From positions 1 to 64,000 of the forward strand of contig OW569345.1 of the NCBI GenBank assembly GCA_937625935.1: a stretch of DNA of 64,000 nucleotides, in the 5' to 3' direction. Origin of the DNA: Tetramitus jugosus (taxonomy: Eukaryota > Protista > Heterolobosea). The first letter of the stretch is position 1. Each line of letters opens with the position of its first letter. The position numbers and the translations under genes are program-made. This document shows positions 1-64,000 of the stretch, one piece after another. The notes beneath the pieces are model-generated. The model saw only the letters and a program-made list of their open reading frames with translations, was not told where the DNA came from and searched no databases.

Positions 1-833
1 CCAAACCCAAACCCAAACCCAAACCCAAACCCAAACCCAAACCCAAACCCATACCCAATCCCAAACCCAAACCCAAACCCAAACCCAAACCCAAACCCAA
101 ACCCATACCCAAACCCAAACCCAAACCCAAACCCAAACCCAAACCCAAACCCAAACCCAAACCCAAACCCAAACCCAAACCCAAACCCAAACCCAAACCC
201 AAACCCAAACCCAAACCCAAACCCAAACCCAAACCCAAACCCAAACCCAAACCCAAACCCAAACCCAAACCCAAACCCAAACCCAAACCCAAACCCAAAC
301 CCAAACCCAAACCCAAACCCAAACCCAAACCCAAACCCAAACCCAAACCCAAACCCAAACCCAAACCCAAACCCAAACCCAAACCCAAACCCAAACCCAA
401 ACCCAAACCCAAACCCAAACCCAAACCCAAACCCAAACCCAAACCCAAACCCAAACCCAAACCCAAACCCAAACCCAAACCCAAACCCAAACCCAAACCC
501 AAACCCAAACCCAAACCCAAACCCAAACCCAAACCCAAACCCAAACCCAAACCCAAACCCAAACCCAAACCCAAACCCAAACCCAAACCCAAACCCAAAC
601 CCAAACCCAAACCCAAACCCAAACCCAAACCCAAACCCAAACCCAAACCCAAACCCAAACCCAAACCCAAACCCAAACCCAAACCCAAACCCAAACCCAA
701 ACCCAAACCCAAACCCAAACCCAAACCCAAACCCAAACCCAAACCCAAACCCAAACCCAAACCCAAACCCAAACCCAAACCCAAACCCAAACCCAAACCC
801 AAACCCAAACCCAAACCCAAACCCAAACCCAAA
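1..833 (+). repeat. Telomeric repeat array (CCCAAA)n / (TTTGGG)n, about 139 units, chromosome left end
   Basis: Near-perfect tandem CCCAAA from base 1 to 833, C-rich strand at the 5' end of the contig. Three variant units lie near the tip: CCCATA 48-53, CCCAAT 54-59, CCCATA 102-107. Confidence 0.97.
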
Positions 834-1420
834 TCAACTTTCTTTTCAAAAATCAAAAATTTCATCCAAATTCAAAATAGAATCGATCTATCATCTAAAA
901 TCTTATCAAACAAGATTAATGAAAGTTCAAATCACTCAGTCCATTTCTATATCCATCTCTTGACATTCACTCCTCACTCTTTGTCGAAAACGGAAATTCT
1001 CTCATTCAATGCTCAACATCTGGATGTTTTTGAAGCAATCTAGTGAGTTAATATATGTTGAATGAGTAATCATTCCTACTTCTCTTCAGTTATGATGGGT
1101 TGGGTCTGGGTATTCAACTCTGCATTCAAGAAAAACACAAAATTTGAGTTCTCATACTGTCAGAGTTCAAATCTCTTATAAGAAGAACTTTTGAAAAAGC
1201 TTTCCAGTCTATTACATCTATAAATCTGAATTGTCATTCAGAAAAGCTAGTAGTCTGTATTTCTGACCCGTTGGATCTTCAAGCTAGATTCAGATTTGAA
1301 ACTTCACTATTTCACTGACTTACAGGATTTTAAAGCGAAAGGTCTCAATAATACATAGAATATCTGATTCTACTGTGATTCTATAATAAAAACTGCCGAT
1401 TCTATTCCTAAAAACGCGAA

Positions 1421-1470
1421 ATCAAGTCAGTCAAAATTTCAGAAACATCAAGTCATAAGACATCAAGTCA
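1421..1470 (+). repeat. Short direct repeats ATCAAGTCA x3
   Basis: ATCAAGTCA at 1421-1429; ACATCAAGTCA at 1445-1455 and 1460-1470. Confidence 0.6.
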
Positions 1471-1812
1471 AAAAATATAGTTAGTAGGAAATCATGTTAA
1501 AAATGATCAAATAATGTCCCAATACTCTGATCTAAAACAAAGAAATCATTTGTCACTAGTACGTCTTATCTCCAGTACAGACTCAAAATCGTCTAAACTC
1601 TGTTGCAGTTTTAACACTGTTGCCGATAAAAATCTGTTAAATACAGCACAGATATATCGGCTCTACGAGCCGATAAAGCTCAAATCGAGTTGAAAACCAC
1701 GCCAATCTCTTTATCTCAACCAGCTGAAGCTCCTAGAGCAATAAAAAATCTCAAAAAAAAAATTACCATATAAGGAAATCGTTTCCTTAGGTTGGGGAAT
1801 CCAGGATGTATC

Positions 1813-1834
1813 CCCAAACCCAAACCCAACCCAA
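1813..1834 (+). repeat. Interstitial telomere-like tract
   Basis: CCCAAACCCAAACCCAACCCAA in the same orientation as the terminal array. A related G-strand tract GGGTTGGGTCTGGG lies at 1097-1110. Confidence 0.8.
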
Positions 1835-2087
1835 TAGTGAGAACTGTACATTCAAATCTGTTGCTTGTTGCTGACTGTTGTTTGAGAACTGTTGTTCGCT
1901 CATACCTTGGATTCGTTGTACTTACCTCTTCAGATTGTCTTCGCACTTTTTATCTTCTTCTTCTTCCTGTCTGTTACAAAAATAGTGCGGAAATTGTAAC
2001 AACAAGAAACTTCCGCTGCAACGTCATATCATCAATGCAGGAGACAAGCAAATCAACAAAGACAACAAGAGTTTACATACAATCGAT

Positions 2088-4352
2088 ATGCCACGAGTCG
2101 TATATCAATGCAGACGTTGCAATGAATCTTTCTACTCTCGTGGTGGTAGACTCAAACATGAGAAGAAACATCTACGGGATAACAGTAATGGAACTGCAGA
2201 CAGTGAGTGTGAGTCATTTGGTGGAAATGGTATGATGGATAACGACTTCTTTGAAGAAGAATCATCCGATAGGAGCAGTATGCAGTCTGATGTTCAGAAT
2301 ACACCACAGTTTGATCATATGCTGATTCAGAACACGCTGTTAGACAAGTTACTTCAACATGCAATGGTTTCAGAAACTCAGCATGGAGTACCACGTACAT
2401 CAGTTGATGAAACATTGCATTTGATATGTGACAGTATAAAGTACATTGGTAGAAACTTCGATGATGATACCAGAGAGAAAATTGTTAATTGTATTCCCAG
2501 TATCAGTATATTGTTGAATGATAAGAAGAGAGATGAGGAGATTGCAAAGAGATTCTTTGATTGTAAACCAGAAGAGGCCACTTATGGTGAACATACAATG
2601 TACTATCTGCCCCTGCAAGGATTGCTCGCTAGATTGTTTAAGAAGAATGTAGAATGGGTAGAATCATCTGCGCAGCGCAGATCAGATATTGGGAAATACA
2701 ATGATATTTGTGATGGATCAGTAGTAAGAGACTCAGAATTCTTTCAGAAGTATGATGATGCACTTCAGTTTTTATTATATCTGGATGAGTGTTATTTGAA
2801 AGATCGAACAGAATATTTGATGGTGTATTGCACGATTGGCAAGTTTCCAATATACACCAGATGTCAACTGCACAACATTCTACCGATGGCTGCAATTCCA
2901 ACAAAGTTAATGAAGAGTGCAGGGGATGGAATATTATTACCTATATTGTCAGAATTTGTTCCATTCGCTTCTGATGGAGTGGACATAAAGATATACAACA
3001 ACACTTATCGAAAGTTTAGGGGACAAGTTGTCGTTGTATTACTTGATCACAAAGCAGCTCACGAGCTTGGTGGATTCTCTACCTCTTTCTCGAACATGAA
3101 GCGATTCTGTAGACACTTTCTGCATCGTAAAGATATTGGCAGCACTGACCAGAACAAATTCACTCCTCGAACACCGGATGTACATGATCAGATTGTTGCA
3201 GCTCTGGAGAGTGCAGTGGATGTGGATGGACTCAAATCCATGTACGGAGTCCAGAAGTATTCTGTGTTGAATGAGATTCCAAACTTTCATGTTATCACTA
3301 ATCTGCCACCAGATCTGATGCATACAGAATTCGAAGGAGAGTTAAAGCAAGAGTTTTGTTCCTTCCTGCAGTATGGTACGAACAATAGATGGTTTACATT
3401 AGCTGAATTCAATCACCAATTGACTTCGTGGAGGGAGCTACTTGATCTGAAGTCATTTGTACCAGTAGATATATCAGAGAAATTCAGTAACAATCCTAGT
3501 TCCAACGAAGTGACAGCTGGACAAGTATACTCTTTGTCAACATTACTGCCATTTATTTGCACACAATTTAGCTCATGGGCTGATATTAGAGAGAGTGTTC
3601 AATTCAAATCATTAATGAAACACTTGGAATATCTAACTATCTGTCTGCAATGGTCCTTCACAGAGCCAGATCTGGTCAAACTAGATAAATTATTGAAAGA
3701 GCATGTGCAGCTCTGGGGTGAAGCTTATTCACATTCATATCGTCCAAAGTCTCACTATCGATTGCATTTCATAGAAGCAATCAGAGCATTTGGACCACTG
3801 GTGGGTATATACTGTATGAGATATGAAGCAAAGCATCAACTGATGAAACGTTTTGTATCTAACTCCAACAATCGCAATGATGCTAGAGCAATCTTGATCA
3901 AATCTCTGAAGCACATGGCGACAGTAGATCACACTGCATGCAGTGATCTCGTTCTAAAAGATCCCAGTTCTCTTTCGGACCAGGCGAGATCGAAGATATG
4001 TTCTGATTGTTCCAGATCACTTGTCACTGTCCAATCATACAAGACTGCTTCGTACAAAAACATCACGTTCAGAGTAGGTGATTTAATCACAACAAGTGAT
4101 GGGTATGCAATGGTCGATGGTATATATCAATTCAACAATGATAGAGAGTCGACTGTGTGTCGTGTCAAGCTACTGCAGTGCCTGGAGCCCATGCCCATAA
4201 TTCATTACCCTCAAATCTCTAAATCACACGTACTCTCCACTATTTACATGCCAGTCTCCAATGTGAGAGGTAAACTCTATACCATGACTGTTGGTAATCA
4301 AGGCACGCAAATGATTGTCCATGCATCATCAATGTTGATACTCAATGAATGA
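2088..4352 (+). CDS. CACTA/EnSpm (CMC superfamily) transposase with N-terminal C2H2 zinc finger
   Basis: 754 aa uninterrupted ORF. C2H2 finger YQCRRC-x12-HEKKH. CMC-type motifs: DICDG, LLYLDE (D1), LLDHKAAHELGGF (D2), RFCRH, PPDLMH..FEG, RPKSHYRLHF..AI.AFGP...YCMRYEAKH (E). Confidence 0.85.
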   Translation: MPRVVYQCRRCNESFYSRGGRLKHEKKHLRDNSNGTADSECESFGGNGMMDNDFFEEESSDRSSMQSDVQNTPQFDHMLIQNTLLDKLLQHAMVSETQHGVPRTSVDETLHLICDSIKYIGRNFDDDTREKIVNCIPSISILLNDKKRDEEIAKRFFDCKPEEATYGEHTMYYLPLQGLLARLFKKNVEWVESSAQRRSDIGKYNDICDGSVVRDSEFFQKYDDALQFLLYLDECYLKDRTEYLMVYCTIGKFPIYTRCQLHNILPMAAIPTKLMKSAGDGILLPILSEFVPFASDGVDIKIYNNTYRKFRGQVVVVLLDHKAAHELGGFSTSFSNMKRFCRHFLHRKDIGSTDQNKFTPRTPDVHDQIVAALESAVDVDGLKSMYGVQKYSVLNEIPNFHVITNLPPDLMHTEFEGELKQEFCSFLQYGTNNRWFTLAEFNHQLTSWRELLDLKSFVPVDISEKFSNNPSSNEVTAGQVYSLSTLLPFICTQFSSWADIRESVQFKSLMKHLEYLTICLQWSFTEPDLVKLDKLLKEHVQLWGEAYSHSYRPKSHYRLHFIEAIRAFGPLVGIYCMRYEAKHQLMKRFVSNSNNRNDARAILIKSLKHMATVDHTACSDLVLKDPSSLSDQARSKICSDCSRSLVTVQSYKTASYKNITFRVGDLITTSDGYAMVDGIYQFNNDRESTVCRVKLLQCLEPMPIIHYPQISKSHVLSTIYMPVSNVRGKLYTMTVGNQGTQMIVHASSMLILNE

Positions 4353-4366
4353 CGTGACCACAGTTT

Positions 4367-4513
4367 TTACCGCGTTTCTGTTCCTACAATTTACAACGAA
4401 TATTCAAACCTGGTAAAATTAGACCGGTAACCGTGCAATTACCACGTTCAACTGGCAAACGTGGTAATGTTCACTGGTATACCGCATTGCATATACCACG
4501 TTCGCTGGTAGTG
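4367..4513. repeat. CACTA subterminal repeat cluster and terminal inverted repeat (right end)
   Basis: Motif TTACCACGTT in both orientations: TTACCGCGTT 4367-4376, AACCTGGTAA 4407-4416, TTACCACGTT 4439-4448, AACGTGGTAA 4458-4467, ATACCACGTT 4493-4502. GTTC(A/G)(A)CTGG occurs three times. Terminal TAGTG. Confidence 0.8.
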
Positions 4514-5113
4514 GACTGGAGCTTGCATTCGAGACAGTTCTATTGAGAAAAGCACCCGTTCTTCCACTTGCCAAAGCTTTGCATTCACATCTGTATCATC
4601 ACCATGTAGTACTGCCTCGGTTCACAGCAGTTAAAACCCTGTCTCCTGGTCTGTATCGTATTCAACAATGATCACAATAATTAACCTTGGAATGATGAGA
4701 GTTAGAGTCTCTGACTCACTTCCTACCACACATTGTTTGCTAAACGAAATAATTTCATTTTCACGATTGAAGAATAATAATCTTTCGAAGTTTCAAGTGT
4801 AAAACTCTCCGATAAACGTCACGAGTCGCAATCCTTTTTTAACAAATAAGGAAGTCGTGCTATATAGGATCCCTGAAAATCTCCCCCTAGGTGTCTCCAC
4901 CCGAGGATATCCTTTATCCATTCGGTTTATTCGATGGAACAACACAAGAACATGAGGATAGAACAATACGAATATGAAAAATCTTTTTTGCTTTTTTGTC
5001 GGTTGTAGTTTGATCATTAGGGAACATGAAGTTCCAAGTAAGGTTTAAATTCTATTAACTCGTCCAGCGAGAAGTGTAACTGAATCAAACTAATCAACCA
5101 ACAATATATACTA

Positions 5114-8100
5114 ATGAAAGTAATCTTGTACACATTGTTTGTTTTATTGTGTGTCATAGTTCTCGGTGACTTGACAGTACAACAAGGAGTGAAGTTTGCT
5201 GGTCTTTACTTCAGTGGTTCTCTGTTGCCACAAACCAAACCAGCAAGGCCAGTGGATATCAGTGAAATTGCTAACACCACTACTCTTCATATTTCTTCTG
5301 GTCCCTCATCTGGTTCTATGGTTGTGACTGAAGATGGGAGAGTGTTTGTTTGGGGAAGCAATTGGGATAAAAATTTGGGTCTTGGTGCGGGTGCCAACAA
5401 CAACATCTATACTCCAACACAAGTCAAAGGATTGCTCGTCGGACAAAAGGTAGTGCATGGATCTATGGGAGGCTACCATGCATTGGTAGTAACTACTGAA
5501 GGTCAAGTGTATGCTTGGGGTCTAAATTCTCAACGACAGCTTGGAGATGGAACAACAACTTTTAGTGAAGTTCCTGTCCTTGTTGATTTGACAGTCGCTC
5601 CTCTCAACGAAACCTTTATTGTTCGAGTAGCTGCTGGTTCCTCACTCTCCTATGCTTTGGGTTCGAATGGTAAGGTGTATCAATGGGGAGGAAACGCTGC
5701 TCCAAAAGAGGTTGGAGGAGCTCTCGCGGGAAAGTTTGTAACTCAAATTCATGCACGAAGTACTCTAGTCGTTGCTTTGACCAATGAAGGAAGAGCGTAT
5801 TCTTGGGGTGCTAATGCTAAAGGGCAATTGGGCGATGGTACAACCACTACTCAAGTTAATCCAGTTGCTGTCAAAGTAGACGGACTTCTGAGGAATAAGA
5901 ACATTACCAAATTGTCTACTGGTGAACAACAAGTTATGGCAATCACTAGTGATGGTGAAGTGGTTTCATGGGGTTCAAACTTCTATGGAAGTCTCGGTGA
6001 AGGAACTTTTCAATTTTCTAATGTACCCAGGCCCGTTTATACCGGTGGTGCACTACGTGGAAAGACAATGATTGCAGTCTCGGTCGGTCGATACTTCACA
6101 GTTGCAGTTTCCAGTGATGGGAAGTTGTTTGCGTGGGGAGCAAGTAGTGCAGGACAACTAAACTATGGTGGGTATGACGAACAGCAGATACTACCGATTG
6201 AAGTTGACATGAATGGACCATTGAGTGGAAAGAAGATTGTTGAAGTTTCCTGTGGTGATTCTATGACTATCGTTAAAGACTCTGAAGGATTCCTTTACTC
6301 TTGGGGCAATGATGAATTTGGGCAATTGGGACACAATGATGATAGAACCAAACTCCAATTAATGAAATGGCAAGAAAGTCACAAGGTGAAATCACGGAGC
6401 ATTATATCCATTGGTGTGAGTCAGGATCATTCTATGGTTAGTACAAAAGGAGGGCTCTATGCCTGGGGAGGTTCACTCAATTCGTGGTTTGATTATGGTT
6501 ACACCCTTGGCTCAGATACGATATTCGCTGAACAATCAACTGAAGTGGAACTGAATCAAACTCTCATTCAACTAACCACTGGATATGCTTTCACAATGGC
6601 ATTGACTGGTGATGGATCATTGTTTGCATTTGGTGCCAATGGAGACGGACAATTGGGTGATGGTACATTTACCAGCAGAGAAAGACCATTTCAAGTCAAT
6701 ATGAGTGCTGTATTGAATGGAAGTGTAATAACACAAGTAGCTGCGGGATCATATCACACAGTGGTACTCACTGACAAATCAGAGATATTTAACTGGGGAA
6801 GTTTTTGGCCAAATACACCCACGCGTGTAAATGGTTCTTTGATGACTAACAAGACAATAATTCAAATTGCTTCAGGTGGTTCATTCTCATTGGCACTTAG
6901 CGACGATGGAAAGATTTATGGATGGGGAGACAACTCGGATGGGCAACTAGGACCTGATTTAGGTTTTTTTGCTGACCCTATCAATGTGGATAAGAATGGA
7001 GTTCTTGTGAACAAGACTGTAGTTAAAATCGGAGCAGGACAAAGTCACGTTATCGCATTGACTGATGAAGGAGAAGTGTTTACATTTGGTGCAGGAGGGA
7101 ACGGGCAACTAGGACATGGTAATACTAATTCCCTAAACTCACCAACTGCTGTGAGTCTTCTTCAAAACAAAACTATTGTACAAATTGCTGCAGGATATTC
7201 CCACTCAGCCGCTCTTGATTCAGAAGGAAACGTGTATACATGGGGTGAAAATTCTTACGGTAATCTTGCTGATGAATCAACATCATCAAAGAACTCACCA
7301 GTTTTGATTCCTACTCCTGGTCAAAATGAGGTTTTACAAATTTTTGCTGGAGGTGAAAATACCATGGTTCTTATTAATCATTGTAATGATGGATACTATG
7401 GTAAACATTGTGACCAATTCACTTGTGCTGGAATTTTGCCTCAGAATGCGTCAGTATGTTCTCATAGAGGCAGTTGTGTTGGAGGTAATAACTGCACTTG
7501 CTCCGGTGGATACTATGGAAGTAATTGTGAGAAATTTGATTGTTTCTCCATGAATTTCAACAGCTCCAATGTTTGCTCTAGTCATGGCTTATGTCTAGAT
7601 GTTGATAATTGCTCGTGCTCTGCTCCTTATTATGGGTCAAATTGTGAACACTATGATTGTTTCAATGTTTCTCTTACTAATTCTCAGGTTTGCTCTAGCC
7701 ATGGTTCATGCATTGATTTTGATACTTGTCATTGTGCCGATGGATATTATGGTAGTAGATGTGAGCAGTTTAACTGTTTTTCTGTGAACAAAAACAATGC
7801 GAGTGTCTGTTCAAACCATGGTTCGTGCATTGATTTCGACAATTGTTCCTGCTCACATGGATTTTACGGAAACAACTGTGAACAATTCTATTGCTTTGAT
7901 GAAAAGCACAACAGCTCCAATACTTGTTCAAGTCATGGCTCGTGTATTGACTTTGACAAATGTACATGCTTTGATGGACATTATGGTGTGAAGTGTGATC
8001 AATTTGATTGTTTCTTAGTGAACCATAATAGTTCTCAAGTATGTTCTGGTCATGGTTCATGCTTTGATGTTAATCAATGTCATTGTTCCAATCAATTCTC

Positions 8101-11098
8101 TGGTATCGATTGCTCTATTCCTAGGTGCTTCCAGATTCCGGCAGATAATTCATCCACATGCTCCGGAAATGGAGAATGCACGTCTCCAGATTCATGTGCT
8201 TGTGAAACTGATTATTTTGGTGTCCAATGCGAACATTTGAGACCTGTTGCTATCGTACCCGTCAATCAGAGTTTTACCTATTGTAGTGATTTGGTTCTGA
8301 ATGGATCTCTTTCATACTCACACAATGGAAATGAACCATTGTTGTACAGCTGGAAAGCTTTGGGTCCGAACACAACTCAGATCAATATGATTTTAGAAAA
8401 CCAAACAGTTCCTATAGCAACTATTCCAGCAAGAATGATGGAAAGAGGAAAGATCATTCAATTCCAATTGATTGTAACAACTCAAAGTGGTGTTCCATCA
8501 CAACCAATTACTTTTGGACGACAAAGATCCAATGACATTTTGACTGACTTGTTCATTAATATTGGGGGACCATCTGTGCAAAAGACTTTTATCGCTCAAA
8601 GCTTTGCTTTGAATGGATATGCTCAATTTGATTCTTGTGTGCCTTTTGACAAAAGATCAACTTTGGAATATTCATGGAATCAATTGAATGGTCTGTCTGC
8701 CCAGGGAAGAGCGTCTGGGTCTGATTTGATTTTCGAACCAAACGCATTCCAATCAGTTGGTAGTTATGAATTTGAGTTTAGAGTGACAACAGCTCAGAGT
8801 ATCTTAGTCCTCACTCAAACTGTGGTTGTTCAGGTAATGATGAGAGATTTGGTTGCTTCAATTGAGGGTGGCGATCGAAGTGTAGCATTTGACTCTCCAA
8901 TGATCCTCAAAGCTTCATGTTTTGATCCGGAGAGACTCTCAATTCGACCAGTTTATTCATGGAGGTGTAGTTTGAGTTCTACTGGTGGTCAATGTCCTAC
9001 TTCTATACTTAATGCTCTAAATTCTGTCAATAGTGCTACTGTTACAATTCCTTCAAGGGCAATGACAGAATCAAACTCGTACAACGTCTGTGTCTCATAC
9101 AATGTTGCATCAAGATCTAATAGTGATTGTATCATTGTTAAAGCAACTAATTCTCTCATCCCTCTTGTAGCATTCACCTCAACACCAGGGTTCTACATCT
9201 CCAAAGAAGCTTCACCAACAATTTCATTCAGAATTCGAATTCAAGCACAGACATCATACACTTGTCACTGGTTGCTCAATGATTCGATCATTAGTACAAG
9301 CATGATGAGAAATATGATGAAGAACAGTTTGTCTCTCTATTCTTCAGGTCTGATTCCAGGTGAAACATATGCTCTAGAAGTCAGATGCACAGATTCACAG
9401 AATAGAACTGGTTCTTCCGTCACTAGATTCAGTGTTAACACCGCACCACATTCGGGAATAATTGAAGTGGAACCCAAGAGCGGAGTTGCTTTGGACACAG
9501 AGTTTCAATTTTTGGCAACTGGATGGATTGATTCTGATGAACCACTCACATACCAATGGACTTTGAATTCCGATGAGTTCAATGATGATTCATTGTTCCA
9601 TTTTAGTGCAAGTGTTGAACCTTCTCTCAAAACGAAATTACCTGCAGGAAACTTTTCACTCGTCTTAACTGTGAGAGATAGATTTGGTGCTCAATCACAA
9701 GCAGTAGAAAGGATCACTGTTTCTAAACCAGATACGTCGCTCATCGACAAAGTGTCTGATGTAGTGAATGAATTCGACCTGGTCAATAACATTGGATATC
9801 ATGGACTCAGAAATTGGATGATTCTGAGTGACATTGTAGTTCATGTCTTGAGAAACGATCAACCAAAATCAAGAAGAGTGTCTTCTTCTTCGAATAACCA
9901 AACTTCAATGATTGAAAGAATGGTAACAGTCACGGAATCACTCTTTAGAGATATTGTAAAGGAACAAGGAGTTGATATTTCATTATTTGAGCAATTGAGT
10001 TCAAATTCATTGAAGTATACTCCATCACAGAATGAGGTCAACTTGTTGACACAAGAAACCATCGCATCTCTCATGTCAATGACACAAATAACAGTTGCCG
10101 AATGTAAGAAAATGATGATCAATGCCATGTCATCCTCTCCACCTAGTCAGATCAAGTTTAGCAACATTATTCAGAATGTTGTTCAGATGCTCAATCAATT
10201 AGTCTTCATCGATTCTGCTTCTATTTCTGTTTCACTATTGGATGAAATTCAAACTCTTGTTGCTCATGGTTTAGAATTGAACTCCAATGAGATTTATGGA
10301 GGATTCAATGATGTTAGATTGTTCTCTTCAATGTTCTCAAGTGATTTATTGATTCAAACCAAATTCTTGGCTTCCATTCCAATGCAAGGCAATGATCAAA
10401 TAGGTATTTCCTCCTCTGATACAGTATCTCTTGACCAATGGAAGAAGAACGATGAAGATATATTTGTGCTTTCCAAGATCCTCTCCAAAGCTCACATTCC
10501 CTCCATTCTTTCCTCTTATCAAGAGTCTATCAACTCAACAATTGTTTCTGAGGTTGCTGTTTCTGCTCAAATTTACACCACAATTGAGAAAGCTTATATC
10601 AATAATGTGAGTATTACCATCCCAGCTTCAATCCCTATTGCCAGACGAACCATGTTACAAGAACAGGAACAATTTGAACCTCGTTGTACATACTTTGACA
10701 ATGTGAGTAGAACGTGGATGCAAGATACCAATGTATGTGCCCTTGTCCAAGCATCTTCTCACAATGTGACCTGTTCCTGTACAGTTTCAACAGGAGATGA
10801 ACCATCATTTGTCATGGTCACATATGACAAGTTAATCTCTTCACCTCCTTCGCCAGATTCTCCCAACTCTGTAAAGACCAATTCTCGTGCCACTGCCATT
10901 GGTCTCGGTGTGGGTCTAGGTCTTGGAATTCCACTTGCCATTGTCTTGTTGCTTCTCATGTTGGTTGGTGCATTCCTGGCATTCATGCAATGTGGCCGTA
11001 AAACATTGGCCAAGAGCAAAGCCAAAACAGATACGCATGATGAAATGAATAACGATACAAGAATTGAAATGGTGGTGGTTCAGAATAACGAACAATAA
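5114..11098 (+). CDS. Single-pass surface receptor/adhesion protein: signal peptide, RCC1/BLIP-II repeats, EGF-like repeats, PKD/REJ region, GPS-like motif, TM helix
   Basis: Hydrophobic N-terminus. About 13 repeats of the type G.VY.WG.N..GQLG. About 8 repeats of CS.HG.C....C.C..GYYG..C. REJ-like VNTAPHSGIIEVEP..G..L.T.F. GPS-like CTYFDN..RTW....C......VTCSC. TM segment IGLGVGLGLGIPLAIVLLLLMLVGAFLAF, then a short tail. Confidence 0.85.
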   Translation: MKVILYTLFVLLCVIVLGDLTVQQGVKFAGLYFSGSLLPQTKPARPVDISEIANTTTLHISSGPSSGSMVVTEDGRVFVWGSNWDKNLGLGAGANNNIYTPTQVKGLLVGQKVVHGSMGGYHALVVTTEGQVYAWGLNSQRQLGDGTTTFSEVPVLVDLTVAPLNETFIVRVAAGSSLSYALGSNGKVYQWGGNAAPKEVGGALAGKFVTQIHARSTLVVALTNEGRAYSWGANAKGQLGDGTTTTQVNPVAVKVDGLLRNKNITKLSTGEQQVMAITSDGEVVSWGSNFYGSLGEGTFQFSNVPRPVYTGGALRGKTMIAVSVGRYFTVAVSSDGKLFAWGASSAGQLNYGGYDEQQILPIEVDMNGPLSGKKIVEVSCGDSMTIVKDSEGFLYSWGNDEFGQLGHNDDRTKLQLMKWQESHKVKSRSIISIGVSQDHSMVSTKGGLYAWGGSLNSWFDYGYTLGSDTIFAEQSTEVELNQTLIQLTTGYAFTMALTGDGSLFAFGANGDGQLGDGTFTSRERPFQVNMSAVLNGSVITQVAAGSYHTVVLTDKSEIFNWGSFWPNTPTRVNGSLMTNKTIIQIASGGSFSLALSDDGKIYGWGDNSDGQLGPDLGFFADPINVDKNGVLVNKTVVKIGAGQSHVIALTDEGEVFTFGAGGNGQLGHGNTNSLNSPTAVSLLQNKTIVQIAAGYSHSAALDSEGNVYTWGENSYGNLADESTSSKNSPVLIPTPGQNEVLQIFAGGENTMVLINHCNDGYYGKHCDQFTCAGILPQNASVCSHRGSCVGGNNCTCSGGYYGSNCEKFDCFSMNFNSSNVCSSHGLCLDVDNCSCSAPYYGSNCEHYDCFNVSLTNSQVCSSHGSCIDFDTCHCADGYYGSRCEQFNCFSVNKNNASVCSNHGSCIDFDNCSCSHGFYGNNCEQFYCFDEKHNSSNTCSSHGSCIDFDKCTCFDGHYGVKCDQFDCFLVNHNSSQVCSGHGSCFDVNQCHCSNQFSGIDCSIPRCFQIPADNSSTCSGNGECTSPDSCACETDYFGVQCEHLRPVAIVPVNQSFTYCSDLVLNGSLSYSHNGNEPLLYSWKALGPNTTQINMILENQTVPIATIPARMMERGKIIQFQLIVTTQSGVPSQPITFGRQRSNDILTDLFINIGGPSVQKTFIAQSFALNGYAQFDSCVPFDKRSTLEYSWNQLNGLSAQGRASGSDLIFEPNAFQSVGSYEFEFRVTTAQSILVLTQTVVVQVMMRDLVASIEGGDRSVAFDSPMILKASCFDPERLSIRPVYSWRCSLSSTGGQCPTSILNALNSVNSATVTIPSRAMTESNSYNVCVSYNVASRSNSDCIIVKATNSLIPLVAFTSTPGFYISKEASPTISFRIRIQAQTSYTCHWLLNDSIISTSMMRNMMKNSLSLYSSGLIPGETYALEVRCTDSQNRTGSSVTRFSVNTAPHSGIIEVEPKSGVALDTEFQFLATGWIDSDEPLTYQWTLNSDEFNDDSLFHFSASVEPSLKTKLPAGNFSLVLTVRDRFGAQSQAVERITVSKPDTSLIDKVSDVVNEFDLVNNIGYHGLRNWMILSDIVVHVLRNDQPKSRRVSSSSNNQTSMIERMVTVTESLFRDIVKEQGVDISLFEQLSSNSLKYTPSQNEVNLLTQETIASLMSMTQITVAECKKMMINAMSSSPPSQIKFSNIIQNVVQMLNQLVFIDSASISVSLLDEIQTLVAHGLELNSNEIYGGFNDVRLFSSMFSSDLLIQTKFLASIPMQGNDQIGISSSDTVSLDQWKKNDEDIFVLSKILSKAHIPSILSSYQESINSTIVSEVAVSAQIYTTIEKAYINNVSITIPASIPIARRTMLQEQEQFEPRCTYFDNVSRTWMQDTNVCALVQASSHNVTCSCTVSTGDEPSFVMVTYDKLISSPPSPDSPNSVKTNSRATAIGLGVGLGLGIPLAIVLLLLMLVGAFLAFMQCGRKTLAKSKAKTDTHDEMNNDTRIEMVVVQNNEQ

Positions 11099-11282
11099 AT
11101 ATCCACAGTCGGTTTCATCCTTTCAACTAACGTGTTCAAGGTTTAGTTCCCTGCAGAAAAGATCAAGGGGAAATTTCCAAGTTGGAAGCTTTCACCTTAA
11201 ATGTAAGTTTTCTGATTTTGCAATCGTTCGTGATTTTGCAATAGAGCTCACAATCACACAAACAAAGGTAGTTAAACTAACG

Positions 11283-12269
11283 ATGCATATTCAATTCAAT
11301 AGCCACCCAACACACCAAGCCCACCACACCATCCAAAATGGAGAGTACTTTATCAAGAACAAGTCCACTGGCTTAGCTCTCGATGCCAACACTGGTGCCT
11401 ATCAACAGCACTCCCCTGCTCATCCTCGTGCCTTCATGTACAGTCACAACCCATCTGCCCCTAACCACAAGTGGGTTCTGGAGAGACAATCCAACGGTGC
11501 CTTCCTTCTCAAGACTCGTTATCACTCTGGTCGAGAAATGGCCCTCGATGGTAACACCAATGTTCCTCAATCAGGTCAGCACCCAGCTCCGTTCCTGTAC
11601 ACTGCCACACCTCACGCACCAAATCATCAATGGTGGTTGAAGCCTACTGGTGATGGCATCTCGTATCTCATTGTCAATGTTGCTAACGGATTGGCCCTCG
11701 ACGGCAACACATCTGGCAACCAACAGCACAGCTTCCAACATGCTTCTCCATTCTTGTATGCTGAGACTCCACATGCACCAAACCATCATTGGATTATTGA
11801 GAGAGCTAATGTGCCAGTTATTGGTTCGTTGATTGGTGGATTGATTGACGTGAGTGCACAATGGATCAATCAACCATCTTATCCAACTCCCCACCAACCA
11901 CATCACCACCATCAACCACACCACCCACATCACCACCAACCTCATCAACCTCACCAGCCTCACCAGCCATTCCCAGTCAGTGGTGGTGTTGCCATGGACG
12001 AAGGTTCATTCAATGGTTTGTTGAATTCTATCAAGAAGGGTTCCTTCGAATCCGATAGAACGAGCATCATTAGCTCTGCTGCAGCTTACAACCACTTCTC
12101 ATGCAACCAATTGTTGAGAATCATTCAAGTGTTGAGCTTTGCTGGTGAGAGAGAAAATGCTTGCAGACTCATTATTCCAAGAATTGTTGACAAGCACAAC
12201 TCTCATGTTGTTTTGTCTGGCTTGACCTTCAGCAGCGAGAAGGAAAAGGTCAGCGCAATGTTCCATTAA
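11283..12269 (+). CDS. Ricin-B/beta-trefoil-like triple repeat plus His/Pro/Gln linker plus DUF4476-like C-terminal domain
   Basis: ATG at 11283 after an A/C-rich leader. Three repeats of Y.I.N..GLALD.N...HP.PFLY...P.APNH.W. The C-terminus MDEGSFNGLL..IKK.SFESDR...F.C.Q...I....F...R...PRIVD resembles DUF4476. Confidence 0.7.
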   Translation: MHIQFNSHPTHQAHHTIQNGEYFIKNKSTGLALDANTGAYQQHSPAHPRAFMYSHNPSAPNHKWVLERQSNGAFLLKTRYHSGREMALDGNTNVPQSGQHPAPFLYTATPHAPNHQWWLKPTGDGISYLIVNVANGLALDGNTSGNQQHSFQHASPFLYAETPHAPNHHWIIERANVPVIGSLIGGLIDVSAQWINQPSYPTPHQPHHHHQPHHPHHHQPHQPHQPHQPFPVSGGVAMDEGSFNGLLNSIKKGSFESDRTSIISSAAAYNHFSCNQLLRIIQVLSFAGERENACRLIIPRIVDKHNSHVVLSGLTFSSEKEKVSAMFH

Positions 12270-12457
12270 TCTATTGATAAATTCATGCCACTGCATGTTG
12301 AGATGGCAAATTGGGTGAATAAAACATGGTAACTTTCATCAGATAACATTTTTTCTCGATTTAGCCGTTTGAAAGCCCGACTCTAGTGGGCTCTGATCAA
12401 TACAAACGTGGGATCTCTCAACCAAAGATCTCATCCACAAACTGTACGAAGCACAAA

Positions 12458-13828
12458 ATGGTTCGATACTCAATTAGTGGACACACTAAATGCATCATCC
12501 ACAAGGAAAACCGTCACCTTGAAAAGTTGAATAGGCAGTTGGACCCTTTCGAGGGTGATGTGCAGAAACTAGAACAATGGATTATTGAGAACGAACTCGT
12601 TACTTATCGGCGTATGATTGTAGAAATGTACATGAATGCTCATGCGTCCATCTGTTACACGAAACTCAAAATTTTGACCAACGGGACAGCCAAGTTCCCA
12701 GCAGTTTATCAAGTATTGGAATCTGCGAAACGGCACATACATGCCTGTTACTTTATCTTCAAGGATGATGCCACAGGTGGTCCAGCAATTGATATTATGA
12801 AGAGAAAAGCTTCAGAACAAGGTGTCAAAGTGCGGTTCATGATTGATGGGTTCGGAGTACCGCACTTGTGGAGCAGAATAAAAATGAAAAGGAAACAGAT
12901 TCAATACAAGACCATCTTCCCAGTCGACACATTCAAATTCAAGTATTGGAGACCTAAATACATCCAACATCGAATGCATCGAAAAATATTGGTAGTTGAT
13001 GGCAAAATTGGATTCATGGGCGGCTTGAACTTCTCCAACACCTACGCTGTGGACAAGAAACCATTTCTCAATTGGAGAGACACTCATTTGCAGATGGAGG
13101 GAGATGGTGTCAATTATTTGCAAGCCGCATTTCTGGATGATTTTGAGTATACAATCAAACAACATGTGCGTGAAGTGGATTACTCACCTGAACACTTCTT
13201 TCCAGATGTGCATCAAGATGAAGACAACACGACACAGTACACTATAGAAGTAGATAATATTGATGCATTTGATCATGTGCCTATACAGATTGTGTGCAGT
13301 GGACCTGATTCTCATTATCGATGGGCACACCACATGTTCGTCTCTGCATTCTACGGTGCTACGTCTTCCATATTTATCAGCACACCATACTTTGCACCAG
13401 ATAGTAATATCATGATGGCCCTGAAAACAGCTTGTCTTGCAGGAGTAGAAGTTCACTTGATCTCTCAAGGCAAAGTGGAGAATCCATTTGTAAAGATGAC
13501 AACTTCTGGATTTTATAATGAATTGATGAGCTATGGAGTGAGAGTATATCAGTACTACAAGGCAGTTTATCACTCCAAAGTGTACATTATTGACCACAAA
13601 TTTGCCATTGTGAGTTCTAGCAATTTGGATTATAGGAGTTTCGATGGCTCATTTGAGATCTCCTGCATCATTTATGATCAAAGAGTGGTACAGAGGTTGG
13701 AGAGAGATTTCTGGGCTGACATTAGGGAGTGTAGAGAAATCACTCCAGAGATGAGACAACAGAGGACCAGAATCAAAAAGTTACCGGAATACTTGCTTGC
13801 TCAACTAGCTCCCTACATCAAGATATAA
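12458..13828 (+). CDS. cls: Bacterial-type (phospholipase D family) cardiolipin synthase-like protein
   Basis: Two HKD motifs, HRKILVVD..GFMGGLN and HSKVYIID...VSSSNLDYRS, plus WRDTH, SGPD and STPYF. First ATG at 12458. No N-terminal TM anchor. Confidence 0.85.
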   Translation: MVRYSISGHTKCIIHKENRHLEKLNRQLDPFEGDVQKLEQWIIENELVTYRRMIVEMYMNAHASICYTKLKILTNGTAKFPAVYQVLESAKRHIHACYFIFKDDATGGPAIDIMKRKASEQGVKVRFMIDGFGVPHLWSRIKMKRKQIQYKTIFPVDTFKFKYWRPKYIQHRMHRKILVVDGKIGFMGGLNFSNTYAVDKKPFLNWRDTHLQMEGDGVNYLQAAFLDDFEYTIKQHVREVDYSPEHFFPDVHQDEDNTTQYTIEVDNIDAFDHVPIQIVCSGPDSHYRWAHHMFVSAFYGATSSIFISTPYFAPDSNIMMALKTACLAGVEVHLISQGKVENPFVKMTTSGFYNELMSYGVRVYQYYKAVYHSKVYIIDHKFAIVSSSNLDYRSFDGSFEISCIIYDQRVVQRLERDFWADIRECREITPEMRQQRTRIKKLPEYLLAQLAPYIKI

Positions 13829-15392
13829 CTCTACAATATCCAGTTGATTGAAACAGTGTTGAATTAAAATCAATATAGTGGACAGTCATCTCTTCGTTTT
13901 TTCTCTCTGGAACCAGTGTGGCCACATGTGCTCCATACATGTCCTGGATGACTTGATATTTGGACTGGGTAATATGGTCCTCCACAGTCATAATCACTAA
14001 TGAATGGTTCTGTTTACTGGATCTATTCAGTTCAAATGAAAAAGTCTTCTTCTCACTCGAAAGTAGAGATCCGAGCGATTTTAGTGCCTTTTCTAGGGCT
14101 TTCTTTTCTCTCGTATATCCCCTCTCAAGTGTATATCGAGTCTGGCTCTCTTGAAACATCTTGAACTCCTCAGAAGTGAATTTATGCGTTGAACTTTGGT
14201 TCACTTTTTCTCTCATTACGACCATGTCTTTCAGTCGAAGCTTGTGACGAATATAGTCAAATTCGGGAATGTGGACACCTAGAAAGTACTCTGCAGCAGA
14301 CAATGCATTGGCTACAGTCACATTCACTTCATAGTCCAATTCTGGATGAAAGATATCATGATTCACATACTGAAACACTGTAGGTTTTCCCTGAAGATAG
14401 GTGTGCCATTTTCTTCTGAACGAAAGACAATTGACCATTGCGGGGGTTACACCATGGATCATATCAAGCAATTCAGACTCAATACAACATTTGTCACTAA
14501 TACAAGTTGTATCATAACATTTTTTCTTACAATTGTAAAGAGCATGGTTGATAAACAATTCAAAGAGACCAAGTTCCTGACAATCTCCAAATGGCGTCTG
14601 CTCCTTGAACCCAAAACTCAGTTGTCTCAATTGGGATCCTCCAAATTTGCGTTCTCGAAATCTGTATTGTAATAGCGCAGTGACCGCTGATTCGTAGGTT
14701 TCTAAATCACATTCCAAAAGGTATCGCTGTAAGAATTGCTCCTGATTCTCGTATTCTACAATCTCTTGAGCATAACTTAGGTAATGTTCATCAGAGTAAC
14801 CACCAGATTCTATTAAATCTTGCTCCAAATCTGATAAAGATTGCCATTCTTGAGCAAGCACAGATTCCAATTTATGCACATGACACAGTCTCTCAATCTC
14901 TGTCACATATTGAACGATAAATGTTTTTCCCCATTCATCCATGTAACATTCTGACAACATGGCCACGTACAATGATGCAGCATATTGTTTCACAAGATTG
15001 CTACCAGGTAATTGCTTCAATAGTTTCATTCGTTCGAGCATTGCTTCTTTTCCATCCACACATACATCTTCTACCAGCTCTTCATTGCATATTGGTTCGC
15101 AGATTAAATCCAGTTGTTGTTGTTCATATTGCAGGTCGATCATCAGCCTTGCAAAGAGATGAGGCACCTGAGAATCGAATTGTCGACTTGTGTGACTCAC
15201 AATCGGATTAATCTGTTCATCTAACAGATAGAACAGACACCTCACAATTTCAAAATGCTCTGCTGTGGGTGATTTCAGTTGATGAAAGAACCACGGCTGT
15301 AACAATGACGCTTGCAATGGAGAAAAATGAAGAGCTTCAGGTTTGAAGATACTGATAAGACCTTTAGTTTCACCAAATGGGAATTGAATCAT
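13818..15392 (-). CDS. Hypothetical protein (about 524 aa) with PFGDCQE motif
   Basis: Long ORF; probable start MIQFPFGE at 15392 after a CAA-rich leader. No family recognised with confidence. Confidence 0.7.
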   Translation of the reverse strand: MIQFPFGETKGLISIFKPEALHFSPLQASLLQPWFFHQLKSPTAEHFEIVRCLFYLLDEQINPIVSHTSRQFDSQVPHLFARLMIDLQYEQQQLDLICEPICNEELVEDVCVDGKEAMLERMKLLKQLPGSNLVKQYAASLYVAMLSECYMDEWGKTFIVQYVTEIERLCHVHKLESVLAQEWQSLSDLEQDLIESGGYSDEHYLSYAQEIVEYENQEQFLQRYLLECDLETYESAVTALLQYRFRERKFGGSQLRQLSFGFKEQTPFGDCQELGLFELFINHALYNCKKKCYDTTCISDKCCIESELLDMIHGVTPAMVNCLSFRRKWHTYLQGKPTVFQYVNHDIFHPELDYEVNVTVANALSAAEYFLGVHIPEFDYIRHKLRLKDMVVMREKVNQSSTHKFTSEEFKMFQESQTRYTLERGYTREKKALEKALKSLGSLLSSEKKTFSFELNRSSKQNHSLVIMTVEDHITQSKYQVIQDMYGAHVATLVPERKNEEMTVHYIDFNSTLFQSTGYCRVIS

Positions 15393-15481
15393 GTTCTTCT
15401 GTTGTTGGTGGTGCTGTTTGTGGCAAGTGCAATCTGAATCTTGCACCAATATCGGAGAAACAACAATACAACATGAGAAGT

Positions 15482-16528
15482 TCACTCTTTTGTTACTTTG
15501 ACGACAATTTTTCCAGAATTTGCATGAGATTCCATCAATTCATGCGCTTCCTTCATGTGCTCCAATCCATCAAATACCTTGAACGCAACGGCTGAGAGCT
15601 GTCCATTATTGAATTGATTCAAGTTATCAGTATGCTCAACAAATGATTTCACAAGATTAGCCTTGTATTCCGTTGTTCGAGATCTCAAAGTACTAAAAGT
15701 GATCGTGATACGCTTCGCCAGCATCCTACCCAGATCAATTGGCGCTTTTGTTGTCGTACCACCCATGAAAGCAATTCCAATGATCATGCCATCTGTGGCA
15801 CAAACTGAAATATCTTGCTCAATGTAACTTCCACCTCCAACAGGATCCAATATGAGATCCACTCCTTCTGGAATCTTTTCAGAAAGAATCTTGTTCCATT
15901 GCCTGTCGACTACATCATCACCATCGTATGCAATCGCAAGAGTTGCGCCCAATTGCTTGCAAAATTCAGTCTTTCCTTTGGAACTCGTTGTTACAATGTC
16001 ACTACATCCAGCTACTTTACACAGTTGAATCAACGCAGTTCCGACACCACTCGCTCCAGCATGAATCAACACCTTTTTCTTTCCTTGTTCTGCCAACTTT
16101 CCAATCATGAAAAACGTTTGATATGCTGTGAGGTAGACCTCTGGAATACACACGGCATCTTCCAGTGAGAGCTGACTTGGAATAGGCATGACAACATCCT
16201 TGTTACATGTGGCATACTCGGCATAACCACCTCCATCCAACAGAGCCATGACACGATCACCAATCTTCCACTTGTTCTCACGTGCTGCGTTCTCTCCCAA
16301 TTTGAACACAGTTCCAGACACTTCCAATCCCAAAATATCACTGACACCGAGTGGTGCTGGATACTTGCCCATTCGCTGAGAAATATCAGCTCGGTTCAGA
16401 GCAGTGTAATGAACCTTGATCAAAATTTCATCACTTTTTGGAGAGGGGATATCCACTTGTGCGACAAACAAATCTGATGCGGATGACGGTGCCCCGCTCT
16501 TGGTTTTGTTTACTTGTATTGCTTTCAT
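15482..16528 (-). CDS. NADPH:quinone oxidoreductase, PIG3 / zeta-crystallin MDR family
   Basis: ALNRAD..QR.G.YP, ILGLEVSG, GGGYAEY, PEVYLTAYQ, VLIHAGASGVGTA, GVDLILDPVGG, GKIVV. Confidence 0.92.
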   Translation of the reverse strand: MKAIQVNKTKSGAPSSASDLFVAQVDIPSPKSDEILIKVHYTALNRADISQRMGKYPAPLGVSDILGLEVSGTVFKLGENAARENKWKIGDRVMALLDGGGYAEYATCNKDVVMPIPSQLSLEDAVCIPEVYLTAYQTFFMIGKLAEQGKKKVLIHAGASGVGTALIQLCKVAGCSDIVTTSSKGKTEFCKQLGATLAIAYDGDDVVDRQWNKILSEKIPEGVDLILDPVGGGSYIEQDISVCATDGMIIGIAFMGGTTTKAPIDLGRMLAKRITITFSTLRSRTTEYKANLVKSFVEHTDNLNQFNNGQLSAVAFKVFDGLEHMKEAHELMESHANSGKIVVKVTKE

Positions 16529-16929
16529 ATCGTTGGATTAATATCAAAATATTATTTCGTGTCTCTTGCTTGTTTGGTTGTTTCGATCGCACTGCTAATT
16601 GTGATTCGATCGCACTGTCTCGGAGAAATGCGCACAATTTGCAACTTGAACATCATTTTGAAATACTGTAAATTCTGTCAAGTCACTTTTGGGATATGAA
16701 CTGGATAATTGATTGGATTTTCATGAGTTTTTCTCTTTGGAAGTCGCTCGTTCCGAGACATCCGCGCGTGCGCAGCGGTCGGAACAGATTGAAGCGAATA
16801 GATCAGATTCATGCTTGAGAACTGCGGGTGAAAATCAGGATTCCTTCACTACGAGTTGCATTTAAATCTACTACATCTGCTTCTTCTTAACCTACAAAAC
16901 GAACAAAACACTCCTAATCCAGTACAATA

Positions 16930-18105
16930 ATGTCAGGCTCAGTTGCATCCACTTTGGCATTTGCTATTCTTTTCCTATTGGCCATCATGGCCACTGTTCA
17001 AGGACAAGATTTGTTGCAGTCAATCCATGCTCCAGATTCATTCATTGATAAGATCAAACTATCTCGAAACTCATTGGTTATGGTAGCTCGTACCTCCAGA
17101 CGTGATTCAAGCTCCTACTACATCTACGAACGTCTTACCCCAACTGCCAATTTTACTCTCGGTCAGACAGTGATCACAAAACCAGAAGATTCTTATGAGG
17201 AGTTTGGGTATGAAGTAACTGATGATGGTGAATTGTTCATTGCCGTCAATAAGATCAAAGGAGAACCACCTCATATCTCAAGAACTCCACTATTCTTGTA
17301 CTACTTGAAGTCATCATCAAGTGGAATATGGGAACAGAAATCTATCATTCCCATCAAGATTGGAACCTCCAAAGTTGTTTACTGGATGTTTAGCTTCAAT
17401 GGTGAGTGGCTGGCAGTCACTCAAGCTGGAGGAGATTATTCTACCAACCCATGTTACATCTCTGTCTATCATCGATCAGGACCTGAGATCACACTCAAAC
17501 AAGAAATGAGTAACCTTGGAAACTGTTCCACTCCATTCCGTGTTCAGGTGAGCGACAAGTACTTGATACTCGCAGACTCCTCATTCCAAACTTCTAGTTA
17601 CTCTGGTGTTGTGCATGGATATGAGAGATCTGATGTCTCTCAAGCATTCAAGCCAAAGGATCAACTTTATGTTTACAGCTCAAGCATTCTCTACGCCCAA
17701 AATGTTGGTTTGGATGGTGAGACTTTGGCTGTTTCATGGGGCTCCAGAATATATGACGGAAGATCAGGTGTGGATATTTATCACAGATCATTCGGTTCAT
17801 GGACTCAGAAAGAAAGATTGATTGCAACGGACTATGGATTCGCCTTCATGAGAGATGAAGTTGCATTGCAGAGCAATAACTTGCTGGTACAAGCTTCTAG
17901 AGACTCAAGGGAGAACGAATCTGTTGTCCCATTGTTCCAAAAGTCTAGTTTCGCATGGAAGAATACTGAAACAATTGCTGGCAACGGCAAGGGAGTCTCT
18001 GCCCGCGAGTTTGCGCTCTCAGTGCAAGGAAGAGTGATGGTCGTGAGTCTGTATGCCCGAGATGAAAACGATATGATCAACATTTACTCTCTCCCAAGAG
18101 TCTAA
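16930..18105 (+). CDS. Secreted beta-propeller protein (FG-GAP-like repeats)
   Basis: Signal peptide; repeated beta-rich units such as VGLDGETLAVS..G.V.IY.R..GSWTQ..L. Confidence 0.6.
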   Translation: MSGSVASTLAFAILFLLAIMATVQGQDLLQSIHAPDSFIDKIKLSRNSLVMVARTSRRDSSSYYIYERLTPTANFTLGQTVITKPEDSYEEFGYEVTDDGELFIAVNKIKGEPPHISRTPLFLYYLKSSSSGIWEQKSIIPIKIGTSKVVYWMFSFNGEWLAVTQAGGDYSTNPCYISVYHRSGPEITLKQEMSNLGNCSTPFRVQVSDKYLILADSSFQTSSYSGVVHGYERSDVSQAFKPKDQLYVYSSSILYAQNVGLDGETLAVSWGSRIYDGRSGVDIYHRSFGSWTQKERLIATDYGFAFMRDEVALQSNNLLVQASRDSRENESVVPLFQKSSFAWKNTETIAGNGKGVSAREFALSVQGRVMVVSLYARDENDMINIYSLPRV

Positions 18106-18259
18106 GAAACACTCAATAAATGTCACACAGCTGTCAGGAGAGAAAAATCGAAAATATCCCAAGTTCCCAAAACTTTGTGCAAGTTCACAAAACAGCAGAA
18201 AAACAACCAAAAAAACAAAACCAAAAACTTCTGTGTGACGGATCCCAACAACAGAGCAC

Positions 18260-19813
18260 ATGTCCAACCAAGTTGCATTCATTGGTCGATTTGTGACTGA
18301 CTCTTCCGTGGCCCACCCTATGGCCACTTTTTCTCTCTCTCGTACACCATTCTTGATTCACGAGGATCCAACCATCCCTTGTTCTCATGCGAAACCAAGT
18401 CAAGTCACTCCTCCAACCAAGAAGAAGAACACTAGTCGTGGTGCATGGTTTCTCGGTCAGAAATCTCAGACGACGAGTGAACATGAGGATGACGATGATG
18501 ATGAAGAGGAAAATCTTTCGTCCGAGCAACTCAAGGAAAAACGTGTGAGTGAGTCATTGGAATCGTACATTGTCTCGCAGAAGAATATTGTTCAGATTGA
18601 GTGCAAGTACAATGAGACGTACATGTTGATGAATGATGGAGTGGTATTCTATTGTCATTTTACTCCATCTTCCACTTCGCAAACAGACCCGATAGAGTTA
18701 TGTTTGGTCATGCTGCATCCAAAGTTGTTTGGTTATGAACCGGTGAAAAAGTTGTTTGGTGGATATACGCGTATGTTTTTCTTGGTCGAGAGTGGTGATG
18801 TCTATGTTCAGAATGATGACAATACCTATCAGCAGTGCGGTCCCCAGAAGGACGTACGTGGTTATTACAAGATGCCTCCGCTGGATGCCCACCAGGACGG
18901 AAAGGTCACTCAGGTGGCATGCTCGTACTCTTTTTCTCTATTTTTGGTGAATAATACACAGTTGTTTATTCATGGTCAGAACTGTATGTATCAGTCATGG
19001 CATCTATCTGTCAATCTATCACTCTCAGCCTGCACTCTCGGCAGCAGTCAATTCTTTCAATTTTATTTTCCACGATGAGTGACTTACACACTTTTGTTTC
19101 CATGTTCCACAGGGGTGTTACCATCATCTCCCTCTCAGTCTCCTTTCCGTGTACCACTTGAATTGGACGAAGACGAACATATTACAACTTTGACAAGTGG
19201 TTCTTTCCATAACATGGTGCTCACGAACAAGGGTCGCCTTTTCAGTATGGGTGAAAAAGGAGAAAAGACGATCGCTCACCAGGCATGTTCTTCAACATTG
19301 ATAGACATGGGAGAACCAGTTGCGCTGGTAAAATGCAAATATGATTACTCTGTTGTGGTTACAGAGAGCTATCAAGTGTACATATTTGGCTTGGGTAGCA
19401 TACCGATTAATGAGCACTTTGTCACACCGCCTCGATTTCCGTCACTCATCGATTCGTGCAAGGTTGTCATGAGAGATTGTCCACCTGTGGTTGACATTGC
19501 CATGAGTCGAAGGGTCGTGTATTTGATTACGAGAGATCGAATTGTAGCAATAGGAAACAATGACAACTTGCAATTGAATCTCGGTTCAAACAAGTTTGAC
19601 GCTCAATTTGCTCCCCATCCAGTCGTCGTGTCCAATTGTCCTGCACCTCCCAATACTGATCAAATGTGTTACGTAGGTTGTGGCGAGCACCATGCAGCTC
19701 TTTTCCTCAAGAGAGGAAGCAGTTCAAATGGTGCTTTATTGTTCATGCGAAATCTTCGGAACGCCCAGGCCAGAAACTTTTACACTGATTGCTCGTTCTC
19801 CTTTTATCATTGA
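18260..19813 (+). CDS. RCC1/BLIP-II-like repeat protein (2 exons)
   Basis: Exons 18260-18983 and 19113-19813; the GTATGT...CAG intron 18984-19112 joins the two ORFs in frame (T+GG=Trp). Motifs SGSFHNMVLTNKGRLFSMG and VGCGEHH. Confidence 0.7.
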
Positions 19814-19961
19814 TGGGCAAGTTCGTATCGGAAGAATTCTTCGGGGAGAGACCAAAAGAGGCAAAGAATAAAGCGCTTCGTTTGATGGATACCAGTTATA
19901 ATATACCTCATGCTTCAAAAATCGTAGGGTGACACTTGGCACATCACATCAAAACAAACCA

Positions 19962-21371
19962 ATGAACAACCATACTGACCTCACCCAACGAATTAATCAC
20001 AGGAAAGCCCAATTCAAAGAGCCTGTTATGGCTTCGTACTTCAATGTTGTCAGGTTACTAATTGTTGAGGATGAGATTGCTCAAGCCCAGAACCAACTTT
20101 ACCAGCTCATCATAGAAGTAGGCACTACTGCAATTGAGGAAGTTGAGCTGCTGAGAAAAGAGATACTCAAACTCCAAATGGAACATGGCAAGATTCAAGA
20201 TCTGATTGACGACGACATGGGAAGTGCTGTCTCTATTCTGTCTGAGACTTTAGATACGTGCAAGTTAATCCAGAATGTCGACTGTGGTCACCCAGAGTAC
20301 TCTTTTACTGGTGGTGAGTGCACAAGATGCAAGCAAAAGGATGAAACACTAAAGCTGGCACTTAAGAAGAAAATGACTGAGTGGGTGCGAACTGTTGCTC
20401 CCCTCTCAAAATTCACTGCTCTCTTTTTCTATCGTGGAACTTGGTGTGGAAATTGTCCATTGTATCTGAGACAAGTAAATGATAGTTTGAATGATATTCG
20501 ATCCATGGGTGGAGAAGTTTACGGCATCTGCTCTCAAGAACAACAGTTTGTCGATCAGATGAAAAAGATAGCTGAATTAGATTTTGATCTGATCAGTGAC
20601 ACAAAATGTGAACTAGGAAACAAGTTCAATGTTAAAATCTCAAAGAAGGGAGGATATGCTTTTAAGGTAATGCAACGAATTATCAAAAGTGCTCTGAACA
20701 CCTCAGATTTCTATGATTCTTCTCACGATGATGGAATCACGCAGCCTGCAGTGGTTGTGCTTGACAATCGATCCAATATCATCTACAAGTGGGTGACATC
20801 TGCTTCCCTAAAGTCTGGCTTTGGTATGTTCGATCGAATCGAGCCTGTGGAAGTCATGGATGTTCTCAAATTTCACTTCTCTCATCCTGATCTGGTAACT
20901 TCTGTGACAACGTACTGCTCCGAGAACCGTGCCCAGGTGTTTAGTATGACAATGACTGATCAAACCCTTAGATCCTTGTTTGCTCAGCATTTGAGAGATG
21001 AATTCTCTTCAGAATCAATTGAATTTTTGGATGAGGCCGAAGACTTCCTCATGTCCCTAACCAAGAGCAAGAATTCAGAGAAAATGAAGGATAGAGAACA
21101 AAGTATATATTCAACGTACATCCCAGTTCAAGCACCAAAAGAGTTGAATTTACCCCATGAGCTCAGAAAAACAGTTTCGAAGAAATTGAGCAAAGAGCTT
21201 TCGCCAGAAGATCACGTCTTTCGGGCCGTTTCACTTTTTCTGAGGGACCTGCTTCAGTGTGACTCTTTCAGCAGATTTGTGAAGAAAAGAATGTTCGTGG
21301 ATGCAGCTGTCACACTTATCCCGCAGATCATGGGTCTCAAACAAAGTTTCGCCTGCAACATTGCAGACTAA
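19962..21371 (+). CDS. Redoxin (AhpC/TSA-like, CxxC) plus RGS domain fusion protein
   Basis: FFYRGTWCGNC..YL, FDLISD and TQPAVVVLD....I.YKWV indicate a thioredoxin fold. F..HL.DEFSSESIEFL, IYSTYI...APKELNLP and DSFSRF indicate RGS. First ATG at 19962. Confidence 0.8.
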   Translation: MNNHTDLTQRINHRKAQFKEPVMASYFNVVRLLIVEDEIAQAQNQLYQLIIEVGTTAIEEVELLRKEILKLQMEHGKIQDLIDDDMGSAVSILSETLDTCKLIQNVDCGHPEYSFTGGECTRCKQKDETLKLALKKKMTEWVRTVAPLSKFTALFFYRGTWCGNCPLYLRQVNDSLNDIRSMGGEVYGICSQEQQFVDQMKKIAELDFDLISDTKCELGNKFNVKISKKGGYAFKVMQRIIKSALNTSDFYDSSHDDGITQPAVVVLDNRSNIIYKWVTSASLKSGFGMFDRIEPVEVMDVLKFHFSHPDLVTSVTTYCSENRAQVFSMTMTDQTLRSLFAQHLRDEFSSESIEFLDEAEDFLMSLTKSKNSEKMKDREQSIYSTYIPVQAPKELNLPHELRKTVSKKLSKELSPEDHVFRAVSLFLRDLLQCDSFSRFVKKRMFVDAAVTLIPQIMGLKQSFACNIAD

Positions 21372-21486
21372 ATGGTAACGACGGAAATCACACACAATCA
21401 GCACGAAATCGTCGCTTGAAAACGTCAAAACTCAAGAACTTCCTCCGGATTATTCCCCGCAAACCAAAAGAAAAGTCACCCTAAAG

Positions 21487-22849
21487 ATGCCATGTTCTTT
21501 CTCGTCTGTTATCCTGTTGTTACAGGTTTCTCTCGCTCTCTTTGTCGTGTTGATCTCCTTGACCAACCAGAGTCACCAACTGTCCACTCATTCCGTCAAT
21601 GACCTCCAATTGTGCATTGCATATCCAAAGAGAGTGAACAGCATGTTTCTCAGAGGTGAATCCAATGTGGTCTCTGAGCCTCGCTTGAGCTGGAACCAAG
21701 GTGTAGAAGTACCAGCAATGAAAGATACATCCAGTAGATATTGTGTTACACTCAAGTATACCTCGGATCGTGCTCAACAAACGTATGTTGTAACAAGAGA
21801 TATCGTTTTCTCACTCTTGGACCGTAAATGCTTACAAGTATCGATTGAAATGAACTACTGACACTCAAACTTGTCATCTATCTTATTTCTTCTTGTTTCC
21901 ATAATACAACAGGTTACAAGTGAAAGCACTGATTGATGATTCTGATTGGTCAGTGGGAAGCAACAGCTTTATTGTTCTTCCTGAACAGAGTGGGGGCACA
22001 ATTACGATATACCCTTGGTTCTACAATGGTCAGGGAACTGTTGAGCGAATCTTCAGTATCGCGTCTCCACAATTGAACAACACGAGAAACTTGTGGGTCT
22101 ATCTTCCTCCGTCCTATTATGAGAACACACTCAAAGTACATAGTAATGTGCTTGTAATGCACGATGGTCAAAATTTGTTTGATCCCGAGACTGCTTTTGG
22201 TGGTGTTGCTTGGATGTGTCAGGACGCTATTGATCAACAAGTGTATGCAGGAAACATGGAAGAAGTCATTGTAATCGGAGTTGATAACACACCGGACAGA
22301 ATGAACGAACTAACCTACTCTTATGATGCATCTGAAGGATTTGGTGGCAAGGGTGATATCTACTTGAATTTTGTGCAACAGACAGTGATTCCATTGATCG
22401 TTAAGCGATATCAGGACAGAATTAGAATTATGAGAGATAAACTGGGAATCTTAGGAAGTTCATTGGGAGGGTTAATCAGTTGTTATGCTGGATGGACAAG
22501 ACCTGCCATCTACGGAAGAGCAGGATGTATGTCCTCCTCATTCTGGTGGAACAATCAAGACTTCAACAACACAATTCTGAGAAAAGAAGCTCCATCTCAT
22601 CAGGTATTCTACTTGGATAGCGGCAATACTGGCCCTGACAACGATGATGTTGTTCAAACACAGACGGTGAGAGATCACATGTCACACATTCCAAATTTCT
22701 TGAACAGAAATGCACTGTACTACTACTTGGATGATGGAGGTCGACATAGTGAATATTATTGGGGAAAGAGATTCCACATTCCAATCACTAAACTGTACCC
22801 TGTCACGGCAATCTCTTCCACCAATCCATTTAAACAAACGAAAAAGTAA
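21487..22849 (+). CDS. Secreted alpha/beta-hydrolase esterase (Fes/IroE-like) with N-terminal CBM20-like beta domain (2 exons)
   Basis: Exons 21487-21782 and 21913-22849, intron GTATGT...CAG in frame. Signal peptide, RNLWVYLPPSY, MHDGQNLF, nucleophile elbow GSSLGG, YLDSG, HSEYYW. Confidence 0.85.
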
Positions 22850-22881
22850 GCGAGCGAGTAAGTGCTCGGATCAAAAGTTTA

Positions 22882-24021
22882 TCAGCTCGTTTTCAATAAA
22901 TTGTCTGTCAACTCCTTATTGTTTCGCATAGCGCGATGGAGAGTCGCAAACCAGGAAAGGGTATTTCCGTGCAGACCATAATTCCTCTTGGAAGCAACAG
23001 AGTCATCCAATAGTTTTGCATCAGCGCACACCAAATGATAAATGTCAGTCCTCGTGATCAACCGTGCCATAAAGAGCAAGTTCTTACGAGAATTGACTAT
23101 GCTCGCACTATAAAACCATCGATCGTAAAATCTCTTAAAGTTTGTCTCCCCTAATGATGAAGAATCCAGTGAAATCTTGAGATCGGAAAGGAAACCGAGC
23201 ATCCATCGCCTAAGATTGCTCTGTAGAATCGGATACAACCTTGGATTTCTTCTTAAGCAAGCAATACCAGGGAAAGGTTTATCGGGCAGCTGACTCAGCT
23301 TGACTCTACCTAGCAGTCCATACCGAGACAGAATAAGGCTCATCTCATCAAATGTCATCGTCCCTAAATCGTATGACATGAGCTTGTCCGTTGATACACT
23401 GCGACAATCTCCTATTGTTATGAGCTTGTAGTGTTGTTCGCCACGATGACCACCAATGAAGAAATAGCTCGAACGCTTAGAGTTGTACAAAACGAGCTCG
23501 CTCAATGAGTTTGCCATTTGTTCATGGTTGGGAGTCAAGGAATAGGATCCAGCATCATCAATTGTTAACCTGTGCGTCTTTTCAATAATCTTACACTTGA
23601 TCATTTCATTCCAATGGTCCATCATTGAAACATTAATAATCAAATTGTCCAACTCGAGTGTTTTGCCATGCATCTTCAATTGACAATGCAAAAAGTAAAG
23701 AAAGGCAACAAATGTGTCTGGATGAGCACTTCGACAGCTCGAAAGATTCAACGTTTTCAACTCTAACAACAACGTGAGCACTGTTGTGAAAAAGAGTGTG
23801 TTCACTTGACGGATACGCACGAGATGAGGCAACGGCTCCAAAAAGCTCAAAATAAGAGTCAGAATATCATTGGGCACAAACAAGTGATTCAACTTGACTC
23901 GACTGTCCACATCGATTTGAGCCATGGTTGGACAAGGAGCATTTCGGTTCATTGGCTTGAGAAACATGCAAGATTTAAAGTGTCGCATGACATCTTCCAA
24001 CATATCAGTAAAGGACAGCAT
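22882..24021 (-). CDS. F-box domain protein
   Basis: VPNDILTLILSFLEP...VRIRQVNTLF is F-box-like and is followed by an LRR-like stretch. First ATG at 24021. Confidence 0.6.
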   Translation of the reverse strand: MLSFTDMLEDVMRHFKSCMFLKPMNRNAPCPTMAQIDVDSRVKLNHLFVPNDILTLILSFLEPLPHLVRIRQVNTLFFTTVLTLLLELKTLNLSSCRSAHPDTFVAFLYFLHCQLKMHGKTLELDNLIINVSMMDHWNEMIKCKIIEKTHRLTIDDAGSYSLTPNHEQMANSLSELVLYNSKRSSYFFIGGHRGEQHYKLITIGDCRSVSTDKLMSYDLGTMTFDEMSLILSRYGLLGRVKLSQLPDKPFPGIACLRRNPRLYPILQSNLRRWMLGFLSDLKISLDSSSLGETNFKRFYDRWFYSASIVNSRKNLLFMARLITRTDIYHLVCADAKLLDDSVASKRNYGLHGNTLSWFATLHRAMRNNKELTDNLLKTS

Positions 24022-24260
24022 TGGTTCTTGTGAGGAGATGGAGATTGTAAGCCTAAAAGATTTGCAGGATTGTGGAAAGAAAAGAAGGACAATCAGCAGA
24101 TTTTTGTTGTTTGTTGTGAAGTTCTCTTGTGTTTGTTCCGTTCTTTCACATTTTGATTGTGGTGCATTGATCAACAAGACCTGACAGGATTCAAGCTCGA
24201 CAAGGTCTTTTGTTTGATCTGCCGATCAGCAGATCTCGGAAAAACAACAACGTTACAACA

Positions 24261-24473
24261 ATGGGTGCTGAACAGAGTCGACAAAAGTATGAGGATGACA
24301 AGAATTCACCGTGTCACGAGTATGCGTGCAGGTGGCAAAAATGCTTCCGAAACAAGAACTTTGACAATAGCAAGTGCGACTTTGAGAAGAAAGAGTACGA
24401 ACAGTGCATGGAAAGTCTAATGGAACACGAGGTGCAAGACGCAGATCAGAGGGAGAAAAAACTGGTCAAATAA
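24261..24473 (+). CDS. Twin CX9C (CHCH) mitochondrial intermembrane-space protein, CMC4-like
   Basis: PC-x9-C...KC-x9-C (CHEYACRWQKC and CDFEKKEYEQC); ATG 24261 after a CAA-rich leader. Confidence 0.7.
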   Translation: MGAEQSRQKYEDDKNSPCHEYACRWQKCFRNKNFDNSKCDFEKKEYEQCMESLMEHEVQDADQREKKLVK

Positions 24474-24814
24474 CTCAAATAAAGCGAATGTTCACGACGA
24501 ACGATTCTCTGTGCTTTTCACTGTGGCCCTCAAATTCGCGGAGCAACACAACATTTTCCCGAACGAATGTTCAACGAATTTGTGGAGCATTCATGTGAAA
24601 ACAGCAATTTTTCGATTGAACCAAAAATTTGTTGTTTCACACGAAAGCAAAGCTTCACACAAACAAAACACACCCCTACCCACTGTTTGAGAGAGACTTT
24701 TTTGTTGTTTGGAACACACATATCCTATCATCAATTTTTCATCTCACAACAATACTTTCCACCACCATCCCCCTCACTCATAAAACAACACAGTTTTTCA
24801 TTCTGAGAGAAAAC

Positions 24815-27800
24815 ATGAGTTCGACAACAAACAATATCAATGGAGCAGCAACAGTCTCCATCTCATACACTTACATCTTATCCACACTGGAGAGAGAAGG
24901 TCTACACAACAATAAGAAGCTTAAAACATTTTTGACTCAGGTCACTCAACAGGAACAAAAGGTAAATATTCTTGATGATGCAATAATAATAATGATGATG
25001 ATGATTCTTCTTTTGTTGGTTGCCTTTTGACTCACACAAGCAAAAATATTTTTTTTTTCAAATTCGTATTTTCTCTCTCACTCTTGTCGTGCACTGTGTA
25101 TTAGTCATCCACAATTGATGATTATTTATTGAATCAAGTTCACAACTTTTTGGCATCCTTGTTCATTGATGCCAACTTTACATATTTGATTGCTCGAGTG
25201 TGCAAAGCAATTCTTCCATTAGTCGTGTCTCAATTGGTTCATCAGTGTTTGGCGAGCACCGATCAAGATTTGCACGACAAGGTCACTTGTGCACTGAGTA
25301 AAATATTACCACTGTTTCCTCAATTTTTGCAGTTTGTGATTATGCATTTGAAGGGTAGACCATCACTGTTGGATCGCATCATTTCACAAAAGAATAGGGA
25401 TTCTCAATATTATTTGGAATTGATCAAGACTGCTCATCGCTTGTTGAATCACTCACCAGAAGAGTTTGCCAAAATGTGGAATTGGTCGCCCTTTTTTGCA
25501 CTGTTGGAACACCCAGAGGAACAAGTCAAGTGGTATGCCTCCAAGTGCGTGTCACTCTTGTTGCAACACGAGGGAGTAGAGGCTAACATGTTGGCCAACG
25601 CAAAATCATTCAACGAAAACACAAAATTTGCAATTGATTCCAACGAAGAAGAAGAATTGCACTTGAATCAATTTTTGGCCCTGTACTCACAGAGTAGTAC
25701 CGCTACTACGCCGTCACGGACACTGACCGGAGAGCCCATGGATATAGAATCATCATCTGTCGTTGATCATCATTCGACAACAAGAAAAGAATCGAATCTA
25801 ATGGTGGAGGTCTGCGGTGTCTGGCTCCCCAAAAAGATTGGCGCGTCCAACGAGAGCAAAATCTCTTCCAAACTCATATTTACTGAAACATCGATCGCCA
25901 ATACAAGAGCAGTCGCAATGGCTGTATCTCAGGGATCACCCGTACTACTCGAGGGAATTACAGGTGCCGGAAAGGTTTGTATTGGAAAACTCGAATATTT
26001 TGTTGTACTTGTTCCCATTCACATGTATACTAACTCATCATACTTTACCCATCTACGCATCACACAATGAATATTACAGACGGCCATTGTCGAAGAGTTG
26101 GCACACATGACTGGAAACACTGATTTGATCAAGGTGAATCTGGATGAATCGTTTGATAGCAAGGACTTGCTCGGTACATATGTTTGTACAGATGTTCCTG
26201 GAGAGTTCAAATGGCAACCAGGTGCGCTGACAAAGGCTGTGACTGAAGGTAGATGGATCCTTATTGAGGATCTTGATTTGGCACCATTCGATATTGTTTC
26301 TGCAATTATACCTCTGGTCGAATCAAACACTTTATTTATTCCCTCTCGTGATGAGGTCATACCTGCTTCTACCGGATTTCACTTGTTCGCAACTCAGAGT
26401 ATGGTAGAATCTTTCAATGGTTCTGCATCGAGACAGAGAGTTTTGGCAATGTCAAATTTGTGGAATCAGGTTCGAATCGAAAAGCTATCATCATCTGAAA
26501 TTGAGATTGTTCTGCAGACCAAGTTTCCTGCTATCGCTCATTTAACTCCAAATTTTTTGGATACGTATGAAACTTTGCGTGGCACGAAAGAAACGCTGCC
26601 TATTGATTCTGTGGGCGAAACAAATGAGATTATGGAAGAAGAGGAGAAGAACCGTTCCAAAGATTTTGCTCAGTTGCGAAGCTTTGGTCGTCTATTTTCA
26701 TTCAGAGATTTATTGAAGTGGTGTGAGAGAATCAATAGATTCTACGGACACAAGATTAATAAGGATTATCTCGTTAGTCAAATCAAGAAGGATATTTTCC
26801 ATGAAGCAGTTGACATATTTTGTGGCATGATTGTGAAGAAGAATGTTTATAATGCTGTTGTTCATACGATTGCCCATGTGTGGGGAATTACAGATTTTTC
26901 GCACTATCTAGAGCTATACAAACCTCAAGTAGTTGAGGGTGCCGGAAGCGTCACTGTAGGAAGAATCACCATGGGTAGAGACAAGAAGGGTCTCGCTGAG
27001 AATTTGGCCGATGTCAGAAAATTTGCCCATACAAAGGCGAGCTTGCGATTGATGGAACGGTGCGCTGCTTGTGTTCAAATGAAGGAGCCTGTTCTGCTGA
27101 CTGGTGAAACTGGTACGGGCAAAACTTCAATAGTACAACATTTAGCAACCTTGATTGGCAAGAAGCTTATTGTACATAATTTGAATCAACAAACAGATAG
27201 TGCTGATTTTATAGGAGGTTTCAAACCTGTTGACTTGCGCATTCTTGCTCTGTCGCTCAAGACTAATTTCGAGAAGCTCTTCTCTGTGACGTTTTCTGTG
27301 AAGCAGAATTCATCATTCCTTGTCAAGACCAAGGAACAATTCGAGAAGAGAAATTGGGCCTCACTTGTGATCTTGTTCCAAAAGGTTATCGAGAAAGCTT
27401 ATGAGAAGCTTGCAAAAGAAGAGGAGGACAATGAAGAAGAAGAAGTGAAAGATGTCCCTGTTAGCAAGAAGTCAAAGAAGAGAAAGAACAAGGCAGCAAG
27501 CGATGAACCATCCAAGAAGGTTCAAAAAACTGAAAGACAACGAACTCTGCGACAGTTCTGGGAGAAGTTTAGTGTTTCTGTTGAGAGATTTAACACACAA
27601 CAAAACTTGGTCAAGAATAGTTTTGCCTTCTCCTTTGTCGAAGGTACATTAGTGAAGGCATTGAAGGAAGGTCACTGGATTCTTCTAGATGAAATCAATT
27701 TGGCTTCGACTGAAACCTTGGAGAGATTGAGTAGTTTGTTGGATGGCGAAGAGGGTACCTTATTCATTACTGAAAAGGGTGACACTGAGCCAGTTAAGAG

Positions 27801-30800
27801 ACATCCTGAGTTTAGATTGTTTGCTTGTATGAATCCGCCAACGGATATCGGCAAGAAGAATTTGCCTCCTGCTATGCGTAATAGATTTACCGAGTTTTAT
27901 GTGAACGAGCTCACTGATGCTGATGATTTGAAGATTGTTGTCAGCAAGTATTTGGAGAAGCATCAGATTGCGAATCCCCCAACTGATGCAATTGTTTCTT
28001 TCTACTTGGAGGCAAAGGCACAATCGGAGGTTAATCTCTCTGATGGTGCAGGTCATAAGCCTCATTATAGTTTAAGAACTCTTTCACGGTCGCTGGAATA
28101 TGTGTCTGTTGTTCTGCCTATCTATGGTCTCGAACGAGCTCTGTACGAAGGTTTCTGCATGGGTTTCTTGACCTTATTGAGTAGATCATCATTTTCTGTG
28201 ATGGAAGAAATTATTAGAAAGTATCTATGTAAGAAGTCCAAGGAGAGCTTAGCTAGCGTACCTCGATGTCCTGGTGATGGATATGTTCAGTTTGAACACT
28301 TTTGGTTAAAGACTGGCCAATTTACCGTTCAAGATGACCCTTACTTTATCATCACACCTTCTGTACAAACTCATTTGAAGAATTTGGCAAGGGCATTGAA
28401 AACAAACAAGTATCCTATCTTGTTGCAAGGTCCAACATCAGCAGGTAAAACTAGTATGGTGAGCTATCTCGCTAAGCGTACCGGTCACAGATTTGTGAGA
28501 ATTAATAATCATGAGTCCACTGATTTGCAAGAATATTTCGGAACGTATATTACCAATTCAGATGGAAAACTTGTTTTCCAAGAAGGTATTCTTGTTGAGG
28601 CAGTGAGGAATGGATATTGGATCGTTCTTGATGAGTTGAATCTTGCTCCTTCAGATATTTTGGAAGCACTGAATAGACTTTTGGATGATAACAGAGAACT
28701 GTTTATTCCTGAAACTCAAGAGATTATCAAGCCTCACCCACACTTCCAATTATTTGCAACTCAAAATCCACCTGGATTATATGGAGGTAGAAAGGTGCTT
28801 TCAAGAGCCTTTAGAAATCGTTTCCTCGAATTCCATGTTGACGACATTCCTGGAGATGAGCTCAAGATTATTCTCCAAAGACGTTGCGGTATATCTGCTC
28901 GGTTAGCTGATAGAATGGTTAATGTGATGAAGAGTCTCCAAACTCATCGTCAGAGCAGCAAAATTTTTGCAGGAAAGGGAGGTTTTATTACGCCAAGAGA
29001 TTTGTTCAGATGGGCAGAACGTGTGACAACCTTGAATAATGCCTACAAGGAGAAACAAGAAATTGCTGAGGAAGGCTTCATGCTGTTGGCCGAGAGACTC
29101 AGACGAGACGACGAAAAGGTTATTGTCAAGGAAACCCTTGAGAAGTGCATGGGTGTCACATTAGACATTGACAAGATGTATGACTGTGAAGAGTCTGAAG
29201 AATTCAAGTCAATTCAAATGAATTCAGACGCCAAAATTGTTTGGACGAAAACAATGAGAAGACTTTTCACTTTGGTCGGCAAGTGCCTAAAGTACAAGGA
29301 GCCTGTGCTGCTTGTAGGTGAAACAGGTTGCGGAAAGACCACGATATGTCAAATCTACAGCGAAATTCTGAAGAATCATCTTCATATTTTGAATTGTCAC
29401 CAACATACAGAAACCAGTGACTTCTTGGGAAGTTTGCGTCCTGTTCGTGGACGTGACACCCTTCTGGTCAAAATCAAGAATCTCATCATTCAATTTGCAG
29501 AGGAATACAAGAAGATTATCAAGATTGATCTGGCCGTACCTGATATGACTGAAGATCTTGGCGATGCCATTAAATCTTTGGAGAAGGTGTGCAACAAGAT
29601 TGTGAAGAAAAGACAAGCTGAAGAGTCATCTGATGATGACTTTGCAGAGAGACCATTGCTCGAACTGCAGTTGAAGATTAGAACAATGTACCAAGAGTGG
29701 AAGTCTCTCTTTGTTTGGTACGACGGTCCTCTTGTCGAAGCAATGAAGAATGGAGACCTCTTTTTGATTGATGAAATTTCTTTGGCTGAGGACGCAGTTT
29801 TGGAAAGACTAAACTCAGTATTGGAACCATCTAGAGAACTCGTTTTGCCTGAAAAGGGATCTGAGAATATTGAGGAGATTAGTGCTGCTGAATCTTTCCG
29901 TGTTATGGCCACTATGAATCCTGGTGGCGACTTTGGTAAGAAGGAACTTTCTCCTGCACTTAGAAACAGATTTACCGAAATTTATGTTCCAACTCTGTCT
30001 GTCAAGGAGGATCTCGCTTTGATTATTGGCAACAGATTGTCCAAAAAGGTCATTCACTTCAATGTCAAGATGGTCGATTTTGTCAACTTTTTCAAGAGCA
30101 AGAAGTCCAAGAGAATACTCAGTATCAGAGATGTTATTTCTTGGATCGAGTTCTTGAACCTTGCAGTTGACAAGTTGAATTTGAATCCGTACGAATCTTA
30201 TGTTCACGGAGCTGAAGTCGTTATTCTAGAAGGTGTTGGTATAGGATCTGATATTCTAGAAAAGACCAGAATGAGCTTGAGAAGTGATTCTCTTCAGTTT
30301 TTGATTGGTCAGTTTGAGAATGAGACATCTGCTGATGAAATTGAACATTTGAAGAATCAATTCTTGAAGGAGAAGACTAGCTACTCTCTAAAGGCATCAA
30401 CCAATGAGAACACGTTTGGTTTCTATCCATTCTTTATTGATCATGGACCAACTTCCATTCCAAAATCACTGCACTATTCTTTGAACGCGCCAACGACCAG
30501 CAAGAATGTGATGAAGGTATTGAGAGCTCTTCAATTAAGAAAGCCATTGCTCTTGGAAGGCAGTCCAGGTGTTGGAAAGGTTTGTATTTCTTTCTTTGCG
30601 TTGAATGTTTTTGTACTTGTCCCATTTACTTCCATGTACTAACTCCACAATGACTATATAGACTTCGTTGATTCAAGCGATTGCAAAGGCTTCAGGTCAC
30701 AATGTCGTTCGTATTAATTTGAGTGAGCAAACAGATATGATGGACTTGCTGGGTAGTGATCTGCCAGTAGAAGGTGGCGCTGGTGGTCAATTCCGTTGGT

Positions 30801-33800
30801 CCGATGGTATCTTCCTATCTGCACTCAAGGCTGGTGATTGGGTCCTGCTCGATGAGTTGAATCTTGCTTCCCAATCTGTCCTCGAAGGTTTGAACTCTGT
30901 TCTCGATCACAGAGCAGAGATTTATATTCCCGAGTTGAACAGAACCTTTTCATGTCCAAAGTCCTTCCGTATCTTTGGTGCTCAAAATCCATTGCAGCAA
31001 GGTGGAGGTAGAAAGGGTTTGCCAAAATCTTTCCTGAATCGTTTCACACAAGTATATGTTGAACAAATGCAGTCTGAAGATTTACTGTTCATCGCCATGA
31101 TGATGTATGGTGATATTGGTGAGGACAATCTTCGTAAAATGATTAACTTTAATGAGTTAATGTATGAAGACTCCATGATCAATTACAAGTTTGCACGCAA
31201 GGGCAGTCCTTGGGAGTTTAATCTCCGTGATGTGTTCCGATGGTGTGAATTGCTGTTGAGTGAAAACATGAAATCAGGCAAGTATGATCCTTCCAGGTTT
31301 GTTGATTGTGTGTACAGACAAAGAATGAGAACCGAAGAAGATCGCCTATATATTTCCAAGCTCTATGAGAAGGTGTTTGGCGAAGCGTATGTATGTGATG
31401 TGAATCCATCCTACACAATCACCCCACATTCAGTCCAAATTGGCCAATCTGAAGTATCAACCAATGCTTCCCTCTCTGAGAACGATAAGAACAACCATGC
31501 AACCATTAGCGGCAATATTTCGTACAATTTGTTGCACTCTTTCTTGAATCCATTGGAGAATATTCTAAAGTGCATCCAAATGAACTACATGTGCATTTTA
31601 ACTGGAAATTCGGGTTCAGGAAAAACTTCTTTGATTCGATTGGCTGCCCAGATGACTGGCAATGTATTGAATGAGTTCTCAATGAGCAGCTCTACGGACA
31701 CAGTCGAGTTACTCGGAACATTTGAGCAAGTTGATCCTTTGCAGAAGCAGAGACATGTTGCTATGAGAGCAAAAACCAAGCTTGATGACTTGGCACGTTC
31801 ATTGTGTACAAACAATAAGGCTGTTGATCGAATTCAGCAATTGTACAATGATTGGGCGACACTTGAAGAAACCTTGAAATCTCCTGCCACTACCAGAGAT
31901 GACAGATTAAGAACACTGGAATTAGTTAGAACTGTCGTTAGATCCATTTATGAATCTGCAGACGAACTTGAGCAATCCGCTGAGAGCGAGCTTGATCATT
32001 GCATTTCCGAGTTGAATCAAGTTGAGAAACTCATCAATGATGGTGTGAAGGGCAGATTTGCTTGGAATGATGGCACTCTGATTCGTTCGATGGAAGCTGG
32101 CCATTGGATCTTGATCGATAATGTCAACTTCTGTAATCCAACGGTATTGGATCGTTTGAACGGCTTACTAGAACCAAATGGAGTTCTGGTGGTTAACGAG
32201 AGAGGTTTGGTTGATGGTGAAATCAAGGTGGTCAAACCACATCATCACTTCCGTATCTTCATGGTCATGGATCCAAAATATGGAGAGATTTCAAGAGCAA
32301 TGCGTAACAGAGGTATTGAAATATCTATTGTTCCAACCAGGATTCCCTCACAGGACGCATTTACTCTACTCTCGAGCGTGGGTATTCAATCTCCATTGGT
32401 CATTAACAAGATTATGACTCTCCACAATGAATTCTTGGACAAGGTAAGAACAACTGAGGAAGATCGCCCAACATTGCGAGATCTGATTCGTTGTGCTGAA
32501 ATCTTCTTGGCGGAAGCTAGTCGAGGATTACCGATTGAGCAGGCATTGATTGTTTCGATCGACAGCACTTACATCAGGAACAAGTGTTTGCAACCACACC
32601 AAAAGGAGATGGCTGTCTTGTTGTCATCCACAATTGTTGCCAACGACAATTTATCCATGGACGAGTCAATCTTGCCCTCCGCATTCCTGAGTCAAAATAG
32701 TTTTTGCGTGAATAATGCCGAGTACAGGTCAGTATTGCGCCAAGGTGCTCTGTTGTACTACACTGCAAAGAAATTGTTAGCATTGAAGCTTCAGAATCAA
32801 CTTCAAGGCAAACAGAAGATTTCTCTTGCATCTGTTGCTGCTAACTTGAATTGGCCATCATTGATAACTGAATTACCATCCAGTTTTGTTCACAAGTTGG
32901 TCGATCCATCAATCAATTCTATTGATGTTGATGCCGAATTCGTGAAGAGTGCAGTGTCAACAATGATCAGTCAGTTTGGGCATGCTGCCGAATTCTTTGT
33001 TTCGAGAACACCAGTTGATCTTGCTCCACTGCGCATGATTTGGCTTGACCGCCTCATGTACCTGTGTCAAGGAGAGCCAGATTTAACTAGGATTATTGAA
33101 AAGACAAAGTTCATGATCACTAAGAGGTCAGACAGTCGATTGGCCAAGGATATCAGTAAGCGATTGACAAAGTCAGTGCTTCCAAATATCAATGAACAAG
33201 CCCTAATTGATGTGCTCGCCCAACAACCATTGGATTTGAGACTCAACAAACAATTATATCAGAAACTCAAATACTCTGGATTATATGGAACCTTGAGTGA
33301 TTCTCTATTCGATAGAGTTTCCATGCTTACCAAGGTTATATCGAGAAAGTATGAAGAGGATATGATTTATAACAATTCGACAGACTCCTTAATTAGAAAG
33401 AGCAAGAACTACAACTCTCAGAAGAAGAAAGGAAAGTTATCTGACACTGATCTAGTGCAATTTTTGTTCCCATTAATTCAAGCAGCGGACCAACTCATCG
33501 ATTCGATCATCAATGACGATCAAGAGCAAATAATGCTCGAATCAGTTGAGAGTCTCTTCCAGACCAGAATACGCATCTGGCAATACTTGGCAAATTCAAC
33601 AGTACTTACTGAAGAGTTCCTGATTTATTGGCACTGGTTCGAAAAGAGCTTGGCGGCAATGTCTATGGACAAGTGCTCCAATAAGAGTACAATCAACTTC
33701 TACAACCACTTAAGTAACATCATGTTGGAAGTGAATGAGAGATGCACAAAGTTGTTTGACTCTCTTTCTCGAAAGAATTACTTGTGGAAGTATGGAGGTC

Positions 33801-36800
33801 ATCCAAAGAACCTGAGTTCGACTGAGTTGATTATGTTGAAGAATGATATTGAAACATTCATCCACACCCATGACATTGATAACAAACCTGATATTAAGGT
33901 TATGTTGGTTAAGGCCGTATGTACCATCAACTGGTTGAACGAACAGAAGAATAGCAATGCTGCACAGCTTGGAAATTCTTTGTCCGATTTGATGGCCACA
34001 CTTGAGTCTACCTACAAGTTGAAGGAAAATCGTGAGGCCTCGCATTTGAGAGAGCAAAAAGAATTCGAACTCGAAGAAATCTTCGATTTTATCTTCAACA
34101 ACTGTAACGAAGACGACGATGAAGATAGAGTAAGAAGCAGTTCATTGTCAAAGCATACAACCAAGGAATTGTTGCCACTGTACGAGTACAACAGTGTTGC
34201 TGAAGAAACATCAATTTTGGCAATGATCACTCATTTCATTGTTCAATTGAGAAAGAGACAACTCTTCACGGATATTCCATCATTTAATAACTCTGTGCGT
34301 GAACTACTGGCCAAGATCAAAAACTTGATTTCCTACGTGTTTGAAAAGACACCAAGAAATCCTCTGGACATGGCGCCATATCAAACATTTGTTTGGACAC
34401 TTGAGAGCATTAACATCAATAAGCAATCTTCTTCTCACGAGATTGACGAAGTATATGTCAAATTAGCTCCACTCCACGCAGTTCTGCATGACATGTGGGC
34501 TAAATGGAATGCCAGACTATGGGATAATGGTTATAACAGAGTCGAGCAGTTCGAGTCGAATACCGATGGAGCCACACCAGAACAACTTGAGGGCCCTAAT
34601 CGTCTCTTCCAAGACATTAATTCTGTTAGAATCTTGTCAATTTTGCGTGATTGGCAATCAGTGCCTATCAGAGCAAGGTATACGAAGATCGATCAATTGA
34701 AGCATATTGTCGACTTTATGTGTACTTCTACAGACCAAGAGGATATTAGTAACTCAGATTGGATTCATGTCATCAATACCTTCACTGATACCCTTCTCTG
34801 CTTTAAGAAGTCATTCAGTAATGATGATGCTCTGAAGTTGGAGAATACTTTGAACGAAATTTTGACCTGCTCCTCCCTTGTTGAAACATTGGGATCACTG
34901 ATAAGCAATTCCTCTGATTCTCGCTTGAGAGCTAACATGAACACAGTTGTCGAAATTGCCAAGTTACTAGAGTTAAGACATGACATTAGTCAAAACCAGA
35001 ACGTATTAAGAGCTAGAATCTGGGTTCTCGTTGGTGTTTTGCGTCTCAAATTGGTAATTCCTGCTCAATCCTTGGATCCTGCTAGAAAATATTCAGTTGC
35101 CATTGATTTGTTGACACCAGATTATGAAGAAGTTACGGCAAAGATCGATATGTTCACCAGAATAGAGCGATTTATTACTGGATCGAGCATGAATCTTGAT
35201 ACCGAGAAAATGAACATACAACTAGCAACACTGAAAGAAGCCATCGATCGTATCGAGGATAAGGTTGTTGTGCGACCTGTAACACAACCTTTCAAGATGT
35301 TGTACAAGGATATGAAGGACTTTGTCGATGCTCTTGTCACAAGCAAGATTGATACTTTGCTAAAGCCAATTCTTTCACTCCCTGAGCACGATGATCCAAC
35401 CAATCTGGTTACTGACGTGCTTGTTAAGGAAGATATGATTCAAAACAATATGTCCTCTGTGACCCGAAATCTACTCAACAGCTACAGCTCCTACACGGAT
35501 GTTCTTGTTCCATTTACTACCTCTGTTTACCAGATCAAGTATGGCTTGAGATTATTGAGTTATTTCGGAACTCTTGAACATAGCGAGGTCGAATCAAATC
35601 AGATTAGCACAATTACCAGAGACATTGTGCGATTCCCTTCATCTAATGATTTATCCATGCTCCAAGCAAACCTGAGTATCGTTAACACAGCATTGACTCT
35701 TGGATTGAGAAGCTCTCGCAAATACGAACGATATCAAACATTGATTGAAGTTGTCAGAGTTCTAATGGACAAAATACATCTGCATGCAATGCATCATCAA
35801 TACGTGAGTCGCGAAGTACTTGCATCGATAGATTTGGTGTTCTCTGCTTATTCAGCTCTGTTCAAACTCATTGACGATGAAACAAAACAATATGAAAAAG
35901 AACAGGACGAACTCTACAAGTACAAGGAACAGACAACGGTGATCGAGACAGACGAAGATATTTTGGCAAAAGAAATTGAACAAATGTTCCCAACATACCT
36001 AGATCACTATGACCAATTTTTGAAGAAAGACGAGACTTCTTCTGTGGTTGCACCAGAGAAACCTGACAATAAGGAGTTGAAGAAGTTGAACCAAGTTCTC
36101 TATGATGCCCAAGAAATCATTCGACTTGTTAATATCCATCGAGAAGTATATACTAAGATATCACAGGCCGATAGAAACGACAATAAGGCTGACTTGAACT
36201 CGATCCGTACTCAATTGTTCACTGATTCCATGAAGGTGGCAGGAAAGTTGATCTCAAGCACAAATGCTAGCTCCAGCATGAGTGAGTCTGGTCTTCTGCC
36301 TTTCATTCTATATGGTAGTCAAGCAATTTCTGAGATGACTGAGAAACTGAACATTCAAGCAAAACCAGCCGATGTCTCAGTGTTCGACATCTACTCCGAC
36401 TCGAATATTCCTGAAGTCAGCTTGGCATTTAACACCCTGCTCCCAATGGTGCAACGATTCAATGAATTGTTGAAGAAGTACGAAAAGCATCCTACTCTCG
36501 TACAAATGACAAACATTTGCGAAAGAATTCTTGATTTGTCTGTCTCTACACCAATCATCAAGGTTCTTACCGGATTGGAAGTTTTGTTAATGAAGGCCAA
36601 TGAGTGGCAAGAGTATCTTACCTCGCCTGCTGGATCCATCAAAGAACAGATCCTGAAGCTTACTACTCTCATCATCAGATGGAGAAAGATGGAACTGGAC
36701 AATTGGAGAAGTGTGCTTGTGTCAAAGCGCAAGGAAACTAGAACAAAAGCAGTGAAGTGGTGGTTCAGATTCTATAGAATGATTAACATGAGTTCTTACA

Positions 36801-39800
36801 CTAATCCGGACGAACTCCCAAGTGACGAAGAGTTGCAAAAAGCAGCAACCTCATTCTTGGCAATTTGTGAAGACTACATTAGAACTGCTTCTGTTGGAGA
36901 GTTTACCGATAGATTGGAACTGCTTCCTAACTTCTTTATTCAACTGACAGCTGAAATTGAGTCTCAATTTACTACCACATCGCTTCCTGTATCGTTGAAG
37001 CAAAAGTTTTTGAATATTCTTTTCAACATGCATCGATTCTATGCACAATTCAAGAATGCAATTGAGAATCAGATCGAAAATGATGTCAAACCAATTGAAG
37101 AAAAGCTAAAGAACTTTGTTAAGCTGATGAAATGGGAAGATGTCAATGTTGACGGTTTGCGCCAATCAACAAGCAAGAGCAGAAGACAATTAGGAAAATT
37201 CAGCAAAGGATTCAATGAAATTCTTGTGAAGCCAGCCAGAGACATATGGGATAAGTATGATCCTCAGGCAGTTGCTGCTGTGGCTGAAAAAGACTCTGCA
37301 ACTGCGAAACGCAAAAAGAACAAGAATAAGAAAAAGAAGCGCGTCAGAAAGAACAAGAAGGTGGAAGAAGTAGTTGTGCCTGCATTGTCGGACGAGTTGG
37401 AAAAGTTAGCAACAGTGTTCAGAACGAAATCTGTGGAAGAAGCCGCTCAAGTGGGAACCTACCTGCTGCAAGGACAAAAATCCTTGAATCTGAAGGAAGA
37501 TGATCTCATTTCTGGTGAAAAGCTCGCCATGGTTGATTCTAAGATTGAACACAACCTGACCAAGTACGTTCTTCAAAACCACAAGGTTATGAACGAGTGT
37601 GATATGACCATTGACCATCTCGAAGACCTAAGTACGACCGTTATCAATCGTATGAAAGATTTGCAAAAACCTGGAGCGCTAACAATGATTAAGAAGAGAG
37701 CGCTCAATGACCTATTGAAAGAATTGAAAACAATCGGTATCAGCTCCCTTATCGCTAAGGTCAAGCAACAGACAACCACCCAATTAATATTTGAGCAATC
37801 AAGGGTAGCCCTAAACCAATCTTCAAAATGTCAAGAGACAGAAGCTCTGTGGTTAAAGTCTGACGATTATTATTACAAGAGCATCTACGGTTTGCAACAC
37901 TTGCGTCATACTTATGATACTGAACCATCCGAAGATTTGAATGATAAGGAAAAGAGACAAATGGTTGGATTCAGTGAGAATCTGTTCCACTATGCAATGA
38001 AACAGCGTGCAGCTCTTGCCGCTCTCCAGACTGAACAGAACCAACTTGGCGTCTCTATTGGAGTATTCAATGATTTAAGAAATGCTGCCAACCAAACTAA
38101 TCTGATGAAGACTTCAGTTTTGCCGCCTCAGCGCTACGCTAAGCAATGGCTTGTGAAACAACAAGATTTCTTCAGTCGTTTTGCGGAACTATTGAGCGAA
38201 TTAAGCATTCTCTTCCAGAATCTTACAACATCCTCAATAGAAAGAAGCTCAGCTGCTAAGACATTAGGCACTCTTCATGATCTCATCATTACGAAGAAGA
38301 AGGTGTTGGATGAAGTGAGTGTTGAACGCGCAGAAACAATCTTCACGTCGGTGCATCTGTCCATGATTAGTAATAACTTCTCACAAATGCCAGACATTCA
38401 GAATCTTGTGACACAACTTGAAACAGAATCACCTGAAATTGTTGGACGTTGCAAAGATCTTCGATCTCTTGTCGAAGAAGGATCAAAACTAGCTGTCGAA
38501 TTCGCTCAAACACCAAAGGAACAGTCCACAAAGAAGATTGATTTGGCTGACAAGTTTAAACAAACATGTGCTGATCTTGTGACGAGCATTCAACTTTCCG
38601 CCCAGCGATTGATCAAACAATTCCAAACTGAAGAAGAAACCCTTGATGAAATTGTAGCAAACAAGGATCCAGAAGAGAATGTCAATGAAGATGGAGACGG
38701 CGAGTCACTATTCTTAAACGAATACAAAGAAAACAGTGTAGCAAGACTCAACACTCTATTCGAGTCATCATTCAACGTCTTAAGCAAAGGCCTGCGTGAT
38801 GTGAATCAAAAGATTGCTCAACTTCACTCCCTATTGGAACAAGCAAGTAATCAACCAGACACCGCAAAGCAGAGACAAATCAACAATTCTATTGTCATTA
38901 TAATTGGCAGAATTCAACCAATTATGAGAAAACTGCAGGACAAAATTGACTTGTTCAAGTATCCATTCCTCAGCTTCCATAAGGCAATCACCAAACTTGA
39001 GTTTATTTTGCTCTCCATCTTCTGTACTCTATTCAGAGAGGGCTTTTGTGCGACTGAAGAAGGTGAGGGTGAAGGTGAAGGTAAATCTGGCCAGATTGAT
39101 TTCTCTCAAGGTACTGGTATGGATGAAGGTGAAGGTATTAACGATGTAACAGACCAAATCGAAAATGAAGATCAAATCATGGATGCTAAGGATCTTCAAA
39201 AGGAAGATCAGCCCAAGAAGCAACCAAAGGAGAATGATGATGCAGTCGAAGTAGAGACTGACTTCGAATCCAAACTCGAAGATGTTGATCAACAAGAGAA
39301 AGAAGACAACGAAGAGGAAGAGGAAGAAGAAGACGACGAAATGGACAAAGATATGGGCGAAATTGATGACAACGATCCAAACAAGGAAACTCTAGATAAG
39401 AAACTTTGGGATGAGAATGACGAAGACGATAATGATGACCGAGAGGATGAGAACAATGATGGATCAAATGCCAATGAAAAGCAAGAAACTGAACTGCAAG
39501 CAAAGGAAGAAGAAAGAGAAGGTCCTGAAGACTCGAAGCAGAAGAAGGAACCTCCACAAGTTGACACCAACCAAGAAAACGAGGAGGTTGAACAAGAGGA
39601 ATACCAAGATATTGTGTCCGAAGATCAGATGAGAGATGAAAACGAAGAGAAGGAAGATGAAGGTCAACCTGAAGACAAAGAATTTGAACTACCATCACAA
39701 ATGGATCTTGATGAAGGTGATGAGGGTGACGACGATTCTGACGATGGTGAGCAAGAAGAAAATGACTCAGAGGAAGAAGGTGAAAACGCTGACCAAGCTC

Positions 39801-41782
39801 CTGATGCTCTACCCGCTCATCGTGAGGAAGATGTCGAGGAAATCGAAACAGAAGATGCAGTGAATGAAGAAAACGTTCAACAGGATGACATCATGGAAGA
39901 TGAAAATAACGACGACAATCAACCGGGTCTTGACCCTTCCACCAATGATGAAACAAATCAAACAAAGGAAGAAGAGGAAGAAGATGAAAAGATGGGTGAT
40001 GATGAAGAGGAAGAGGAGAAAGATAATCCTCGTGTCGACACAGAAGAAGAAGAAGCTTTCCAAGAGGACTTGAAAGAAACACCATTCGGAGTGCAGCACA
40101 CTGCAGGCAAGGCTTCAGAGATCAAGGATGACGAACCTGAAGAAGAGCGAGAAGAAAAGAAGAACAATCAAGCAGAAGAAGAGAGTGGTAAAGACACAAA
40201 CAAATCTGAGTCTGGAGAGAGTTTCGATCAAGGAAGCGACAATAAGAAGGAAAAGAAGGAGAATAAGTCTGATGCGGCTCAATTCGATCCAAACCCATAC
40301 CGAAGTTTGGGAGATGCCCTGAAAGAATGGAAGGAGAAGCTCAACATGGTGGACAAGAAGGAAGACAGCGAAGAAAATGGAAATGACAACCAAAACGAAG
40401 AGGATGACTTTGAATTTGCTGACAAGGATCAAGAACAAAAGGAAAATGATATGCAAGTCTTAGCTCCAGCTACTCAAGAACAAGCTGATGCCTTCCCTGA
40501 ACTTGAAAATCGTGATGACGACAATGAGAGCAGCGATGACGAGTCAGAACAGTCCAAGGATATAAAGAATAAGGATCAAATGAGCGACAGTGAAGACGAG
40601 GCAGACGAGCAAAACAGCAAGAACTCTGGAAAGGCCGTCATGAGATTTGAACAAAAGAATAATGAAGATGAGGACGATGAGATGAACGATGAGGAGATGG
40701 TCGATGCTGAGCCTGAAATTAAAAAAGAATTCAACGTTGAAGAAGGTGAAAAGAAGCCAAGCTCAATTCATGTTTCAACAGGCCAACACGCCGAACAAGA
40801 TTTGGAAGTTGAACTCGATTCAATTGCAGAGGAACAGAATCTGTCCATGGAGGACATTCAGAAGATGAGAGAAGAATTGGATATCATGTTGAGTGAATGG
40901 AGAAACGACCAGGACAAGGTCGAAAAGAGCAAGGACGCTTGGAAACGTTTCGACATGATCACAAATCATCTATCTCAAGAACTGTGTGAACAATTGCGCT
41001 TAATCCTCGAGCCTACTCTGGCAACAAAACTCAAGGGTGACTACAAGACTGGTAAACGAATTAACATGAAGAAGGTCATCCCATATATTGCCAGTCAGTT
41101 CAGAAAGGATAAGATTTGGCTCAGAAGAACCAAACCAAACAAGAGACAATATCAGGTGTTGTTAGCTATCGATGACTCAAAGTCCATGGGTGACAATCAT
41201 GCCGGTCAAATGGCATGCGAAGCTGTTACTCTGATCAGCAAGGCCATGTCTCAACTCGAGGTTGGTCAACTTGCTGTTGTAAGCTTTGGTGAGAAAGTTA
41301 ATCTCCTTCATCCATTCGATCGTCCATTCTCTGATGAAGCAGGTTCTGAACTATTGGCTCAGTTCACATTCAACCAGAATCAGACTCAGATTTACAAATT
41401 CATGCAGGATGCAGTATCGATGCTTGATGCCTACAAGTCATTCGAACTTGTCAACAATACTGAGCAAGTTCAACTAGCATTCATTATCTCTGATGGTCGA
41501 ATGCTCGACAGAGAAAGTATTGTCAAGATGGTTAGACAAGCACAAGAAAAGAGACAATTGTTCGTTTTCATTCTGATTGACAATCCAAATCCAAAGGACT
41601 CAATTCTTGAACTGAAATCTGTCTCTTATCCTAATGGAAAGCTCACTGTGACATCCTACATTGATCAATTCCCATTCCCATACTACATTATCCTGAGAGA
41701 CATTCAATCTTTGCCTGAGATTCTTGCTGATGCCCTGAGACAATTCTTTGAACTGTTGGCAGTCCAGAATGATCAAGAGTAA
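24815..41782 (+). CDS. MDN1: Midasin (Rea1) AAA ATPase, about 5545 aa, 4 exons
   Basis: Exons 24815-24961, 25105-25974, 26080-30579 and 30662-41782, all with phase-0 GT-AG introns. Six AAA modules: GITGAGKT, GETGTGKT, GPTSAGKT, GETGCGKT, GSPGVGKT, GNSGSGKT. Long linker, D/E-rich tail and C-terminal MIDAS/vWA (IDDSKSM, ISDG). Confidence 0.97.
25975..26079 (+). other. Spliceosomal intron in the midasin AAA1 Walker A (GK|T)
   Basis: GTTTGT donor, TACTAAC at 26028-26034, CAG acceptor; removal restores GAGKT. Confidence 0.9.
30580..30661 (+). other. Spliceosomal intron in the midasin AAA5 Walker A (GK|T), similar in sequence to the intron at 25975-26079
   Basis: GTTTGT donor, TACTAAC at 30637-30643, TAG acceptor; removal restores GVGKT. 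Confidence 0.9.
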
Positions 41783-41833
41783 ACAAATAAATACTCGCAT
41801 AAACTTTGCAATAATCAATCCATGATTAAATCT

Positions 41834-42961
41834 TTATTTGTTTGCTTTCACCTTACCTCGCCACATCCACACTTTTTCTCTCTCCTCCAAAGGATAGGGA
41901 TCATCAGGAAACATGGCTGGATACTTTTGCACGAACAAGAGTTCAAATTCTATACCAAGATATTTTGCTTCTTCGAATGCCTTCAGCTCCTGTCTCTTCT
42001 TGTGTGGCCTGTGATGCGAGTAAGTCAAATAAATCTCTGTATGATCAGGTATGGAGCAACTCTTGACTGTTGTCATCATTTCCCAATGTGTGCTCGTGTT
42101 GAAAATCAGATCACTGAGAATAATAATGTCAAACTTTTCCGCATGTCGTTCCAACTCGTCCGTATCATCGCTCTGTTGCTCTTCACTGCTGCTATCGTGC
42201 ACTATCGTCTCAGACTCTAGGCCTGTTTGATTGTGCTGTTTCTGTTCGAGCTCCTCTTCGTTCATCTTGCGCACAAACCTGCCCTTTTCATCATACAGGC
42301 AATCACTTCTCCTCTTCAATTGTTCCTTCTTGCCCCACAAGTGACCTCTCACCTCTACTCGTGCCTCACTCTCCATCTCTTCATACTCTTCCTGACCAAA
42401 ATTCGATATCCAAGTCTGTTTCGTCTTATCCAACAACTCTTCTTCTGGATAATCCGTGCAGAGCACTCGACGTGATCCCAGGAGCATACATGTCATACTG
42501 GGCAAGGAACCTCCTGCACCCAACTCCATGACACACTTGTCTTTGATGGATGGACATTCCTTGAGCATAATGTTTGGCTCTCTCTCATAAAGCATTGGAT
42601 GCTCGACCAATGTCGCAGATTTCATTTTTTCCTCGTCATTGTAATCAATTGTATTCTTCCATCGGAGAATCGGAGTATTGCCCATCGCAAACCATTTGGA
42701 GATGCATTTGCTAGAGTTCCACAAGCAATGTGCCCACAGTGAATGTTCACCAACGAGATTGACAACAAAATAGAGTTCCTTGGTGAGGACGACTGTCAGT
42801 GTTTGTGGTGGAGGTGTCGGTGGACGAAAATCCTTTGGTTCTTCAAACATGCTGCCTCCAAAAATTTCAGATAGCTCTTCTTCTTCTTCTTCCTGTGTGA
42901 TGGTGGAGTCTTGTTCTACATGACTGTTGTTCATGGTGGTCGTCTGGTTGTCGTCAGTCAT
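41834..42961 (-). CDS. Family-16 protein methyltransferase, EFM7/NNT1-like
   Basis: MFEEPKDFRPP, VGEHSLWAHCLWN, VMELGAGGSLPS, TDYP, GHLWG, FDIIILSDLIFN, YSHHRP, MFPDD. Confidence 0.85.
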   Translation of the reverse strand: MTDDNQTTTMNNSHVEQDSTITQEEEEEELSEIFGGSMFEEPKDFRPPTPPPQTLTVVLTKELYFVVNLVGEHSLWAHCLWNSSKCISKWFAMGNTPILRWKNTIDYNDEEKMKSATLVEHPMLYEREPNIMLKECPSIKDKCVMELGAGGSLPSMTCMLLGSRRVLCTDYPEEELLDKTKQTWISNFGQEEYEEMESEARVEVRGHLWGKKEQLKRRSDCLYDEKGRFVRKMNEEELEQKQHNQTGLESETIVHDSSSEEQQSDDTDELERHAEKFDIIILSDLIFNTSTHWEMMTTVKSCSIPDHTEIYLTYSHHRPHKKRQELKAFEEAKYLGIEFELLFVQKYPAMFPDDPYPLEEREKVWMWRGKVKANK

Positions 42962-43246
42962 TGGCCAAATTGAATTTTTGTGTTTGAAGTCGGAATGTGA
43001 AAAAAAATGTTGCAGTCGGAGGAGTCTGGTTGAACGAAAAAACTTCAAGTTCGATCGCATCACCCATCACTTCTTGTCCTTGTTGATATCGATCTCGCAG
43101 AAGAAAAATTGCACATGACTCTCTGTGTGTGTGATTGATTCGTTGTTTCCTCCTCCTTTCCCAAAAACAAAAAACAAAGCAAACAACCTGTACAAACAAA
43201 ACAAATAACCACCAATCATAAATAAACCAACACACGAACAAAAAAA

Positions 43247-44050
43247 ATGTCAAAGATCAACGGTATTGAAACAGAATGGACTCAATTGCAGCGAAAGATG
43301 GGCAACTTGCCAGAACTGCCAGAAGAAGACGAAGAAGAGATCAATGAAGAAGACTACAAGACTGAGAGACAAAAGCTGTACGAGTCATTGCAAACCAAAT
43401 CTCTCAATCAATTGAATGAGATGGAAGATGAGAGAAGAGATGATGATGATGACGAAGGAGAGCGCATGTTTGAAGAGTTGAGAAGGAAGCGATTGATGGA
43501 AATGAAGCAAAAAGCACAGAGAAACAAGTACAGAGGTGTCTATGAAATTTCTGCACCAGAGTACGTCAATGAGATTTGTAAGACGACTGATGATGTGTGG
43601 GTGGTGGTTCACTTGTTTGCACCTGGAAAGGACGAGTGCAAGGTGTTTGATCAAATCTGTAATCAATTGTCTCAAAAGCACACGTATGCAAAGTTTGTCA
43701 AGATTAGAGGCAATGCTGCAATTGCAAACTTCCCTGACAGAAACTGTCCAATGATTCTGTTGTACAATAAGGGCAGAATGGTGTCTCAGTGGATTGGTCT
43801 ACAGGCATTTGGTGGAATGCAAAACATTAGTGCTGACAATGTAGAATGGAGATTGCACAAGTTGGGAGCATTGGACTCGGACATGACCGAGCCACCTTCA
43901 AAGTTTGTGGCCGATGGTGACTCCAAGCAGACATCAGGCTCTGCAGGATCATTCAACTTTGTGGGAGAGACCTATGGAGGAAGCAAGACAACAAGGAGAT
44001 CGTACAGAGATGACGACGATGATGTCGATGATTATGATGACGAATATTAA
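43247..44050 (+). CDS. Phosducin-like protein (PhLP2/PDCL3/Plp2 type)
   Basis: TEW..LQRKMGNLP, LRRKRLMEM, EISAPEYV.EI, VVVHLF, KFVKI, IANFPDRNCPMILLY. Confidence 0.88.
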   Translation: MSKINGIETEWTQLQRKMGNLPELPEEDEEEINEEDYKTERQKLYESLQTKSLNQLNEMEDERRDDDDDEGERMFEELRRKRLMEMKQKAQRNKYRGVYEISAPEYVNEICKTTDDVWVVVHLFAPGKDECKVFDQICNQLSQKHTYAKFVKIRGNAAIANFPDRNCPMILLYNKGRMVSQWIGLQAFGGMQNISADNVEWRLHKLGALDSDMTEPPSKFVADGDSKQTSGSAGSFNFVGETYGGSKTTRRSYRDDDDDVDDYDDEY

Positions 44051-44090
44051 AGTTCAGAGCACAAATGAGAAAATTGTCAAAAATGATACA

Positions 44091-45493
44091 TTATCTCTTC
44101 TTCTTTGCCTTCTCCTCGGCCAACATTTTCCTCTTGAGTGCTTTTTCCTTCTTAATTTCTTCGAATCGTAGTCTTGCCTTGTAAGCACGATAACAGAGTT
44201 TGATTCGATTTGCGCTGTCAAATAGTTCATTCTCTCGATCTTGTCGATCTTGTTCGATTCTAGCCTCTTTTACTTGTGCCCTGACTGCCATCTCCTCCGT
44301 TTCTCGCTTGAAATCCTCTTCCATTTTCTTCCTGAGGGCAATCTGATCTTCTCTGATGCCCTCCCAGTATGATAGCTTCTGTCTCATCTCTTCAATTTCT
44401 CGGTCAGATTTGTCTCTCCATTCCGATCCAACTTGTCTGAGTGCTGCATTGCGCTTATCTAGGAATTCACTTGTCTGATTGTACACTTTTTCTTCAATTT
44501 TTAGTTTCATTTCTTCCTCGAGTAGTAGTTCTTGTTCTAACGCACGCAATTCAATTTGCTCCTGCCTTCTTCTGCACTCAAATTCAGCATTGTCTGTGGC
44601 TACAGTCTTCAATTTCGCCTCTTGTGTCATTTTCTTTAGTTCTCTCAGTTGATTTACTAATTCATTCACCTTTTGTGTGCGCTCCTCGACCTCAAACTTT
44701 TTCATGTCCTTCTCCTTTTTCACATCCTTTTGTAAACTCTTGACTAATCGATTAAGTTGAACTTCATGCTCCTGAATGGTTTGTAGCATTTGTCTATCTT
44801 TGATCTCATCTTTGACCTTCTTGAAAAATAGTTCATAACTAACTTCAATCCTCTGCCGAGTACTTGGAGAAGAAGGATAGTTGAATTGTGGAGTCTTCAA
44901 GTGCTTGTATTTGGACTGTGGAAGCAATCCGTTTTGAATCTCCCTTAAACAGTTGGACAAAACATTCTGTATCTCTGTTCTCTCGGATTGAACCTTCTTC
45001 CAGTTGTTTAGCTCATTCGGTGTTTCCTTTAAATTTCTACTAAGTTTTCTCGTGTTGTCCTTCAACTTTTCCTGTATGGATGCGAGCTCTGACTCTTTCT
45101 CGTTTTGTTCCTTGATCGATGTGAAGACATCTTGATCCTTGTTACTCCTCTGTTGAGATAGAGCTTCATAACGGGCTCCAAGCTTTCGTTGCTCCTCCAA
45201 GATACTTGCCTATGGAAGAAAAGATGATGTCAGTTCCAAACTCATGGGAGAGTACTCATTCTAAGAATCAAACGTACCACAACGTTGAACTGACTCTGAT
45301 TGTTGCTTCCGTCTGCACTACTCGTTGCCGAGCTCTCACCGCTCAACGAAGAAACATCTGTTGTGAGCATGTTCAGCAATTGAAGCTTCTCAATTGCTTT
45401 CTCGATCACTGCACAAACTCTCATGGAGTCAATGCGAGAAATGTAGGGAGGCAGGTCGTAATCTCCATTGATCAGCATCATTTGTGAGCTCAT
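44091..45493 (-). CDS. Dynein regulatory complex subunit DRC9/IQCG-like coiled-coil IQ protein (2 exons)
   Basis: Exons 45493-45278 and 45209-44091; phase-0 intron 45210-45277 (GTACGT..CTGAC..TAG). Motifs AVIEKAIEKLQLL and TRKLSRNLKETPN...KVQSER, a long coiled coil and a degenerate IQ (ANRIKLCYRAYKAR). Confidence 0.7.
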
Positions 45494-46046
45494 TTTTTTA
45501 CTCGATCATCGTACATTGCGGATCTGCCGCCAAAATATTTTACCGAAAGATGATTCTCTGAGCAACACACGAAAAGAAGCCAGAAGTTCTAGTCCATAGT
45601 CACAAACAATGAGAATCATCTTCTTGCTCCGTGTTTGTCTCAAGGTACTGTCGGGTAAATCAGATTTGGTCGATGTCACATCTCGTCAAATGTCGCATGT
45701 CAATCGAGAATAGTGTAAAATGTTCATTACGAATCAACAATTGTAAGGATTCGATCGTCCACTCCCAGTTCCTTGTCCAAGTCTGGTGCCATCCCTGTTG
45801 CCCACCACCAACAAAAACAACAACAAACTGCTGTGAAGATTTTGTCCAAAACACAAACAAACGTTCTTCGCAACAACAACACCCAACCCTATCTCCCATT
45901 CACCAAAAAAAAGTTGTGTGGCTGACTCACTAATATCTGATTCTCCTCCTTACTATTTTTTGTTTTTTTGTGAGCGCATAATACAAACAAGACGAACAAA
46001 ACAACCTATAACCAATAACTAAACAACAACAACAACAACAACAATA

Positions 46047-49000
46047 ATGAATGATTTAACAAGAGCAGTCAAGGGCTCTCAACTCAAGAATCAACCACTC
46101 AAGAGAGACAAGAGCAAAAACATTGACACGTCGATTGCTGAACAACGGGCCTACGAGTTTCTCGTGAGACAACAAGAAGCCAAGGAATGGATTCAAGAGG
46201 TTGTCGGTGAAAAACTCAGTGGTTCTGCTGCCACATTCTGTGATCAACTGAGAGATGGTATCGTGTTGGCCAAGTTGGCCAAGATGTTTGACCCTACATC
46301 AGTGGGCAAGATTCATCAATCTACGGGAACAGTGTTGGAATTTATGGCTGTGGACAACATTTCAAAATTCCTGTTAGCATGTAAAAATATTAGACTACCG
46401 ACAATCTACTTGTTCGAGGTGACTGATCTCTGGGAGTCTAAATCACCTAGCAAAGTCGTGAGTACTGTGCACACGTTGGCCAACTTTTTGGCTGAGACGG
46501 GCAAGGCAATCAAGATGAAGAATCTGGAGGCTGCTGGTCTCGTTTTCAATCAAGAGGATCTCGAGAGAGCATGGAGAGATTTGCAAGATATGGAGGGTGG
46601 TCAAATGACATTCACAGTGTCTGGTTCATCTGGTCAAGACGATGGTCAGAAGGATCTGTATGACTCTGACAGCGACTTGGACGACAAGTTGCTGGACGAC
46701 AATGTCGCATCTGCCCATACTTGTGTGCTCGAAGGTGACGCTGTCAACAGAGGTATCGCCGGTGTTCAAAACAAGTTTATCATCAAGGCTAGAGACTTTG
46801 ATGAGCGTGAGTTGACTGTCGGTGGTGAAGTGTTCGAAGTCAAGCTCTTCCTCAAGAGTAACATCAAGTCAACACCTGTTGTCGGTACAGTCAAGGACTT
46901 GCAGAACGGTCAATACGAGGTTACCTACATTCCTGAAGTTGCCGGTGAGTACCGCATGGAAATTGTACTTGTAGATGTCATTGATGAAGAAGAAGAAGAA
47001 GAGACAATGCTCAAGCAATGTCCAATCAATGTTCAAGTTGATCCATCACGCGACAGTGATCCATCAAAGTCTGAACTGAGCGGATTAGGTCTTTCATCGG
47101 CCACCGCTGGCTCTGAAACATCGTTCACACTGAACACCAAGGATCGATTCGGAAACGTCAAGACTACCGGTGGAGAAAACTTTTCTGCAGTCTTGGTCAA
47201 CGGAAGCGAAAAGGTTCAAGCTACTGTGGTCGATAACGAAGATGGCAGCTATGTCTTCAAGTACACCTGTCCAAAGAGTGGAGACTATCAATTGGACATC
47301 TCATTGAACGGTCAATCTGCATTCGACAAGAAGACTGTCAATGTCAAGGACGCTGGTGTCTCTGACCCATCTCAATCCGTTGTCATCGGTTTGGACAAGT
47401 TGGCTCACATTGTTGCTGGTCAACCTGCATCCTTCTCCATTCAAGCCAAGGACAAGTTGGGCAACGATAGATCATCTGGTGGTGAAAAGTTTGTTGCTAC
47501 ATTGGCTCACTCCACTGATTCCTCAAAGGACGTTCAAATCAACATGGTTGACTCCAATGACGGCAAGTACGAGTTTGACTTTGTTGCAAACAACAGTGGA
47601 AACTATCAACTGCGCATTGAACTGGAAGGACAAGTTGTTTCTAACACTGCTACCGTTGTTGCTGACACTGGTGTCACCGATCCATCCAAGTGTACCATTT
47701 CATCCAATGACTTCAAGCTTGTCAAGGCAGGTGAGGTGAAGAAGTTTACCTTGACTTCATGTGACGAGTTTGGTAACCCACGTTCCAAGGGAGGTGACTC
47801 TTTTGTCATGCCTATTGCCAACAAGCAAAATATGGAGTATTCTCGTGAAGATTTGGTCTCCATTGTTGACAATGGTGATGGTAACTATGAAGTGAGCTTC
47901 TCTATTGAACTCATTGGTGAATACAGTGCTCAACTCATGTTGAAGAGCCCTGTTGCTGCAACCACTGAGAGCACTGAAGAAGGTGACTCCCAAAAGAGAA
48001 CCATGAGCAACTTGTTGGGCTTCTTGCGCCGATACAAGTATGACAACGTTTCTGGATTCCCATGCGACGTTGTTGCTACTGACTCTGGTGTCAGTGATGC
48101 CAACAAGACTGAATTCTCTGGAAAGGGATTGTCTGGTGTTGAACTCGGAACTACCTGTTCATTCAACATTCAAACATTCGATAGCTATGGAAATACGAGA
48201 GCTACTGGATCTGATGCTGTTGATGTCAAGTTCCACAACAAGACCTCTGGTAACACCATCACAAAGACTGATGTCTCCGATAACCAAGATGGTTCTTACA
48301 CTATTTCATTCCAACCAGACACTATCGGTGAATATAGCATTGATATCTCTATCAACGGTGTGGCTATCACCAATGAAGCCAGTCAACAATTGATCAGAGC
48401 TTATGCCAAGTCATTGAAGGACATTAGCGACGAAGAAATCTTCCAATTGGATCCTTACAACTGGTTGGCCAGTTTGAGCAGCATGGTCGCTCTTGAAGAA
48501 GACGATGAATTGACTGCCGTCATCAACGAATTGAGACAACAATTGATTCGTCAATTGAAGGACAACTCTGCCACTGAGAAGGAAGTTGATGATCTCGAAA
48601 GAAAGATTCAACTCTTGATCAACAACAGAATGAAGATTGAAGAAGTGATCAAGTCTCAAGCCAGACGTGGTTTGTTCAGAAGAAAGGGAGCAAACGAAGT
48701 TGTTGTCAAGGATGACCAAGAACAAAAGAAGAGATTGCAACAATTGCAAGTCTACGGAAGAATGATGTACTTGTTGCAAGCTGAAGGCAGATACTTGTCT
48801 CGTTTGTTCTACTTTGTGCCAACTGAAAAGTTGGAAAAGTTCTTGGACACGATTCTGTTGTCTCTGTTCGGATTTGCCTTCTCTCCTCGTGAAGAATTCT
48901 TGATCCTGAGATTGTTCCAAGAAACTGTCTTGCTCGAAGTTTCCAAGGTTGGTGAACACTCCAACGCCAAGGAATTCTTCAACAACTCCTCTGGTATATT

Positions 49001-50657
49001 GCCAAAGATGATTATCTCATACACCAGAAGACTCCAAGGTCAAGCATTCTTGCAAAAGGTGCTCTATGACAAGATTTTGGACGGTATCATCTCTGACAAG
49101 GGATTGAACTTGGAATTGAACCCTGTCAAGTTGTTGAAGGCTCTCGATCCATCTCAATTGGCTGCTCAAGTCACCAACGAGAAGGCTTTGGAGAATGAAC
49201 AAGTCAGACAGGCTGTTGAGAGCCGAAAGAAGAGATTAGTCGAAGTCTGTAACAACTTCTTGACCACCCTCTCTGAGAACATCAATGAAATCCCATACGG
49301 TCTGAGATGGGTCTGTAAGCAAATCTCCATCGAGTTGAAGAAGAGATACTTGGGTGCTGGAGAGGACGACTTGGCTCATGCTCTCACTTTCTTGATCTTC
49401 TTCAAGTTCTTGAATCCTGTGATTGTTTCTCCTGATGGCTTCCAATTGACCAAGAAGAAGATTTCCATGGAAATGCGTAACAACCTTGTTGTCATTTCCA
49501 AGGTTCTGTCCAACTTGGTTTCCAACATTCAATTCGCTTCCACTGATCCATACGCAACTGTCAATGAATGGATCGCTGAAAAGTATCAATCAAGCTATCT
49601 TCCATTCATTGCCAACTTTATCAATGTTGAAGATCCAGAAGAAGCCCTTGGTGTCAACGAATACATCAACTTGACTCTGACCAAGACACCAACCATCACC
49701 ATTTCATGGAACGAACTTTTCTCACTCCATGGATTGTTGAATGAAAGAATTGCAAAGATTTGCCCTGACAATGAAGATCCATTGAGAATGATCTTGAAGA
49801 GCGTCTCTGCTGTTCCAGAGCAATTGGCTCCTGAAGATAACGAAGAAGTTGCCATTTCTTTGATCAATCCTCAAGCTGCCACTGTTGAAAGTGATACCAA
49901 GAACAAGGTTACCCAGTTGTACCACGAAACCAAGATCAACTTCAAGAAGGTGTTGAGATTGTTACCTCCTGATAGAATTGGTGCTGGTGTGGTTGCTACT
50001 TTGGGCAATGCTGAAAAGTACGCTGCATCTCTCCAATCCAGCCAAAACAAGCACGACATTGAAGTTGCTGCTGTGTTGTCTGAGAAGACAAAGGCTGTCA
50101 AGAATGCTTTGCCAATCCTTGAGGACGAGAAGGTTCTTGAACCTGAAACTCAATACAAGCAATTGTTGATTGATGTCACTCGTGATATCAAGAATCAAAG
50201 AGATGTCAAGAGAAAGCAATTGATCGAAAGAGATCGTTTGGTTGAATCGATTGCCAGTCTTGAAAAGCACAGTTCATTCTTGAAGGAAAGAATTGAAGGC
50301 TTGAATCAATACATTGTTGAAGCCGTCAATGCTGATTATGATACCAGCAAGCACAAGAAGAACGAATTCAAGTTCAGCTACAAGCACTTGGCTGAGAAGC
50401 ACAAGGTTATCGAGTCATCGAGCTTGAACAAGCTGCAACAAAAGGCCATCAAGTTCAAGATCACAATGTCCAGCCCAGGTAAGTTCAATGTTGATGCTAC
50501 CTTGGCAGGAAAGACTGTTCAAACCATTGAAGTTGTCTTGAGTGATTTGCTCGACAGACAATCCAAGAAGCAAACAAAGATTGAGTATGACGATGTGACA
50601 TTGAACGTTGACAAGACGATCGATATCTTGAACAAGTTGTTCTCCAACAAGAAGTAA
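46047..50657 (+). CDS. IQGAP-related protein: CH domain, five filamin/Ig repeats, RasGAP-related domain, RasGAP_C
   Basis: CH: EAKEWIQEV, LRDGIVLAKLA, DNISKFL, FEVTDLWE. Filamin repeats: DPSK/Q....G....AG..F.I..KD..GN...GG...DN.DG.Y. GAP domain: REEFLIL.LF, IPYGLRWVCK, FFKFLNPVIVSPD. C-terminal RGCT-like region. Confidence 0.85.
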   Translation: MNDLTRAVKGSQLKNQPLKRDKSKNIDTSIAEQRAYEFLVRQQEAKEWIQEVVGEKLSGSAATFCDQLRDGIVLAKLAKMFDPTSVGKIHQSTGTVLEFMAVDNISKFLLACKNIRLPTIYLFEVTDLWESKSPSKVVSTVHTLANFLAETGKAIKMKNLEAAGLVFNQEDLERAWRDLQDMEGGQMTFTVSGSSGQDDGQKDLYDSDSDLDDKLLDDNVASAHTCVLEGDAVNRGIAGVQNKFIIKARDFDERELTVGGEVFEVKLFLKSNIKSTPVVGTVKDLQNGQYEVTYIPEVAGEYRMEIVLVDVIDEEEEEETMLKQCPINVQVDPSRDSDPSKSELSGLGLSSATAGSETSFTLNTKDRFGNVKTTGGENFSAVLVNGSEKVQATVVDNEDGSYVFKYTCPKSGDYQLDISLNGQSAFDKKTVNVKDAGVSDPSQSVVIGLDKLAHIVAGQPASFSIQAKDKLGNDRSSGGEKFVATLAHSTDSSKDVQINMVDSNDGKYEFDFVANNSGNYQLRIELEGQVVSNTATVVADTGVTDPSKCTISSNDFKLVKAGEVKKFTLTSCDEFGNPRSKGGDSFVMPIANKQNMEYSREDLVSIVDNGDGNYEVSFSIELIGEYSAQLMLKSPVAATTESTEEGDSQKRTMSNLLGFLRRYKYDNVSGFPCDVVATDSGVSDANKTEFSGKGLSGVELGTTCSFNIQTFDSYGNTRATGSDAVDVKFHNKTSGNTITKTDVSDNQDGSYTISFQPDTIGEYSIDISINGVAITNEASQQLIRAYAKSLKDISDEEIFQLDPYNWLASLSSMVALEEDDELTAVINELRQQLIRQLKDNSATEKEVDDLERKIQLLINNRMKIEEVIKSQARRGLFRRKGANEVVVKDDQEQKKRLQQLQVYGRMMYLLQAEGRYLSRLFYFVPTEKLEKFLDTILLSLFGFAFSPREEFLILRLFQETVLLEVSKVGEHSNAKEFFNNSSGILPKMIISYTRRLQGQAFLQKVLYDKILDGIISDKGLNLELNPVKLLKALDPSQLAAQVTNEKALENEQVRQAVESRKKRLVEVCNNFLTTLSENINEIPYGLRWVCKQISIELKKRYLGAGEDDLAHALTFLIFFKFLNPVIVSPDGFQLTKKKISMEMRNNLVVISKVLSNLVSNIQFASTDPYATVNEWIAEKYQSSYLPFIANFINVEDPEEALGVNEYINLTLTKTPTITISWNELFSLHGLLNERIAKICPDNEDPLRMILKSVSAVPEQLAPEDNEEVAISLINPQAATVESDTKNKVTQLYHETKINFKKVLRLLPPDRIGAGVVATLGNAEKYAASLQSSQNKHDIEVAAVLSEKTKAVKNALPILEDEKVLEPETQYKQLLIDVTRDIKNQRDVKRKQLIERDRLVESIASLEKHSSFLKERIEGLNQYIVEAVNADYDTSKHKKNEFKFSYKHLAEKHKVIESSSLNKLQQKAIKFKITMSSPGKFNVDATLAGKTVQTIEVVLSDLLDRQSKKQTKIEYDDVTLNVDKTIDILNKLFSNKK

Positions 50658-50889
50658 ATAAAATAATAATAGATATTAATCATTCATTATTCGTTTCAAA
50701 TACAAACAATCAGTTCCCGATCGAATTTCACACGGTGCGTTCCCACACAAGAACTTCCTCTGTGCTCTCTTGCCAGATACTGAATCTCCTCCCCTGTGGC
50801 AAAAATCTCCTCAAGCACATTTTCAAAAAACGAGAAAAAAAAACACAACAAACCAAACAACAATCAACAACAAGAACAAGAACGCCACC

Positions 50890-52347
50890 ATGTCGACAAC
50901 AACAACAACGGAAGAACAAATCAAACTTTTAGAAGAACAGTTAACACAACTAAAACAGCAACAACAAGAAGAAGATGAAAAAAAGAAGAAGAAAAAGGCA
51001 GGAAAGGGCAAAGGAGGCATGATTGCTCTTGAACCAGTCGCTGGAACCAGAGATTTCCCACCAGAGGACATGAGACTACGTCAATGGCTCTTCTCCAAGT
51101 TCCATGCCGTTGCCAAATCCTATGGCTTTGAAGAGTACGATGCTCCGATTTTGGAGTCGGAGGAACTTTACAAAAGAAAGGGCGGAGAAGAAATCACCCA
51201 ACAAATGTATCACTTCAAGGACAGAAGTGGACAAGCTGTAGCTCTGAGACCAGAGATGACTCCTACACTGGCACGTCTCATTCTCCAACAAGGAAAAGCT
51301 CTTTTGCTCCCAGTCAAATGGTACAGCATTCCTCAGTGCTGGAGATTTGAAACAACGACAAGAGGCAGAAAGAGAGAGCATTATCAATGGAATATGGACA
51401 TTTGGGGCATTCAACAATCGAGTGCTGAGGCAGAGCTATTGGGAGCGATCGTTGCTCTCTTCCAATCTGTTGGTCTGACGAAACAAGACGTTGGAATCAA
51501 GATTTCTAGCAGAAAAGTGTTGCAAAGTGTGTTGGACAAGCTTGCTGTTCCACAAGAGATTTTTGCAGAAACGTGCGTCATTATTGACAAACTGGACAAA
51601 CTGGAAGAAGAAGAAGTGTTGAGCCAGTTGAGTCAACTAGGATTGAGTCACGAAACTGGAAAGCAAATTCTGGAGCACATGGCCATTAAGAATATTGCAG
51701 AGCTTGAACAGGCGTTGGGTGCTGAACATGAAGCAGTCAAGGACTTGAGACTCGTGTTCGAATTGGCCAAGGGCTACGGTTACGATGAATGGTTAATCTT
51801 TGATGCATCGATTGTGAGAGGATTGTCCTATTATACCGGTGTTGTGTTTGAGGCATTTGCTAGACAGGGTGAATTGCAGAGAGCAATCTGTGGTGGTGGT
51901 CGATATGATCGCATTCTGAGCACCTATGGATCCAAGAGAGACGTTCCTGCATGTGGTTTCGGTTTTGGTGACTGTGTGATCCTCGAGATTCTGAGAGACA
52001 AGAATCTGATCCCTCAAGATGTGACCAAGCACGTGATCAATGATCTCGTCATTCCATTCAATGAACAAATGAGATCTGCTGCTTGTTCCATTGTGGCCCA
52101 GCTGAGAGAAGCTGGACGTGTTGCCGATGTGTATTTGGGCAATCCAAAGAAGATTGGAACTGCGTTCAGTTATGCTGACAGAATTGGTGCTGATCGTGCC
52201 ATTCTCATTGCACCAGACGAGTGGCAACAAGACAAGGTCAACATCAAATATCTGAGATTGGGCAGTGGTGCCAAGGAGGACCAAGTGCAATACACGGTGC
52301 CCAAGGAAGATATCTTGACATTTGTCCCACCACAGGAACAACAATAA
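50890..52347 (+). CDS. hisS: Histidyl-tRNA synthetase
   Basis: GTRDFPP, ALRPEMTPTLAR, WYSIPQCWRFE..RGRKREHYQWNMD, RGLSYYTG.VFE, GGGRYD, CGFGFGD. First ATG at 50890. Confidence 0.95.
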   Translation: MSTTTTTEEQIKLLEEQLTQLKQQQQEEDEKKKKKKAGKGKGGMIALEPVAGTRDFPPEDMRLRQWLFSKFHAVAKSYGFEEYDAPILESEELYKRKGGEEITQQMYHFKDRSGQAVALRPEMTPTLARLILQQGKALLLPVKWYSIPQCWRFETTTRGRKREHYQWNMDIWGIQQSSAEAELLGAIVALFQSVGLTKQDVGIKISSRKVLQSVLDKLAVPQEIFAETCVIIDKLDKLEEEEVLSQLSQLGLSHETGKQILEHMAIKNIAELEQALGAEHEAVKDLRLVFELAKGYGYDEWLIFDASIVRGLSYYTGVVFEAFARQGELQRAICGGGRYDRILSTYGSKRDVPACGFGFGDCVILEILRDKNLIPQDVTKHVINDLVIPFNEQMRSAACSIVAQLREAGRVADVYLGNPKKIGTAFSYADRIGADRAILIAPDEWQQDKVNIKYLRLGSGAKEDQVQYTVPKEDILTFVPPQEQQ

Positions 52348-52412
52348 TAAAAACGATGGACTCTTGATATGACGATTTATTGTAATCTTCCAGCACTGAG
52401 ATTGCTGTTTGT

Positions 52413-53144
52413 TTACTTGGCTTCCAATTGTGCAGGTGCTTGTTCTGCTGCTGGTTGTTGCTCTTGGTTGTCCACGAATTCTTCTTGCTTTTGTTGAGCT
52501 TCGCGCATCTTTTCCTTCATTGCCTCCTCCTTGAACTGTTTGCGTTTGCTTCTGTCATAAAACGATTCAATCGTCTTCTTCACATTCTCATCAAATCCAA
52601 TATCAATAGGCTCTTCCAAATAGGCCACAGCCTTCTTATAATAGACACTCTTGACTGCGTGCATCACTTGTCCTCTGCCTCTTCTCGCTTGCTTGCTCTT
52701 TGTTTTCGAAATTAGAGTATTCACCTTCTCCACTTTCAAATCATAGTAATTGGTCAAAATTTCCTTCAATTCAGGCTTGGTCACATCCATTGGCACATGG
52801 AAGACGACTTGTTTGGTTGGTTTGAGGAGAGATGGTAACCACAATAGAATAAATTTGTTTGGGTATTGGACAATTCTTCTCTGAGCTTCCTGCTCTGCAA
52901 ACAAATCTCTGCCCTGTTTTTTGGCAAATGCAATTTTTTTTCTTCGCGCAATTTCATATGGCTTAGCAGTGGGCAGTGGATTGTTGCCGTCAGTCTTGCC
53001 CATGATGAGTGATGATTGAGTGTTGAAGAGACGATGTTGTTGTTGAGCACGACGCAGACAGCATGATGATGATATATGAGTGGTGGTGGTGATGCTACTG
53101 GCGGTGGTGTTGATGAATGATTTTTTCAAGAATTGTCCAATCAT
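52413..53144 (-). CDS. Mitochondrial ribosomal protein uL23m
   Basis: Presequence-like N-terminus; VVFHVPMDVTKPELKEILTNYYDLKVEKVNT and YKKAVAYL match L23. Confidence 0.85.
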   Translation of the reverse strand: MIGQFLKKSFINTTASSITTTTHISSSCCLRRAQQQHRLFNTQSSLIMGKTDGNNPLPTAKPYEIARRKKIAFAKKQGRDLFAEQEAQRRIVQYPNKFILLWLPSLLKPTKQVVFHVPMDVTKPELKEILTNYYDLKVEKVNTLISKTKSKQARRGRGQVMHAVKSVYYKKAVAYLEEPIDIGFDENVKKTIESFYDRSKRKQFKEEAMKEKMREAQQKQEEFVDNQEQQPAAEQAPAQLEAK

Positions 53145-53471
53145 TTTTTTTGCGTGTGTTGTTATTGTTTGTTGTTCAATCGAAATACTGTTTGGCGTTC
53201 GCTCGTTCGTTCACACACAAGAAAAAAAAATGATGATGATATTGTTTGTTTGACTGCGACCTGAAATGAAAAAATTGTTTGTAAAATGAATCGGAAAAAC
53301 AGATTAGGCCGATCATGCAGCAGAAGACCTTTACTCTTGTAAGTCTCTTTGCTCATGTTCCTCTCTCAAGACCACCACCAGGTTGTTCTCCTTGAAAAAC
53401 AGCAACACACGAAATAACTGGACAAACAGTTGAAAGAAAAAATAACAAAACAACAACAACAAAGTTTGGTC

Positions 53472-54464
53472 ATGAGTGTGTCATCGTCGTCGTCATCATC
53501 CGCCGAACAACAAAAGCGCTCACTGTACGATCAAACACTGTTTCACACGTACTTGGATCGTCAGATACGAATTCCAGATTGGAACCAAGATGTCATTTCT
53601 CAACAGACTTGTCTCGTGCTTGGCCTGGGTGGTCTCGGCAGCACAGTGAGCATTGATCTGTTGCGTCTAGGTGTCAAGAAGATGATTTGTGTGGATTGTG
53701 ATCACGTGGAGACACACAACTTGAACCGTCAACTATTGTACAACAAGTCACATGTGGGTCAATCGAAAGCTCACACGGCAAAGATTATTCTAGAGGAACA
53801 GAATATTTGTGGAACGGAGATTGAGTGTCATGAGTTGGATGTGATCAAGCACTGGGATCGCATCGTAGAATACGCACGTCAATGCACAGTCGTGTTCAAT
53901 ATGATTGATGTGGGAGATTATTGGGACTATGCAGTTCAATCATTGTGTCTTCGATTGGGATTAACGTTCATTAGTGGTGGAACGTTTCAAACCACTGTTA
54001 CTGTAGATTATGTGCATGCCAAGAGCAGGGGAGCTTGTTGGTCGTGCATGTCCGATATCAAGTCGGATCATTTGGATCGATTGAGTGTCGATCGCATCGA
54101 ACAATTGAAGGACTTGGAATTTATACCGAGAGAGGAGCATCCAATCGGTGCATCAACGTGCTACTTGGCTGCCATGTGTGCTCACTTGATGGTCAATCGG
54201 TTTGTCTATGGATTGCAATTGTCATCGTCATCATTGTCGTCATCCACCAGTAATAGCACAGATCAGACGAACAATGAACAGCAGGAACAAGAGCAAGAGC
54301 AACAGGAACTTATTGATTCACTGCCCAATCGGATCATGTTCTATTTGAACACACTCGAGATAGACAAGTGGACACTGGAGAAGAGCAGTCATTGTCCATT
54401 GTGTTGTTCACCCTCTGTTAGCACCACAACAACATCTACGGCATCCACAGCGAATGAACAATAA
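53472..54464 (+). CDS. ThiF/MoeB/E1-like adenylating enzyme
   Basis: LDRQIRI, VLGLGGLGS, VDCDHVETHNLNRQ and two CxxC pairs (CWSC, CPLC). First ATG at 53472. Confidence 0.85.
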   Translation: MSVSSSSSSSAEQQKRSLYDQTLFHTYLDRQIRIPDWNQDVISQQTCLVLGLGGLGSTVSIDLLRLGVKKMICVDCDHVETHNLNRQLLYNKSHVGQSKAHTAKIILEEQNICGTEIECHELDVIKHWDRIVEYARQCTVVFNMIDVGDYWDYAVQSLCLRLGLTFISGGTFQTTVTVDYVHAKSRGACWSCMSDIKSDHLDRLSVDRIEQLKDLEFIPREEHPIGASTCYLAAMCAHLMVNRFVYGLQLSSSSLSSSTSNSTDQTNNEQQEQEQEQQELIDSLPNRIMFYLNTLEIDKWTLEKSSHCPLCCSPSVSTTTTSTASTANEQ

Positions 54465-54585
54465 AAAGCAATATTGGAAGAATGCCTCTGTTTGCATCTC
54501 ATCATACACATCTCTCATCTGAAAATGTACTGGATCACAGCTTGTCATCTTCACCTTATCATGATGATGATGATGATGATGCTGG

Positions 54586-55107
54586 TCATGAACGAGATGA
54601 TGACAACCACAACTTTTTCAACAAGTATTGAACAATACCTGATTGATTGCCTCTCAGTTGATTGGTTTGCATAAATGTACTGGTCAATGGCAACAGCACG
54701 AGAATGTGCATGAGAACAGTCATTAAATGCAATGCATTTTCAAAGTGAAACACTCGCTTCATGATTCGTCCTGCACTCAACGACATGTCCCATGCACGAT
54801 TCGGATTTTTCACCACAATCTCACGTGCACCATCATCATTGTCCAACAATGTCAATAACACATGTTCCGTATTGGGACCGCCCAAGTGATCATACTTGAT
54901 GGATGACCATGCAATCTGTTCGAGCGTATCATTGCTTGACGACGGTAGGAAATCAGGTGGCGTATCACTCAGAAAACGACCCTTGATCCACCAGTACCAA
55001 CTCAGAGGATCATTTGGATTGGTTCTCGTATGGAGAAATGGATGTGCTTGTTGTTTTCTACCTGTTGCACCGCTAATTGCCGCAATTTGTTTGTTATTGT
55101 TGCTCAT
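54586..55107 (-). CDS. Hypothetical protein
   Basis: 173 aa ORF with ATG after a CAA-rich leader; no family recognised; 3' end uncertain. Confidence 0.5.
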   Translation of the reverse strand: MSNNNKQIAAISGATGRKQQAHPFLHTRTNPNDPLSWYWWIKGRFLSDTPPDFLPSSSNDTLEQIAWSSIKYDHLGGPNTEHVLLTLLDNDDGAREIVVKNPNRAWDMSLSAGRIMKRVFHFENALHLMTVLMHILVLLPLTSTFMQTNQLRGNQSGIVQYLLKKLWLSSSRS

Positions 55108-55576
55108 GTGTGTTGTTGACTGATCACTTGGGTTGTTCGGAAAGGGGAGAAGTTTTCGAAAATTTTCCAGAAATTTCTGAAAGACAAAATTTTCTGGAAT
55201 TGTCTCCCACCTTCAAAAGCCAAATCATTGATCTGAATCCCAAAGTCAATAAAAACAAATTCAACACCAACCCTAACTAGATCTTGTCGAGAGGTGCAAG
55301 AGCTCATAGCATCAGCCAATTTGAGCAAAAATCATAAGGTAAGAACACCTTGTTGGCTTTTTCGTTGGAGCCCCTGAGTGTTTGATGTGAGTGATGTAGA
55401 AGAAAAATAAATGTGTACGATTCGTCATTGTACCATCAGAAAATTTATTTTGAACTACAAAAATCTCTATGAGCAGGCAGGGGTCCATGAAGAGGAGCTC
55501 CTTCTGCCACGGTTTCCGGAGTCCGTGCTTTTGTGAGCAAATCAAGATTGGAAGACTAACATTTTTCTTTTATTAG

Positions 55577-56566
55577 ATGGATTCACAAAGAGATATCGAA
55601 CAAATTGTTGAGACATGTGTTGAAAAGTTATTGGGTCGAGTACCAATTGCTACTCAGAACAACAATGTGCCCGTTTTTTCAAAGTCACAAAGGAGGAAGT
55701 TGCGTAAAGCAAGAGTGATGGAAAACTTGCTAGCAAAAGCACAGGAAATGACACCACCGAATACTACGATCATCAACCAACCGAACACCATACAACAACC
55801 AAGGACTGAGGCATATCATAACAACAATGGAGAATTCGTTATTCCTATCGGCAAATGCTACTGTTTTATTTGCAAAACAACAATTGATCCAATTGATTTA
55901 CTCACGCACACTTCGTCTTGTATTAGGAAAAAAGAAAAAGAAAATGTGACGAATGTCGCAACACACAGTACAAGTTATCGATCTGATCCACAAGAGAACA
56001 GTTCCAAAGAGAAACGAAAGAGAGTTGAAGACAATTCACCTTCGAAAAAGAAGCAAAAGAAAGGTAAATACCAATGTTCTTGGTCGGGATGCAATCGAAT
56101 GAGTTGTGCACAATCGGTCATTGAAATTAAACTGGGTAACAAAACATTTCACTACTGTGAAATCGATCACCTCTTCCGTGCGAAGGAGAAACAATTTACT
56201 GAACTATTCAAAAGCCCCACTGTTCGAGCCGAAAAAGTTACTGACGAACTGAAGAAGGTCAAATGTGGTTCCTGTAAGAAAAAGTGTACGGGTACTTGTG
56301 CAATTTCTTCCATTCATGTACCAGAGGTGCCATTCCTAGTGTTCTGTTCAGTTGAATGCTTTTTTAAACTGGTCTCAAACACAAATGCAAATGCAATCAG
56401 AACATTTGTAAGAAAGAAGTGTACCAACAAACAACAATCAAACAGCATTGTGGATGATGCCAGTTCAGATGAAGAAAACAACAATGACGATGAAGAACGA
56501 AATTCACCAACCGATGCACCTGCCGATGGAGTTTTTGCTCAATGTTTTTCTGATGACAGTGACTGA
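55577..56566 (+). CDS. Cys-rich zinc-finger protein (C2HC plus two TRASH/MYM-like fingers), probable transposon accessory protein
   Basis: CFIC-x11-H...C, CSWSGC...YCEIDH and CGSC...FCSVEC motifs, plus basic NLS-like runs. The ATG is directly preceded by CTAAC, a pyrimidine tract and AG (3' splice site). Confidence 0.7.
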   Translation: MDSQRDIEQIVETCVEKLLGRVPIATQNNNVPVFSKSQRRKLRKARVMENLLAKAQEMTPPNTTIINQPNTIQQPRTEAYHNNNGEFVIPIGKCYCFICKTTIDPIDLLTHTSSCIRKKEKENVTNVATHSTSYRSDPQENSSKEKRKRVEDNSPSKKKQKKGKYQCSWSGCNRMSCAQSVIEIKLGNKTFHYCEIDHLFRAKEKQFTELFKSPTVRAEKVTDELKKVKCGSCKKKCTGTCAISSIHVPEVPFLVFCSVECFFKLVSNTNANAIRTFVRKKCTNKQQSNSIVDDASSDEENNNDDEERNSPTDAPADGVFAQCFSDDSD

Positions 56567-57496
56567 CACACAACTACTTCAGCTCTTTCACACTACCAAT
56601 ATATTACAGGAGATAAGAACACGTTCCAACGTCTCATTGGCATTTCCTTGGATTCATTTTTTCTATTGCATGACGAACTGAAACAACAATTAACTTTGGT
56701 ATCTCTGAAGCAGACATACCACAAACGCGTGGGTATGGGTCGACCGAGACAACTATCATCGTTGGAACAGCTTTGTCTTACATTGGAATGGATGCGACAA
56801 GGCGAGACCTACTTCAGTATTGGTGTAAAGTATCGATTAAACGTAAGTTCCAGTTACAAGTATATTCAAACCACACTTAGCATTTTGTATGATGCGTTCA
56901 AGAATGAAATTTTTGTTCCAGAAGAAAGATTGAATCGAATAAGTGAAGCAGTTGTGTGGAAGGATAGGTTGGTTGTGATGATTGTTGATGGTTCAGAGCA
57001 ACAAATCAAGGTATTTCGAAACGACAGATACTTTGAAAGATCGACTTACTCTGGCAAGAAATCAAAGCACACTTTTAGTGCAATAATCGGTGTTACGCCG
57101 CGTAAGGGAAGGATTGTTGTTTTAACTCCATCGTTCAATGGTTCCTTGAATGATGCAGGAATTTACACGAGATGCAAAGATTTATTTGAAAATCGCTTGG
57201 AGTCCGATGAACATATCGGAGGAGATCCAGCTTTTTCTGTGATCAAACATGCCTCGGTTGTCTCCACTAAGAGAAAGGCTGGATGTGCGTTGTTAGAGAT
57301 TGACAAGGAATTCAATCATCAATGGGCATGTGTGCGCATTGTTGTCGAAAATACAATAGCACATGTCAAATCATGGAAGGTTTGCACTCGTACTCTTTTC
57401 TTCAGTGGCACAACAGATGATGGGCGACAATTCCATAATAAACTTTGGACTGTGGCATGTGGCTTAGTGAACCGTTATTCGCTGCCACGAAATTGA
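56567..57496 (+). CDS. PIF/Harbinger-ISL2EU type DDE transposase (HTH_Tnp_4 plus DDE_Tnp_4), start codon not in this exon
   Basis: The reading frame is open from 56567. Motifs FQRLIGISLDSF, GRPRQLS..EQL.LTL.W.RQ (HTH), IVDGSE (D), YSGKKSKHT, GSLND, GGDPAF (D), RIVVENTIAHVK.W (E). Confidence 0.85.
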   Translation, partial: HTTTSALSHYQYITGDKNTFQRLIGISLDSFFLLHDELKQQLTLVSLKQTYHKRVGMGRPRQLSSLEQLCLTLEWMRQGETYFSIGVKYRLNVSSSYKYIQTTLSILYDAFKNEIFVPEERLNRISEAVVWKDRLVVMIVDGSEQQIKVFRNDRYFERSTYSGKKSKHTFSAIIGVTPRKGRIVVLTPSFNGSLNDAGIYTRCKDLFENRLESDEHIGGDPAFSVIKHASVVSTKRKAGCALLEIDKEFNHQWACVRIVVENTIAHVKSWKVCTRTLFFSGTTDDGRQFHNKLWTVACGLVNRYSLPRN

Positions 57497-57616
57497 AATT
57501 TTTGAAAAGTGAGTTTCAACAATTTTTCATTTTTTCCTGGTCTTTGACTTTGGAAACAAACCAACTGAATTCTTTTGTTTTTTGGTGCGGTTGGGGTTTT
57601 ATTGTTGTTGTTGATT

Positions 57617-59528
57617 TCAGAGCAAGGTTTTTATGACGTACAGTGTGAAAGCGACCAACAGAGCCTTGTCAATGAGTGGATCTAGAATGTCAACAAGGAT
57701 GGCACTACCCAATGATTCAGATGTTTTATCACCAAAGACAATGGAAGCTACGGGCTTACCACAAATGTTAAACACCATTACTTCATTGTCCGTAGATTTG
57801 TTGTCGAAACATCCTCCCTCCATAGAATACAATGGCTCATTCGTACCCAACATCATTCGAATTTTCTTCTTTCGAATGGTTTTCATCTTGTGGAAGCACC
57901 GAGCAAATGGTTGTTTCTTTTCATTCTTTATCGTGTACTCCTTACGAATCATGGATGACTTCTCTATCGAGTAGATTGTTGCTCCACTCACCGAGTCGAC
58001 AATACTGAATCCAGTCGGTAGTGTTTTTACGCTTGCAACAACTTCCAGATTAGATCCTGCATAAATAAATGGTGCTTTTTCGAGTATCGTGAATTGATCG
58101 TGCATTGCAAGAGGAAGAGCTTGAATAGATTTACAGCTGAATATCCAATTGGGTATACTAGGTTTCACTAATTCTATACATATGTGAGCTCTTCCTTCTT
58201 TTCCTCCCTTTGAAATGATATCGAACCAAGCATTGATTTCTTCTTTTCGTTCTTCCTCGTTGCTGTTCACTAGATCATTCAGTGGAATGTTGATTACTCC
58301 ATAAGAAAAATCATTTCTGCCTGCAGATACTTTGCTGTACACTCTAATGTCAATAATGAGCTCTTTCAGAGGACTAAGTTTCAAGGTGAATGATTCATTA
58401 AACTCAGGATTTCTCGTTTTCTTACCAGCAGATTTGAATCGTTCGACTCTATCTTGACAAAAGTGCTCTGGGTTGCCGACACCAATGAAAAAGAAGGGAT
58501 TATCGGGTCTACTTTTCGGAGAAGGTCGTAAGTTCTCCATTTTCTTCACAGTTACTAATACATCAAATGTTCGGTCATCTTCTCTTCTGTTATTTACAAC
58601 TTCAGTTTTGTTCTTGCTGTCAATCGTCGAGTTGATTGCTTCACACCATAGTGTTATCTCTGACGAACAGACACGGATATCCATAATTTCCAACATATTG
58701 TTTCTTATAGTTGCTAAAATAGAGTAAATAAATGCGTTGAAAGACTAAAACTGAACAACAGTTCAATGATTGAAAAACAAACCAACCTTTCGGAATTTGA
58801 GTTAGATTGTACTTCTTCTTCACTCTTAACTCCTTGTTTGCAAATATTAGGTGCGATTTCAATAGGAACAAGTAGTTCAACTTCAATGCTCCTTTTGATG
58901 ACACGAGAATGGGTCCGTACTTAATAATGTTGGACTCAAATCCTGCATACCCTTTGATCACATCGAGTTCTTCGAATGACAGCGAAAAAATATTTAAATT
59001 GTTCAACCCTGGAGTATTCTCTGACATGATGGCTCTCAATCGCGAAAATGCATCCTTTGAAGGCACCGATATCACACCGGAGCCAGACGGAAGATCTGGA
59101 ATGATATCATTTAACAACTTATTGTACAGGTTGGTCAAGTCGGTTAAGAATGTCGATTCCAATCCATCGTAACAAATACCTTGGATCATTCGAACCTCGA
59201 TGATATCATGCAATTTGTTTAACAGCGAATTCGTTTCATATAACAGAGTCGATCCATAGTATTGAAGAGTTTTCGGTTTGGCTTCTTCGGTCGCTTGCTC
59301 GAGAGTCACATCGAGAGATTTTATGAGTGTTAAGAACTTCTTTATCTCGTATCGGTGTTCTTTGGGTAAATTTGAACTTGTTTCATTGCACAAAACACAA
59401 ATGGATTCCTGATAAGACTCGTTGTAAGAAAAGGAAGTGGAACAATGTCATGGGAGCGCAAGCAAACTTACTTTTAGCAATATTGTTTCATTCAGTACAG
59501 CCTCTACTGGCTTCTCTATTCGTTCCAT
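57617..59528 (-). CDS. PH-like plus C2 plus LURP-one/Tubby-C-like domain protein (3 exons)
   Basis: Exons 59528-59472, 59417-58787 and 58713-57617; introns GTAAGT..AG and GTTGGT..TAG join in frame. PH-like IIKYGPI...YLFLL..HLIFA...W..AI. C2 motifs DNPFF, KTRNPEFNESF and AWFDI. C-terminal DPLIDKALLVAF. Confidence 0.65.
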
Positions 59529-59830
59529 TGTTGTTTGTTGTCGAAACTACCGTTTGATGCAGCGAATCAAATCTAGCATCATTCAATAGCAGACCGACAT
59601 GCGAAATCCCCGTAGCTCCGTCAGTTTTTTTTGGGCGCCAGTTGACCATGAAGGTTCAATAAACTCGACGAACCATTCCTAATTTGATCGATCAAAAACA
59701 ACAAATACACACAAACAAACGTACATTTTTTTCACGTGAGCGTACAAACGTTGGAACCTGTGATCAGAACATACCTCGGACCACCCACACACTTCAAACA
59801 ACAACAATATCCAACAACAACAACAACATC

Positions 59831-61914
59831 ATGTCAGCAATGTACTATCCACCATCGTCAGTCGCTGGATCACCATCACCTGCCACTGCACTACCACCAC
59901 AACAAGCTCAAACAGCACAACCACAGACTCAAGATGCAAACACACTGGAAAAGGAACTGGAGAACAACCCAGAAGACTTTTCAAAATGGGAATTGTATGT
60001 TTCAAAGCGAGAACAAGAACAAAATGTTCCATTGATCCGATTGGCCTATGATAAACTATTGACCGAATATCCATTGTTGTATGGTTATTGGAAAAAGTAT
60101 GCAGATTTGGAAGTGAGTCAATCATCTGGTTTCTCAGCTGTTGTGAGTGTATATGAGAGAGGAGTGAATGCTATTCCATATTCTGTTGATTTGTGGATGC
60201 ACTATTGTGTTTATGTGGCTGAAGTGTCAGATGATTTGAAATATATTCGAAGGTATGACTTTAGTTTGTATTTGTTTTTTTGATTTTTGTGTGTGCTTGC
60301 TTTTTTTTTTCATTGTGCACAAATGAATTGAGATATATGGACTGATTAACAATTCTCTTTTTTTTAAAAATCTGTGCGTCATCTTGTTAGTTTGTTTGAG
60401 AGAGCAATTGAAAAAATTGGTGATGATTATTTGGCACAGATCCTATGGGATAAGTACATTGAGTTCGAAGAGTCGCAAGAAGAGTACGCCAATGTGTTTT
60501 CACTGTACACACGAGTTCTATATATTCCATTGAAGGCATTGGATCAATATTGGGATAAATTGATGAGATTTGCCTCTTCTAGACCCACTAGTGTTCTATT
60601 GACAGGGGAAGAATTGGCACAGTATGAATCATATGGTGACGAAGATGCTCGCAAGAGAGAATTGATCAACACCAGAGAACGAATCTATCAACAAACGAGT
60701 GTGGAACTAAAGCGAAGAAATGAGTTTGAACAGGGAATTGAACGACCATACTTTCACGTGCAACCATTGGGAGTCAATGAATTGAGCACATGGAGACGAT
60801 ATTTGGAGAATGAGGCAGACAAGTGTGATGAAGATCGTGTCGTTAAGCTATATGAACGATGTTTGATTGCATGTGTATGTATCATTGAGGTATTCTTGTT
60901 GTTGTTGTTGTTTTTGATTTTGATTTTTTTTGTGTGTGCAATGTATTGACATTTTGTTTATTATCGTAGGCACTGTATATTGAATTTTGGCAGAGATATG
61001 CCTTCTATCTGGAGAGCAAGAACCGTTTCTCTGATGCTAGAAAGGCCTTCAACAGAGCTGCCACGATATTTTTGAAGAGAAAGCCAGCCGCACAGATATT
61101 GTGGGCAGAGTTTGAAGAGACTCAGGGCAACGCTGATATTGCCAAGCAAATTTTCAGAAATTCTATCGAAGGTGTAGGAAAGGGTCACTTGGAAACAATT
61201 GTCAGATTTGCTCAATTCTACAGACGGCAAAACATGCACAGCGAAGCAATTGCTCTCTTCGCAGAACAAAGACATAATGTTCAATCGAATGAATCAAAAG
61301 CATTCCTATCGGTACAGCACGCAAACTTTGTTTGTGACTCGCATAACGATGTCGAAGGTGGAAGGTCAGTGTTGAGCCAATGTGTTGAAGAAATACCATC
61401 GAGTACATATGCATGGTTCGCTTTTATTGAGTATGAAGTTAAGAACGCAAACAAGCAAGATTCCGAGTCATTCACAAGCACGCTACAGACCATTTTCGAA
61501 AGAGTAGTTGCTCTGTCTGAGGATCAACTATCTGGAAGTGATAAGATCTCTGTACTGGAGAGATACTTGTCCTACATGATTAATTATTCAACCATTCAAC
61601 ATATACGAACTGTGGAACAGAGTTTATTGCGCTTGAAGACACACGCTTCTGCCACGTCAAAGAAGCGAAAAGCTGAAGACTCGCTCGATGGACCTGCCAA
61701 AGTCGCAAAGATTGAAGCCGACGCAAGTGCCTCTCCAGCTACAGCTGCTGCCTACCAACAATGGTACAACAACTATTACGCTCAATACTATCAACAGCAA
61801 TATCCGCAAGCTGGAACTCCTCAACCAGATGGTTCTGCTCCTTATCCAACACAACCAACAACAGCCGGCGGTCCTGACATGTATGCCCAGTATGCCGCAC
61901 CAAGACCACAGTAA
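59831..61914 (+). CDS. PRP39: Pre-mRNA processing factor 39 (HAT repeats), 3 exons
   Basis: Exons 59831-60252, 60391-60874 and 60970-61914 in frame. Motifs YPLLYGYWKKYADLE, YERGV.AIP.SVDLW..YC, LWDKYIEFE, FE.GI.RPYFHV.PL, LYERCLIACALY.EFW.RY. Confidence 0.93.
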
Positions 61915-62050
61915 ACACAACATTTTTTTGTCGCCGGTTCAATTTACTCTTTTTGGATGTGGTTCATATCTGTATTCGTGACTTTTTCGATCAAAGTGTC
62001 ACTTTCACTTGTCAAATAACACGAAAAACAAAGAAAACCAAGAATCAAAC

Positions 62051-63436
62051 ATGTTACAGGTTCACATTGACAGAGCGTACAATATTGAAGCAAAGGATCT
62101 CAATGGCAAGAGCGATCCCTATGTCAAGATTAAAATCAAGAGTCAAGGCACACAGAAAAAAGTGGCAAAGACAAAGATTATCTATAAGACGTTGGATCCT
62201 GTTTGGGACGAGACGTTTGATATTGAGGTGCCAAAAGGTGATAATGACGCGGTGATTTCGTTTGAGTTGGTAGACTATGATCGATTCAACCAGAATGATC
62301 ATATTGATACGGTGGAGATTAAATTGAACAAGCTACCAAGGAATTCAAAGTGTCAAAGTATGTTTTCACTAGATTTGTGTTGAAGAGAATGTGACGAGAG
62401 TGCACATTTATTCTAATACTCGATCATTGTTTCTATATAGAGGTGTTCCGAGTCGCTAGTACTTCACCAGAGCTCGTTGGAACGTTAATTGTCGGATTTA
62501 CCACCAAAGATTGTGGAACAGAGTTGATTTCAGGTGAGCAAAAGTTGGAGGATTTGCGCAGTAGAATGAGCTTTTTGAGCACATTCGAGATGTTTGGTGT
62601 AAAGTCAACTGGGAATTTGGTTGCTGATTATAAGAGCTTCAAGAGTGCATTGGCCGATTGGAGAGACAAAGAGCTCACCATGGAGAGAGTTGCCACCTTG
62701 ACCTTCCATTCCTATGACAGTGGAGCAAAGGGATATTTGACCTCTGATGATTTGGCACGTTTGGCCGATCACATGTTTGCTTTCATGCCTGCTCAGCAAA
62801 GAGCAAACAATGCAAAGAGAATTTTACAAAAGTGGCAGGAGAAACACAATGCAGACAAGGACGAATTTGTCAATCCAGAGGAGTTTGCTACATTGGTCAC
62901 CGAAATTCTTAAGCCTAATAGTTTCAAGAACAAGGAACCAATATCTGCCATTGGCCAAGCACAGGATATCGAACAGTTCAGACAACAAGTAAGGACATTA
63001 TTGCAACTTGTGGGCAGCCCTGATCTTTATCATGCCGTTTCCAATCCAAAGGACAATTGCACCAAGCCATTCAGTATTCCAAATGAAGTACCTCCTCAAG
63101 ACCAATCCAAGTTCAAGAGTGATCTCGCATATGCCTTCTTTTACTATTATCACAGTTTGTTGATTGATGATATTGAACCGGCAGATTCGGTCAACAACTG
63201 GAGAATGAGCGTTGCTGACTTCTATAACTTTATCGGTAACACGAGCAACAAGCTGAAGAACAGTATGTACATTTGAATCGTTTTCACAAATATGCACTCA
63301 GAATGCAGTGTTAGCTAACAACACACGTGTTTTGTTATTATGTTCAGTTCAAATCAAACAAGGTTGGGACAGCTATTCCCTGAGTGATTTCAAACAAGAG
63401 TTCTCCAAGCTGGATGAGTTCAACTTGGAGGAGTAG
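62051..63436 (+). CDS. C2 domain plus EF-hand protein (3 exons)
   Basis: Exons 62051-62357, 62441-63262 and 63348-63436. C2: AKDLNGKSDPYV, KTLDPVWDETF, DYDRFNQND. EF-hands: YDSGAKGYLTSDDL and NADKDEFVNPEEF. Confidence 0.8.
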
Positions 63437-63750
63437 AAGATTCAACGTTGTATGCTCCACTCCGTAAAAACGGTTCCCTTTGTTCTATCCGGTAACAGGC
63501 CTGCTTATGTATACTGGGCCGTAAATGCTCTCGTGATATAATTAGTCACGAATCAAATCTTTTCTTGTTGACTCAATGAAATTCATTCCTAAACAGGGAA
63601 AGAAAACCTTGCGAAGCTTATTCTTCAACAGCAGTGAACACCTCAAACTGAACACATCAACAACTCAACTAACCTGGAGAAAACAGCAAAGCAAGCAGAG
63701 AAAAACCAACAAGAACAACAGCAACAACAAACAACCACTATAGTATCACC

Positions 63751-64000
63751 ATGAGTCACTACAACAAGAACTACGCATCAACCAGCTACAACAGCTACAA
63801 CAGCTACAACAGCTACAACAATGAATACAGCTCTGATCCCTTTGGTAATCAATACTTTCACTTTGGTTTCGGTGTTGACACTGGATTGAAGGCAGAGTTG
63901 GGACTGACAGACTTGTCTAGTCCCCTGTACAGCAACGAAAACAAGAGCTCTTCTTATGAAGAATTGGACAAGCAAAAGGGTCCACTCCATGAATTCAAAG
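63751..64000 (+). CDS. 5' part of a hypothetical protein running off the window, with SYN repeat
   Basis: ATG 63751 after a CAA-rich leader; open to the window end; (CAGCTACAA)x4 at 63783-63818. Confidence 0.6.
   Translation, partial: MSHYNKNYASTSYNSYNSYNSYNNEYSSDPFGNQYFHFGFGVDTGLKAELGLTDLSSPLYSNENKSSSYEELDKQKGPLHEFK

What the first reader, a model, noticed from the sequence alone, without database searches (positions are those of the whole stretch)
834..4513. Single-ended CACTA transposon capped by a telomere: a possible chromosome-end-capturing element
Seen: an unbroken 754 aa CMC transposase is the first gene after the telomere. Its inner end is complete (CACTA terminus at 4513, at least five TTACCACGTT subterminal repeats), but neither the matching TIR nor the subterminal motif appears in the 1.25 kb before the telomere array. 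Known: CACTA elements normally have two matched ends and a 3 bp TSD; single-ended telomere-carrying transposons have been described in linear bacterial chromosomes. Inference: either the chromosome broke inside the element and was healed, or the mobile unit is telomere + subtelomere + transposase + one end, which on strand transfer would truncate and re-cap a target chromosome. I do not know of the second arrangement for a eukaryotic DDE element.
Basis: partly seen in the sequence, partly recalled or inferred. Interest (0 to 1): 0.85.

Follow-up and report, generated by a model that had tools for sequence, protein, structure and literature searches.

The report
Truncated CACTA transposon under standard chromosome cap
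This is an ordinary two-ended jumping gene that lost its left third when the chromosome end was cut back and re-capped with the 1-kb end piece found on at least 33 of this amoeba's chromosome ends; it is not a transposon that carries a telomere.

Summary
The 1.25 kb before the ORF is not one unit. Window 834-1834 is a ~1-kb telomere-associated cap present on at least 33 contig ends. It always ends inward in a short telomere tract (here 1811-1834), after which each end continues into unrelated DNA. Homology between ends therefore stops at 1834, not at 4513.

The transposon family is a normal two-ended one. Complete copies with both CACTA inverted repeats exist on C11 (internal), on C32, and in another sample's contig. 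All carry a second gene (ORF2) divergent from the transposase. In this copy only the first 23 codons of ORF2 remain, and they run straight into the telomere tract, so about 2.7 kb including the left end was lost.

A second family copy, on C37, is cut inside the transposase by the same kind of tract. An earlier scan note (s1-533150) reports a similar healing scar on another piece of this genome.

Verdict: this is terminal deletion and re-capping inside a transposon-rich subtelomere. The telomere-carrying mobile unit is refuted. The 1834|1835 junction was not confirmed with reads.

The parts
1..833 (.). Telomere array, (CCCAAA)n as read on the + strand (G-strand TTTGGG)
   Evidence: period 6, 138.8 copies, 99% matches. 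TTTGGG is the candidate telomere repeat reported for the heterolobosean Naegleria gruberi (PMC3622300).
834..1810 (.). Body of the type-A telomere-associated cap element (~1 kb, no long ORF). It is not part of the transposon.
   Evidence: 80-100% identical copies at the ends of many contigs (C8 is 100% identical over 997 bp), some in tandem; unitig depth is more than 10-fold above the single-copy region; no Rfam match.
1811..1834 (.). Interstitial telomere tract (TCCCCAAACCCAAACCCAACCCAA). It is the inner end of the cap and the junction with chromosome-specific DNA.
   Evidence: in nearly all cap copies the homology ends in this tract and unrelated DNA follows; the tract with its cap context occurs 35 times (0 in controls), always within about 3.3 kb of a contig end and always oriented telomere to tract.
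1835..1903 (-). Stub of the transposon's second gene (ORF2): ATG at 1903-1901 and 23 codons, cut off by the telomere tract
   Evidence: One search gives the translation MSEQQFSNNSQQQATDLNVQFSL; the ATG and the Q/N-rich start align with the ORF2 starts of the C32, L076 and C11 copies. The 184-bp spacing to the transposase ATG compares with 206 bp in C11. An open run of this length alone is not significant (P about 0.24).
1904..2087 (.). Divergent intergenic (presumed promoter) region between ORF2 and the transposase, with a conserved inverted repeat GCGGAA...TTCCGC at 1987-2016
   Evidence: the motif is conserved with C32 and with the independent contig L076. Promoter function is inferred only.
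2088..4352 (+). Transposase gene: 754 aa, N-terminal C2H2 zinc finger, candidate catalytic residues D233, D320, E416
   Evidence: invariant columns in 45 homologs; 3783 homologs at E <= 0.001; family members hit Transposase_21, DUF4218 and Plavaka; dN/dS is 0.14 against the C32 copy.
4353..4513 (-). Right subterminal region and terminal inverted repeat (CACTACCAGCGAACGTGG read inward from 4513), with TACCACGTT repeats
   Evidence: The C32 copy carries the same TACCACGT motif at both of its ends.
4514..5113 (.). Chromosome-specific flank between the transposon end and the RCC1/EGF/REJ gene (5114-11098)
   Evidence: an 82-85% paralog without the transposon lies on the other arm of the same contig (C2:683089-683929). 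Pfam domains of the neighbouring gene.

Best explanation
Window 1835-4513 is the right two thirds of a conventional two-ended CACTA-type (CMC superfamily) DNA transposon. The full element is about 5.1-5.5 kb, laid out as left inverted repeat, ORF2 (leftward), transposase (rightward), right inverted repeat.

This copy sat in a transposon-rich subtelomere. A terminal deletion removed everything distal to codon 23 of ORF2. That is about 2.7-2.8 kb, including the rest of ORF2 and the left inverted repeat.

The new end now carries the genome's standard chromosome-end structure: a short telomere tract, a ~1-kb telomere-associated cap element and the telomere.

Shown: the cap is shared by many ends and stops at 1834; the family has two ends elsewhere; this copy is cut inside ORF2; a second copy (C37) is cut inside the transposase at the same kind of tract.

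Inferred: the order of events (break, seeding of a few telomere repeats, then copying of cap plus telomere from another chromosome end by recombination starting in the tract); and that the transposase ORF is intact only because the event is recent. With one end, the copy cannot transpose.
For: - Cap distribution: copies of 834-1834 lie at the ends of many contigs, and none of them continues into the transposon.
- Cap boundary: homology ends in the telomere tract and is followed by unrelated DNA at each end.
- Cap position: 35 of 35 tract-context matches are terminal and correctly oriented, with 0 in controls.
- Recency: the C2 cap is 100% identical to the C8 cap over 997 bp, and the two diverge inside the tract.
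- Recombination signature: composite multi-part caps are shared by groups of ends (C22/C34/C6/C21, C40/C20, C12/C52), as expected if whole distal structures are copied.
- Two-ended relative on C11: L063:2172-7700, both ends starting CACTACTA, with subterminal AACCAGGTAA repeats.
- Two-ended relative on C32: about C32:456316-461427, both ends CAC(T/G)AGCCAAGGCGGTAG.
- Independent contig L076 has the same inverted repeats as C32 but different flanks.
- ORF2 lies divergently upstream of the transposase at C11, C32, C17, C33 and L076.
- The ORF2 stub and the intergenic motif of C2 align with those copies.
- The C37 copy is cut at about transposase residue 395 by a telomere tract.
- By my estimates of contig lengths (known exactly only for C5, C11, C16, C17, C32), 9-10 of 13 family loci lie within 20 kb of contig ends. 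Binomial P is 1e-7 or less.
Against: - The 1834|1835 junction itself was not confirmed by independent reads. The listed single-copy unitig of X1/X2 begins at 1841, 6 bp inside the junction, which is unexplained.
- No two-ended copy of this exact subfamily (inverted repeat CACTACCAGCGAACGTGG) exists in the assembly. There are only two right ends, on C2 and C5.
- Target-site duplications, a defining mark of cut-and-paste insertion, were not seen clearly. C11 has GCT/TCT; C32 and L076 have none.
- The break falls so that the whole transposase and its upstream region survive. That could be chance or selection.
Confidence: 0.85

Rival explanations
1. One reading: telomere + subtelomere + transposase + one CACTA end form a single mobile unit that, by one-ended strand transfer, truncates and re-caps target chromosomes.
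For: This copy has one end only, and it is the only intact transposase of its subfamily. The family is strongly enriched near chromosome ends.
Against: The cap occurs on at least 33 ends without the transposase, and homology stops at 1834. The only other copy with this right end (C5) is separated from its own, different cap by 1.5 kb of other DNA and is broken by nested insertions. Relatives have two ends. The cut lies inside ORF2 and, on C37, inside the transposase, not at a defined element boundary.
Confidence: 0.02
2. Assembly or haplotype artefact: the cap was joined to the transposon wrongly, or only some homologous chromosomes or cells have this truncation while others keep the full element.
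For: The short unitigs listed do not bridge 1834|1835. The X1/X2 unitig starts at 1841, which suggests a branch in the read graph.
Against: The same cap-tract-unique DNA layout is seen at dozens of ends. The cap is only 1 kb, so it is easy to span with long reads. Transposon unitigs have the same depth (about 60 in X1) as the flanking unique gene. No sequence matching the missing ORF2 or left end of this subfamily exists elsewhere in the assembly.
Confidence: 0.05
3. The transposase at this end is a domesticated gene kept by selection, for example for a role at chromosome ends. The loss of the left end would then be part of its immobilisation.
For: The ORF is intact and its upstream region is retained although the element cannot move. 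dN/dS against C32 is 0.14.
Against: Low dN/dS between transposon lineages is expected for active transposases and says nothing about this copy after truncation. The cap is 100% identical to C8's, so the present end can be very young. The closest copy (C5) is decaying. No orthologous single-copy gene was found.
Confidence: 0.04
4. The cap itself is the active agent: a terminal element (for example RNA-templated, primed by its telomere-complementary 3' tract on a G-rich end) that is added to broken ends. On this view the truncation and capping are one event driven by the cap, not by recombination.
For: The cap's inner end is a telomere-complementary tract. Partial copies always keep the inner end and lack outer parts. 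Copies stack in tandem, each joined by a tract.
Against: The cap has no ORF and no Rfam match. I did not search the genome for a reverse transcriptase. Identical composite caps are shared by groups of ends, which fits copying of whole distal structures by recombination. Loss from the outer side is equally explained by terminal erosion. Tract length varies between ends.
Confidence: 0.04

Closest known systems
En/Spm-CACTA transposons (CMC superfamily; Pfam Transposase_21/tnp2, DUF4218)
   Same: The family has 5'-CACTA terminal inverted repeats, clustered short subterminal repeats at both ends, a large DDE-type transposase plus a second gene, and a size of about 5 kb. Family members hit Transposase_21 and DUF4218.
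   Different: The window's protein gets no Pfam hit itself. It has an N-terminal C2H2 finger. ORF2 has no recognisable domain. A 3-bp target duplication was not demonstrated. This copy lacks its left third.
Plavaka / KDZ group of CACTA-related transposases (Pfam PF18759)
   Same: Relatives give weak Plavaka matches, and the language-model search lists neighbouring clusters carrying Plavaka.
   Different: All matches are below Pfam's cut-off. Most close homologs carry no Pfam annotation; Rotaria (rotifer) proteins are the only named hits, and the language-model search points mainly to arthropod and chordate clusters.
Healed terminal deletions (telomere repeats added directly onto a broken gene, as described for Plasmodium falciparum subtelomeres and human 16p deletions; from my own knowledge)
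   Same: Coding sequence is cut at an arbitrary codon and abuts telomere repeats (C2 ORF2 codon 23; C37 transposase about residue 395).
   Different: Here the telomere tract is only about 20 bp and is followed outward by a 1-kb shared element before the real telomere.
Yeast Y' and other telomere-associated sequences spread between ends by recombination (from my own knowledge)
   Same: The cap is strictly terminal, near-identical between chromosome ends, forms tandem copies separated by short telomere tracts, and whole composite structures are shared by several ends.
   Different: It is only about 1 kb with no ORF (Y' encodes a helicase). At least two unrelated cap types (A; B on C5 and C37) share the same layout.
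Telomere-targeted retroelements (MoTeR of Magnaporthe, 10.1101/845669; EN-deficient Penelope-like Athena elements, from my own knowledge)
   Same: The elements sit between telomere repeats at chromosome ends, are oriented, and stack in arrays.
   Different: The cap has no reverse transcriptase gene. The copying pattern fits recombination better.

Membership tests
CACTA/En-Spm (CMC) DNA transposon | Terminal inverted repeats beginning 5'-CACTA at both ends | tested here: met
   The family meets this. Both ends are present on C11, on C32 (one arm reads CACGAG) and in L076. The window copy has only the right end.
CACTA/En-Spm (CMC) DNA transposon | Clusters of short subterminal repeats | tested here: met
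   TACCACGTT occurs 5 times in 4368-4502. The same motif lies near both ends of the C32 copy. AACCAGGTAA lies at both ends of the C11 copy.
CACTA/En-Spm (CMC) DNA transposon | DDE transposase homologous to Transposase_21 (TnpD/tnp2) | tested here: inconclusive
   The query has no Pfam hit. Of 45 aligned homologs, 9 hit Transposase_21 (best E 1e-6), 8 hit DUF4218 and 4 hit Plavaka at E <= 0.01. Invariant D233, D320 and E416 fit a DDE triad. No profile-profile or fold test was run.
CACTA/En-Spm (CMC) DNA transposon | 2-3 bp target-site duplication | tested here: inconclusive
   C11 flanks are GCT/TCT. C32 and L076 flanks are CAC/GTG, which is not a direct repeat. The window copy cannot be tested because its left flank is lost.
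   Shared homology stops at 1834. The transposase block is on this end only.
   Left ends are present on C11, on C32 and in L076.
Healed terminal deletion | Telomere repeats directly abutting a truncated gene | tested here: met
   The ORF2 stub ends at the tract. The C37 transposase is cut at a tract. Long open frames start at cap junctions on other ends.
Recombination-spread telomere-associated element (Y'-like) | Strictly terminal location, tandem copies joined by telomere tracts, near-identity between ends | tested here: met
   The mechanism (break-induced replication) was not tested.

The most novel reading that the evidence does not exclude
The ~1-kb caps (type A here, type B on C5 and C37), each ending inward in a short telomere tract, are a dedicated re-capping cassette. 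Any end that retains or gains a few telomere repeats acquires cap plus telomere. Terminal deletions into genes and transposons are therefore frequent and tolerated in this amoeba. Less likely, the cap is copied through an RNA whose 3' end pairs with the G-rich overhang. The transposon is a bystander.
Probability: 0.1. Interest if true: 0.55.

Novelty: new member of a known kind. Interest (0 to 1): 0.22.

Why it matters
The finding removes a tempting but wrong candidate for a new class of eukaryotic chromosome-end-capturing transposon.

It documents a CACTA-type family in a heterolobosean amoeba, with a zinc-finger transposase and an unnamed partner gene. It also gives a clear picture of how this organism's chromosome ends are built: telomere, ~1-kb cap, short telomere tract, then unique DNA that is often a cut gene.

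That layout is useful for annotating the other ends of this genome. It is a modest lead for people who study telomere repair outside the model organisms.

Tried and rejected
- A left-end candidate on C16 (CACTACCAGCAAACATGG, 2 mismatches) has no subterminal motifs and no similarity to any family copy, so it is a chance match.
- The inverted pairs of CACTAACAGGGAACGTGA on C53/C55, about 10 kb apart, looked like another CACTA family but are large-subunit rRNA genes.
- Rfam found nothing in 780-4700.
- Inverted repeats of the C17 copy could not be fixed within the DNA held.
- An exact-sequence look-up of the transposase in public assemblies found nothing.
The transposon-free paralog on the other arm of C2 and several subtelomeric copies could therefore not be read, and I did not try to obtain those letters another way.
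- Paper searches gave the TTTGGG repeat of Naegleria gruberi but nothing on these caps or this transposon family.
- No structure prediction or complex prediction was run, because neither would change the verdict.
Full report
**What is at the coordinates.** The window starts with a telomere, 138.8 copies of a 6-base unit read as CCCAAA on the + strand. TTTGGG has been reported as the candidate telomere repeat of the heterolobosean Naegleria gruberi (PMC3622300). Earlier notes of this scan describe the genome as that of a soil amoeba related to Acrasis and Naegleria. The window is G000:C2:1-64000 in a 26.35-Mb assembly of 56 contigs.

The first long ORF is 2088-4352, 754 aa and unbroken. On the minus strand, CACTACCAG ends at 4513. 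Just inside it the 9-mer TACCACGTT occurs three times exactly and twice with one mismatch within 135 bp. That is half of all such matches in the 64-kb window (P about 1e-11 for one given 135-bp span). No partner of this end and no copy of the motif lies in 834-2088.

**The 1.25 kb before the ORF is three different things.** A search of the whole genome with 834-4700 shows that only the first ~1000 bases, window 834-1834, are repeated. They occur at 80-100% identity at the starts and ends of many contigs, sometimes in tandem. None of these copies continues into the transposon.

I oriented 27 of these ends with the telomere on the left. Homology to the window stops in a short telomere tract, typically CCCCAAACCCAAACCCAACCCA, which is 1811-1834 here. 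Each end then runs into unrelated DNA.

The tract with 8 bases of cap context occurs 35 times in the genome (<=2 mismatches) and 0 times in the reversed-pattern control. Every match lies within about 3.3 kb of a contig end and is oriented from telomere to tract. Unitig depth over 834-1939 is more than ten-fold that of the single-copy part.

So 834-1834 is a general chromosome-end cap and does not belong to the transposon. A second, unrelated cap type with the same layout (telomere, ~1 kb, telomere tract) sits on C5 and C37.

**The transposon family has two ends.** A six-frame search with the 754-aa protein finds the following:
- intact paralogs on C32 (69% identity), C11 (53%) and C17 (35%);
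- fragments on C5, C17, C19, C33, C37, C35 and C11.

The C11 copy lies 98 kb from the contig start. It is bounded by CACTACTAGCGG... on the left and CACTACTAACAG... on the right (read inward), with AACCAGGTAA repeats inside both ends. It spans L063:2172-7700, about 5.5 kb.

The C32 copy is bounded by CACTAGCCAAGGCGGTAG and CACGAGCCAAGGCGGTAG, at about C32:456316 and 461427. It carries TACCACGT repeats near both ends.

A contig from another public sample (L076, 5605 bp) encodes a protein 68% identical to the window's transposase. It has the same two inverted repeats as C32 but different flanks, so it is an independent insertion.

In all of these copies a second gene, ORF2 (587-887 aa, no Pfam domain), lies upstream of the transposase on the opposite strand.

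**Where the window copy is cut.** On the minus strand an ATG at 1903-1901 opens a frame of 23 codons (MSEQQFSNNSQQQATDLNVQFSL) that runs straight into the telomere tract at 1834|1835. An open run of that length is not significant on its own (P about 0.24). The context is what supports it:
- The ATG lies 184 bp from the transposase ATG, against 206 bp in C11.
- The intergenic region aligns with those of C32 and L076, including a conserved inverted repeat (GCGGAA...TTCCGC, window 1987-2016).
- The ATG and the Q/N-rich start line up with the ORF2 starts of the other copies.

In C32 and C11 the left inverted repeat lies 2970 and 3056 bp upstream of the transposase start. Here only 253 bp remain, so about 2.7-2.8 kb is missing. 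That missing part comprises the rest of ORF2, the left subterminal region and the left inverted repeat.

**The right end is a genuine terminus.** The exact 18-base end occurs only on C2 and C5, both as right ends. The two copies are 96% identical up to TAGTG and unrelated beyond it. The flank 4515-5112 has an 82-85% paralog without the transposon on the other arm of the same contig, and that paralog begins 1 bp from the terminus. A unitig of run X3 spans 4425-4607 with no difference.

The C5 copy is a wreck. It starts at the equivalent of window 2214, is interrupted by 3.3-kb and 1.4-kb insertions (one a piggyBac-like DDE_Tnp_1_7 fragment), and carries an 810-bp deletion.

**A second case, and the setting.** On C37 the layout runs as follows: telomere, a ~200-bp element ending in a tract, a type-B cap, then a tract (...CCCAAACCCAAACCC) that abuts a transposase of this family cut at about residue 395, inside the catalytic region.

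By my estimates of contig lengths (known exactly only for C5, C11, C16, C17 and C32), nine or ten of the 13 loci that hold transposase or ORF2 sequence lie within 20 kb of a contig end, against 8.5% of the genome (P <= 1e-7).

Other ends show long open frames that begin right at the cap junction (at least 499, 481 and 177 codons at C17 start, C48 end and C16 start). This suggests that genes are cut there too. Cuts fall inside ORF2 and inside the transposase, not at transposon termini. This argues against transposase-made breaks and for deletions at arbitrary positions in DNA that happens to be full of these elements.

**How the end was probably rebuilt (inferred).** Four observations bear on this:
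- The C2 cap is identical to the C8 cap over 997 bp, and the two diverge only inside the tract.
- Tract length varies between ends, from two to more than ten repeats.
- Partial caps always keep the inner end and lack outer parts.
- Identical composite caps are shared by sets of ends (C22/C34/C6/C21; C40/C20; C12/C52).

This fits a known scheme, that of yeast Y' elements. A shortened or healed end with a few telomere repeats invades the tract at the inner border of a cap on another chromosome, then copies the cap and telomere. An RNA-templated addition is not excluded, but the evidence favours it less.

Because the cap can be very young, the intact transposase ORF needs no special explanation. 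dN/dS of 0.14 against C32 and 0.29 against C5 reflects selection on transposase lineages, not on this immobile copy.

**What the protein is.** Pfam does not recognise the window's protein. It has 3783 homologs at E <= 0.001 in the 1.8-billion-protein library. Only Rotaria (rotifer) proteins among the sequence hits carry a name, and the language-model search points to arthropod and chordate clusters. Of 45 aligned members, 9 match Transposase_21 (the En/Spm tnp2 family), 8 match DUF4218 and 4 match Plavaka. D233, D320 and E416 are invariant, and the N-terminus is a C2H2 finger. With the CACTA ends and subterminal repeats, this places the family in the CMC superfamily. A target-site duplication was not demonstrated.

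**Open points.** The listed single-copy unitig of X1/X2 starts at 1841, 6 bp inside the junction. I could not see what branches there. The junction therefore rests on the assembly and on the recurrence of the same layout at dozens of ends.

**Verdict.** The features are real and the mundane alternative is right. This is a terminally truncated copy of a normal CACTA-type transposon under the genome's standard chromosome cap. The scan had already noted a similar 'healing fossil' on another piece of this genome (s1-533150). I did not check whether it is the C37 locus.

Noticed in passing
window 834-1834; contig ends listed: Many chromosome ends are built as telomere, ~1-kb non-coding cap, then a ~20-bp telomere tract. 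At least two unrelated cap types share this layout (type A here; type B on C5 and C37). Some caps are stacked in tandem, and composite caps are shared by groups of ends.
   Followed up: partly
L046:1480-1740 (C37:2328-2588): A transposase of the same family is cut at about residue 395, inside the catalytic region, exactly at a telomere tract that ends a type-B cap. This is a second truncated copy at a chromosome end.
   Followed up: yes
L019 (C17 start), L028 (C48 end), L020 (C16 start): Open reading frames of at least 499, 481 and 177 codons run straight from the cap junction. They may be other genes cut by terminal deletions. The unique DNA at C17 start and at C6 end begins with similar sequence, so some ends also share DNA beyond the cap.
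   Followed up: no
L066:7087-8163 (C5): A piggyBac-like transposase fragment (DDE_Tnp_1_7, E 8e-18) is nested inside the degraded C5 copy of the CACTA element.
   Followed up: partly
window 4514-5113 and C2:683089-683929: The flank of the transposon has an 82-85% inverted paralog on the other arm of the same contig, without the transposon. It could not be fetched.
   Followed up: partly
L056, L057 (C53) and C55: Large-subunit rRNA genes lie in inverted pairs about 10 kb apart on the small contigs C53 and C55. They appeared as false CACTA-like hits.
   Followed up: partly
window 1987-2016: An inverted repeat GCGGAA...TTCCGC lies in the ORF2/transposase intergenic region. It is conserved in the C32 copy and in an independent contig of another sample, and may be a shared regulatory or binding site.
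   Followed up: no
window 1841 (runs X1, X2): The single-copy unitig over the transposon's left part begins 6 bp inside the cap junction rather than in the cap. This hints at a branch in the read graph, either a short repeat elsewhere or a second junction variant.
   Followed up: no
window 1092-1112 and 1818-1833: The cap holds an inverted telomere-like motif (TGGGTTGGGTCTGGGT) that is 94% complementary to the tract at its inner end, 706 bp away.
   Followed up: no
window 5114-11098: An intron-free 1994-aa gene with RCC1-like propellers, teneurin-type EGF repeats and a REJ domain is the first chromosome-specific gene at this end.
   Followed up: no

What the first reader, a model, noticed from the sequence alone, without database searches (positions are those of the whole stretch)
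25975..30661. Twin homologous introns at the identical Walker A codon of midasin AAA1 and AAA5
Seen: both introns interrupt CAGGTGYYGGAAAG|AC (G-K|T, phase 0). They share ordered blocks well beyond splice consensus: GTTTGTATT; GAATRTTTT; TTGTACTTGT(T)CCCATT (26003-26019 and 30611-30626); CATG(TA)TACTAACTC; CACAATGA.TAT..AG. No other intron I could define in the window carries these blocks. AAA4 has an empty GGAAAG|AC site (29332-29339). Known: the six midasin AAA modules diverged before the eukaryotic radiation, so neutral introns would not stay alignable. Inference: either recent intron gain by copying (introner-like element with a target preference, reverse splicing, or conversion between paralogous domains), or a conserved intronic RNA element.
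Basis: partly seen in the sequence, partly recalled or inferred. Interest (0 to 1): 0.8.

Follow-up and report, generated by a model that had tools for sequence, protein, structure and literature searches.

The report
Intron family aimed at P-loop codons
The two look-alike midasin introns are two of at least 32 related short introns that this soil amoeba carries at one exact spot, between the lysine and threonine/serine codons of the ATP-binding Walker A motif, in many unrelated ATPase genes, so new introns here were aimed at a conserved coding motif.

Summary
Introns at 25975-26079 and 30580-30661 are spliced in four RNA data sets. Both split G-K|T of midasin AAA1 and AAA5 in phase 0, and they share blocks found nowhere else in the window.

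They are not a private pair. A sequence-only model built from the introns alone finds at least 34 matches in the 26-Mb genome. I could inspect the flanks of 32, and every one lies in phase 0 after the Walker A lysine (GxxGxGK|T/S). Hosts include ABC transporters, classical AAA proteins, Lon, FtsH, RFC, ClpB, MCM, SF1 helicases and a PilT-like ATPase.

The family tree is star-like. The AAA1 intron is closest to an ABC-transporter intron, not to the AAA5 intron. Heterolobosean relatives lack the AAA1 and Lon P-loop introns, so these are lineage-specific gains.

The only two supported sister pairs have identical exon flanks of 14 and 20 nt in unrelated genes. In midasin AAA1 a Ser-to-Ala change matches the putative donor. 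This points to template-directed copying between P-loop coding segments. The mechanism is inferred, not shown.

Other first-stage notes on this genome had flagged Walker A introns. None that I saw had been followed up or reports the family. I found no paper describing motif-targeted spliceosomal introns.

The parts
25975..26079 (+). Intron A: 105-nt GT-AG intron, phase 0, in the Walker A motif of midasin AAA1. Member of the P-loop intron family.
   Evidence: Skipped exactly in 4 RNA runs. Family model scores 54.5 bits (R1) and 51.3 bits (R2). Nearest relative is the ABC-gene intron at C4:464689.
30580..30661 (+). Intron B: 82-nt GT-AG intron, phase 0, in the Walker A motif of midasin AAA5. A shorter member of the same family; most of the 3' part is deleted.
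   Evidence: Skipped exactly in 4 RNA runs. Family model scores 35.5 and 32 bits.
26003..26019 (+). Central conserved block of intron A (TTGTACTTGTTCCCATT). It forms part of the family core: a T-run, then GTACTTGT, then CCCATTCAC.
   Evidence: Exact match only here and at 30611-30626 in the whole genome. Unchanged in the second strain L035.
30611..30626 (+). Central conserved block of intron B (TTGTACTTGTCCCATT).
25954..25974 (+). Exon codons G-I-T-G-A-G-K of the AAA1 Walker A, ending in GGAAAG. The Thr codon follows at 26080-26082. The 14 nt CAGGTGCCGGAAAG are identical to the flank of the sister intron in an ABC gene.
   Evidence: Seven other heterolobosean midasins have Ser or Ser-Ser where this one has Ala.
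30559..30579 (+). Exon codons G-S-P-G-V-G-K of the AAA5 Walker A, ending in GGAAAG. The Thr codon follows at 30662-30664.
29317..29340 (+). AAA4 Walker A (GETGCGKT) with an unoccupied GGAAAG|ACC site.
27103..27126 (+). AAA2 Walker A. Unoccupied; the Lys codon is AAA.
28429..28452 (+). AAA3 Walker A. Unoccupied; the Lys codon is AAA.
31604..31627 (+). AAA6 Walker A (GNSGSGKT). Unoccupied; the Lys codon is AAA.
25129..41782 (+). Midasin (MDN1/Rea1) gene body. Exon pieces are 25129-25974, 26080-30579 and 30662-41782. Upstream exon(s) before 25129 were not resolved.
   Evidence: ORF list. Homologs are midasins of Willaertia, Naegleria and others.

Best explanation
Shown: introns A and B are two members of one family of homologous short (66-111 nt) spliceosomal introns. 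The genome holds at least 34 matches. In all 32 whose flanks I could read, the intron sits in sense orientation and phase 0 directly after the Walker A lysine codon (GxxGxGK|T/S). The hosts are anciently unrelated P-loop NTPase genes.

Shown: the other introns of the window do not belong to the family, and no non-intron copy was found.

Shown for two genes: heterolobosean relatives lack the intron at the orthologous P-loop (midasin AAA1 and Lon). These are therefore gains in this lineage.

Inferred: the family spread in an old, star-like burst. Pairwise divergence is 20-45%, against about 5% between two strains. The spread was by copying that is aimed at P-loop coding sequence.

Inferred, my preferred mechanism (about 0.45): template-directed ectopic repair or gene conversion between P-loop coding segments. 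The short conserved nucleotide motif (..GGN NNN GGA AAG|A..) would supply the homology, and the intron would be carried along with a few flanking exon bases. Under this reading intron A was copied from the ABC-transporter gene at C4:464689, not from intron B. What makes the breaks is unknown; a P-loop-specific nuclease is possible.
For: Family and target. The pattern AAGGTNTGTAT..TACTAACTC gives 9 hits against 0 in the control, and all 9 lie at GK|T/S. The intron-only model R1 gives 27 real hits, and all 27 lie at GK|T/S; the 3 other top hits are (GTT)n low complexity. Model R2 gives 34 hits at E<=0.003. Five of its 7 new hits are independently shown to follow GxGK codons. Host families were identified by Pfam. 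26 of the 27 introns need splicing to keep the reading frame.

Not generic. A window scan with filters off finds only A and B.

Gain. AAA1 is uninterrupted in L037, P0243, P0002 and P0008. Lon is uninterrupted in L079, L080, L081 and others. This organism is sister to the Naegleria/Willaertia clade.

Copying with flanks. The intron tree is a star with only two supported pairs: C6-ABCG with C21-ABCD (99/99) and C4-ABC with MDN1-AAA1 (86/86). Both pairs are among the 3 of 351 member pairs with at least 14 nt of identical 5' exon flank (chance estimate about 5e-5, post hoc). AAA1 has Ala (GCC) like the ABC flank, where seven other heterolobosean midasins have Ser.

Site preference. The Lys codon is AAG in 27 of 27 occupied sites against 4 of 10 empty P-loops (P=9e-5). 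The preceding Gly codon is GGA in 19 of 27, against 10 of 54 for the other Gly codons of the same motifs (P=1e-5). Base +1 is always A.
Against: Across all pairs there is no correlation between intron similarity and flank similarity (Mantel r=-0.11, P=0.89; r=-0.007, P=0.53). A homology requirement is therefore visible only in the two youngest pairs. Most members share no more than GGAAAG with one another, which is very little homology for conversion. The flank-identity statistic is post hoc. A weak 7-nt terminal inverted match in the consensus (P about 0.017) would fit a transposon origin. No nuclease or break source was identified. Only 150 of about 18,000 first-look candidates were scored per model search, so diverged non-P-loop copies could have been missed. 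Splicing was checked with RNA only for A and B.
Confidence: 0.75

Rival explanations
1. The family is a site-specific mobile element, an introner in the strict sense. A dedicated enzyme (transposase, integrase, or a retro-element or RNA-guided nuclease) recognises the asymmetric P-loop coding sequence. It inserts a roughly 100-nt non-autonomous element in one orientation.
For: The phylogeny is star-like, as from a master copy. There is no overall link between intron and flank similarity. Position and orientation are strict. Nucleotide preferences GGA AAG|A go beyond what the protein needs. The consensus has a 7-nt terminal inverted match, TTTGTAT/ATACAAA.
Against: There is no locus-specific target-site duplication: within-locus matches equal the between-locus expectation. 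The inverted match is weak (P about 0.017) and overlaps the splice-site consensus. No intergenic, antisense or longer autonomous copy appears among the model hits. The two youngest pairs have identical exon flanks, which an insertion enzyme does not predict.
Confidence: 0.2
2. The spread was by spliceosomal reverse splicing. Excised lariats re-entered other mRNAs at AAG|A junctions, were reverse-transcribed, and recombined into the genome.
For: All copies are sense-oriented and exact, with no duplication. AAG|A is a proto-splice-like site.
Against: AAG|A sites are very numerous, yet every inspected copy is in a P-loop. Exon-intron duplexes are no better than with shuffled introns (mean z=+0.66). 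An excised intron carries no exon sequence, so identical donor-like flanks in the sister pairs are unexpected.
Confidence: 0.1
3. This is the first reader's twin model: intron A is a direct intragenic copy of intron B (or the reverse), and only the midasin gene is involved.
For: Same gene, same codon context, shared blocks. A distant relative (L034) also has an intron at the AAA5 K|T site, which could make B the older copy.
Against: At least 30 further members exist in other genes. B ranks 13th of 26 for A, and A groups with an ABC-gene intron. The L034 intron does not match the family model.
Confidence: 0.03
4. The P-loop introns are ancient and independently inherited. Their likeness comes from concerted evolution among introns, or from selection for a shared functional RNA or splicing element.
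For: Between two strains, all 9 differences in A and B fall outside the central block. The T-run, CATTCAC and the branch region are the best-kept columns. Another heterolobosean has an intron at the same AAA5 site, and an unrelated eukaryote has introns within 5 nt of both midasin sites.
Against: Relatives lack the AAA1 and Lon introns. There is no consensus structure and no Rfam match. ABC, AAA+, SF1 and MCM P-loops diverged before introns existed, so identical positions still require targeted gain.
Confidence: 0.05

Closest known systems
Introners and introner-like elements (Micromonas, Aureococcus, dinoflagellates, Dothideomycete fungi; PMC9860276, PMC4457414)
   Same: Many sequence-similar short spliceosomal introns at non-orthologous positions in one genome. 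They were gained in one lineage, carry their own splice signals, and are about 100 nt long like the fungal elements.
   Different: Known introners insert widely. Their reported biases are toward linker DNA, GC-rich genes or short target duplications (PMC9860276). This family is confined to one codon boundary of one protein motif. It shows no locus-specific duplication and no non-genic copies. No heterolobosean or Discoba case is mentioned in that survey.
P-loop-homing inteins of Anaeramoeba (PMC10710043)
   Same: A selfish intervening element that spread within one genome among the Walker A motifs of non-homologous proteins, apparently by non-allelic homing on microhomology. That paper also reports spliceosomal introns at or near intein sites in paralogs, and proposes intron gain as a barrier to homing.
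   Different: Those elements are protein-splicing inteins with homing endonucleases. Here the elements are roughly 100-nt spliceosomal introns with no ORF. This genome showed only one intein, in a class II ribonucleotide reductase-like gene and not in a P-loop.
Intron copying between repeats of one gene (earlier finding s1-550883 in this genome; Oikopleura same-gene intron propagation, from my memory)
   Same: A pre-existing intron is copied into the equivalent codon of a similar coding segment.
   Different: In those cases donor and target are recent repeats, or lie within one gene. Here donor and target share only the P-loop motif and sit in unrelated genes on different contigs.
Group I and group II intron homing
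   Same: Site-specific, orientation-specific, exact insertion into a conserved coding site without duplication.
   Different: No ribozyme structure and no intron ORF. The introns have GT-AG ends and a TACTAAC branch site, and are spliced by the spliceosome.

Membership tests
Introner / introner-like element | Multiple sequence-similar introns at non-orthologous positions within one genome | tested here: met
   27 aligned members plus 7 more model hits, in at least 10 kinds of P-loop gene.
Introner / introner-like element | Lineage-specific gain (absent at the orthologous site in relatives) | tested here: met
   Midasin AAA1 and the Lon P-loop are uninterrupted in several heterolobosean or closest available relatives. 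The other 30 sites were not tested.
Introner / introner-like element | Transposon hallmarks: locus-specific target-site duplication and/or terminal inverted repeats | tested here: inconclusive
   No locus-specific duplication at positions -3 to -6. A 7-nt inverted terminal match in the consensus is reached by 331 of 20,000 random 3' ends.
Introner / introner-like element | Copies outside introns or an autonomous parent element | tested here: not met
   No non-intron copy among the model hits; the non-P-loop hits are (GTT)n repeats. The search scored only 150 candidates, so this is a weak negative.
Intragenic intron duplicate (twin introns) | The two introns are each other's closest relatives | tested here: not met
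   B ranks 13th of 26 for A. A pairs with the C4 ABC-gene intron at 86/86 support.
Homing element spread by ectopic conversion | Co-transfer or identity of exon sequence flanking related copies | tested here: inconclusive
   Met in the only two supported sister pairs (14 nt and 15+5 nt identical) and by the AAA1 Ser-to-Ala change. Not met across all pairs.
Homing element spread by ectopic conversion | A nuclease that cuts the empty site | not tested
Only a Pfam intein scan was run; it found one LAGLIDADG-type intein in a ribonucleotide reductase-like gene.
Structured intronic RNA (snoRNA, ribozyme, riboswitch-like) | Conserved secondary structure or a match to a known RNA family | tested here: not met
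   RNAalifold predicts 0 pairs on 27 members. Rfam gives no match at E<=1 over 25800-30800.
Spliceosomal intron | Removed from mRNA at GT..AG with a branch-site motif | tested here: met
   A and B are skipped exactly in 4 RNA runs. All members have GT..AG ends and a CTRAC branch motif. Other members are inferred from reading-frame continuity only.

The most novel reading that the evidence does not exclude
The family is a spliceosomal 'homing intron'. A nuclease specific for P-loop coding DNA (for example an intein-borne or viral homing endonuclease, or an RNA-guided transposon nuclease whose guide matches the P-loop) cut empty Walker A sites across the genome. Repair from an intron-bearing P-loop copied the intron in. 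The copied intron destroys the cut site, so the introns would be both the product of the attack and the immunity to it.
Probability: 0.2. Interest if true: 0.95.

Novelty: new variant of a known kind. Interest (0 to 1): 0.87.

Why it matters
How new spliceosomal introns arise, and why the same positions are hit repeatedly, are long-standing open questions. Known introners insert broadly.

Here one natural intron family shows essentially complete specificity for a single codon boundary of the most widespread protein motif in biology, across gene families that share nothing else.

This has three consequences. Parallel intron gain at 'conserved' positions can be driven by mechanism, which affects how shared intron positions are used as evidence of ancestry. 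Short coding-motif homology may suffice to move an intron between unrelated genes. And it provides a tractable set of occupied and empty sites, including three GGAAAG|AC sites in one gene of which two are filled, for testing intron-gain mechanisms experimentally.

The parallel with P-loop-homing inteins hints at a link between homing nucleases and intron gain.

Tried and rejected
1. BLAST of each intron against its own genome found only the query itself. The family is too diverged and indel-rich for that approach. It came out only with a gapped pattern and with profile models.

2. Chance or generic intron features: rejected.

3. Exon-intron guide pairing, like group II EBS/IBS: duplex energies are no better than with shuffled introns.

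4. Structured RNA or a known RNA family: none found.

5. Intein remnant. The genome's only clear intein is in a ribonucleotide reductase-like gene. By my own inspection the family consensus has no reading frame that ends in an intein-like junction.

6. The intron of relative L034 at the same AAA5 site as a family member: no model match.

7. A metagenome scan for the family pattern gave 0 hits.

8. A larger background intron set and an occupancy count of empty P-loops genome-wide could not be done. My pattern was mis-designed and returned only the interrupted form.

9. Midasins of Naegleria and Willaertia (over 5000 aa) could not be fetched as DNA.

10. Exons were never joined. All protein searches, family scans and trees were run exon by exon, by reference.
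Full report
**1. The observation**

- The sequence is as described. Intron A is 25975-26079 (105 nt) and intron B is 30580-30661 (82 nt).
- Each follows ...GGAAAG and precedes AC. Removing them restores GITGAGK|T (AAA1) and GSPGVGK|T (AAA5) in phase 0.
- The ORF map shows that the midasin body has no other interruption over more than 16 kb.
- Contigs of four RNA runs, from separate studies, skip exactly 105 and 82 nt with GT..AG ends. Both are therefore real, spliced introns.
- The shared 16/17-nt block occurs exactly only at these two places in the 26.35-Mb genome.
- With the 5' splice site and branch region stripped, the interior local alignment is reached by 7 of 20,000 dinucleotide shuffles. 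It beats every other pair among 18 candidate introns.
- The empty AAA4 site is real.

**2. The organism and its relatives**

- The midasin exons were searched separately and never joined. They place the genome in Heterolobosea, as sister to a Willaertia/Naegleria clade.
- Earlier notes of this scan call the organism Tetramitus jugosus. I did not verify the name.
- A second strain or very close relative (L035) is 99.2% identical over 17 kb. It has both introns, with 5 changes in 105 nt of A and 3 changes plus a 2-nt deletion in 82 nt of B. All changes lie outside the central block.
- AAA1 is uninterrupted in L037, in P0243, and in the single-ORF midasins P0002 and P0008.
- The AAA5 site is uninterrupted in P0002 and P0008.
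- A more distant heterolobosean (L034) does have an intron at exactly the AAA5 K|T boundary. That intron does not match the family model.
- L036 has introns 5 nt upstream and 5 nt downstream of the two sites. The tree shows it is not a heterolobosean.

**3. The turn: a family, not a pair**

- BLAST of each intron found only itself.
- A gapped pattern joining the extended 5' splice site to the extended branch site found three more places. All three are also preceded by GGAAAG.
- Relaxing the pattern gave nine places, against 0 in the control. All nine are phase-0 introns between K and T/S of a Walker A motif in different genes.
- A sequence-only covariance model built from the nine introns, with no exon bases, was searched against the genome. 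Of the 30 best places, 27 are introns and 3 are (GTT)n low complexity.
- All 27 sit in sense orientation and phase 0 directly after GxxGxGK.
- A second model built from the 27 found 34 places at E<=0.003.
- Five of the seven new places are shown by independent pattern lists to follow G-x-G-K codons. That makes 32 verified places.
- These are lower bounds, because only 150 of about 18,000 first-look candidates were scored.
- PPGTGK followed by GTNNGT alone occurs 20 times, against 0 in the control.
- GGNNNNGGNAAG followed by GTNNGT occurs 71 times, against 29 in the control.

**4. The hosts**

Pfam scans of the downstream exons give:
- ABC_tran: six
- classical AAA (proteasome Rpt-like, Vps4-like and others): eight
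- FtsH: two
- RFC: two
- SF1 helicases (AAA_11/AAA_12): two
- Lon, ClpB/Hsp104 and MCM: one each
- a PilT/T2SSE-type ATPase: one
- one protein without a Pfam hit

With the two midasin sites this makes 27.

- The downstream exon starts at the same profile position in each family: position 12 of PF00004 in every match, and position 25 or 26 of PF00005 in five of the six ABC_tran matches.
- 26 of the 27 introns contain an in-frame stop or have a length that is not a multiple of 3. The one exception would insert 22 residues into the motif.

**5. Not a generic intron feature**

With filters off, the 27-member model hits only A (51 bits) and B (32 bits) in the 64-kb window. The next hit scores 6.9 bits. 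None of the other candidate introns of the window scores above background.

**6. Shape and age of the family**

- Members are homologous along their whole length. From 5' to 3' they share an extended 5' site, a GAAT-type box, a T-run, GTACTTGT, CCCATTCAC, an extended branch site, a CA-rich stretch, and an AATGAATACAAAAG-type end. The shorter members have deletions.
- Pairwise distances run from 0.20 upward, with a mean of 0.36. That is about ten times the between-strain intron divergence after Jukes-Cantor correction.
- The tree is a star.
- A's best partner is the ABC-gene intron at C4:464689. B ranks 13th of 26 for A. The two midasin introns are therefore co-members of the family, not twins.

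**7. What the target looks like**

- The Lys codon is AAG in 27 of 27 occupied sites. It is AAG in only 4 of 10 uninterrupted GxxxxGK[TS] matches (not all of them bona fide P-loops) in the sequence I hold (P=9e-5).
- The preceding Gly codon is GGA in 19 of 27. The other Gly codons of the same motifs are GGA in 10 of 54 (P=1e-5).
- The base after the intron is always A, because Thr is ACN and Ser is always AGY.
- Within midasin, the three sites reading GGAAAG|AC are AAA1, AAA4 and AAA5, and two of them are occupied. AAA2, AAA3 and AAA6 use AAA for Lys and are empty.

**8. Mechanism**

- Selection alone cannot place more than 30 copies on one codon boundary. Either the insertion or the copying must be aimed.
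- Exon-intron pairing is not the guide (mean z=+0.66).
- Transposon hallmarks are weak. There is no locus-specific duplication, and the 7-nt terminal inverted match in the consensus has P of about 0.017.
- No intergenic or antisense copies were seen.
- The most telling result concerns the only two supported sister pairs in the intron tree. They are two of the three member pairs, out of 351, with at least 14 nt of identical 5' exon flank. The genes are anciently different: 15+5 nt for an ABCG-type gene and an ABCD-type gene, and 14 nt for an ABC gene and midasin AAA1.
- Midasin AAA1 here reads G-A-G-K with the same GCC codon as that ABC gene. Seven other heterolobosean midasins read G-S-G-K or G-S-S-K.
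- This is what co-conversion of a few exon bases with the intron would leave. It is not expected from reverse splicing or from a transposase.
- Against it, there is no such correlation over all pairs. That could mean older flanks have since diverged. It could also mean the main burst used another route.
- I therefore prefer template-directed ectopic repair between P-loop coding segments (about 0.45). A dedicated site-specific element comes next (about 0.2-0.25), then reverse splicing (about 0.1).

**9. Comparison with the literature**

- The large introner survey reports no heterolobosean case and no motif-level targeting. Its reported biases concern nucleosome linkers, GC content and short duplications (PMC9860276).
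- The nearest parallel is at the protein level. In Anaeramoeba, inteins spread among the Walker A motifs of non-homologous proteins. Spliceosomal introns occur at or near intein sites in paralogs, and the authors propose intron gain as a barrier to homing (PMC10710043).
- This genome has one LAGLIDADG-type intein, in a class II ribonucleotide reductase-like gene and not in a P-loop. So intein and endonuclease elements have been present in this lineage. The link to the intron family is speculation.
- Full-text searches combining intron gain, P-loop/Walker A, introner, Heterolobosea and Tetramitus found no description of such a family.

**10. Earlier notes of this scan**

- Several first-stage readers of other windows of this genome noted introns inside Walker A motifs. 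None that I saw had a follow-up or named a family.
- Some of their places coincide with my hits: C2 near 462.8 kb, and both halves of an ABCF gene on C41.
- A followed-up finding (s1-550883) reports intron copying between repeats of another gene of this genome.

**11. Limits**

- Splicing was verified with RNA only for A and B.
- The census is capped, and occupancy of empty sites was sampled from only 10 cases.
- Absence in relatives was tested for two genes only.
- The organisms behind L034, L037, L079-L081, P0002 and P0008 are unnamed.
- The flank-identity statistic is post hoc.

Noticed in passing
L034:4064-4167 (Logan SRR32315873, a distant heterolobosean): Its midasin has an intron at exactly the same AAA5 K|T phase-0 boundary. 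The intron sequence does not match the family model. It is the only interruption in the 16-kb contig. This suggests either recurrent targeting of P-loops in another lineage or a very old, fully diverged copy.
   Followed up: partly
L036:9886-9941 and L036:14267-14319 (ENA ERZ25074310; not a heterolobosean): The only two introns in more than 14 kb of this midasin lie 5 nt upstream of the AAA1 K|T boundary (inside the Gly codon) and 5 nt downstream of the AAA5 K|T boundary (inside the Ser codon). P-loop-proximal introns may be a wider phenomenon.
   Followed up: no
L077:112-3669 (G000:C17, intein match at C17:499579-500589): A class II ribonucleotide reductase-like ORF of 1185 aa carries an intein with LAGLIDADG-like motifs. 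The Pfam Intein_splicing match is above the curated cut-off.
   Followed up: partly
L078:1375-2103 (G000:C12): A small Hint-domain protein (CFPGDS... start of the module) gives a weak Intein_splicing match. It is probably a hedgehog-type Hint protein and not an intein.
   Followed up: no
L076 (G000:C11, intron ending at 239198, minus strand): A bacterial-type PilT/T2SSE (PF00437) ATPase gene in this eukaryote carries a family intron in its Walker A. A gene of likely bacterial origin has therefore been invaded.
   Followed up: no
L053:1501-1566:- (G000:C6:646263-646328): This family member is 66 nt long, a multiple of 3, and free of stops. Retention would insert 22 residues into the Walker A motif of an ABCG-type transporter.
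   Followed up: no
window 25975-26079 and 30580-30661 compared with L035: All 9 strain differences in the two introns avoid the central T-run/GTACTTGT/CCCATT block. One difference changes the branch motif of intron B from TACTAAC to TACTGAC. The block may be needed for splicing.
   Followed up: partly
G000:C53 and C55 (five places listed): The identical string GGCAAAGGAAAGGTGGGT recurs five times on two small contigs. This is probably a repeat unrelated to P-loops.
   Followed up: no
window 25017-25128: There is probably a further midasin intron between the ORF pieces 24629-25030 and 25129-25974. L037 has an ORF break at the corresponding place. It does not match the family model.
   Followed up: no
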